A stretch of DNA of 38,118 bases, taken from IMG/VR virus record IMGVR_UViG_3300035703_000210, positions 1-38,118 of that record, one strand, 5' to 3'. This document shows, one piece after another, positions 1 through 38,118 of the stretch. This stretch comes from a virus. Lineage: Duplodnaviria; Caudoviricetes. The position numbers were made by a program, and so were the translations under genes. Positions within the stretch are counted from its first letter, which is position 1; every line of letters starts with the position of its first letter. The notes under the pieces are model-generated. The model worked only from the letters and a program-made list of their open reading frames with translations, did no database searches and was not told the DNA's origin.

Positions 1-230
1 CGGTGATAAAAAGCAGTGGCACTACAAAAATGTATATTGATGGTTCGCAAACAGGCTCTAATTACACAGATGGAAATAATTACATACAACAGTCTCAAAG
101 ACCCGCTATTGGATCTGATGGAGTGGTATTGGGTTCGTCCACATTAAATGGATATATTGATGATTTAAGAATTACCAAAGGTTACGCACGTCCGGTAACG
201 ACTCCAACCGCACCCTTCCCAATCTTATGA
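1..230 (+). CDS. C-terminal fragment of LamG/concanavalin A-like tail fibre protein (5' truncated)
   Basis: 'TTKMYIDG...IGSDG...LNGYIDDLRITKGYAR...PTAPFP' is the typical end of a phage LamG-like domain, of the same type as the ORF from 37050. Confidence 0.8.
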   Translation, partial: VIKSSGTTKMYIDGSQTGSNYTDGNNYIQQSQRPAIGSDGVVLGSSTLNGYIDDLRITKGYARPVTTPTAPFPIL

Positions 231-241
231 CGAGGTAACAC

Positions 242-532
242 ATGCTCTACAGTAAAAACGGAAGTATTCCCAAGCCTGAGACTGACGGCACAGAGGGTTG
301 GGTACAAGTGCCTGATGCACCGGAATGCCCTGAAGGTATGGAAGTTATTTGGTGGTCGCATGAGTGGGTTGTACGTCCACCAAAGCCAGCAGACAGGGCA
401 GGTTACCAGTGGAACTGGAACCACTCTGACAAGACATGGGTTGAGGGTAAATATGCAACAACGGTTGATGAGGTTGTTACTGTTGAAATCATTGCCGCTG
501 ATTCGATAGGCGGCGATTCGCTTGGAGCGTAA
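242..532 (+). CDS. Hypothetical Trp/Pro-rich tail-fibre-associated protein
   Basis: 96 aa ORF with a GAGGT RBS, directly after the fibre gene. Confidence 0.65.
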   Translation: MLYSKNGSIPKPETDGTEGWVQVPDAPECPEGMEVIWWSHEWVVRPPKPADRAGYQWNWNHSDKTWVEGKYATTVDEVVTVEIIAADSIGGDSLGA

Positions 533-535
533 ACC

Positions 536-706
536 GTGGAACCAAACGCTAAAGACGTGGAGGCTAAATTGTCAACGCATGAAGCAGTCTGCGCTGAACG
601 TTACGCGGGCATCAACGCCCGCTTAAAGCGTTTGGAGCAAATCCTTATCGCAAGCGCAGGAGCCATTATCCTGCTGCTGATCAATACGACGTTTAAGTTG
701 CACTGA
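536..706 (+). CDS. Small coiled-coil plus C-terminal TM protein (holin/XhlA-like), not in the ORF track
   Basis: Manual translation from GTG536: MEPNAKDVEAKLSTHEAVCAERYAGINARLKRLEQILIASAGAIILLLINTTFKLH*. GGAG lies upstream and the gene abuts the holin. Confidence 0.75.
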   Translation: MEPNAKDVEAKLSTHEAVCAERYAGINARLKRLEQILIASAGAIILLLINTTFKLH

Positions 707-707
707 T

Positions 708-1193
708 ATGTTTGACCTGTTATCCGGTGGGCTTCTTGGCTCGATCTTTGGCGGCCTATTCAGGCTTGCGCCAGAGATCTTAAAGTTCATGGATAAGAAG
801 AATGAACGGCAGCACGAACTGAATATGTTTCAACTCCAAACCGATTTGGAGAAAATGCGCGGTCAATTCAAGATGGAAGAGAAGTACGTTGACCATTCCA
901 TTGCGCAACTCGATACGATCAAGGCCGCATTTGAAGAGCAAGCCGAAACCGCCAAATCAGCCGGTTGGTTCGTGGCGGCCATATCTGCGTTAGTGCGTCC
1001 AGGTATCACCTGGTCGCTTTTCTTTATGTACGCAGCCGTGAAGGTTGCCGCCATATACCTAGCGTTTGAATCGCAAGCGAGTTGGCAGGACGTATTAAAC
1101 CAGTCATGGGACTCGGATGACTTTGGTCTTTTCACCATGTGCGTGTCATTCTGGTTTGTTGGCCGATCCATTGAGAAGTACCAGAAACAATGA
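708..1193 (+). CDS. Holin (3TM, GTA-type-like)
   Basis: Hydrophobic N-terminus, coiled coil, 'ISALVRPGITW' TM segment and 'FWFVGRSIEK' C-terminus. Overlaps the lysozyme start. Confidence 0.75.
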   Translation: MFDLLSGGLLGSIFGGLFRLAPEILKFMDKKNERQHELNMFQLQTDLEKMRGQFKMEEKYVDHSIAQLDTIKAAFEEQAETAKSAGWFVAAISALVRPGITWSLFFMYAAVKVAAIYLAFESQASWQDVLNQSWDSDDFGLFTMCVSFWFVGRSIEKYQKQ

Positions 1194-1657
1194 AAGAGGC
1201 AATCAAGATCGCCAAAGACTTACTGGTGGTTCCGTTTGAGGGCTGCGCCAAGGTATTGCCAAACGGTATGGTTGCCGCGTATCCCGATCCCGGTTCCAAT
1301 GGCGATCCTTACACGATAGGTTTTGGGACAACAGGCCCAGACGTAACGCCAACAACCGTTTGGTCGATGGCGGAATGCGAGAAACGCTTAGAGGCTCACC
1401 TAATTCACTTTGCCACAGGACTCATCAAACTATCACCGAGGCTTGTTTCCGCCGCGCCACGCCGATTCGCAGCTGTCCTGTCGTGGGCATACAATTGCGG
1501 GTTAGGGAACTATCGGATCTCAACGTTTAAGCGACGCATCGACGCTGGCGATTGGGCAGGTGCGCGCGAGGAGTGCGTGAAGTGGAACAAGGCACGCGGA
1601 CGTGTGATGCGTGGTTTAACACGTAGGCGTGAAGCTGAAGCACTTATGATGAGATAA
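1190..1657 (+). CDS. Endolysin, GH24 phage lysozyme
   Basis: Motifs 'FEG...AYPDPG...PYTIGFGTTG', 'SWAYNCGLG' and 'KWNKARGRVMRGLTRRREAE'. Confidence 0.93.
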   Translation: MKEAIKIAKDLLVVPFEGCAKVLPNGMVAAYPDPGSNGDPYTIGFGTTGPDVTPTTVWSMAECEKRLEAHLIHFATGLIKLSPRLVSAAPRRFAAVLSWAYNCGLGNYRISTFKRRIDAGDWAGAREECVKWNKARGRVMRGLTRRREAEALMMR

Positions 1658-1659
1658 AC

Positions 1660-3138
1660 ATGCTTGCACCGCTAAAAATACCACCAGGCGTATACAGGAA
1701 CGGCACCAATTACCAGGCCGCGGGTAGGTATTGGGACGCCAATCTGGTTCGGTGGTACGAGGGAACCATGCGGCCTGTTGGCGGGTGGGTGAAAGCGTCA
1801 GGCGATACGTTCACAGGTTCAGCGCGTGGCATGTTCAGCTGGCGGGATAACGATTATGACCGTTGGCTTGCCGTAGGAACGCACTCTAGACTTTACGTTT
1901 GGAATGGCGGAAACTTTTACAACATAACTCCATCCGGTTATATCACTGGAAGATCATCATCGTTTACGGGTTACGGTTACGGCGCAGCCAATTACGGCGC
2001 ATCCACTTACGGAACCAAGCGAAGCGTTGGCGCGGAACTCGATGCCACAACCTGGTCGCTCGATAACTGGGGCGAGTATCTTGTGGCGTGCGCCAACTCA
2101 GACGGAAAACTTTACGAGTGGCAAAACAACGTTGGATCGCTTGCCGCTGTCATCACAAACGCGCCAACCGATAACACTGCTCTCATTGTCACGCCAGAGC
2201 GTTATCTGTTTGCACTTGGCGCGGCAGGAAATCCGCGTTTAGTGCAATGGTCAGATCAAGAAGACAACACGGTTTGGACGCCATCAGGAACGAATACCGC
2301 TGGATCGTTAGAGCTACAGACTAACGGTCGCATCTTGGCGGCAAAGCGCGTTCGCGGGCAGGTGTTAATCCTTACCGAGACTGATGCTCATGTGATGAAT
2401 TACCTGGGGCCGCCATTGGTTTATGGTCAGGAAAAAGTGGGTTCGTTTTGCGGTTTGATTGGCCCGCAAGCCGTTGCTGTGATTGAGGGTGGCGCGGTAT
2501 GGATGAGCGACAAATCGTTTTTCCTATTCAACGGCCAGCTGCAACCGTTACCTTGCTCAGTTGGCGATTATGTGTTTACGGACATTAACCTTGATCAAGT
2601 GGCGAAGATTTACTCAGGCCACAATTCAGCGTTTGGCGAAGTGTGGTGGTTCTACCCGTCAGCCGATAGCAATGAGTGTGATCGGTACATCATTTGGAAT
2701 TACCGCGAAAACCATTGGTCGATTGGCGCGTTAGCCCGCACATGCTGGACGGATTCAGGCGTATTCACAAATCCCTTGGCGGTCGGCACGGATGGTTATC
2801 TGTACGAGCATGAAAATGGATGGACGGATAACGGAACCCCTATCACGTCCACGCGTTACGCGGAATCAGGCCCGGTTGAACTGTCAACGGGTGATCGGTT
2901 CATGGCAGTACGGCAAATATTGCCGGATGAAAAGTCACAAGGCCAAGTGAAGTTGACGTTTTACACAAAACCGACCCCAGAATCATCAAGCACAACTTAT
3001 GGCCCCTATACCATGCAACCGTACACGAATGCACGGTTCACAGGCCGCCAAGTAGCAATGCGCGTTGTTGGTAATGCTGATGCTGATTGGCGTGTTGGCA
3101 CGATCCGTTTGGACGCTGTACCTGGTAGCGGGCGATGA
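1660..3138 (+). CDS. Tail nozzle / DNA stabilization protein (P22 gp10-like)
   Basis: 492 aa beta-rich protein with 'VQWSDQED...W', 'GLIGPQA' and 'EVWWFYPS...YIIWNYRENHWSIG', positioned before the ejection genes. Confidence 0.7.
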   Translation: MLAPLKIPPGVYRNGTNYQAAGRYWDANLVRWYEGTMRPVGGWVKASGDTFTGSARGMFSWRDNDYDRWLAVGTHSRLYVWNGGNFYNITPSGYITGRSSSFTGYGYGAANYGASTYGTKRSVGAELDATTWSLDNWGEYLVACANSDGKLYEWQNNVGSLAAVITNAPTDNTALIVTPERYLFALGAAGNPRLVQWSDQEDNTVWTPSGTNTAGSLELQTNGRILAAKRVRGQVLILTETDAHVMNYLGPPLVYGQEKVGSFCGLIGPQAVAVIEGGAVWMSDKSFFLFNGQLQPLPCSVGDYVFTDINLDQVAKIYSGHNSAFGEVWWFYPSADSNECDRYIIWNYRENHWSIGALARTCWTDSGVFTNPLAVGTDGYLYEHENGWTDNGTPITSTRYAESGPVELSTGDRFMAVRQILPDEKSQGQVKLTFYTKPTPESSSTTYGPYTMQPYTNARFTGRQVAMRVVGNADADWRVGTIRLDAVPGSGR

Positions 3139-3344
3139 GATTACCGACGCCGCCAAATACTTATTCGCAACCGCTTGAGCGTGAACGCAACCGCGCTTTG
3201 GAAAGTGCTGATGCGTTGAACTTAAAGAAGTTGCAAGACGTTGAGTTTGTGGAGGGCATGCGGTTGATCCTTCGCTCGCCAAACGGAACGCGGTATAGCA
3301 TCACGGTTAATAATTCTGGCGTCATCAGTGCAACGTCGATCTAG
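3135..3344 (+). CDS. Hypothetical small virion-associated protein
   Basis: ATGA overlap with the upstream gene. Contains 'LILRSPNGTRYSITVNNSG', a beta motif typical of tail proteins. Confidence 0.6.
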   Translation: MRLPTPPNTYSQPLERERNRALESADALNLKKLQDVEFVEGMRLILRSPNGTRYSITVNNSGVISATSI

Positions 3345-3352
3345 AGGTAGAC

Positions 3353-4567
3353 ATGGCAACGAAACAAGACATACAGGCTTTGTACCAGCAAGCACTAAAC
3401 AGAGCGCCGCGTGACGATGAGGTTAATTGGTGGCTTATGTCCGCCAACAACGAAAAGTGGACGCCAGCACAGTTGCGTAGTGCGTTTTTGCGTGACGCAA
3501 TACCTGAGCTTTACACGTCAGTCTTGGGACGCGCACCGCAACCCAATGAAACCGCATACTGGGATTGGGCGCAAAACGAGTTAGCAAGCCCAGAAAAACT
3601 GCGCACCGAGTTTTTACGTTCAGCGCAATCAGAGATTGATATTAACGCGGCGCGTCAACCGGGCGCTAAACGCACAACGCAAGGCATTACCCAGACAGGT
3701 TTGGCGGAAAGGACGTATACGCCATATGCTGGTGATTACACGCGTTACGGTTTTGGGCCTGAAGGTTTACTATTCACCAACACGGGCAAAGTGACGCCCT
3801 ATGTACTGCCATCCGGTGATAAGTGGCGGCCAGCCGTTGAGCCAGCCGAACCAAAGCCAAGCGATTCAAACTTACCGCCCGTTGATAAAAAACCAATTCC
3901 ACCGGATCTTGCAACCTTAACGCCGAATCCAAATCCGCCTGGAACGGTAACGCTAGGTGCTGGCGGCAACACGGGTTTGCTCGAAATGGGCAAGGATAAT
4001 TTCATTGATGATCGCTCCACTTTACTACCCGGCGGATCGGTAACGGATAGCCTTTTGAATGTCCCGACGCAACCCGTTATTCAACAACCCGTTGTTCAAC
4101 AACCAGTTATTGAGCAACCCGTTGTCAATCCTTACGATCAACAAGTAACGGCTTGGTACCAAGGTTTACTTGGGCGCGCACCAACGCAAGCCGATCTGAA
4201 TTACTGGGGCGGTGAACTCGCCAAAGGCGTTGATGCTGGCGCGATTCAGGAATCCATTGGCACATCACCCGAAGCGTTGCTAAACCGCACTTATCGCACG
4301 TCACTTGGAAGGATGCCAACGCAAGCCGATTACGGTTACTGGCTTGGCGAGTACAACAAAGGCGTACCGCTGTCAGATATTCGCCAATCAATTAGCGCAT
4401 CACCTGAAGCGCAGTTATTTTCAAGCTACAACCAGGCCGCGCAGAATATGACTTTGCAGCCATATAACTACTATCTTGGGCAACTTGGTAGTGGAACGCC
4501 GCTGCAAGGTCTTTTATCCAGTTTCACGCCACAAGCCGCAAACAATGGATTGCTTTCCCTTCAATGA
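3353..4567 (+). CDS. DUF4214-like repeat protein with Pro/Gln-rich linker
   Basis: Four repeats of Y-x3-L-[GN]-R-[AM]-P-x6-W: LYQQALNRAPRDDEVNWW, LYTSVLGRAPQPNETAYW, WYQGLLGRAPTQADLNYW, TYRTSLGRMPTQADYGYW. GAGGT RBS. Confidence 0.7.
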   Translation: MATKQDIQALYQQALNRAPRDDEVNWWLMSANNEKWTPAQLRSAFLRDAIPELYTSVLGRAPQPNETAYWDWAQNELASPEKLRTEFLRSAQSEIDINAARQPGAKRTTQGITQTGLAERTYTPYAGDYTRYGFGPEGLLFTNTGKVTPYVLPSGDKWRPAVEPAEPKPSDSNLPPVDKKPIPPDLATLTPNPNPPGTVTLGAGGNTGLLEMGKDNFIDDRSTLLPGGSVTDSLLNVPTQPVIQQPVVQQPVIEQPVVNPYDQQVTAWYQGLLGRAPTQADLNYWGGELAKGVDAGAIQESIGTSPEALLNRTYRTSLGRMPTQADYGYWLGEYNKGVPLSDIRQSISASPEAQLFSSYNQAAQNMTLQPYNYYLGQLGSGTPLQGLLSSFTPQAANNGLLSLQ

Positions 4568-4944
4568 CAAAGTTTGACCTTCAACACTGGGAGCGATGTA
4601 AGCCTTACCTTGAGGCGGCATTGCTTCACGCTGGACAAACGCATACCATTGAAGATATTGCAAAGGCCGTGACAAACAAGCAAATGCAGTTTTGGCCCGG
4701 TTCGCAATCCGCTGTCATTACTGAGATTCAAGTTTATCCGCAAAGCAAGGCATGTCACTACTTCCTTGCTGGCGGAAACATCGAAGAACTCGCCGCAATG
4801 CGTCCCGTTATCGAGAAGTGGGCGCTATCCATAGGATGTAATCGCGTCACGCTAGCGGGTCGGCGCGGATGGATCAAATCGTTTCTGGCGGACGAAGGTT
4901 ATCAAGAGAAGTGGACTGTCATGTCCAAGGAGCTATCACCATGA
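4564..4944 (+). CDS. Putative GNAT-like virion assembly protein
   Basis: 'FLAGGNIEEL...IEKWALSIGCNRVTLAGRRGWIK', in the usual position before podovirus ejection genes. Confidence 0.6.
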   Translation: MTKFDLQHWERCKPYLEAALLHAGQTHTIEDIAKAVTNKQMQFWPGSQSAVITEIQVYPQSKACHYFLAGGNIEELAAMRPVIEKWALSIGCNRVTLAGRRGWIKSFLADEGYQEKWTVMSKELSP

Positions 4945-5909
4945 GTAAAGGCGGCGGCGGAAGTTCGTCAACATACACACCCGATCCAGAGTTTAAGCAA
5001 GCTGCGCTGCAAAACTATGCGTTTGCGCAACAGGTAGCGCAGCAACCTTATCAAGCCTATGGCGGGCCAAGGATTGCGGGATTCACGCAACCGCAACAAG
5101 AGGCAATGGCCGCCATCAGAGAATCGCCATTAAGTCTTGGCGAATCCATGGCTAATTTTTACAATCCTTATAACCAGCAGGTTATCCAAAACACGCTCGG
5201 CAACATTGAAACGCAACGACTGATGCAACAGCAACAGTCACGCGCTGCCGCGGCAAAAGCTGGCGCGTATGGCGGAACTCGCCAAGCCGTGCAGGAAGCA
5301 CTGCAACAGCAAGCCGCATTGCAAACAGGCGCACAGGCCGCGGCACAACTTGCGCAGCAAGGGTTTGGGCAGGCCGCCGCGCTCGGTGCGCAGGACATTG
5401 GTTTACGCCAACAAGCCGCGGCGGGATTACAAGGTATTGGTGCGCAGCAACAAGCGATGAACCAAGCCAATTTGGATTTGGCGTATCAAGACTTTCTGCG
5501 CCAACAGAATTACCCGTTGCAGCAGTTGCAAATCCTTCAACAAGGCCTTACGCAAATGCCATCAGGTGGTACGCAACAAACGACACAAAATCTTTCCGGC
5601 GCTCAACAGTTTGGGCAGGGTTTAAGCAATGTTGCGGCACTCGCTTATCTGTTTTCCGATAAGCGCATGAAGGAAAACATCGCCAAGATGAAGTCACCAC
5701 TTGCATCGCTTGGCGAACTCAGCGGTTACGAGTACGAGTACAAGGGTTCGGATATGCCAACGGGTGGCGTGATGGCGCAAGACGTTGAGCGCGTTATGCC
5801 GCACGCGGTAGCCAAAGCGGATAACGGCATGAAGATGGTGAACTATCCAGAGGTAACGGGTTTGCTGGTTGAGGCTGTCAAGGAACTTGATCGCCGCACA
5901 AGGGGTTAA
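4941..5909 (+). CDS. Ejection/pilot-like Gln/Ala-rich protein with C-terminal peptidase S74 (intramolecular chaperone) domain
   Basis: Start re-assigned to ATG4941 (MSKGGGG, ATGA overlap, AGGAG RBS). S74 motifs 'SDKRMKENI', 'GVMAQDVERVMP.AV' and 'VNY...GLLVEAVKEL'. Confidence 0.8.
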   Translation: MSKGGGGSSSTYTPDPEFKQAALQNYAFAQQVAQQPYQAYGGPRIAGFTQPQQEAMAAIRESPLSLGESMANFYNPYNQQVIQNTLGNIETQRLMQQQQSRAAAAKAGAYGGTRQAVQEALQQQAALQTGAQAAAQLAQQGFGQAAALGAQDIGLRQQAAAGLQGIGAQQQAMNQANLDLAYQDFLRQQNYPLQQLQILQQGLTQMPSGGTQQTTQNLSGAQQFGQGLSNVAALAYLFSDKRMKENIAKMKSPLASLGELSGYEYEYKGSDMPTGGVMAQDVERVMPHAVAKADNGMKMVNYPEVTGLLVEAVKELDRRTRG

Positions 5910-5911
5910 AC

Positions 5912-7324
5912 ATGGCACTTTTAGACTTTCTGTTTGGCGGCCCTTCATACAGCACGGTTCCGAATTCACCTGAATCCGCCATGCAAGGCGCATCGCCTAA
6001 TGTCTTGCAACGCTTTGGCACAGGTCTTGATCGTGCAACCATGATCCCTGGTTTGCCAACGCCAGCCATGGATGAAGAAGAGCGTATGCGTCAACGATGG
6101 ATGACGCTTGCCAATATCGGATCAACGCTCGCTCGTGGCGGCACTGCCGCGGAAGGCTTGCAACAAGCGCGTCAACAAGCCTTGCAGCAACAGATTGTCG
6201 GTGCGCAGTTTGCGGAGCAACAGCGCAAGATGGCAGAGCAACAAGCCATGCAAAAAAGGATGGAGGCTTTACGCCAGCGATTGCAAGGCTTGCCCACTGA
6301 AGTAACGCCAACCATGGCACTTGCTGGTGGTGGCGGCCCAACGCAACAAGCCGCAGAGATTCTTGGAAGGCCAATTCCTGAAGATGCTCAACAGCGAATG
6401 AGGGCCAACCTATTGCGCAATGTAGCGTCCGAGCTTGCGCTTGAACCGGGTGGCGCGGCACAAGCCAAGGCTTTAACGGATCTCGCGCAAAACATTAGCG
6501 AAGTCCAAAAGCCAACAGTGCTTTCACCTGGATCACAGGCAATTGGGCCAACAGGAAATGTAATCGCATCAGCGCCATTTGCTCCTAAAGAATTATCGTT
6601 AGAGCAAATGATTCTTAGAGATCCAAGTTATGCGTCAAGCCCTGCCGCGCAAGCATATTTGAGATACCAGCAACAACTTAAAGAGGCAGGAAAGCCGGTA
6701 ACAAACATTAACGTCTCTACTGGCGAGACATTTAGCAAAGAAATGGCTAAGTCTACCGCTGCCATGGCCACAGGACAGGTTGAACAAGGGCAATCAGCAG
6801 CAAGTCAAATTGAAAATAGTAACCGCGTTAGAGCGTTGCTTGATCAAGGCGTTATTACTGGTTTTGGTGCCGGAGGAAGGCTTAAACTTGGTCAGGCTGC
6901 ACAGGCACTTGGTTACATGCAAGATGATCAAAGGATTGCAAATACCGCCACACTGATCCCGCAGCTTGCACAAAGGACATTAAACAACGCATCAAAGATG
7001 AAAGGCGTGTTGTCTGATTCTGACATTAAGTTGCTCGAAAAAGTGTCGAACGCTGATATTTCGGTTGGCGAGGCATCGCTTAAACAAGCGCTTGACCTTT
7101 CTGATCGTGTTGACCGTGAAGCAATTAAGCGTGGACGCAACGCAGCGCAAACAATCCTTGCCGCACCAGGCATGAGCCAATTTGCGCAAATGTATCAAAT
7201 ACCGGAGCCTAAGCCATACTCCAAGCAAGTGACGGTTAATGGAAAACCAGTAACGGCAACGCAAGGTGTTGATGGTAATTACTATGTGACTGTTGGCGGA
7301 AAACGTTTCCGAGTAGAGGAATAA
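5912..7324 (+). CDS. Putative DNA ejection (internal virion) protein
   Basis: 470 aa Ala/Gln-rich helical protein, second of three consecutive ejection-type genes. Confidence 0.6.
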   Translation: MALLDFLFGGPSYSTVPNSPESAMQGASPNVLQRFGTGLDRATMIPGLPTPAMDEEERMRQRWMTLANIGSTLARGGTAAEGLQQARQQALQQQIVGAQFAEQQRKMAEQQAMQKRMEALRQRLQGLPTEVTPTMALAGGGGPTQQAAEILGRPIPEDAQQRMRANLLRNVASELALEPGGAAQAKALTDLAQNISEVQKPTVLSPGSQAIGPTGNVIASAPFAPKELSLEQMILRDPSYASSPAAQAYLRYQQQLKEAGKPVTNINVSTGETFSKEMAKSTAAMATGQVEQGQSAASQIENSNRVRALLDQGVITGFGAGGRLKLGQAAQALGYMQDDQRIANTATLIPQLAQRTLNNASKMKGVLSDSDIKLLEKVSNADISVGEASLKQALDLSDRVDREAIKRGRNAAQTILAAPGMSQFAQMYQIPEPKPYSKQVTVNGKPVTATQGVDGNYYVTVGGKRFRVEE

Positions 7325-7327
7325 ATT

Positions 7328-9424
7328 ATGGCCGAAGCCAGACTCATACCCGTTGACGAGGAAGAAAAGCGCGAAGTGCGTTTGGTTCCTGTTGAAACGC
7401 CACGCATGGAGCGCCCACCATCACCAACCATTGGCGAGCGCACGATTCGCGGGTTTATGGATGTTGGGCAAGGCTTAAAGCAACTGTACTTGATGGCGAC
7501 TGATCCAGAAGAAGCCGCCAAGTACACGCAGCAAGTCAATAAAGATTTGGCGATGTATGAAGCCGCCATAGGAACTGCGCAACCACCTAGCATTTACGGT
7601 GAGCGCGGTATGCGCACCGATGCAGGGCCAGCGGCAGATATTCCTCGTATGGTGGGGAACGTCATGGCAACCGCTCCGGCCATGCTTATACCAGGCGGAA
7701 GAGAGTTAACACTTGGCGGTATCACGGCGCGAGCATTGCAAGGCGCAGTTCCAGCTGCCGCCATGTATAGCGAAGCGGGGACACCAGAGTCAAAACTTGC
7801 ACAAGCGGCGACAGGCGCAGTTGCCGGTGTAGTTGCGCCTGAAGTGGTTAAAGGTGCGTCACGCCTTGCGTTAGGTGCAAAGGATCTAACAGCGGCAGCA
7901 ACACGCCAAGCAACAGTTATGTCGCCATCGCAAGTGCGTGTCGAGATTAACAATTACATCAAAACGCTTGATCCGCAAGCCGATATTTCGCAACTTACTG
8001 CCACGGCGCAAGCAAGGCTTGCTGAAGGTGCAAAGCAGCAATTACAAGTAACCGGGAAACTTGATCCAGCATCACTAATCAGGCGCGAAGATTTTGAAAA
8101 ACTTGGTATGCCTTACACATCAGGTCAAGTAACGCGTGATCCTAGACAGTTTGCAGCAGAACGCAACCTTGCCGCCATTGAAGGTGCTGGTCAGCCGTTA
8201 CTTGATATTTTTACGCAACAACCACGTCTGTTGCGCGAGCGTCTTGAAGCGTTACGCGGACAAGCGCAGCCAACGCCATTAGCAACTGGCGAAGCGGTAA
8301 CAGGTGCCATTGGTCAGCGTGTTGACCGTAGCGGCTTATTTGGTGCGCTCGGTGCGGACATTGATGCGGCATATAACGCAGCGCGAAGCCTGCCAGGCGC
8401 AAAGGATCAAATTCCTTTTGGCGACTTTAGGATGCGCATTCAGGACACGCTTGATAACTTTGAAGATGTTATCCCTTCGCCTGTTAAAAAACGCATTGAA
8501 CAGTTTGCAATAGGCGGCGATGACGGAAGAGCGTTTAGCATTGAAGAAGCGATTAAGTTTCGCCAATTGCTAACGCAACGGGCCGGAGAAAATCCAGGTT
8601 CAGCAAAAGCCATGGGAGATATTAAAAAGCAGCTCGATGCTTACATGGCGGAAGTGACGCAAAACATTCCAGAGGCAAATCAAGCCGTTCAAAAGTTCCG
8701 CGAAGGTATTGGACTGTCAGCCGCCAGAGCGCGTGAATTTGATCCTTTTAAGCCAATCGTTGCGGGCCAAGCTAATCAGGATCAATTCTTTCAGCGGTTC
8801 ATTGTTGGCGGCCAAACAAAAGACGTTGTTGCGTTACGCGACACGCTCACCAAACCGCGTGGCGCTAATGTCGACCAGGCTGCCGTTGATCAAGCTAGGG
8901 CGGCATGGGATGACGTTAGAGCGCAAACCATTCAATGGTTGATTGATAGTGCTGTGGGAACGTCTGGTGCATTTAGCCAAGCAGGATTTAATTCGGCGCT
9001 CAAACGGATTCAACCGAAACTTGAAGTGCTATTCAACAAGGAAGAAGTTGACCAGTTAAAGCGTATTGGACGCGCATCAACGGCAGCGTTTGGCGAGCCA
9101 GCAACGGGTGGTGTGCCGCTGATCAACCGTTCTGGAACAGCGCCAACGCTGATGAACATTCTTACGCGTAGCGTTGGCGGCAACATTCCTATGGTTGGCC
9201 CGATGATGCAAAACGTTTCACAACGTATGCAAACCGCGGCCAACGTTGAAGCGGCACAAGCTGCCGCGCAAGGTGGCGTTGTATCGCCAGCCGTTGCCGC
9301 CGCACGCGAACAGCAACGACGTATGCTTGCAAGCCGTATGGCGGGGCCATTTCAGGTTGGCCCGTTCCAGGTTGCTCCGTTCCCTGTTGCAGGGGGACTT
9401 CTCACCGAGGAATATCGCAGGTAA
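7328..9424 (+). CDS. Putative large DNA ejection (internal virion) protein
   Basis: 698 aa Ala/Gly-rich helical protein, last gene before a terminator. Confidence 0.6.
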   Translation: MAEARLIPVDEEEKREVRLVPVETPRMERPPSPTIGERTIRGFMDVGQGLKQLYLMATDPEEAAKYTQQVNKDLAMYEAAIGTAQPPSIYGERGMRTDAGPAADIPRMVGNVMATAPAMLIPGGRELTLGGITARALQGAVPAAAMYSEAGTPESKLAQAATGAVAGVVAPEVVKGASRLALGAKDLTAAATRQATVMSPSQVRVEINNYIKTLDPQADISQLTATAQARLAEGAKQQLQVTGKLDPASLIRREDFEKLGMPYTSGQVTRDPRQFAAERNLAAIEGAGQPLLDIFTQQPRLLRERLEALRGQAQPTPLATGEAVTGAIGQRVDRSGLFGALGADIDAAYNAARSLPGAKDQIPFGDFRMRIQDTLDNFEDVIPSPVKKRIEQFAIGGDDGRAFSIEEAIKFRQLLTQRAGENPGSAKAMGDIKKQLDAYMAEVTQNIPEANQAVQKFREGIGLSAARAREFDPFKPIVAGQANQDQFFQRFIVGGQTKDVVALRDTLTKPRGANVDQAAVDQARAAWDDVRAQTIQWLIDSAVGTSGAFSQAGFNSALKRIQPKLEVLFNKEEVDQLKRIGRASTAAFGEPATGGVPLINRSGTAPTLMNILTRSVGGNIPMVGPMMQNVSQRMQTAANVEAAQAAAQGGVVSPAVAAAREQQRRMLASRMAGPFQVGPFQVAPFPVAGGLLTEEYRR

Positions 9425-9457
9425 ACTTACCCCCGGAACTCCCCTCCTGTTGGTTTT

Positions 9458-9484
9458 TGCCCGCCGCTTGCGGGCATTTTTTTT
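9458..9484 (+). terminator. Rho-independent terminator
   Basis: TGCCCGC-cgctt-GCGGGCA hairpin followed by T8, at the end of the virion operon. Confidence 0.9.
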
Positions 9485-9540
9485 GCCGTTCGTCGGAAAA
9501 GGTTGGACACTTGCAACTTTTTACCGCCAAATGGAAAGCT

Positions 9541-10035
9541 ATGAACAAACTAATTATTGGTATTGATCCAGGTGCAAGTGGTGCGATTGCAACACTCCAA
9601 GGCAAGAAACTCATTGATGTGATTGACATGCCGATTGTGCAGCGCACCGTTGGAAAGGCTGTCAAGAACTTTGTGTCGCCACATGAGTTGCATACGCATT
9701 TGGCGGCCTACCTGATTGACTACGAATGCACCGCGTACATCGAGCAGGTTTCCGCCATGCCCGGCCAGGGTGTAAGTTCCATGTTTTCGTTTGGGCGCTC
9801 ACTCGGCAATGTTGAGGGCGTGCTTGCATCCTTACAGATTCCTTACCACTTTGTGCCGCCGCTCGTGTGGCAGCGCAAGGTTAGGTTGACGGGTGGCAAG
9901 GATGGCGCACGAGCATTGGCGCAACAAATGTTTCCTAATAACGCGTCAAGTTTTTCACGCAAAAGAGATGACGGGCGGGCTGACGCTAGTTTGATTGCAC
10001 TTTATGGGGTTATGAATGAGCACACAGGAAGTTGA
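9541..10035 (+). CDS. ruvC: RuvC-like Holliday junction resolvase
   Basis: Motifs 'IIGIDPGASGAIA', 'YIEQVSAMPGQGVSSMFSFG', 'PLVWQR' and 'DGRADASLIA'. Start set at ATG9541. Confidence 0.88.
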   Translation: MNKLIIGIDPGASGAIATLQGKKLIDVIDMPIVQRTVGKAVKNFVSPHELHTHLAAYLIDYECTAYIEQVSAMPGQGVSSMFSFGRSLGNVEGVLASLQIPYHFVPPLVWQRKVRLTGGKDGARALAQQMFPNNASSFSRKRDDGRADASLIALYGVMNEHTGS

Positions 10036-10207
10036 AAATCTAAAAGAGTTGTTGAAGTACACGCGAACCCTTGCCGCGGAAAGCGACAACAAGTTGCGCG
10101 TTGCGCGCAGGTTTATCCACTCGTTATTGCATCCTGAAGAGTTTGGACACGCAGTTACGGAAGAGGTGCGAGGCAAAGCGTTAGAAATCATCAGGCAGAT
10201 TTCATGA
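10016..10207 (+). CDS. Small helical protein, paralogue of 12180-12398
   Basis: 63 aa, ATGA-coupled to the epimerase. Its C-terminal half aligns without gaps to 12180-12398. Confidence 0.7.
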   Translation: MSTQEVENLKELLKYTRTLAAESDNKLRVARRFIHSLLHPEEFGHAVTEEVRGKALEIIRQIS

Positions 10208-10998
10208 AGCGCGTCTTGCTTATTGGATCCGATGGTTACGTTGGCAGCCAGCTGCTAAAAAACATTGCGCATGACGTGAATCTTGTGGCCGTTGATATAA
10301 AAACGGGCATGGATTTCATGGACATGTCAGACGTTGCACTTAGTGCGTTTGATGAGATCCTTTTCTTTGCTGGCGTGTCTAACGTTGCCGACGCTAACCG
10401 CCAACCGCATCGAGCCGTAGCGGAAAACGTTGTATACACATTGTGTCTACTTGAGCGCATGGCGGCACACACAAGGCTGATTTACGCCAGCACAGGATCG
10501 TTGCTTTCAAACGGTGATTCGTTGGTGGCAAACGAACAGCGCGAAAACGCTTATGACGCCAGCAAGTTGTCATTCGACTTGGTGGCTAAGTACATGGGCA
10601 AGCGCGTGATTGGTTTGCGCATGGGCACGGTAAGCGGATGGTCGCCAAAGATGCGATGGCATTTGATCTTTAACGCGATGAACCGATCAGCGATTGAAGA
10701 GGGGCGCGTTTACGTTACTAATCCTGATGCAATGCGAAGCATTTTGTTCCATGACGACTTAGCGGAGCGCGTGATGGAAATCATTGAAGATGACAGCGCG
10801 CAAGGCATTTATCCGTTGGCGTCTTACACCATGAGTATTGGCGAGCTAGCGCACGAGGTGGCAAGTGTTTACAAAGTCCCGGTTGAGTTTGGTGTTAGCA
10901 CAGGCACATATTCGTTCGCGCTCCCAACAATTCCGCAACTCTATTCAATACAAGAACGGTGCGAGCACTTCAAGAGAGCTTATGGACAAAACAATTAA
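10204..10998 (+). CDS. NAD-dependent epimerase/dehydratase (extended SDR)
   Basis: GxxGxxG 'IGSDGYVG', 'IYASTGS', YxxxK 'YDASK' and 'GLRMGTVSGWSP'. Confidence 0.9.
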   Translation: MKRVLLIGSDGYVGSQLLKNIAHDVNLVAVDIKTGMDFMDMSDVALSAFDEILFFAGVSNVADANRQPHRAVAENVVYTLCLLERMAAHTRLIYASTGSLLSNGDSLVANEQRENAYDASKLSFDLVAKYMGKRVIGLRMGTVSGWSPKMRWHLIFNAMNRSAIEEGRVYVTNPDAMRSILFHDDLAERVMEIIEDDSAQGIYPLASYTMSIGELAHEVASVYKVPVEFGVSTGTYSFALPTIPQLYSIQERCEHFKRAYGQNN

Positions 10999-12187
10999 CC
11001 AATGCTTGCTTTGCGAGGGGAAAACAGAAATGATCTTTGATCTTGGCGAGCAACCACCCGCCAACGCGCTAAAGAACAATCCCAACACATTTGTGCGCTG
11101 CGCAAGGCTTGCTGCGCAGATGTGTACACAATGTACGCACGTCATGCAAAAGGTGAGCTACAACGCTAAAGAACTATTCGATCACTATCTATACGTCAGC
11201 GGCACGAGCAACACGCTTAACGATTATTTTGAATGGTTCGCAGAGAACGTTTCGCTCCATCACCCGAACGCTGACGTGCTTGAGATTGCAAGCAACGATG
11301 GAACGTTGTTGCAGAAACTTGCCAAGCGTGGCGCAACCGTAACGGGCATTGAACCAGCAAAGAATTTGCTCGAACTTTCAAGCAAGAAAGGTGTTTACAC
11401 GATCCCGGCTTATTGGCCCTTGAACATGGGCAATGAACGCTATGACGTTGTGATCGCCATGAACGTGTTGGCGCATAACGACGATCCGATTGCGTTTCTC
11501 AAAGGCATTGAGGCTTGCTTAACGGATGATGGCGTTGCGTACGTCCAGGTGAGCCAAATGGATATGCTCGCCAATGGTGAGTTCGACACGATTTATCACG
11601 AACATGTTTCTTTTTTCACAGTTGACTCGTTTACCTTGGCGTGTACCAGAGCGGGTTTAAGGGTAGGTTTTCGCCAGCGCGTTAACGTGCATGGCGGATC
11701 GATGCTTGCAGCAGTATGTAAGCGTGACTCGTTTCCGAGTCCGATCCCCTTTGCACCGAGCAAGTGGAACGAGGGAAGGTTGCACCAGTTGACGTGGATG
11801 GACGGTCAACGATTTTCCAATGGCGTAAACCGTGCCGTGGAATCCATGCGATCCGTCATTAAGCAAGCCAAAAACGATGGGTATGTGGTGGTGATGGTTG
11901 GTTGTGCCGCCAAGGCCGTTACGCTGATGCAAGCCATTAACGACGATCCGCATGTCGTGGTGGATGAATCGCCATTGAAGATCGGTAAGTACCTTCCGAA
12001 CTCCACGCAGCAAATTGTTGCGCTTCAAACCGTATCGGAGATCAGGCAAAAGTGCCTTTTTATCCTTGGCGCATGGAACTTTAAGCAAGAACTGATACGA
12101 AAGTTGCAAGCACTGCGCGATCCACATCTTTACGATTCTGTTTTAACGCCTTTCCCAATGACCTTTAAGGAATCACTCCATGGATGA
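10982..12187 (+). CDS. SAM-dependent NDP-hexose C-methyltransferase-like protein
   Basis: Zn site CLLC...CTQC, 'LEIASNDGTLL', 'NVLAH', 'FDTIYHEH', 'VHGGS', 'GCAAKA', 'VVDESPLKIG.YLP' and 'LGAWNF'. Start set at ATG10982. Confidence 0.9.
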   Translation: MDKTINQCLLCEGKTEMIFDLGEQPPANALKNNPNTFVRCARLAAQMCTQCTHVMQKVSYNAKELFDHYLYVSGTSNTLNDYFEWFAENVSLHHPNADVLEIASNDGTLLQKLAKRGATVTGIEPAKNLLELSSKKGVYTIPAYWPLNMGNERYDVVIAMNVLAHNDDPIAFLKGIEACLTDDGVAYVQVSQMDMLANGEFDTIYHEHVSFFTVDSFTLACTRAGLRVGFRQRVNVHGGSMLAAVCKRDSFPSPIPFAPSKWNEGRLHQLTWMDGQRFSNGVNRAVESMRSVIKQAKNDGYVVVMVGCAAKAVTLMQAINDDPHVVVDESPLKIGKYLPNSTQQIVALQTVSEIRQKCLFILGAWNFKQELIRKLQALRDPHLYDSVLTPFPMTFKESLHG

Positions 12188-12398
12188 GTTTTCAGTTGAT
12201 GAGCAACAACCAGAAAAGAAACGCAGCAAAGCGTCAGCGATTAGCGAGTTGGAATCAAAGTATTCCGAAGCGATGGAGAATCTAACTGATTGCATCGAAA
12301 CGCTCAAAGGCTTGGAGCAATACGGGCGCTTTCAGGATGCCGTGGTTCGCCGCCGCGCTATCGAGTGCTTGAGACGCATAGGACATTGGCCCGCATGA
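12180..12398 (+). CDS. Small helical protein, paralogue of 10016-10207
   Basis: 72 aa, overlaps both neighbours and shares the E-x-[FY]-G...VR..A.E..R.I motif. Confidence 0.7.
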   Translation: MDEFSVDEQQPEKKRSKASAISELESKYSEAMENLTDCIETLKGLEQYGRFQDAVVRRRAIECLRRIGHWPA

Positions 12399-13045
12399 AA
12401 ATAATCATATCAACCACAGGAAGCCCAACGTTGCATGTCATGAAGTCCAGCGTATTTCATTACGCCAAAGGGGTGCAGTTGTGCGTATGGGACGGGAAAC
12501 TTGGCAACTTTGGCGATGACTACAACGCAGCTATTGAAGCGTTTGCAGAAGGCGATGATTCGTTCATCATTGCTAACGATGATGTTGTGATCACGCCACA
12601 AACCATGTCGTTATTGCTTGATGATGTGGCTGCACTGAGCAAAGTGTGCAAACGCATTGGCTTTATCGCAGCGCGTTCAGACTTTGTGCGACCACCGCAA
12701 AACATCAGAGTACCGCGCAACGAAGGTGACGCGATTGAGATGTGCCGCTGGCGCTCTGAGGATGCCATCAAACCCGTTGACGTGATCAGTCCGATCTTTA
12801 CCTGGGTGAACGCCAAAGCGATGAAGGATCACCCGTTTCCGCCGATCAACTGGTTTAGTGATGACGTTGTGTGCGCTGACATGGCGGCAGACGGTTATAA
12901 GCATTTCGTGTCACGCGCTTATGTACATCACGCAGGAAGCATGACGGTTGGGCGTGACGCTAAAGCGTTGATCGGTGCAGCCGCACCGTGGATCGTTGAG
13001 CACAGGCCGGAATACGCCAAAAAATGGTTTGGGGTGCAAGCATGA
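12395..13045 (+). CDS. Glycosyltransferase, GT-A fold (GT2-like)
   Basis: 'NFGDDYNAAI', DxD-like 'IIANDDVV', 'WFSDDVVC' and 'YVHHAGSMT'. Start at ATG12395 by ATGA overlap. Confidence 0.8.
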   Translation: MKIIISTTGSPTLHVMKSSVFHYAKGVQLCVWDGKLGNFGDDYNAAIEAFAEGDDSFIIANDDVVITPQTMSLLLDDVAALSKVCKRIGFIAARSDFVRPPQNIRVPRNEGDAIEMCRWRSEDAIKPVDVISPIFTWVNAKAMKDHPFPPINWFSDDVVCADMAADGYKHFVSRAYVHHAGSMTVGRDAKALIGAAAPWIVEHRPEYAKKWFGVQA

Positions 13046-14187
13046 AAACGCATCGCAGGATTTGCATTCTTACAAACACACATCCGTATGGCGTCACAGA
13101 AAACTTTGCCCGCCATATCGCTATCGGGTTTGCGGCACACGGGTTTGAGCCGCACATTGTGAACATCATGGCACCGCTTGAGCAGCAATTTCAGGCGATT
13201 GGCGCGTTATCCGCCATTGATGAATTGTTCATGATTGGCGCACTGCCGCTGAAGGTAAAGATTGGTGATGAATACCTATGGCGCGAAATGTCAAAGCGCG
13301 GTAAGCGCGTGACCTATTACGTCATTGACTCGTACCACAATGACTTGCGACGTGTGCCTGAAGTGCTTGAATACTTGAAAGCATCAAGCAGTGAGGACAA
13401 CCTTTATCACGCGTTTGCGGATTACGAAACAGCTGATGCGCATTTCTTGTGCGGCAATGAGTTGCGCTTTGGCGGGTTTCCTGCTGCGCCGATTGATCAG
13501 GAAGCCATGTACCGTGATCGCTTGCTTGTGTTTGGCGGGATTGGCAACGAGTTAGCGCAGATCAAGGACACGCTTGATGAAACGGTTTCTGAAGTCAGGC
13601 GAACCATTGACTTAAAGGATGATTACTTGTTGCTTGGCGATGGAAGCCATTGGGACGTGCTGAGCAAGGTGCTAGACATTCGCGTGCAATACGACAGGTT
13701 GCACGAAGAAACCTTATTGCTTGATGCGTATTGCGCATTGGATGCGGCGATGAAACGCCACAGACGATTGCATGTCATGTCTGCGCTTAAAGGTTTACCC
13801 ATTGACATTGCAGGGCCAGGTTGGATGGAGCATTTTGGTGAAGTGGACAACTGGCGATATGTTGGTTCCCAACCGCACGCCGCGTTGGGGACGATGGTGC
13901 AGCATTACGCGGGCCTGATTAACTTTGACGCCAATTGGGATTGGTGCCCGCATGACAGGGCACTTACCGCGGCACTGATGAACAGGTCAGTGCTAACAAA
14001 CAAGAACGCACTCAATGGTGAGCTAACGCACACTTACGCGTTTGGCGATTCACAAGCCAGCATTGCCGAGAAATGTGAAGCAATGCTTTACGACTCGCAA
14101 GCTGACACACCGATGTATCCATTTAGCGAAGAGCATTTCAAATGGACATGGCACGTTTCTATCAGGGACTACTTAAATGAGCGATGA
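13042..14187 (+). CDS. Putative glycosyltransferase, GT-B fold (CgeB-like C-terminus)
   Basis: 'ICILTNTHPYGV..NFARHIA.GF..HG', 'LPIDIAGPGW' and 'INF...HDRALTAALM..VLTN'. Start at ATG13042. Confidence 0.6.
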   Translation: MKTHRRICILTNTHPYGVTENFARHIAIGFAAHGFEPHIVNIMAPLEQQFQAIGALSAIDELFMIGALPLKVKIGDEYLWREMSKRGKRVTYYVIDSYHNDLRRVPEVLEYLKASSSEDNLYHAFADYETADAHFLCGNELRFGGFPAAPIDQEAMYRDRLLVFGGIGNELAQIKDTLDETVSEVRRTIDLKDDYLLLGDGSHWDVLSKVLDIRVQYDRLHEETLLLDAYCALDAAMKRHRRLHVMSALKGLPIDIAGPGWMEHFGEVDNWRYVGSQPHAALGTMVQHYAGLINFDANWDWCPHDRALTAALMNRSVLTNKNALNGELTHTYAFGDSQASIAEKCEAMLYDSQADTPMYPFSEEHFKWTWHVSIRDYLNER

Positions 14188-14371
14188 GAAAGCAGAACGC
14201 GTAATGCAAAAGGTGTATTACTTGGACACGGTTTTATTCGTGCCGCACTACTCAAAACCGCATTGGTGGGTGTGTGCCGGTGGCATGGAGCGCACGACGA
14301 CATGGCTAAACGAGCGTTACGCCACAAAGGAAGATTTGTACTTGTGGCCGCGTCACTGGAACATGAGCTAA
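14177..14371 (+). CDS. Hypothetical protein
   Basis: 64 aa ORF overlapping the end of the upstream gene. Confidence 0.55.
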   Translation: MSDEKAERVMQKVYYLDTVLFVPHYSKPHWWVCAGGMERTTTWLNERYATKEDLYLWPRHWNMS

Positions 14372-14388
14372 CTGTCATGGTTAAGTCA

Positions 14389-14418
14389 TTGAAATTTATA
14401 GCGTTTGTGGCACAATAT
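14389..14418 (+). promoter_or_regulatory. Putative sigma70 promoter upstream of the GNAT gene
   Basis: TTGAAA (14389-14394), 16-18 bp spacer, then TGG-CACAAT or CAATAT. No RBS before ATG14426. Confidence 0.4.
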
Positions 14419-14425
14419 GCCCGCC

Positions 14426-14860
14426 ATGAAAGCAACGTACACGGTCAAGCAAGTTACGGTGGATGCGAACCGAGAAGTATTGTTGCGTTACATGCAGCGG
14501 CAGATCCTTCCCGCGGACAACGTGATATGTCCGAGCAACGGTTGGTGGTGGGTGGCGTATCTGAAAGACGAGGCTTGCGCGTTCGCGTGTCTGATGCCAT
14601 CAGCCAGTTGGGAGGATACTGTTTACTTGGCGCGGGCTGGCGTGATCATGCACCACGAGGGCAACGGGTTACAGAAAAAGCTAATCCGTGCGCGTTGCAA
14701 GTTTGCTCGCCAACTTGGGAAAGTTTGGGCGGTAAGCGATACGACGGACAATCCAGCGTCAGCCAATTCGCTGATCGCGGAAGGGTTCAGGATGTTCGAG
14801 CCAAGCAAACCGTGGGGCGCGGAACGCACGATCTATTGGCGGAAATCGCTTGCCGTATAA
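14426..14860 (+). CDS. GNAT-family N-acetyltransferase
   Basis: Motif A 'YLARAGV...HEGNGLQKKLI' and motif B 'NPASANSLIAEGF'. Start uncertain (14417 or 14426). Confidence 0.8.
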   Translation: MKATYTVKQVTVDANREVLLRYMQRQILPADNVICPSNGWWWVAYLKDEACAFACLMPSASWEDTVYLARAGVIMHHEGNGLQKKLIRARCKFARQLGKVWAVSDTTDNPASANSLIAEGFRMFEPSKPWGAERTIYWRKSLAV

Positions 14861-15248
14861 AGATCCTGCTTTGCGCCGCGAGAAGCAACGCGGTTACGCC
14901 AAAAAGCATTACGAAAAGAACCGAGAGCGGATTAAGCAAGCAACGATCGTTAACAAACGATTACGGCGCAAGGCATGGGATGCGTACAAGGCATCACTTT
15001 CATGCGCGCATTGCGGCATCAGCAATCCTGCGCTGATTGACTTTCACCATGTTGATAAGACTAACAAAGAATCAGTCAATTTGTTAATTAAGAATGGACG
15101 GTTTTTGCGAGCGTTTGAAGAGGTTAAGAAGTGCATACCGCTTTGCGCAAACTGTCACAGATTAGTTCACCAACGGGAGCGCCTAAAGGCGCGAAAGAAG
15201 AGGAAATATGAGCTTTTACATCAGAGAAGGGATACCGATTCAGGTTGA
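14850..15248 (+). CDS. HNH endonuclease-like protein
   Basis: Basic N-terminus, then 'CAHCG...IDFHHVD' and 'KCIPLCANCHRLVH'. Confidence 0.85.
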   Translation: MPYKDPALRREKQRGYAKKHYEKNRERIKQATIVNKRLRRKAWDAYKASLSCAHCGISNPALIDFHHVDKTNKESVNLLIKNGRFLRAFEEVKKCIPLCANCHRLVHQRERLKARKKRKYELLHQRRDTDSG

Positions 15249-15468
15249 AGTGAAACCCGAAAAGCGCGTGCGGATTGGTTGCAACTATCAGCCGCCAAAA
15301 CCGAATCATGTCAGCTATGACATGTTGTGGCTTCAGGATTTATATCTCATTGGCCGCACACCTTGGTCTTACATCCGTTACAAGACACCGGAGTTTGTTT
15401 ATTGGTTTCTTGTTTGGTGCGTTGCGACGTACTTTTTGGCGCGGTTTGGCGCGGGGTATTTGAAATGA
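15208..15468 (+). CDS. Hypothetical protein with C-terminal TM segment
   Basis: AGAGGA RBS, 'RIGCNYQPP' and a hydrophobic tail. Confidence 0.6.
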   Translation: MSFYIREGIPIQVEVKPEKRVRIGCNYQPPKPNHVSYDMLWLQDLYLIGRTPWSYIRYKTPEFVYWFLVWCVATYFLARFGAGYLK

Positions 15469-15881
15469 GCAGAGAAGCTATGCAACTGGCGCTTGAGGCG
15501 CTGGAGAAAGTAATCACTGCGTTTGGATCAGGCTTAACGCTACAACAGAACGCTATCACCGCCCTGCGCAAAGCACTAGAGACAGAGCAAGAGCCAGTTT
15601 TGTGGCTGAAAACTTGGTCTGATGGGTCTGTGTCTGTCCTAAAAACTAAGTCGCATGCTTTTGCTGACCATGAATTAGAACCCCTCTACGCCGCACCACC
15701 AAAGCAATGGGTTGGGCTGACGGAGCGCGAGGTTGAATTAATTGACGAGATGATTGAAACCCAACTCCTTCACGCTGAACGATGCGACCACATGGCAAAC
15801 AGCACTATGGCTCAAAAGCAAAAGGCGTGGGATTTAGAACGCGTCGAGCTACTACGCAAGCTAAAGGAGAAGAACACATGA
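15465..15881 (+). CDS. Hypothetical phage accessory protein
   Basis: Start re-assigned to ATG15465 (MSREAMQLALEALE). Contains 'EQEPV.W', 'PLYAAPP' and 'WVGLT', a mosaic accessory pattern. Confidence 0.7.
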   Translation: MSREAMQLALEALEKVITAFGSGLTLQQNAITALRKALETEQEPVLWLKTWSDGSVSVLKTKSHAFADHELEPLYAAPPKQWVGLTEREVELIDEMIETQLLHAERCDHMANSTMAQKQKAWDLERVELLRKLKEKNT

Positions 15882-16171
15882 CTAACCACCTCGGACTTGA
15901 TGAACTTGCTATACAAGAAGGTATACGCAAGCCGTGGGAAACCCTGTTGATGATGACAAAAACTGCGTATGGGCTTTATGCCTTCACTCACAAGGATTTA
16001 GAGCACTTCGCTGCACTTGTCGCAGCACATGAAAGAAAAGTCTTCATCGAGATCCTTGAAACGTATCGAATCCCTGTCGGCAATTCTCGGTCTGGAGAGC
16101 TTGCTTGCGAGTGGACTTACCGAGCACTGCACGAAATTAGAGACGAAATTAAAGCAAGGGGTGAGCAATGA
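15878..16171 (+). CDS. Hypothetical phage accessory protein
   Basis: Start at ATG15878 (AGGAG RBS, ATGA overlap). Contains 'LEHFAALVAAHER'. Confidence 0.65.
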   Translation: MTNHLGLDELAIQEGIRKPWETLLMMTKTAYGLYAFTHKDLEHFAALVAAHERKVFIEILETYRIPVGNSRSGELACEWTYRALHEIRDEIKARGEQ

Positions 16172-16485
16172 ATGGCGCTGAAATCCAAAGAATGGCTCAT
16201 AACCTCGGACTTGTTCACCATACCGATCAAGTCAAATGGTTAGTCCGTCAGATTCTCCGTAAACACAAACCTCTGACCAAAACCGAGAAGATCTACTTAG
16301 CCCATCTTACGCAGCCTTACTCGCTCATCGAGCTATCAAAGCATTTTGGATGCACCACTGAAGGCGCAAGGAAGCATTTGAAAGCGTTAATGGCAAAAGG
16401 TCTTGTCGATAGGGAGACTCGTTATAAATGGACGGCGGGCAGACACGGAGCGTGGGCCTGGTACTACAAGAGGGATGATGTATGA
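16168..16485 (+). CDS. Winged-HTH DNA-binding protein
   Basis: 'PYSLIELSKHFGCTTEGARKHLKALMAKGLVDRE'. Confidence 0.7.
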   Translation: MNGAEIQRMAHNLGLVHHTDQVKWLVRQILRKHKPLTKTEKIYLAHLTQPYSLIELSKHFGCTTEGARKHLKALMAKGLVDRETRYKWTAGRHGAWAWYYKRDDV

Positions 16486-17546
16486 GCAAAGATCACAGTG
16501 AATGGAGTCCTTCGTCCGCGGAGCGTTGGATTGCATGTCCAGCGTCTATCCAACTGGCGCGAGGGGTACCGAGAACGGAAGCAGGGCAAGCCGCCAGGAT
16601 TGGTACTGCCGTTCATGCGTTGTCGGACATGGCGTTAATGATGGGTGAGAAGGCTAATCGGTATATCGGTGAAGTGTTTGAAGGGATCGCCATCACAGAA
16701 GAGATGGCAGGTTGGGCGCAGGTTTATATTGATTTCGTTGAGTCATTCGAGAAGGATGAATCATTTGGCGCGGCACTCATTGAGGAGCGCGTTGTGCTCG
16801 CCAATCCGTTATCGGCGCATGTGTTTGGCACGGCAGATTGCGTGATATGGAGTGACACGGAATGCGTTGTTGCTGACTTGAAAACAGGTCAGATAAACGT
16901 CGAACCTGATAGCGCGCAGCTGAAACTGTACGCGTGTGCCGTGGAGCCTAACCTACCGGAAAGCGTTAAGGATTTCAGTTTGGTGATTGTGCAGCCAACG
17001 CAACCGCAACCCATTAAAACGTTTAAGATCACGCGCCATGCGCTGAACGTGTGGCGTCAGGATGTGCTGTTTCCCGCCATCAAGCGAACGCTTGATCCGA
17101 ACCCGGACATTGTTGAGGGTGAGCATTGCAGGTGGTGCCCGGCACGGTCAGCGTGTCCTAAGAAGCGCGAAGCCGTGGCGGTTATCGCCAAAGCCGAAGT
17201 GGATGCAATGGATAGCGATGCTATGAACGCATTGCTTAATATGGCGGTTGATGCGCAGCAAACGATTGAAGCGATCCAGAAACGAGCGTTTAAGTTTCTT
17301 GAAAGCGGCAAAGGATTGGAGGATTGGACGCTTGTGGCGAAACGCGCTACACGCAAATGGTCTAACGAAAAGGAAGTTATGTCACGCGTGGAGGAGATAC
17401 CGGGAACCGTTAAGCGGATGCCGATCACACCCGCGCAAATGGAAAAGCAGTTTCCTGACATGTATCAGAGTTTGGCTGAATTGGTGACAGCCGAATCAAG
17501 CGGATTAACGCTTGGGCGCAAGGACGCGCCAAACATCACCGTTTAA
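16482..17546 (+). CDS. DUF2800 / Cas4-like PD-(D/E)xK exonuclease
   Basis: 'HSEWSPSSAERWIACPAS', 'GTAVH', 'FGTADC', 'DLKTG', 'QLKLYA' and 'GEHCRWCPARSACP'. Confidence 0.88.
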   Translation: MSKDHSEWSPSSAERWIACPASIQLARGVPRTEAGQAARIGTAVHALSDMALMMGEKANRYIGEVFEGIAITEEMAGWAQVYIDFVESFEKDESFGAALIEERVVLANPLSAHVFGTADCVIWSDTECVVADLKTGQINVEPDSAQLKLYACAVEPNLPESVKDFSLVIVQPTQPQPIKTFKITRHALNVWRQDVLFPAIKRTLDPNPDIVEGEHCRWCPARSACPKKREAVAVIAKAEVDAMDSDAMNALLNMAVDAQQTIEAIQKRAFKFLESGKGLEDWTLVAKRATRKWSNEKEVMSRVEEIPGTVKRMPITPAQMEKQFPDMYQSLAELVTAESSGLTLGRKDAPNITV

Positions 17547-17568
17547 CGCTTAATTGAAAGGTGTTTAT

Positions 17569-18108
17569 ATGCTAGGACTAACAGGTGGTGGATCTGGATT
17601 GCCATACATACGTTTCTCGCCACAAGCTAATGCGTGGACGAACAAGGAAGGCCAGGAAATCCAACTCAAGCAACTCGTGTTTGATATTGACGCCACGCAA
17701 ACCGGGTGGTTGATGCTGGCAACGGGTGTGCGTGATTGGCAACCGGATCACGAGCTAGGAAAGAAAGGTGCGCAGCCAAGCGCAGATCACAAGCGCGGAT
17801 TCGTTGCACGTTTCTACAACAAGGAGCTTGGCTTAGTGGAATGGAGTTCTAACCAGGCAGGCAGCAACATGGGGTTTGAATCGCTTTACATGGCGTGTTC
17901 AAAGGATCGTGCCGCCAATCTGGATAAGGTGCCCGTTGTCGAGTACCAGGGCGCGGATCTGTTGAAGGTTGGCAAAGGCGGAACGCGTAAGCCTAAGTTC
18001 GTGCTCATGAAGTGGATACCGAGGCCAGCTGGCATGGACGGCGAAGCCGAGGCGCCCGTGGCCGCGGTGCAGCAAGCAGCACCCGCGCAACGTGATGAAG
18101 AGTTTTAG
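17569..18108 (+). CDS. Putative single-stranded DNA-binding protein
   Basis: Lies between exonuclease and primase. Beta-rich core, Ala/Pro linker and acidic-aromatic tail 'DEEF'. AAGGTG RBS before ATG17569. Confidence 0.6.
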   Translation: MLGLTGGGSGLPYIRFSPQANAWTNKEGQEIQLKQLVFDIDATQTGWLMLATGVRDWQPDHELGKKGAQPSADHKRGFVARFYNKELGLVEWSSNQAGSNMGFESLYMACSKDRAANLDKVPVVEYQGADLLKVGKGGTRKPKFVLMKWIPRPAGMDGEAEAPVAAVQQAAPAQRDEEF

Positions 18109-18125
18109 AGCAACACGTTGAAACG

Positions 18126-18152
18126 AACCCGCGTTTATACGCGGGTTTTTTT
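18126..18152 (+). terminator. Rho-independent terminator
   Basis: AACCCGCGT-ttat-ACGCGGGTT hairpin running into a T tract. Confidence 0.85.
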
Positions 18153-18175
18153 GACGCCAACAGGAATAGAAACAA

Positions 18176-20203
18176 ATGCACGCTGAACAATTAGCGGTGG
18201 CGCTTGGTAACGCCAAGCGATATAAGCGGGGGTGGTTAGCCAGTTGCCCGGTACCTGGGCATGGCAGCGGGAACGGTGACACGAATCCATCGCTTGCCAT
18301 TACGGACGGGGAAGGTGGAAAGATTCTGCTTAAGTGCTTTGGCGGGTGCGAGCAAGCCGATGTGTTTGAGAGCGTTAAGCCATTGCTTGGTGATGGACAG
18401 TTAGGGTGGAACTCGTTGCCGCCAAGAAGGATCAGTGCTGATCCATTGGAGAACGTTAAACCGATCAGGTTAAACGAGGTTTACGCCTGGGACTACATCA
18501 CGCTCGATGGCGAGATAACGGCGCAGAAAGTGCGTTATGAGCTACCAGGCGGCAAGAAAACTTACCGCCAATATCGAATCGTGGACGGGCAACGGATACC
18601 AACGATTGCGGGTTGGGAGCCAGTGCCCTATAACTTGCCGATGATGGCCGCGCACCCATCAAAGGTTGTCTTTATCACGGAAGGCGAAAAGGCAGCTGAG
18701 TACCTGACAGCGTTTTTGGGGGTGGTGGCCGTGTCGGCGCACCAAGGGGCAAGCGATTGGCCGGAAGCGATCACGCCTTACTTTCAAGACAGGAACGTGG
18801 TGATTCTGCCGGATCACGATTTACCTGGATGGCGTTATGCGAACCGTGTTGCAAAAGCGTTGCAAGGAACGGCAGCGCAGATCCGCATTGTCGATTTGGG
18901 CATGGACGCCATTGGTGATGATGCTTACGAGTGGATTGACGCTGATCACGATTTGGAGGATTTGAAGCAACTCGTACAGCAAACAGCGTTATGGGATGGC
19001 GAGGACGTTCATCCGCCAACACGACTAACGGGAAAAGAAGCCGAGAAGGAACCTGAATCCGTAACGCCTGAAGCGGAACCCTTTGATGATCATGTGCCGA
19101 GACGGTTCAAGGTTGAGATGTGGCGTAACGCTAAAGACGAACCCGTTAAGTGGCTCATTGATCGTGTGATTCCGCAACGTGGATTCATGGCGCTTTACGG
19201 GCCACCAGGCACATTTAAGTCTTTCATAGCCCTACACATGGCCGCCATGGTCGCCAGTGGACAGACGTGGCTAGGCCACGAAGTCCAAAGCGAAGGGGGC
19301 GTGCTGTATGTGGCAGGGGAGGGGCATGGAGGTATCGGGACGCGCATTGCAGGACTGAGAAAGCAGTATGAGCTAACGGACATACCTGTTGGCGTTATCA
19401 GGTCGCAGGTGAACTTGCGAGGATCTGAATCGGATTTCACGGATCTGTTAATCGCCATAGCCGAAAGTGAGATTGAGAAACCAAAGCTGATCATCATTGA
19501 CACGCTAGCCAGAGCATTTGGCGGAGGAAACGAGAACGCCTCGGAGGATATGGGTGCGTTTATTGCGCAATGCGGACGACTCCAAGCGGCAACGGAAGCC
19601 GCCTTGCTTGTTGTTCATCACTCAGGTAAGGACACGTCACTGGGGTTGCGAGGGCACTCAAGTTTCTTAGGTGCCGTGGATACGCAGATTGAGATTACCC
19701 GCCATCAGGAAGCGCAATCAGGGACGTTACGGATTACCAAGCAAAAGGATGGTAAGGACGGTATTGAGATTCACTTTTCACTCAATAGCGTGCAGCTGGA
19801 TCCGCCAAAAGGATTGGGATTTGAATCGGATGAATCAGCGACGTTAGTGGTTAAGGAATTCACGGGTGATTTACCTGATCAGGATGAATTTAAGCCGCCA
19901 TCAGGAAGAGGGAATAAGACGGGAAGGGGTAAGCATCAAGTGATGGCAAGGGAAGCGTTACGCCATGTGATTAAGACGCAAGGCGAGTACAGGATTATGC
20001 AAGGCGAGAGGCATAGGTGCGTAACGGTTGACGTGTGGCGGCAAGAGGTTTACACGCGACTTGGGAGCGATGTTGAGGACAGCGATAAGCGGAAACGTTG
20101 GAAGGAATTGCGCGATACGTTAGCCGATATTGGTTATACCGCCATGCGTGATGAGTGGGTTTGGATAGCGTATGCGTCCGAAGTGCGTCCGAATGAGTTT
20201 TAG
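18176..20203 (+). CDS. DNA primase-helicase (Zn finger, TOPRIM, RepA/AAA_25-type helicase)
   Basis: 'CPVPGH...PSL...KCFGGC', 'ITEGEKAAE', 'LPDHDLPG', Walker A 'GPPGTFKS', 'IIIDTLAR', 'VVHHSGKD' and 'LRGHSSF'. Confidence 0.92.
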   Translation: MHAEQLAVALGNAKRYKRGWLASCPVPGHGSGNGDTNPSLAITDGEGGKILLKCFGGCEQADVFESVKPLLGDGQLGWNSLPPRRISADPLENVKPIRLNEVYAWDYITLDGEITAQKVRYELPGGKKTYRQYRIVDGQRIPTIAGWEPVPYNLPMMAAHPSKVVFITEGEKAAEYLTAFLGVVAVSAHQGASDWPEAITPYFQDRNVVILPDHDLPGWRYANRVAKALQGTAAQIRIVDLGMDAIGDDAYEWIDADHDLEDLKQLVQQTALWDGEDVHPPTRLTGKEAEKEPESVTPEAEPFDDHVPRRFKVEMWRNAKDEPVKWLIDRVIPQRGFMALYGPPGTFKSFIALHMAAMVASGQTWLGHEVQSEGGVLYVAGEGHGGIGTRIAGLRKQYELTDIPVGVIRSQVNLRGSESDFTDLLIAIAESEIEKPKLIIIDTLARAFGGGNENASEDMGAFIAQCGRLQAATEAALLVVHHSGKDTSLGLRGHSSFLGAVDTQIEITRHQEAQSGTLRITKQKDGKDGIEIHFSLNSVQLDPPKGLGFESDESATLVVKEFTGDLPDQDEFKPPSGRGNKTGRGKHQVMAREALRHVIKTQGEYRIMQGERHRCVTVDVWRQEVYTRLGSDVEDSDKRKRWKELRDTLADIGYTAMRDEWVWIAYASEVRPNEF

Positions 20204-20362
20204 CGTCCTAAATAACCATGTCCGAAACAGTTAAAAACGTCCTGAAACGTCCGGAAAACCGTCCTGGATTGTCCGTAATGGTTAACGAACAAAAAGCGAA
20301 CGCGTCCGATATGTGTGTGTGTCTGAAAGACACACATTCGGACGCTTCAATGTTTCGGACGT
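20172..20362. repeat. GTCC iteron-like array plus hairpin, putative replication origin
   Basis: GTCC starts at 20176, 20187, 20205, 20220, 20239, 20249, 20261, 20271 and 20304, with inverted GGAC at 20340 and 20357. Hairpin GCGTCCGA..TGTGTGTCT-gaa-AGACACACA..TCGGACGC. Confidence 0.7.
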
Positions 20363-20481
20363 TGGTTTTGATTTGATCCTTATGGCGGGTAACAGGAAAG
20401 CGCAATGAGGATGGCGATGAACGGATGAATGGTTAAGTGTGATTGGATAGCAGATAGCAGAGAACAGAAAGGATTGATGTT

Positions 20482-21144
20482 ATGGCGGGCAACAGGAACA
20501 AGGGAAAGGTAAAAACTTATCTTCATGGCGGTAACCCGGAAGACCGTTTGAAGAATCCGTTTGAAGTGGATGATGCGATTGTGTTGGCGATGAACGCGGC
20601 AGCCGTTGGCGTTATGGCGAGGAAACGGGAAGCGGATCAGCGTTGGGGCCTGGATCGTTTGGCGGAACTTGTGAGCGAGGAAACACGTTTACGGTTTTGG
20701 CGGCAACTGATGCGTTGTCGGGATGCGTATAGAGCGAGGGACGTGGAAGCGTATCGCTCGGCTTGTGCCGGTATGAAGCGTGCTTATGATGCGTTAGAGA
20801 AGGAAGCGGAATCGCTTGGCGGGAAAGTGTTGAGCGTGAACGTGCTTGAGGGTCAGCGTGAGGATGGGAGCGTGTTTGCGGTTTGCGAAGATCCGGCGTC
20901 GGCTTACGCGTATGGCGAGATGAGGCCAGCGTGTGACTGTTGGACGATGGAAGAGATTGCGGTGATCTTGCAGCAGGAGTTTTTCACGCAAGCCGTTAAC
21001 ATTAAGCGCGCTATGCCTGGCGCTGAAGTGTTGTCCGTGATGGCACCAGAGGATATTGGGCCGGTTTACAGCGGGAACAGTGACCAGGCTTATGCGTTGA
21101 GTAAAGAGGCTTTAGGGACGATGGAACGAGTTAAGAAGGGGTAA
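20482..21144 (+). CDS. Hypothetical phage protein
   Basis: 220 aa ORF with an AAGGA RBS and 'ADQRWGLDRL.ELVS'. Confidence 0.7.
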   Translation: MAGNRNKGKVKTYLHGGNPEDRLKNPFEVDDAIVLAMNAAAVGVMARKREADQRWGLDRLAELVSEETRLRFWRQLMRCRDAYRARDVEAYRSACAGMKRAYDALEKEAESLGGKVLSVNVLEGQREDGSVFAVCEDPASAYAYGEMRPACDCWTMEEIAVILQQEFFTQAVNIKRAMPGAEVLSVMAPEDIGPVYSGNSDQAYALSKEALGTMERVKKG

Positions 21145-21150
21145 GTACCA

Positions 21151-21855
21151 ATGGAAAGAGAAAATGCGTCAGCGGGCGTTTTAACGCGTTTGAAGGGTAT
21201 TGGCGAAGTGGGGCAAGGTATGGTGAGCGAGGAAAGCGTTAACGAGGGGCAGGGAACAGTGAACGCGCAACGCGTTAACGAGGAACAGGGCGAGTTGCGC
21301 AAAGCGCAGGACGCCGCGGGGGGAGAAGGCGAGTTAACAGTGATCGAGGAAAGCGATCAGGGCGCAGGGTTCGAAGAACAAGGCGCAATGATGTCGAACA
21401 AGAAGCGAAGGGAAGCGCGTTCAATCGTTAACAAGGCCGTGCATAAACTTCCTGGCGGTGAGGATGAACTGTTTGATCGTGTCGCTAGCGGTGAACGGAT
21501 TAGCTCGATCATTGCTCAACTTCGCGTAAGCGAAGGAGCGTTTTACGCGTGGACTGAAACCACTCCAGAGCGCGCCGAGCAATTCTCGCGGGCGCGTGCA
21601 CGCGCTGCGCACGCGTTAGCAGAACAAGGGTTGGAGATTGTCGATAGCGCGACAGTGGTTGAGGCTAACCTCGCAAACGTGCGAGCGCGTTACCGACAAT
21701 GGCTAGCATCGAAGTGGAACCAACAGACGTATGGCGACAACAAGAACCAGGTAACGGTTCAACTAAGCATCAACACGGCGCATTTACAGGCCAATCGCGT
21801 AAACGCCGTAAACGACCATTCCAATGTGATTGATGTTGCGCCGCACAACGACTGA
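21151..21855 (+). CDS. terS: Terminase small subunit (Sf6 gp1-like) with acidic repetitive N-terminal extension
   Basis: HTH 'LFDRVASGE.ISSI...VSEGAFYAW', 'FSRARARAAHALAEQGLEIVD' and 'RQWLASKWN...YGD'. True start may be 21388. Confidence 0.75.
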   Translation: MERENASAGVLTRLKGIGEVGQGMVSEESVNEGQGTVNAQRVNEEQGELRKAQDAAGGEGELTVIEESDQGAGFEEQGAMMSNKKRREARSIVNKAVHKLPGGEDELFDRVASGERISSIIAQLRVSEGAFYAWTETTPERAEQFSRARARAAHALAEQGLEIVDSATVVEANLANVRARYRQWLASKWNQQTYGDNKNQVTVQLSINTAHLQANRVNAVNDHSNVIDVAPHND

Positions 21856-21885
21856 CGCGTTGCGCTGACGCCACGCCCGGTGCGC

Positions 21886-21923
21886 GGCCACCCCCCCCCT
21901 TGCGAAGTTTCGGGGGGCGGGCC
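21886..21923. other. GC-rich hairpin (C9 paired with a G-rich arm) downstream of terS
   Basis: GGCCA-C9-ttgcgaagtttc-GGGGGGCGGGCC. Confidence 0.6.
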
Positions 21924-21964
21924 TGGTGCGGCACCAAACACGCGCCCACTTATGCTTCGCATCG

Positions 21965-22000
21965 CGGGCACTTGTTTCCTTGCCGGGCACTTGTTTCCTT
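21965..22000 (+). repeat. 17-bp direct repeat, two copies
   Basis: CGGGCACTTGTTTCCTT at 21965-21981 and 21984-22000, with a third partial CGGGCAC at 22017. Confidence 0.9.
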
Positions 22001-22139
22001 TCCGCGTTCCGCATCACGGGCACCCACCACCCGTACCGTTCATCCGTTCGTCGGCCAACCGAAAAAAATTCCAGTAAGCGCAACACATGACTGTAAACGC
22101 GGTGTACAGTTACACCACTGACACAACACGAGGGTAAGC

Positions 22140-22223
22140 ATGAGTTCCAGCACAACAACTTTGATTCTTGGCGGTGCCGCGTTCGGCGCTTTGTATGCAC
22201 TGATGGTTTGGATCGCGTTATGA
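22140..22223 (+). CDS. 27-aa hydrophobic membrane peptide, not in the ORF track
   Basis: MSSSTTTLILGGAAFGALYALMVWIAL*. GAGGG RBS and ATGA coupling to the recombinase. Confidence 0.55.
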   Translation: MSSSTTTLILGGAAFGALYALMVWIAL

Positions 22224-22879
22224 ATTACGGATATTTGAGGGTTAGCACGGATGAGCAAGCCAACGGTACGAGCCTGGACACGCAACGCAGGGAAGTGACG
22301 GGTAACGCGTTAACGCATAATTTGGTGATTGATCAGTTTATTGAGGATGCTGGTGTATCGGGGCATTTGAATTTTCTTGATCGTTTGGCGGCAAACGGTG
22401 TAACGCCGCAACCAGGTGATGTGATTGTTGTGGCGAAACTTGATCGGTTCAGCCGTAACTCGATGGATACGTTGAACACGGTTCACGCGTTCAAGGAAAA
22501 GCAGATCCGGTTGATCATCAACGGGCATGGCGACGTAACGGATGAGAAGAACATTTACGGGCAGCTGATGCTTGAGATCATGGCGGCCTTTGCTACGCAT
22601 GAGCGCCGCGTGATTAAGGATCGGCAGCGCGTTGGACAGGCCGCCAAGCGAAAGGCTGGCGGGCACATTGGCGGCCATGCACCGTTTGGGTTTAGGGTTG
22701 AGGGCAGCGGGAAAAATGCCGCGCTCGTGCCCATTGCCGAGCAGCAAGCGGCCATTGAAACGATGAAATCGCTTGCTGGTTCCATGTCACTGCGCGCCAT
22801 TGCCGATGAAGTGAGAAAGCGTCACGGCGTGGCCATTTCGCATGTGGCGGTTAAAAAGGTATTGAATCGTGGAAATTAG
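22220..22879 (+). CDS. Serine recombinase (resolvase/invertase family)
   Basis: 'YGYLRVSTDEQ' (catalytic Ser), 'DAGVSG', 'VVAKLDRFSRN', 'AFATHERRVIKDR', 'GGHAPFGF' and C-terminal HTH 'SLRAIADEV'. Confidence 0.93.
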   Translation: MNYGYLRVSTDEQANGTSLDTQRREVTGNALTHNLVIDQFIEDAGVSGHLNFLDRLAANGVTPQPGDVIVVAKLDRFSRNSMDTLNTVHAFKEKQIRLIINGHGDVTDEKNIYGQLMLEIMAAFATHERRVIKDRQRVGQAAKRKAGGHIGGHAPFGFRVEGSGKNAALVPIAEQQAAIETMKSLAGSMSLRAIADEVRKRHGVAISHVAVKKVLNRGN

Positions 22880-24290
22880 GACGCAAGAGGATCTGAATCG
22901 TGTGTTTGTTGAGGCGATCAACAAGTACCGAAAGAACGCACCGCTTTTTGTGCGGGAAGTGATAGGGGTTACGCCTGACGCGTGGCAGGATGAGTTTTTG
23001 AAAGCCATATCGGATGGCGAGCGAAAGATTAGCGTGCGATCCGGTCACGGTGTAGGTAAGTCAACCGGCGCTTCCTGGGCAATGATTTGGTATGTGTTGA
23101 CGCGCTACCCGGTTAAGGTGGTTGTGACCGCGCCAACGAGTAGTCAGTTGTATGACGCACTCTTTGCTGAACTCAAGCGATGGGTGAAAGAGTTGCCACC
23201 CTTGTGGCGCGAGTTGCTTGAGATGAAAACGGATCGCATTGAGCTTGTGGCGTCACCCACGGAAGCGTTTATATCGGCTCGCACATCGCGTGCCGAGCAA
23301 CCTGAAGCCTTACAGGGCGTGCATTCGGATAACGTGATGCTTGTGGCGGATGAAGCGTCAGGGATTCCTGAGGCCGTGTTTGAGGCTGCCGCGGGTTCTA
23401 TGTCAGGGCATAACGCTGTCACGATTTTGCTTGGGAACCCAACGAAGTCCAGCGGGTTTTTCTTTGAGACGCACAACCGTTTGAAGGATGAATGGTGGAC
23501 GCGTCGCGTGTCTTGCTATGACTCAAGGCGCGTGAGCAAGGAATATATCCAGGACATGGCTTCGCGCTATGGCGAGGAATCCAACGCGTTTCGTGTTCGC
23601 GTGTTGGGTGAGTTTCCTGCAACCGATGACGATACGTTGATTGGCGTTGAACTTGTTGATAGCGCGTTTCACCGTGACGTTGCACCGACAGAGTCGCCCG
23701 TGATCTGGGGTTTGGATGTAGCAAGGTTTGGCACGGATTCCACGGCACTTGCTAAAAGGAAAGGGAACACGGTTACGGAGATCAGGAAGTGGAGGAACCT
23801 GGATCTGATGCAAACAACGGGTGCCGTTGTGAGCGAGTACGAGGTAACGCGTCTTGAGGATAGGCCTGTTGAGATTCTGGTTGACTCGATAGGGTTAGGT
23901 GCTGGCGTTGTTGATCGGTTGCGTGAGTTGAATATGCCAGCGCGTGGTGTGAATGTTTCAGAGTCACCTGCTTTGGGGAACACCTACATTAATTTGCGGG
24001 CTGAGCTATGGGGACGCATGAAAGCGTGGCTTGAAAAGCGCGACTGCAAGGTACCTAAAGATGAGTCGCTTTTGGCGGAACTCGTTGCACCGCGCTACTC
24101 GTTTAATTCCAGCGGCAAGATGAAACTTGAAAGCAAAGATGAGATGCGCAAGCGCGGCATGGGTTCACCCGATATGGCTGACGCTTTGGCGTTGACCTTT
24201 GCCAGCGAAGCAGGAACCGCGTTGTACGGGAAGGCTTACAACTCCCAATGGGGTAAGCCAATTAAGAGGAACTTGAGGGCAGTTGTTTAA
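22869..24290 (+). CDS. terL: Terminase large subunit
   Basis: Walker A 'SGHGVGKS', Walker B 'LVADEASG', 'LLGNPT', nuclease 'GLDVARFGTD' and 'SPDMADAL'. Confidence 0.95.
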   Translation: MEIRTQEDLNRVFVEAINKYRKNAPLFVREVIGVTPDAWQDEFLKAISDGERKISVRSGHGVGKSTGASWAMIWYVLTRYPVKVVVTAPTSSQLYDALFAELKRWVKELPPLWRELLEMKTDRIELVASPTEAFISARTSRAEQPEALQGVHSDNVMLVADEASGIPEAVFEAAAGSMSGHNAVTILLGNPTKSSGFFFETHNRLKDEWWTRRVSCYDSRRVSKEYIQDMASRYGEESNAFRVRVLGEFPATDDDTLIGVELVDSAFHRDVAPTESPVIWGLDVARFGTDSTALAKRKGNTVTEIRKWRNLDLMQTTGAVVSEYEVTRLEDRPVEILVDSIGLGAGVVDRLRELNMPARGVNVSESPALGNTYINLRAELWGRMKAWLEKRDCKVPKDESLLAELVAPRYSFNSSGKMKLESKDEMRKRGMGSPDMADALALTFASEAGTALYGKAYNSQWGKPIKRNLRAVV

Positions 24291-24303
24291 CAGGAGAAAA
24301 GAA

Positions 24304-24624
24304 ATGGCGATTCACGCGAAGATGTTTAAGGAAACAAGAAAGAAGATGATCTTTGATTACCTGAAAGGGTTAAAAAACCCTGTCAACGCTTGGCACCTGG
24401 CTGAGAAGTTCGATATAACCACCAAAAGGGTTGATCAACTCATGTCCGAATTGGCGGCAGATGATCTTGTTGTTAAGTCCAAGGGGATCAAAGATATTGA
24501 TGTTCCATGGAAGAAAACCTTTGTTAATTACTTTGAAGTGAAAGAGGAATACAAGACCTTTAAGCCGCGCAAGCCTAAGGAGAAAGTGCTGTGGCATAAC
24601 CCGTTTGGGATAAGGGCAGCGTGA
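24304..24624 (+). CDS. Winged-HTH DNA-binding protein
   Basis: 'IFDYLKGLKNPVNAWHLAEKFDITTKRVDQLMSELAADDLV'. AGGAG RBS before ATG24304. Confidence 0.7.
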   Translation: MAIHAKMFKETRKKMIFDYLKGLKNPVNAWHLAEKFDITTKRVDQLMSELAADDLVVKSKGIKDIDVPWKKTFVNYFEVKEEYKTFKPRKPKEKVLWHNPFGIRAA

Positions 24625-24806
24625 AAGATTACCTTGCAGGCCAAGCCATATGGCGCACACCAGGCGATGATCCGCCACCGCTTGGCGTCAAGATGCTCCT
24701 ACTAAACCCCGGCGGCGTGTGCGTGATCGGAACATGGGAGACGTGGGCTATTGCCTGGGCACCGCTGCCAAAGGTGCCTGAACATATTAAGGATGCGTTG
24801 AAATGA
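24621..24806 (+). CDS. Hypothetical protein (DUF551-like Trp/Pro pattern)
   Basis: 'W.TP.DDPPP.G.KMLL...IGTW...AWAPLP'. Confidence 0.6.
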   Translation: MKDYLAGQAIWRTPGDDPPPLGVKMLLLNPGGVCVIGTWETWAIAWAPLPKVPEHIKDALK

Positions 24807-24997
24807 AAGACTTAACGATTGGCGATGTGATGGGCATTGCCAGGAATACGGGGTTTGATCAGCATGCAGAGAATCTATTTATCTTTGCAGCGCAGATTGA
24901 GTTTGTGGCAAGCGAAGCGCGCTTAAACCATTGCATCGAAGTGCTAGAGAAGAACGGTTACACGGATGCAGCAGATCTATTGAAAGGACAAGGATGA
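24803..24997 (+). CDS. Hypothetical protein
   Basis: 64 aa, ATGA-coupled on both sides. Confidence 0.65.
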   Translation: MKDLTIGDVMGIARNTGFDQHAENLFIFAAQIEFVASEARLNHCIEVLEKNGYTDAADLLKGQG

Positions 24998-25164
24998 ACC
25001 TAGAGCAAATGGCGATCAAAGCCACGGTTAACAGTTTGGTTGAGAACATCCACCCGTCCGTCAAAGCGGATGTGGCAAACGAAATCGCGCAAGAGTTGCT
25101 TGAGCTAACCGATCAGTTGTTGGCGGATTGCGTGGAATTGCTGAGGCGTTTGAATAAAGAATGA
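24994..25164 (+). CDS. Hypothetical helical protein
   Basis: Start re-assigned to ATG24994 (ATGA overlap, AAGGA RBS). Confidence 0.6.
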   Translation: MNLEQMAIKATVNSLVENIHPSVKADVANEIAQELLELTDQLLADCVELLRRLNKE

Positions 25165-25844
25165 TCCACTATCACGGAACACCAATTACGCCTAGAGCAG
25201 TTTTAGAGACTTTATCCGGTGAGCACTTTTGTATTTCCTATGCCGATCCAAGGGACTTAAAAACCTGTCTGAAAATTGGTCAGTCATTGATGCTGGACAA
25301 CGGGGCATTTAGCGCAAAGACACGAGGGTTGCCGTTTGATCCTGACGGGTTTTATCAATGGCTTGATCCTATTCTTGGCCATCCACATTGGGGGGTTGTT
25401 CCCGATGTAATTGATGGGCCTGAAGATCAACAGCGCAAGATGGTTGCAACATGGCCGTTTCCAAAGTCTTTAGGCATTCCAGTTTGGCATCTAGGCTTAT
25501 CGTTGGATTACCTTTGCGAACTTGTTGACGATTGGGGTCGAGTTTGTCTCGGCTCATCTGGCGAATACTGGAATGTTGGTGATGCAAAGTGGCAGGGCAG
25601 AATGGATGAAACATTTAACCGGCTTGCAAAAACATTCGGTCGGTTACCTTGGACGCATGGAATGCGGATGTTGGGACAAGGGCTTGAGCGCTGGCCTTTA
25701 TCAAGCGCAGACTCAACAAACGTTGCTGTCAACCATAAAAGCATGACTGAATGCGCTTATTGCATGGCAAAGCGTATTGACTCAGAAAACCCACCTAACC
25801 ATTGGAACCTTAGACCTGTACAGGAGAACTTATGCTTTACATAG
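25161..25844 (+). CDS. Compact TGT-fold (DpdA-like) guanine transglycosylase-like protein
   Basis: Ordered TGT-like motifs 'LMLDNGAFS', 'VVPDVI', 'IPVWH', 'RVCLGSSG', 'THGM' and 'SSADSTN'. Adjacent to a VUT transporter. Confidence 0.6.
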   Translation: MIHYHGTPITPRAVLETLSGEHFCISYADPRDLKTCLKIGQSLMLDNGAFSAKTRGLPFDPDGFYQWLDPILGHPHWGVVPDVIDGPEDQQRKMVATWPFPKSLGIPVWHLGLSLDYLCELVDDWGRVCLGSSGEYWNVGDAKWQGRMDETFNRLAKTFGRLPWTHGMRMLGQGLERWPLSSADSTNVAVNHKSMTECAYCMAKRIDSENPPNHWNLRPVQENLCFT

Positions 25845-26329
25845 CTATTGGTATTTACACGATTGCAATGACGCTTGCCAATCTTTCGGTCGCTGCGTTT
25901 GGGCCAGCAATCAGCCCGATCAATGCTTTTCTGTTCATAGGTTTAGATTTGGCGTTAAGAGATTGGTTACACGTAAAGCTAAGACTGTGGCAAATGGGTG
26001 CGCTCATAGCATTGTCTGGAGTTCTCACTTATTTGCTTAACCCTGCTAGCGGGAAAATTGCCATAGCGTCGGCTTGCGCGTTTACCTTAGCCGCACTGGT
26101 TGACTGGGTTGTTTTTGTAAAGATGAAAGGTTCGTGGTTTTCTAGGGCAAACAAAAGCAACGTTGCCGGTGCCGCAGTTGATTCCCTTGTATTCCCCACG
26201 ATTGCGTTTGGATCGTTAATGCCTGGAATCGTTCTTTTGCAGTTTGTGGCTAAAATTTTTGGTGGGTTTGTATGGGCATACATTGTTGAAAAACTTAATC
26301 ACCAACAACCAATGTTTGCTGGCGATTAA
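25832..26329 (+). CDS. VUT-family (YhhQ-like) queuosine-precursor transporter
   Basis: Multi-TM protein with 'LANL', 'IGLDLALRDWL', 'IAIASACAF..A.LVD..VF', 'SNVAGAAVDSLVFPTIAFG' and 'QFVAK'. Confidence 0.85.
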   Translation: MLYIAIGIYTIAMTLANLSVAAFGPAISPINAFLFIGLDLALRDWLHVKLRLWQMGALIALSGVLTYLLNPASGKIAIASACAFTLAALVDWVVFVKMKGSWFSRANKSNVAGAAVDSLVFPTIAFGSLMPGIVLLQFVAKIFGGFVWAYIVEKLNHQQPMFAGD

Positions 26330-26335
26330 CACGCC

Positions 26336-26372
26336 GCTTGCATTTTTGCAAGCCTATTGATAAGGTGCGCGC
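26336..26372 (+). promoter_or_regulatory. Putative sigma70 promoter (leaderless) with palindrome over the -35
   Basis: TTGCAT (26338), 17 bp, TGA-TAAGGT (26361), 6 nt, ATG26373. GCTTGCA-tttt-TGCAAGC at 26336-26353. Confidence 0.6.
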
Positions 26373-26534
26373 ATGAAAACCAAACCAGTTTGGGACAAGC
26401 CACGTCCAAAATCAGTTGGCAAGAGCGAACCTTTATCCAAAAAGGAAAAGGCTAGCGCAAAGGCGATGGCGAAGTCCGCTGGCCGCCCTTACCCTAATTT
26501 GGTTGATAACATGCGCGTTGCGAGGAAGAAGTGA
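26373..26534 (+). CDS. Small basic protein (53 aa), not in the ORF track
   Basis: MKTKPVWDKPRPKSVGKSEPLSKKEKASAKAMAKSAGRPYPNLVDNMRVARKK*. GTGA overlap with the next gene. Confidence 0.75.
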   Translation: MKTKPVWDKPRPKSVGKSEPLSKKEKASAKAMAKSAGRPYPNLVDNMRVARKK

Positions 26535-27667
26535 GCGATTTTGACCGGTTGCTTGCAATTCGCAGACTGATGGCAAATTATCGGGCACCGGCTACTGGCG
26601 TTTTGCCATCAGCAACGGCGCAAGATAGGAGGCCGCAAGCATATCGAGAGGGCATGGGAAAGCCAACAGCGTTGGCCGAAGGTCTTTCTGCGTTTATGGG
26701 GCAACAACCGCGTTATAGCGTTATGGATCCTCAATCAGACGAGTTTCGTCGGGCTAGAGAGATTGGCGAGCAAGCAAGTGTTGCGGCAGAGTTTTACGGC
26801 GCTTTAAGCCCTTTTGCGGCGGCGTCAACAATGGCAAGCGCACAGCGAGCAGGAAATCTGTTGAGTCCACTTACTGTGTTTCATGGTTCACCGCACAGGT
26901 TTAAGAAGTTCGACGCCAGCAAGATCGGCACGGGTGAAGGTGCTCAGGCTTACGGCCATGGGCTGTACTTTGCTGAAAGTCCTGCTGTAGCTAGGCAATA
27001 TCAAGAAAGTTTGTCAGATTTCGATATGTTGGTTGATGGGAAACCATTTAACCCTGAGAATCCAGCGCATCGCGCTGCGCTAGAAGTTAAACAAAGAGGT
27101 GGGGACGTAGCAATTAAAGACATAGTTGCTAACTACAACCAACAAATAAAAGACCTGAGATCAAGAAACGCTCGGTGGGCTGATGAATTAGCGAAATCAA
27201 AAGAAGAAGAACTGCCGTTCATAAAATCTGGGAAGATGCCTGTTTATTCAGAATCAACAAAAGGATCTTTCTACACAGTAGACCTACCAGACGAACAAGT
27301 AGCAAAGATGCTGGATTGGGATAAGCCGATCAAAGATCAACCAGAAGTCTTAAATATCATCAGAAGTCAGATTAACGACGCTGACATTGCAAGATCATTT
27401 GACGTAAACGTTGAGAAGGGTATTAGCGGCGCTAATGCCATGAAGAACTACGTGCAAGGAAAGACACAAGCAGACCAATCGGCAGTTCTTCAAAAACTAG
27501 GTGTGCCAGGAATACGTTACTTAGATGCTGGATCAAGAGGTAAAGGCGGTACAAGTAACTTTGTCGTATTCCCAGGCGAAGAAAGTAAACTAAGAATCAT
27601 GGAAGTAAACGGAAAACCTGTCGTTATTGATGAGGATGAATTTTCACAAGGATTACTAGGGTTATGA
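26531..27667 (+). CDS. ART-PolyVal-like (ADP-ribosyltransferase-fold) domain protein
   Basis: 'TVFHGSPHRFKKFDASKIGTGEGAQAYGHGLYFAESPAVARQY', 'YTVDLP', 'GIRYLD' and 'NFVVF', matching the polyvalent-protein ART-like pattern. Confidence 0.65.
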   Translation: MSDFDRLLAIRRLMANYRAPATGVLPSATAQDRRPQAYREGMGKPTALAEGLSAFMGQQPRYSVMDPQSDEFRRAREIGEQASVAAEFYGALSPFAAASTMASAQRAGNLLSPLTVFHGSPHRFKKFDASKIGTGEGAQAYGHGLYFAESPAVARQYQESLSDFDMLVDGKPFNPENPAHRAALEVKQRGGDVAIKDIVANYNQQIKDLRSRNARWADELAKSKEEELPFIKSGKMPVYSESTKGSFYTVDLPDEQVAKMLDWDKPIKDQPEVLNIIRSQINDADIARSFDVNVEKGISGANAMKNYVQGKTQADQSAVLQKLGVPGIRYLDAGSRGKGGTSNFVVFPGEESKLRIMEVNGKPVVIDEDEFSQGLLGL

Positions 27668-27993
27668 GTAAGCAAGTGCGCGATTCGGCGGGTCACCTAT
27701 GGCCTGAGATCGTTGGCAAACTTGGCGCAAACACGAATATCACAACGTCTGAAATAAGCCAGCAATCGCACGCCGCTGGCACTGGCGTTACGTTGATGCG
27801 CGTTGCTAACGGTTCAAATGCCGGTTATCACTGCCACTTTGCAGTTGGCGATGATCCAGTTGCTAGCGAATCATCGCCTATTATTCCAGCGAACACGGTT
27901 GTTTACGTTACTGTTACGCCAGGTCAAAAGATTGCTATTGTTGCTGAGCAAAATCACGTTATGCGTGTTTCTATGACGGACATAATTCCATGA
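27664..27993 (+). CDS. Hypothetical beta-rich protein
   Basis: 109 aa, ATGA-coupled, with 'IIPANTVVYVTVTPGQKIA'. Confidence 0.65.
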   Translation: MSKQVRDSAGHLWPEIVGKLGANTNITTSEISQQSHAAGTGVTLMRVANGSNAGYHCHFAVGDDPVASESSPIIPANTVVYVTVTPGQKIAIVAEQNHVMRVSMTDIIP

Positions 27994-28154
27994 TGAAGAA
28001 AACCAAAACCGAGAAAAAGATCAGCAAAGTCATGCGCGAGTACAAAGCGGGTAAGTTGCATTCCGGTAGCAAGGAAGGCCCAAAGGTTAAGAATCCAAAG
28101 CAAGCCGTTGCGATTGCGCTTTCCGAGGCGGGGATTACACGGAAGCCGATGTGA
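27990..28154 (+). CDS. Small basic protein (DUF6496-like), not in the ORF track
   Basis: MMKKTKTEKKISKVMREYKAGKLHSGSKEGPKVKNPKQAVAIALSEAGITRKPM*. Confidence 0.8.
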   Translation: MMKKTKTEKKISKVMREYKAGKLHSGSKEGPKVKNPKQAVAIALSEAGITRKPM

Positions 28155-28693
28155 TGCAATGCCCTATTGAAACCACGGATGCACTGGCGAACCTAAAGAA
28201 CAGGAATTGGGCTTTTGCCAATGTGGGTTATGGCCCTGCTAATCCTGAAATGCCAAACGATGAATTTTGGCAAGCAAAATCAAAGACTTGGAACACTGAC
28301 TTAGAGCAAGCCATGAGCATGCGTTGCGGTAACTGCGCAGCGTTTATTCAGACGCCAGAGATGATTGAGTGCATCACAGACGGTATGCACGTCGAAGATG
28401 GCGAAGAAAGCGACGAAGAAAGCGACGACGATTACGAGGGCGACGCTGAAAACGCCGCCATGGAAGGCGAAGAAAGCGAAGAGGGCGATGATGAAGGCAT
28501 GGACGTGGATCTTGAGGGAGCTGTTCAAGAAGCCGCAAACCTCGGTTATTGCGAACTGTTCCACTTCAAGTGCGCCGCGGCAAGAACATGCGACGCATGG
28601 CTTGTTGGCGGCCCCATCACACGAACCCAGGATAGTCGACGCTCAATGCAAGCTATGCGTTTCTATCGGTCAAACTTCCCGCAACAAGGTTGA
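28154..28693 (+). CDS. Cys-motif protein with a long Asp/Glu-rich insertion
   Basis: 'RCGNCAAF' and 'GYCELFHFKCAAARTCDAW' flank a roughly 40-residue acidic tract. TGATG coupling. Confidence 0.75.
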   Translation: MQCPIETTDALANLKNRNWAFANVGYGPANPEMPNDEFWQAKSKTWNTDLEQAMSMRCGNCAAFIQTPEMIECITDGMHVEDGEESDEESDDDYEGDAENAAMEGEESEEGDDEGMDVDLEGAVQEAANLGYCELFHFKCAAARTCDAWLVGGPITRTQDSRRSMQAMRFYRSNFPQQG

Positions 28694-28698
28694 ATGGC

Positions 28699-28950
28699 GT
28701 GATTAAGCGAGGATCAGAAACGTTTTCCGGTTACAACAAGCCAAAGAAAACGCCAAGCCACCCAACAAAAAGCCATGCTGTTTTGGCGAAATCGGGTGAT
28801 GAGGTCAAGCTGATCCGTTTCGGACAACAAGGCGTAAGCGGCAGTCCTGAAGGTTCAAAGCGTAACGAAGCCTTCAAAGCGCGTCACGCAGCCAACATCG
28901 CCAAGGGTAAAATGAGCGCGGCATATTGGGCAAACAAGGTCAAATGGTGA
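28699..28950 (+). CDS. Small basic phage protein
   Basis: 'GYNKPKKTP.HPTKSHAVLAK...LIRFGQQG...FKARH...SAAYWANKVKW'. Start is GTG28699 or TTG28690. Confidence 0.75.
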   Translation: MIKRGSETFSGYNKPKKTPSHPTKSHAVLAKSGDEVKLIRFGQQGVSGSPEGSKRNEAFKARHAANIAKGKMSAAYWANKVKW

Positions 28951-28953
28951 GCT

Positions 28954-31080
28954 ATGGACATTGAAACGGAACTCGAAACCGGCGCGAAGTCTGGACAAGC
29001 CATGGACGATACTGAAGTTCAGGCAATTGTTGCCGCTGAACTCACGGATGCCGTTAACTTTATTGATTTAGAGATTGGCAACTTACGCGCCAAAGCCACC
29101 GAGTATTACTTTGGCGATCCTTTTGGTGATGAAGAGGAAGGGCGCAGCCAGGTTGTTTCGATGGATGTGCGCGATACCGTGCAGGCTATTTTGCCAAGCC
29201 TGATGCGCATATTTTTCAGTAGCGAGAATGTTGTTCAGTACATCCCGCGCTCAAAAGAAGATGTGCCGATGGCAGAGCAAGCCACGGATTATGTGAAATA
29301 CATCCTGAACGAGGATAACAATTTCTTCGTTACGCTTCACTCGGCATTCAAAGACGCTTTAGTGCGCAAAACGGGTGTGATCAAGTGGTGGGTTGATGAG
29401 CGCACCGAGATCAAAAACGAGTCCTATTCAGGCATGGATGACGCGCAGCTGACGTTGCTGCTTAGTCAGGATGGCGTTGAAATGGTTGATCTGCAAAGCG
29501 AGCCAGATCCCAACGCGCCACCACCAATCATTGATCCGATCACCGGCCAGCAACTCACGCCAACCGTGTTGGTTCACGAGGTCAAAGTAAGCCGCCGCAT
29601 TACACACAAGAAGTTTCGCGTCGAGTCGCTTGCACCTGAAGAGTTCATTATTGACAGACGCGCCCGCACGTTTGATGACGCTGACATTGTGGCGCATCGC
29701 AAGTTGGCAACGGTCAGCGAACTGGTCGCCATGGGTTATGACCAGGAAGAGGTTGAAGCTAATACGGGTGAAGATGAATTAGACACAAACATTGAGCGCA
29801 TTGCCCGTAATCCCGCGCAAATGATGTTTGGCGAAAGCGACAACAATCCCTCGCAGCGCAGAATTTTGTACCTGGAAGCCTATATCCGCATGGATATGGA
29901 CGGTGATGGACTTGCCGAGTTGCGCAAGATTTGCACCATGGGCCCGTCTTATAAGATCGTGGCAAACGAACCCGCTGACGATATTCCGTTCACTTACTTT
30001 GTGCCTGATCCTGAACCACATACCTTTTTTGGTATGTCCACGGCTGATGTAACCATGGACATTCAGCGCATCAAGTCCGTGATCCTTCGCAATATGCTTG
30101 ATTCATTGGCGCAATCCATTCATCCGCGCACCGCGGTTGTGGAAGGCCAGGTAAATATGGATGACGTGCTGAACAATGAGAACGGCGCAATCATTAGGAT
30201 GCGCGCACCAGGCATGGTGCAGCCATTCTCAACGCCATTTGTTGGTCAGCAAGCGTTTTCCATGATCGAGTACATGGATCAGGTGAAAGAAGCGCGCACT
30301 GGCATGTCTAAAGCCTCCATGGGCCTTAACGCTGATGCTCTGCAATCGACAACGCGCTTGGCGGTTCAAGCCACCGTGCAAGCCGCGCAGCAACACATTG
30401 AACTGATTGCGCGCATCTTTGCCGAAATTGGCATGAAGCGGTTATTCAAAGGATTGCTGCGCCTGATCACGCAAAACCAAGATAAGCCTCGTGTTGTACG
30501 TCTGCGCAACCAGTGGATTGAAGTTGATCCGCGCGGGTGGGACGCCATGATGGATGTGAGCGTGAACGTTGGACTTGGAACAGGCAATAGCGATGAGCGT
30601 TTGCAATTCTTGCAAGCCATTGCCGCCAAGCAAGAGCAAATCCTGCAAAGCCTTGGGCCAAACAATCCGTTGGTTACGGTTGGTCAGTACGCAGGAACGC
30701 TTACCAAGATTATTGAGTTGGCGGGATACAAGGACACAACGCAATTCATCAATCAGTTGCCTATGGATTACAGTCCGCCGCAACAACAACCGCGTCCCGA
30801 TCCGTCCGAGGCACTTACCGCGGTGCAGGTTCAGGCCATCCAGGCTGACATTGAAAAGAAAGCTGCCGAGCTTGCCCTTGAGCGCGAGAAGATGATCCGC
30901 GCCGATGATCGTGAACGTGATCGCATTGCGCAAGATGGTGTGCTAAGACGCCAGGAAATGGAACTCAAGTATGGCGTAAGCCTTGCTCAAACACAGGCAG
31001 AGATTGACGCCAAAGTGAATATGGATCGTGAGCGCATGCAACTTGATGCAATCGCGCAAGCTGTGCAGCCAATGCAATGA
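28954..31080 (+). CDS. Portal protein (P22-like)
   Basis: 708 aa, 'EYYFG.PFGDEEEGRSQVVSMDVRDTV', 'DALVRKTG..K', 'PEEFIID' and a long C-terminal coiled coil. Confidence 0.9.
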   Translation: MDIETELETGAKSGQAMDDTEVQAIVAAELTDAVNFIDLEIGNLRAKATEYYFGDPFGDEEEGRSQVVSMDVRDTVQAILPSLMRIFFSSENVVQYIPRSKEDVPMAEQATDYVKYILNEDNNFFVTLHSAFKDALVRKTGVIKWWVDERTEIKNESYSGMDDAQLTLLLSQDGVEMVDLQSEPDPNAPPPIIDPITGQQLTPTVLVHEVKVSRRITHKKFRVESLAPEEFIIDRRARTFDDADIVAHRKLATVSELVAMGYDQEEVEANTGEDELDTNIERIARNPAQMMFGESDNNPSQRRILYLEAYIRMDMDGDGLAELRKICTMGPSYKIVANEPADDIPFTYFVPDPEPHTFFGMSTADVTMDIQRIKSVILRNMLDSLAQSIHPRTAVVEGQVNMDDVLNNENGAIIRMRAPGMVQPFSTPFVGQQAFSMIEYMDQVKEARTGMSKASMGLNADALQSTTRLAVQATVQAAQQHIELIARIFAEIGMKRLFKGLLRLITQNQDKPRVVRLRNQWIEVDPRGWDAMMDVSVNVGLGTGNSDERLQFLQAIAAKQEQILQSLGPNNPLVTVGQYAGTLTKIIELAGYKDTTQFINQLPMDYSPPQQQPRPDPSEALTAVQVQAIQADIEKKAAELALEREKMIRADDRERDRIAQDGVLRRQEMELKYGVSLAQTQAEIDAKVNMDRERMQLDAIAQAVQPMQ

Positions 31081-31337
31081 CAGCCGAAGAAAAGATTAAA
31101 CGCGCTCACGAAGCGCAACGCATATTAGAAAGTAATCTGTACAAGGATGCGTGGATGGGTATCCGCCAGCAATTGCTTGATGATTGGGCTATGGCGGAAA
31201 CCACTGAAGCACGCGAACGCATCCATTTTGAATTCAAAGCACTTGACAGAGTCCAACAATATCTGTCAAGTGCAATCAGCGATGGCACGCTCACGCGCAT
31301 GACGATTGATCGCATGCGCAAGCGCGCCGAAATCTAA
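31077..31337 (+). CDS. Small helical protein between portal and scaffold
   Basis: 86 aa, ATGA-coupled to the portal gene. Confidence 0.7.
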   Translation: MTAEEKIKRAHEAQRILESNLYKDAWMGIRQQLLDDWAMAETTEARERIHFEFKALDRVQQYLSSAISDGTLTRMTIDRMRKRAEI

Positions 31338-31346
31338 GAGGAAACA

Positions 31347-32348
31347 ATGAGTGACGAGAATGTAGTTTTGGCGGATAATGCCGCCATGAGTGTGCGGGAA
31401 GCCGCACAAGCCTTTGAAGCGTTGCTTGCCGAGGAAAGCGGAGAACAGGCACCAGAGAAGGCGCAAGCCGAAACCGATGAGGTTGAGGCGTCAGGGGACG
31501 TTGAAGCGGAAGCGGGTGAGCAAGGCGAAGTGCCCGAAGAAGTTGAAGCGTCCAGCGAGTCTGATGAAAGCGAGGAAAGCAAGCAACCAGACGAGCCACC
31601 CACTTTCACCGTCAAAATTGACGGTAAGGAAGAGGCGGTGCCACTCGACGAGTTGTTAAAGGGCTACCAGCGCACGGCAGACTACACACGGAAGACGCAA
31701 GCCTTGGCAGAACAGCGCAAAGCCGCTGAAGCCGAGTTGAATGCGGTTCGTGAAGAGCGTGCTACTTACTCACAACTGTTGACTGCTTTGCAACAACAAT
31801 TGCAACAGCAACAGGAATCACCCGTTGATATGGAGCGGCTTTATCGTGAAGATCCTATCGAGTGGGTGCGGCAGACCGAGTTAGCGCGTCAACGTTCGGA
31901 GAAATTGGCAGCATCACAAGCTGAACTCCAGCGATTGAACACGCTACAGCAACAAGAAGTGCAACGCGCTATGCAAGCCAGGTTAAAGGAAGAAGCCAGT
32001 TTGCTTGTTTCTGCCATACCGGAATGGCGAGATGAGAAAACGGCAAAGGCTGAAAAGTCTGCGTTGATTGAGTTTGGCGTTAAAGAGGGATTCACGCCTG
32101 ATGATCTGAAGGGTGTTGTTGATCATCGTGTTGTGAAGGTGCTGCGCAAGGCCATGATGTTTGATCAAATCATGTCCAAGCAACAAAGCATCAAACCTAA
32201 TGTTGTTGCGCCAAAAGCAAAAACTGTTGCACCAGGTAATCCACAAGCCGCAAAGGTTCAAGTGAATGAGATAACACGCGCCAGACAGCGCCTTGCAAAA
32301 ACGGGTAGCGTTAAAGACGCCGCCAAACTTTTTGAGCAATTTCTCTAA
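31347..32348 (+). CDS. Capsid scaffolding protein
   Basis: Acidic N-terminus, 'FTVKIDGKEE.V.LDELLKGYQRTADYTRKTQ', coiled coil and C-terminal 'KTGSVKDAA'. Confidence 0.88.
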   Translation: MSDENVVLADNAAMSVREAAQAFEALLAEESGEQAPEKAQAETDEVEASGDVEAEAGEQGEVPEEVEASSESDESEESKQPDEPPTFTVKIDGKEEAVPLDELLKGYQRTADYTRKTQALAEQRKAAEAELNAVREERATYSQLLTALQQQLQQQQESPVDMERLYREDPIEWVRQTELARQRSEKLAASQAELQRLNTLQQQEVQRAMQARLKEEASLLVSAIPEWRDEKTAKAEKSALIEFGVKEGFTPDDLKGVVDHRVVKVLRKAMMFDQIMSKQQSIKPNVVAPKAKTVAPGNPQAAKVQVNEITRARQRLAKTGSVKDAAKLFEQFL

Positions 32349-32357
32349 AGGAAAATC

Positions 32358-33320
32358 ATGACTATCGCTAGCAATACATTCCTTACCTACTCTGCAAAGG
32401 GTATCCGTGAGGATCTGTCCAATCAGATTTACAACATTTCTCCCGAAACCACGCCTTTTATGAACAACATTGGTCGCGGCACCGCTTCCAATACCTTGTT
32501 CCAGTGGCAGACCGACGCACTTGCTGATGCAACAACCAGCAATGCTGCGCTGCAAGGTGACGATCTAACCACCTATGAAGCCGTAACGCCAACCGTTCAG
32601 CTAGGCAATTACACACAGATCAGCCGTAAGACTGTTGTGATTTCCGGCACCATGGAAGCCGTTAACAAAGCGGGCCGCAAGTCAGAGCTTGCTTATCAGT
32701 TGGCGAAAAAAGCCGCCGAACTTAAGCGCGATATGGAAACCATCCTGCTTGCTAACCAAGGAGCAACAGCTGGTGACTCGACAACGGCTCAGAAAACGGG
32801 TTCGCTTTTGGCGTTCATCAAAACCAACACGTCTGTTGGTTCGGGTGGCGGCAATCCTTCGTACACCACACTGCCAACCGCAACGCGTTCAGACGGTACC
32901 GTGCGCACCTTCACGGAAACCATCCTCAAGAGCGTGCTGCAACAGGTTTGGACAAGTGGCGGCGAACCATCTATCGTGATGACAGGCCCAGTGAACAAGC
33001 AAACCGTTTCTGGTTTCAACGGTATTGCAACGCGCTATCGTGACGTTCCAGCAGGCAAGCAGGCACAGATCATTGGCGCGGCTGATGTTTACGTTGGTGA
33101 TTTCGGTCAAGTAAACATTGTTCCAAACAGGTTCCAGCGCGAGCGCGATGCGTTTGTTCTCTCGCCTGACTATGCTGGCGTTCACTTCCTGCGCCCATTC
33201 CAGCAAGTCGAACTTGCAACCACGGGTGACGCTGAGAAGCGTTTGCTTTTGGCGGAATATGGCCTTGCTATCTACAACGAGAAAGCCCACGGGATTGCCG
33301 CTGACTTACTCACGTCCTAA
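32358..33320 (+). CDS. Major capsid protein (DUF5309-like)
   Basis: 'GIREDLS..IYNISP.ETPF', 'WQTD.L', 'NYTQI..K', 'ELKRDME', 'DFG....VPNRF' and 'TGDAEK'. Follows the scaffold and precedes a terminator. Confidence 0.92.
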   Translation: MTIASNTFLTYSAKGIREDLSNQIYNISPETTPFMNNIGRGTASNTLFQWQTDALADATTSNAALQGDDLTTYEAVTPTVQLGNYTQISRKTVVISGTMEAVNKAGRKSELAYQLAKKAAELKRDMETILLANQGATAGDSTTAQKTGSLLAFIKTNTSVGSGGGNPSYTTLPTATRSDGTVRTFTETILKSVLQQVWTSGGEPSIVMTGPVNKQTVSGFNGIATRYRDVPAGKQAQIIGAADVYVGDFGQVNIVPNRFQRERDAFVLSPDYAGVHFLRPFQQVELATTGDAEKRLLLAEYGLAIYNEKAHGIAADLLTS

Positions 33321-33337
33321 TCGCAGTATCTAACGGG

Positions 33338-33361
33338 GGGCGGGGAAACCCGCCCTTTTTT
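33338..33361 (+). terminator. Rho-independent terminator
   Basis: GGGCGGG-gaaa-CCCGCCC followed by T6. Confidence 0.9.
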
Positions 33362-33363
33362 AC

Positions 33364-33684
33364 ATGGAAAAACGGATCTTTGAACAAGACGAACTGTTAG
33401 GCATCACTCGCATTTGGCACTTTGACGAGGAAACCGATACAGCTGTCATCGAGACAATCCAGAATGTCCAGCCTATTGTGGAAAGCAATAAGTCCGAATT
33501 CAACCAGGTTGATGAACGCGCCAGGTGGGACGGTGAAGGGCATGGTGTTCGCGTGGCAAGCATTCCGATGAATCTATTTATGGAGTTGGTCGGAAAGGGC
33601 ATTACGCGTAACGAAAAAGATTTTAAGCAATGGCTCAATGACCCAGAAAACCGCCACTTTCGTACAAGACCAGGGAGAGTTTGA
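33364..33684 (+). CDS. Hypothetical protein after the capsid gene
   Basis: 106 aa with 'VASIP...KQWLNDPENRHFRT'. Confidence 0.75.
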   Translation: MEKRIFEQDELLGITRIWHFDEETDTAVIETIQNVQPIVESNKSEFNQVDERARWDGEGHGVRVASIPMNLFMELVGKGITRNEKDFKQWLNDPENRHFRTRPGRV

Positions 33685-34385
33685 TGAGTGATAAAAGGAT
33701 TATTTCGGTTTGCGTTCCAGCGCGTGATGAAGTCCATACGATGTTCACCTTTGACCTAGTGAACGCCATCAGTCATCACATAGGCACCACGGGAGAGATT
33801 GTTAATTTGTTGATGAGCCAAGGCACGTTGCTTTGCTCGCAGCGCACGGAATTGGTTATGAACGCCATTCACGCAAATGCCGACTACTTGCTATTCCTTG
33901 ATAGCGATATGCGTTTTCCTGCGGACACAATTAGCCGATTGCTAGCGCACGGCGAATGCGTCGTGGCGGCCAACTGCGCAAGGCGCAGAATGCCAACGGG
34001 CCCAACGGCAGGGAACTATGACAGGGAAACAGGTCGCAAAGTATTGCGTTACTCGATGCCAGAGGACACGGGCCTTGAGCAAGTGGACATGGTTGGAACG
34101 GGCGCCATGCTTGTTGACATTAACGTGTTTAAGGTTTTGGATATGCCTTGGTTTGCAACGCCATGGGATGTGCAGGCCAAGGGTTACATGGGCGAGGATG
34201 TCTATTTCTGCAAGTTGTTGCGGGATAACGGCATTCCGTTGTATATTGATCATGACCTGTCCAAGCAAATTGGACATATAGGAACCTTCGAGTATAAGCA
34301 CGAGCATACTTGGGCACTCCGACCGATGGAAGATGAGCGCAGAAAAGCAGCGGGCGCTCCGGTCGAAACTCAAAAGGTGGCTTGA
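33684..34385 (+). CDS. Glycosyltransferase, GT-A fold (GT2-like), in the head/tail operon
   Basis: 'ISVCVPAR', 'YLLFLDSDMRFP', 'VGTGAMLV', 'GEDVYFC' and 'IGHIG'. Confidence 0.82.
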   Translation: MSDKRIISVCVPARDEVHTMFTFDLVNAISHHIGTTGEIVNLLMSQGTLLCSQRTELVMNAIHANADYLLFLDSDMRFPADTISRLLAHGECVVAANCARRRMPTGPTAGNYDRETGRKVLRYSMPEDTGLEQVDMVGTGAMLVDINVFKVLDMPWFATPWDVQAKGYMGEDVYFCKLLRDNGIPLYIDHDLSKQIGHIGTFEYKHEHTWALRPMEDERRKAAGAPVETQKVA

Positions 34386-35005
34386 TGGCACTCGACACAT
34401 TCAGCGGACTCAAATCAAGCATTGCGGATTGGATCAACCGCGATGACTTAACGTCCGTCATTCCATCGTTCATTGTTTTAGCGGAAGCAACGTTTAACCG
34501 CACGATCCGCACACGCGATATGGTGCAGCGCGCAACCGCATCACTTGATACGCAGTACACGGAATTGCCAGCCGATTTTTTGCAAATGATCAACATTCAG
34601 TTGAACACGGCAACGCCTATGAAGCTGTCATTTGTGAGCAATGAGCAAGCCGACGATTTGCGATCTACTTACTTTGCAGCCGCCAACGAACCCAAGTATT
34701 ACTCGATTGTCGGCCAAACGTTTGAAGTGATCCCTTCGCCTGGTGGCGAGTACACGGTTGAAATGTCGTATTACAAAAAGATTCCGGCGCTTTCAGATAG
34801 CAACACAAGCAACTGGTTGCTTGCGAAATCGCCAGCCATGTATCTATATGGCGCACTGGTTCAGAGCGCACCTTATCTGCGCGATGATGACCGCATCACT
34901 ACCTGGGGCACTTTGTATAAAGAGGCCTTCAACGATCTAATGCTTGAAGAGCAAAGGTCAAACTTTAGCGGCACCACGCCGCGCATGAGAGCAAGGAGTT
35001 ATTGA
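34385..35005 (+). CDS. Putative head-tail adaptor protein
   Basis: 'LKSSIADWINRDDLT..IP.FI.LAEA..NR', 'LPADFL' and 'NWLL..SP..YLYGAL', in the expected position. Confidence 0.7.
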   Translation: MALDTFSGLKSSIADWINRDDLTSVIPSFIVLAEATFNRTIRTRDMVQRATASLDTQYTELPADFLQMINIQLNTATPMKLSFVSNEQADDLRSTYFAAANEPKYYSIVGQTFEVIPSPGGEYTVEMSYYKKIPALSDSNTSNWLLAKSPAMYLYGALVQSAPYLRDDDRITTWGTLYKEAFNDLMLEEQRSNFSGTTPRMRARSY

Positions 35006-35006
35006 T

Positions 35007-35402
35007 ATGGCGGGTTCATTTTCAGATTACCTTGAAGATAAAGTGATGAAGCATGTGTTCACCAACACGTCTTACACATCACCATCTTCGCTTTACGTTG
35101 GCCTTTTTACTGTTGCACCAACGGATGCTGGCGGCGGCACGGAAGTATCTGGTAACGCTTACGCACGCACCGCGGTAACATTCAGTGTAAGCGGTACGTC
35201 ACCAACGTCGGCAAGCAACTCTGCTAACGTTGAATTTCCCACGGCAACGGGTTCATGGGGTACGGTTGTGGCGGCAGCTATTTTCGACGCCAGCACATCA
35301 GGCAATATGCTGTCATGGGCCGATCTCACAACGTCCAAAGCCGTTGGTAATGGTGACGTATTCCGCTTCGCAACAGGCAACTTGGCCGTTACGCTTTCGT
35401 AA
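35007..35402 (+). CDS. Tail/structural protein
   Basis: 'SDYLE', 'YVGLFT..P.DAG.GTEVSG..YAR..VTF' and 'FDAST.GNML'. Confidence 0.7.
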   Translation: MAGSFSDYLEDKVMKHVFTNTSYTSPSSLYVGLFTVAPTDAGGGTEVSGNAYARTAVTFSVSGTSPTSASNSANVEFPTATGSWGTVVAAAIFDASTSGNMLSWADLTTSKAVGNGDVFRFATGNLAVTLS

Positions 35403-35406
35403 GTAA

Positions 35407-36300
35407 ATGGCGCTGAACTATGGTTCTGGTTTATACGGCAGTGGCAAATGGGGAACCGATGCCAGTGTTGACAACTATGGTTCAGCCACCTATGGCACAG
35501 GCAAGTATTCCGCACCTGATCAGAATTACGTTGAAGGCAATGCAACCGCCGCTTCCACATCAACCATGGAGGCGTCTGGCGATAAGACGCCAGGCAGCGG
35601 TAGCAATTACGGATTCGGCAATTACGGTTCGGGAAGCTACTCAGGAACGTCCGTTATTTATGTTGACGGGCAAGCAAACGCAGCGTCCGAGTCAGCCGTT
35701 ACCGCGGTTGCAAGCATTCTCTTTAGCGTTAGCGCAACCGCTGCAAGCGATTCAAGCCAAACGGCTAATGCACAAGTTAACCGAAACGCGCAAGCCACAT
35801 CAGCAAGCGAAAGCAATGCAAGCGCATTGGGTTCCATTGTTCAGGATGGCGCAGCAACCGCGGCAAGTGTTTCAACGGTTACGGCAACGGGCGAAGGCTT
35901 GGTGGATGGAGCCGCCAGCGCTGCAAGCACAAGCGCGGTATCCGCAAACGGCGACAGATTCCTGGGCGGGATTGCCACTGCCGCATCAGAAAGTGCAGTT
36001 ACCGCAAACGCTGAAACATTCTCAAGCGGCCAGGCAACAGCCGCCGCGGAATCCTCTGCAACGGCTCAGGCCGATGTTGACATTGGTAACTCAGCATTTG
36101 CCGCTGCCGAATCAAGCGTTACAGCTGATCCCACAACAACTTGGTGGGCGCAAGCGACGGTTATCAGCACGACAAGCATGTCAGCTAATGGCGGTTTGAA
36201 ATGGGAACCCGTTGCACCTGTTACCACCACCTGGACAAACATCACAGATCCGTCCAACACATGGACGCCAATCAATTCACCATGGCGGGATGCCGCATAA
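35407..36300 (+). CDS. Ala/Ser/Thr-rich repetitive structural protein
   Basis: Three YG-x3-YG-x3-[YW] blocks followed by about ten ~20-aa 'G.ATAASES..TA' repeats. Confidence 0.7.
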   Translation: MALNYGSGLYGSGKWGTDASVDNYGSATYGTGKYSAPDQNYVEGNATAASTSTMEASGDKTPGSGSNYGFGNYGSGSYSGTSVIYVDGQANAASESAVTAVASILFSVSATAASDSSQTANAQVNRNAQATSASESNASALGSIVQDGAATAASVSTVTATGEGLVDGAASAASTSAVSANGDRFLGGIATAASESAVTANAETFSSGQATAAAESSATAQADVDIGNSAFAAAESSVTADPTTTWWAQATVISTTSMSANGGLKWEPVAPVTTTWTNITDPSNTWTPINSPWRDAA

Positions 36301-36311
36301 CGAGGTAAATC

Positions 36312-37037
36312 ATGGCCGATACAACAACCAGTAACCTTTCACTTACCAAGCCTGAAGTTGGCGCGTCAACTGACACATGGGGTTACAAACTCAACACGAA
36401 TATGGATACGCTCGATGCGTTGTTCGCGGCAGCGGGCAGCGGTACAAGCGTTGGCTTAAACGTCGGATCAGGTAAGACGCTTGCGCTTGGCGGGAACATG
36501 ACTGGCGCAGGAACGATCAACGGTGTGTCCATTGGTCAAACCGTTGCTGGTGCCGGTGCATTCACAACGCTTACCGCATCAGGCAATGTAACGCTTGGCG
36601 ATTCGACAACGGACGCCATAACAGCGTCAGGGAAGATGGTTATCAAACCCGTGGTTGAAACGGCAAACGTTTCTGCAACCGCGGCAACCGGAACGGTTAA
36701 CGTTGACCTTACCGAGCGCGCTGTTAACTACTACACGTCAAACGCTTCCGCCAACTGGACGTTCAACTTTCGTGGCGATGCAGCGACAACGCTTAACAAC
36801 TTTATTACCACAGGCCAATCTATCACTTGCGCGTTTCTCGTGACGAATGGCCCAACTGGGTACTACCCAACCGGGTTTCAGGTTGATAGCACAACGACTA
36901 ACGTTAGCGTCAAATGGCAGCAGGGAACGGCGCCATCAGCTGGCAATACAACATCCATTGACGCTTATGTGTTCAGTATTATCAAAACGGCTGCAAGCAC
37001 TTACACGATCCTTGCATCCCAAACGAAGTTTGCGTAA
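36312..37037 (+). CDS. Tail fibre-like protein
   Basis: N-terminal anchor '[29 protein letters not shown]' and C-terminal 'VKWQQGTAP...[10 protein letters not shown]'. Confidence 0.75.
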
Positions 37038-37049
37038 GGAGCAGCGAAT

Positions 37050-38118
37050 ATGCCTGTTCTTTCAACACTTGGCGCGGCCATTGCTAACGTTTATGGGTTC
37101 ACGTCCGGCCTGATCAAAGATCAGTATTTCAACCTTGTATCCTTGCTTCTCCCAGGCAACGGCACTAACGGCGCTCAGAACAATACGTTCTTAGACAGTT
37201 CCAGCAATACATTCACCATCACCCGCAACGGCAACACAACGCAAGGCACGTTCTCGCCGTTCAGCCAGACTGGGTGGGGGAATTATTTTAACGGGTCGAG
37301 TTATTTGCAGGTAGCAAGTAATGCAGCGTTTGCTTTTGGTACAGGCGATTTCTCAATGGAATTTTGGTTTTATCCAACGGTAGCTGCAACCCAAAGAAAT
37401 ATAAGTTTTCCAACTGCTAATGCTCCAATCCTTAACATGACTTCATCAAGGACATTAGAATTCGGAAATTATGGGATTAGCACTATTGCAACAACATCAA
37501 ACACACTTACCCTTAACGCATGGAATTTTTGTGCGGCCAGTAGGGTATCTGGAACCCTAAGGCTTTTTATCAATGGAGTTCAAGGAGCTTCTGTATCTGA
37601 CTCAACAAATTTTGTGCAAAGTCTTGTAAATATAGGTACGGACACAGGGGGTATTTTTGCAACAGGATACATGGCAGATGTTCGTATCGTAAAAGGGTCT
37701 GGATTTACAACATCAACAGTCCCAACGGCGCCGCTAACAGCAATCTCAGGAACTTCACTACTAACCTGTCAATCTAACCGTTTCCGTGATGCCAGCGGTA
37801 ATGGTTTTACGATTACCACTTCAGGCTCACCCTCCGTAACCCCCTTCTCCCCCTTCGCTCCAACGTCCTCCTACAGTGCTGCCGCAGTGGGTGGTAGCGG
37901 GTACTTTGATGGGAGTGGGGATTATTTGGATGTTGCTAATAACGCTGCGCTGCAATTAGGAACGTCTGATTTCACGTTAGAAACGTGGACATATCTGATA
38001 GACCAAGCTGGAACTGCTAACCATGTAATTATCAGTAAACAAAATTATCTTATTTACTATGAAGAAGCTATTTCTAAGTGGATTTTTGAAACAAACTTAG
38101 GGTCAATTACATCCTCCT
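37050..38118 (+). CDS. Multi-LamG/concanavalin A-like tail fibre / receptor-binding protein (3' truncated), not in the ORF track
   Basis: Manual translation is open to the window end: MPVLSTLG...DQYFNLVSLLL.GNGTNG...FGTGDFSMEFWFYP...LRLFING...GYMADVRIVKG...SGYFDGSGDYL...LGTSDFTLETW. AGGAG RBS. Confidence 0.88.
   Translation, partial: MPVLSTLGAAIANVYGFTSGLIKDQYFNLVSLLLPGNGTNGAQNNTFLDSSSNTFTITRNGNTTQGTFSPFSQTGWGNYFNGSSYLQVASNAAFAFGTGDFSMEFWFYPTVAATQRNISFPTANAPILNMTSSRTLEFGNYGISTIATTSNTLTLNAWNFCAASRVSGTLRLFINGVQGASVSDSTNFVQSLVNIGTDTGGIFATGYMADVRIVKGSGFTTSTVPTAPLTAISGTSLLTCQSNRFRDASGNGFTITTSGSPSVTPFSPFAPTSSYSAAAVGGSGYFDGSGDYLDVANNAALQLGTSDFTLETWTYLIDQAGTANHVIISKQNYLIYYEEAISKWIFETNLGSITSS

What the first reader, a model, noticed from the sequence alone, without database searches (positions are those of the whole stretch)
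25161..26329. Minimal TGT/DpdA-like enzyme coupled to a YhhQ-like transporter: a salvage-only 7-deazaguanine module
Seen in sequence: a 227-aa ORF carries TGT-barrel-like motifs in the right order. LDNGAFS resembles the DSG Asp motif, PDV the base-binding Asp, IPVWH, LGSSG and THGM follow, and SADST resembles the nucleophile Asp. It also has a C-terminal CAYC and overlaps a VUT-family membrane gene by 13 nt. No folE, queD, queE or queC homologue is visible in this near-complete genome. Established knowledge: DpdA/TGT enzymes exchange guanine for preQ0/preQ1 in DNA or tRNA, and YhhQ imports preQ0/preQ1. Inference: the phage imports an external deazapurine and inserts it into its DNA (anti-restriction) or into RNA, using an unusually short transglycosylase. 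The DNG in place of DSG may indicate a divergent subfamily or substrate. The cassette looks AT-richer than its neighbours by eye.
Basis: partly seen in the sequence, partly recalled or inferred. Interest (0 to 1): 0.8.

Follow-up and report, generated by a model that had tools for sequence, protein, structure and literature searches.

The report
Mobile phage DpdA plus precursor importer
This phage carries a swappable two-gene unit, a small enzyme of a known family that likely replaces some guanines in DNA with a 7-deazaguanine base and a membrane protein that likely imports that base; the layout is already catalogued, so the finding is solid but fairly ordinary, and what the modification does for the phage is untested.

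Summary
Observation confirmed. The 227-aa ORF is predicted to be a TGT-type barrel (pLDDT 96.7; top folds Cap10, arcTGT, bTGT, DpdA). It belongs to the known 'DpdA-only' phage group: SEN1, MED16 and 7-11 DpdA are 31-42% identical. Its partner is a Pfam Vut_1/YhhQ-like protein. No FolE, QueD, radical-SAM, QueC or QueF was found here, and no FolE, QueD or QueC in 21 related viral records. DpdA+YhhQ without biosynthesis genes is already in Hutinet 2019's supplement, and this scan found it before on other DNA. What I add: the pair is a clean ~1.17-kb indel (3 filled, 16 empty among 19 spanning relatives), both forms occur in the same water samples, and it recurs in unrelated flanking DNA. Across the family the importer alternates with a mini QueF-L-fold gene or a QueD-like gene, which points to interchangeable precursor-handling partners. 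The two tested family members carry only sparse dADG (0.02% and 0.13% of G), and in MED16 it gave no noticeable protection from restriction enzymes, so broad anti-restriction is doubtful. DNG is the subfamily norm, and the short length is not unusual. Verdict: new member of a known kind.

The parts
25161..25844 (+). 227-aa compact DpdA (7-11/SEN1/MED16-type 'DpdA-only' group), predicted TGT (beta/alpha)8 barrel; likely active-site residues D46, F50, D82, H110, G131, H166, D184; clade-specific H192/C198/C201
   Evidence: ATG overlaps the upstream gene's stop (ATGA)
25832..26329 (+). 165-aa Vut_1/YhhQ-like membrane protein, predicted 7-deazaguanine precursor transporter; AGGAG lies 5 nt before its ATG; its stop codon is the one that ends the upstream gene in the empty allele
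25153..26321 (.). Extent of the presence/absence segment (1169 bp, replaced by 4 letters CAGC in the empty allele)
25148..25152 (+). 5-bp GTTTG at the left boundary
26314..26318 (+). 5-bp GTTTG near the right boundary (microhomology with the left copy)
24994..25164 (+). 56-aa upstream backbone gene whose 3' end is changed by the insertion (context, not part of the unit)

Best explanation
This is a mobile two-gene accessory unit in which a compact DpdA-family transglycosylase likely swaps a small share of guanines in the phage's DNA for a host-supplied 7-deazaguanine (predicted end product dADG, from preQ0 or ADG), and the YhhQ-like protein likely raises the supply of that base by importing it, most plausibly as a host-dependent counter-defence mark. 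Shown here: the two genes, their family membership, the absence of detectable biosynthesis genes, gain or loss as one unit, and co-existence of filled and empty alleles. Predicted: the TGT barrel. Inferred from TGT/DpdA chemistry (PMC10164549): D184 attacks the target nucleotide to form a covalent intermediate, D46 acts as acid/base, and D82/H110 read the base edge. Inferred from relatives: DNA is the substrate, ADG is the product, and levels are low because the precursor pool is limiting. Least certain: that the transporter imports in vivo, and which defence the mark defeats.
For: Fold: AlphaFold pLDDT 96.7 with eight barrel strands, the conserved residues at or just after strand ends. VIA-align: Cap10 Z 14.9 (rmsd 3.2, 215 aligned), arcTGT 13.9, bTGT 13.2, DpdA 7ui4 13.1; Foldseek's top three rows are TGT-family chains. 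Family: BLASTP SEN1 41.9%, SPN3UB 35.3%, PEAT2 33.3%, 7-11 31.3%, MED16 40.6%, all named DpdA in PMC6884629 Supp. Data 1 or PMC8306585. The family profile also hits DpdA1 of full-pathway phages Knocker (5e-18) and JenP1 (3e-15). Tested relatives: 7-11 has 50 and MED16 354 dADG per 10^6 nt. Context: 61 of 80 closest viral loci carry the VUT gene, and 79 of 80 loci found with the VUT protein carry the DpdA. Other partners are a QueF-L-fold protein (Z 12.5 to 5jyx; 76 of 77 new loci lie next to the DpdA) and QueD-like genes (10 loci); all three partners belong to 7-deazaguanine metabolism. Supply limits DpdA output: 9g DpdA alone gives 84-790 dPreQ0 per 10^6 nt, and CAjan folE/queC mutants incorporate 12-fold less. 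Mobility and polymorphism fit a host-dependent benefit with a cost; deazaguanine-targeting defences exist (Dag1, GrwAB).
Against: No activity has been shown for this protein or this short transporter. The modification in 7-11 and MED16 was not tied to DpdA by a knockout in the passages I read. MED16 DNA was cut by the G-containing-site enzymes tested. CAjan yhhQ deletion did not reduce modification. 7-11 and MED16 have no detectable VUT gene, so the importer is not needed for activity. The transporter scores far below the NCBIfam YhhQ cut-offs (25.5 vs 252; 21.6 vs 50.95), and COG1738 is heterogeneous. The best fold match is Cap10, not DpdA, and the unrelated barrel PdxJ (Z 13.6) ranks among the TGTs. 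Foldseek gave nothing at E <= 0.001. The protein is slightly acidic (pI 6.0), which is not typical of a strong DNA binder. The host, and whether it makes preQ0, are unknown.
Confidence: 0.6

Rival explanations
1. Site-specific mimic: the enzyme would write dADG at a few defined sites to imitate the 'self' mark of bacterial Dpd restriction-modification systems, so that the phage passes DpdD-K restriction while staying below the level that triggers modification-dependent defences.
For: Both tested members carry ADG, the Dpd self-mark, not preQ0. Levels equal about 33 (MED16) and 9 (7-11) bases per genome, the order expected for one 6-7-bp motif. There was no protection against ordinary Type II enzymes. 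Patchy presence fits a patchily distributed defence (inference).
Against: Low levels are equally explained by precursor limitation. No motif has been mapped. No Dpd-evasion result appeared in search listing 113. Bacterial DpdA needs DpdB and DpdC, which this unit lacks.
Confidence: 0.17
2. Metabolic counter-defence: the main role would be to bind, consume or move 7-deazaguanine precursors (for example the transporter exporting them), starving host systems that need them (type IV CBASS/Qat deazaguanylation, Dpd, Q-tRNA); DNA modification would be a by-product.
For: The top structural match is Cap10, a TGT that binds a deazaguanylated protein. All three partner types act on the precursor pool. 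Measured DNA modification is very low.
Against: The Cap10 lead over arcTGT is 1 Z unit. The catalytic-type Asp residues are conserved. A QueD-like partner would raise, not drain, the pool. Characterised YhhQ is an importer.
Confidence: 0.1
3. RNA-directed enzyme: it would insert preQ1/preQ0 into host tRNA or another RNA to tune translation, with the importer supplying the base.
For: TGT fold; database label 'queuine tRNA-ribosyltransferase'; YhhQ normally feeds tRNA modification.
Against: Sequence kin are phage DpdA proteins; there is no Pfam TGT hit in any of 106 members; tested relatives have modified DNA; the genome has no tRNA gene.
Confidence: 0.06
4. Dense anti-restriction shield, as in CAjan or 9g: with the importer and enough external precursor, a large share of G would be replaced.
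For: DpdA1 homology. The importer is common in this clade (35 of 42 viral 90% clusters), and no importer-bearing member appears among the phages tested in the papers read.
Against: Tested members reach 0.02-0.13% of G. High levels in DpdA1 phages need phage-encoded biosynthesis. Free precursor in fresh water is likely scarce (inference).
Confidence: 0.07

Closest known systems
Phage 'DpdA-only' group (group 3, Hutinet 2019 PMC6884629; DpdA/TGT_1 cluster, PMC8306585): Salmonella 7-11, SEN1, SPN3UB, Pantoea MED16 gp38
   Same: 31-42% identity, the same DNGAF/PD/PVWH/HG/ADS motifs, similar size, no preQ0 genes; on my tree the 7-11/PEAT2/SEN1/MED16 clade is sister to the window's clade (support 0.987).
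   Different: The window's clade adds a CxxC/His motif and usually a coupled VUT gene; 7-11, MED16, SEN1 and SPN3UB gave no VUT or mini QueF-L match.
DpdA+YhhQ-only phages in PMC6884629 Supp. Data 1 (CDKM15, eHP-6, phiLM21); also PEAT2, Pam5 and RHph_X2_30 as annotated in GenBank
   Same: Adjacent or near-adjacent transglycosylase and VUT genes; the three supplement rows list no biosynthesis genes.
   Different: phiLM21 DpdA is another subfamily (not hit by the family profile). The paper saw 'no correlation' of YhhQ with any group; here the linkage is tight (79 of 80). None of these phages appears among those assayed in the papers read.
Phage DpdA1 (9g/JenP1, CAjan, Rosebush/Knocker type)
   Same: Detectable homology (E 5e-18 and 3e-15) with motifs in register; CAjan also encodes yhhQ.
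   Different: 282-317 aa, DSG motif, encoded with FolE/QueD/QueE/QueC; CAjan and Rosebush modify about 30% of G.
Bacterial DpdA (S. Montevideo, PDB 7UI4), TGTs and Cap10 (PDB 9NTN)
   Same: Same barrel (Z 13.1-14.9); motif order fits D95/F99/D130/H181/G206/D256 (mapped by order and spacing, not by superposition).
   Different: About 100-190 aa shorter than Cap10, bTGT and bacterial DpdA; no CxCx2Cx22H zinc motif; no DpdB/DpdC or CBASS context seen; 8-14% identity.
E. coli YhhQ / COG1738 (QPTR, Vut_1)
   Same: Pfam Vut_1 above cut-off; hydrophobic; ESM Atlas neighbours are Vut_1 clusters.
   Different: 165 aa against a 221-position YhhQ model; far below NCBIfam equivalog cut-offs; substrate and direction untested.

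Membership tests
TGT/DpdA superfamily | (beta/alpha)8 barrel most similar to TGT-family structures | tested here: met
   Predicted model; TGT-family chains hold ranks 1, 2, 4 and 5 by Z, PdxJ rank 3
TGT/DpdA superfamily | Three conserved active-site Asp plus base-reading His/Gly at strand ends | tested here: met
   D46 105/106, D82 105/106, D184 93/106, H110 103/106, G131 105/106; positions relative to strands; residue-level superposition not available
TGT/DpdA superfamily | Structural zinc site CxCx2Cx22H (bacterial DpdA, per PMC10164549) | tested here: not met
   Only a clade-specific CxxC with H192; the related phage DpdA proteins lack the motif too, so this excludes bacterial DpdA, not phage DpdA
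Phage DpdA-only group (7-11/SEN1/MED16) | Sequence clusters with the named members | tested here: met
   family profile E 1e-59 to 1e-92 for these members against 1e-15 to 1e-18 for DpdA1
Phage DpdA-only group (7-11/SEN1/MED16) | No preQ0/G+ synthesis genes in the genome | tested here: met
   (own record, no terminal repeats); 0 of 21 related viral records for QueC, FolE and PTPS, 10 of them with terminal repeats, with positive control JenP1 matching
Phage DpdA-only group (7-11/SEN1/MED16) | Inserts a 7-deazaguanine into DNA | not testable with these tools
   Needs LC-MS/MS; inferred from 7-11 and MED16
YhhQ/QPTR (COG1738) | Vut_1 domain, membrane protein | tested here: met
YhhQ/QPTR (COG1738) | Equivalog-level similarity to YhhQ (PRK11212/TIGR00697) | tested here: not met
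   25.5 vs 252 bits; 21.6 vs 50.95 bits
YhhQ/QPTR (COG1738) | Imports preQ0/preQ1 | not testable with these tools
   Needs complementation or an uptake assay
Cap10 (type IV CBASS) | Encoded with a CD-NTase and Cap9 (QueC-like) | tested here: not met
   No QueC-like gene; no CD-NTase among 47 ORFs scanned against Pfam and PHROGs; no PADLOC hit for the two genes
Bacterial Dpd R-M system | dpdA clustered with dpdB-K | tested here: inconclusive
   No PADLOC DpdA hit and no such neighbours, but DpdB/DpdC profiles were not searched genome-wide

The most novel reading that the evidence does not exclude
A very large, barely tested family of minimal phage DpdAs (7,814 clusters at 90% identity in one search) writes a sparse, motif-specific dADG mark that counterfeits the self-mark of bacterial Dpd restriction, possibly by inserting the QueC intermediate ADG directly and so needing neither DpdB nor DpdC. 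It does so as a plug-in cassette whose second gene (importer, mini QueF-L or QueD-like) is swapped to suit the host's precursor economy.
Probability: 0.17. Interest if true: 0.72.

Novelty: new member of a known kind. Interest (0 to 1): 0.36.

Why it matters
The layout is known, so the finding alone changes little. It does give a clean, naturally polymorphic two-gene unit for two questions left open in PMC6884629 and PMC8306585: how DpdA-only phages end up with dADG, and what a sparse modification that does not block Type II enzymes is for. If the importer raises modification, it would show that phages tune DNA chemistry through host nutrient uptake. If the mark defeats Dpd restriction, it would be a counter-defence that I did not find in the searches run. 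A 227-aa stand-alone base-exchange enzyme would also be a handy DNA-labelling tool.

Tried and rejected
Sequence searches of the PDB with the protein or its profiles found no TGT, so the link rests on predicted structure and on homology to phage DpdA. Pfam has no family for it (0 of 106 members hit TGT or DpdA), and neither do NCBIfam or PADLOC. DNG as a unique change: rejected. CAYC as the canonical TGT zinc site: rejected. A mini QueF-L in this genome: none. The idea that a mini QueF-L explains ADG in 7-11 or MED16 got no support: no match in either (which had no positive control and also missed Pam5's 86-aa gene), and 7-11 gp031 is an unrelated acidic protein by eye. Weak tblastn hits to T4 polynucleotide kinase (E 0.2 to 10) were treated as chance. 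The promoter/terminator scan found nothing above shuffles. The k-mer analysis gave only general avoidance of several G/C-containing palindromes (AGCT, CCGG, CGCG, GGCC); the 6-mer part crashed and was not repeated, so no target motif was inferred. Expression could not be judged: only contigs were laid, and run X17 is probably DNA. No complex prediction was run, since binding between the two proteins is not claimed. Literature: searches showed no functional study of a DpdA+VUT-only phage; subscription papers and bioRxiv supplements were not visible.

Full report
OBSERVATION. The first ATG overlaps the upstream stop and the second has AGGAG just upstream, which suggests translational coupling (inference). 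The genome is a 38.1-kb phage record with SU10-type portal and capsid genes, rated 100% complete but without terminal repeats. The unit lies between the large terminase and the portal. Most runs holding half or more of the sampled words are labelled freshwater or aquatic. The unit is modestly AT-rich: GC 45.9 against 50.8%, GC3 0.42 against 0.52.

THE ENZYME. It hits PHROG_887 at E 4e-42 but no Pfam, NCBIfam or PADLOC family. It has 7,814 relatives among 7,917 candidates at 90% clustering and 602 representatives at 50% clustering. AlphaFold on a 106-sequence alignment gave pLDDT 96.7 and eight barrel strands. VIA-align ranks Cap10 Z 14.9, arcTGT 13.9, PdxJ 13.6, bTGT 13.2 and bacterial DpdA 13.1. 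Foldseek's best rows are Cap10 and human TGT, none at E <= 0.001. D46, D82, H110, G131, H166 and D184 are conserved and sit at or just after strand ends. By order and spacing they correspond to DpdA D95 (acid/base), D130 and H181 (base edge), G206 and D256 (nucleophile) in PMC10164549 (passages). This mapping is inferred, not superposed.

FAMILY. tblastn found 106 of 50,697 phage records. SEN1, SPN3UB, BTP1, Athena1, HK106, PEAT2 and 7-11 are DpdA entries without synthesis genes in PMC6884629 Supp. Data 1 (file read whole; accessions matched for 7-11, SPN3UB and SEN1). Identities are 42% to SEN1, 41% to MED16 and 31% to 7-11. The family profile also reaches DpdA1 of Knocker and JenP1 but not phiLM21. 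On a FastTree of 130 dereplicated loci (of 298), 10 references and the window protein, rooted on JenP1/Knocker with phiLM21 left out, the window's clade is sister to 7-11/PEAT2/SEN1/MED16 (0.987). DNG (94 of 106) and ~230 aa are therefore normal for this group. CxxC is confined to the close clade (119 of 120 against 0 of 97; H192 in 114 of 120) and may be a local metal site (untested).

THE PARTNER. It is Pfam Vut_1 above cut-off, and its Atlas neighbours are Vut_1 clusters, but it scores far below the YhhQ equivalog cut-offs. PMC5372724 (passages) shows that E. coli YhhQ is needed for preQ0 uptake and that the family is heterogeneous. Import by this short form is thus a prediction.

NO BIOSYNTHESIS. 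QueC, PTPS, FolE, radical-SAM and QueF profiles found nothing in the record, with controls matching. QueC, FolE and PTPS also found nothing in 21 of 21 related viral records, 10 of them with terminal repeats, including one with the same backbone and unit (L002); JenP1 matched.

A MOBILE UNIT. Of 38 loci found with the terminase, 19 span the site: 3 are filled and 16 empty. The empty allele joins 25152 to 26322 with CAGC between; a 5-bp GTTTG lies at both boundaries, and the transporter ends on the stop codon that the upstream gene uses in the empty allele. That joint appears in 3 of 4 runs laid; two of them (X2, X3) also hold contigs that run from the flank into the unit, and X5 showed only the filled form. 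Of 31 loci compared, 12 (L006-L017) match the two genes at 73-88% nucleotide identity with unrelated flanks. Gain is more likely than loss, given the composition and the empty state of more distant relatives (inference).

INTERCHANGEABLE PARTNERS. 61 of the best 80 viral loci (of 593 confirmed) carry the VUT gene, and 79 of 80 VUT-found loci carry the DpdA, the miss having its VUT match at the contig edge. Many others carry an ~80-aa gene whose model (pLDDT 95.9) matches archaeosine synthase QueF-L (Z 12.5, rmsd 1.6, next 9.7; Foldseek E 6e-4). It keeps the Cys that forms the preQ0 thioimide (PMC5485725 passages) but has no Asp where QueF-L has one seven residues later. 76 of 77 new loci found with it lie beside the DpdA. 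Ten loci have a QueD-like neighbour. At 90% clustering: viral 28 VUT, 7 VUT+QueF-L, 6 QueF-L, 1 none (of 42); bacterial-genome loci 23, 3, 8, plus 8 QueD, 1 QueF-L+QueD and 28 none (of 71) (short contigs inflate 'none'). The partners are scattered over the tree. Three unrelated partners from one pathway are strong context evidence for a 7-deazaguanine substrate.

WHAT TESTED RELATIVES DO. 7-11 has 50 dADG per 10^6 nt (PMC6884629 passages). MED16 has 354 dADG and 3 dPreQ0 per 10^6 nt, and its dADG had no noticeable effect on the restriction enzymes tested (PMC8306585 passages). That is about 9 and 33 bases per genome. Neither gave a VUT or mini QueF-L match. Low levels could reflect supply, since 9g DpdA alone gives 84-790 per 10^6 nt and CAjan folE/queC mutants 12-fold less (PMC7544227 passages), or a specific motif. 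CAjan yhhQ is dispensable where synthesis is encoded. QueC passes through ADG (bioRxiv 2025.04.06.647259 passages), so direct ADG insertion is possible; in bacteria DpdC makes ADG on DNA. Dag1 and GrwAB attack deazaguanine DNA and select dpdA mutants (bioRxiv 2025.10.29.685425 and PMC12137116, passages), which offers a cost that could keep the unit polymorphic (inference).

MECHANISM AND ODDS. Most likely (0.6): supply-limited, low-level DNA base exchange helped by an importer, with a host-dependent benefit. Rivals: Dpd self-mark mimic (0.17), precursor sink or transport against deazaguanine-using defences (0.10), dense shield (0.07), RNA target (0.06). By step: TGT/DpdA family about 0.97, DNA substrate about 0.8, import about 0.6, broad anti-restriction about 0.25. 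These odds are my estimates.

KNOWN OR NEW. PMC6884629 defines the DpdA-only group, raises uptake of exogenous precursor and notes phage YhhQ; its supplement lists three DpdA+YhhQ-only phages. PMC10516641 (passages and one supplement search) adds DpdA3/4 and keeps a YhhQ column. This scan reported the same layout on at least three other genomes and the mini QueF-L pairing on several; I had found the QueF-L partner independently before that look-up. Eight literature searches showed no functional test of a DpdA+VUT-only phage and no listing that describes the mini QueF-L. Verdict: real, a new member of a known kind, interest 0.36; the remaining value lies in the clean polymorphic cassette and the open question of what sparse dADG does.

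Noticed in passing
L022:3976-4230 and related loci: An ~80-aa unannotated protein with a predicted QueF-L fold (CP..N, VE, HE, HH motifs) that sits almost always next to this DpdA family; absent from the window.
   Followed up: yes
L081, L088, L093, L101, L105, L125, L126, L155, L164, L165: A lone QueD-like gene adjacent to the DpdA; four of ten keep the CxxxHGH motif, the others lack the Cys, which may mark a different activity.
   Followed up: partly
window 26531-27667: A 378-aa low-GC3 gene with a sub-threshold ART-PolyVal hit is a second accessory insertion: most relatives jump from ~26535 to ~27665, and L332 has a 63% homolog.
   Followed up: partly
window 10204-14860 and 33681-34385: A cluster of NAD-dependent epimerase, C-methyltransferase, unknown ORFs and a GNAT acetyltransferase, plus a glycosyltransferase among the virion genes; possibly sugar modification of virion or DNA.
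   Followed up: no
window 22208-22879: A serine resolvase/invertase gene between the small and large terminase genes.
   Followed up: no
window 24283-24806: The region just after the terminase varies in gene content among close relatives (different spacings): an insertion hot spot.
   Followed up: partly
P0260 (1569 aa), P0181, P0213, P0235, P0249 and others; row 42 of A2: Some homologs are longer or fused, one with an N6/N4 DNA methylase domain; phiLM21 and MED16 have DNA methylases nearby. This fits a DNA-modification context.
   Followed up: no
L104-L140 subset (Solirubrobacterales genomes): A VUT-DpdA pair recurs in many Solirubrobacterales assemblies; whether prophage or chromosomal was not checked.
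   Followed up: no
whole window: The 4-mers AGCT, CCGG, GGTC/GACC, CGCG and GGCC are under-represented, consistent with restriction-site avoidance.
   Followed up: partly
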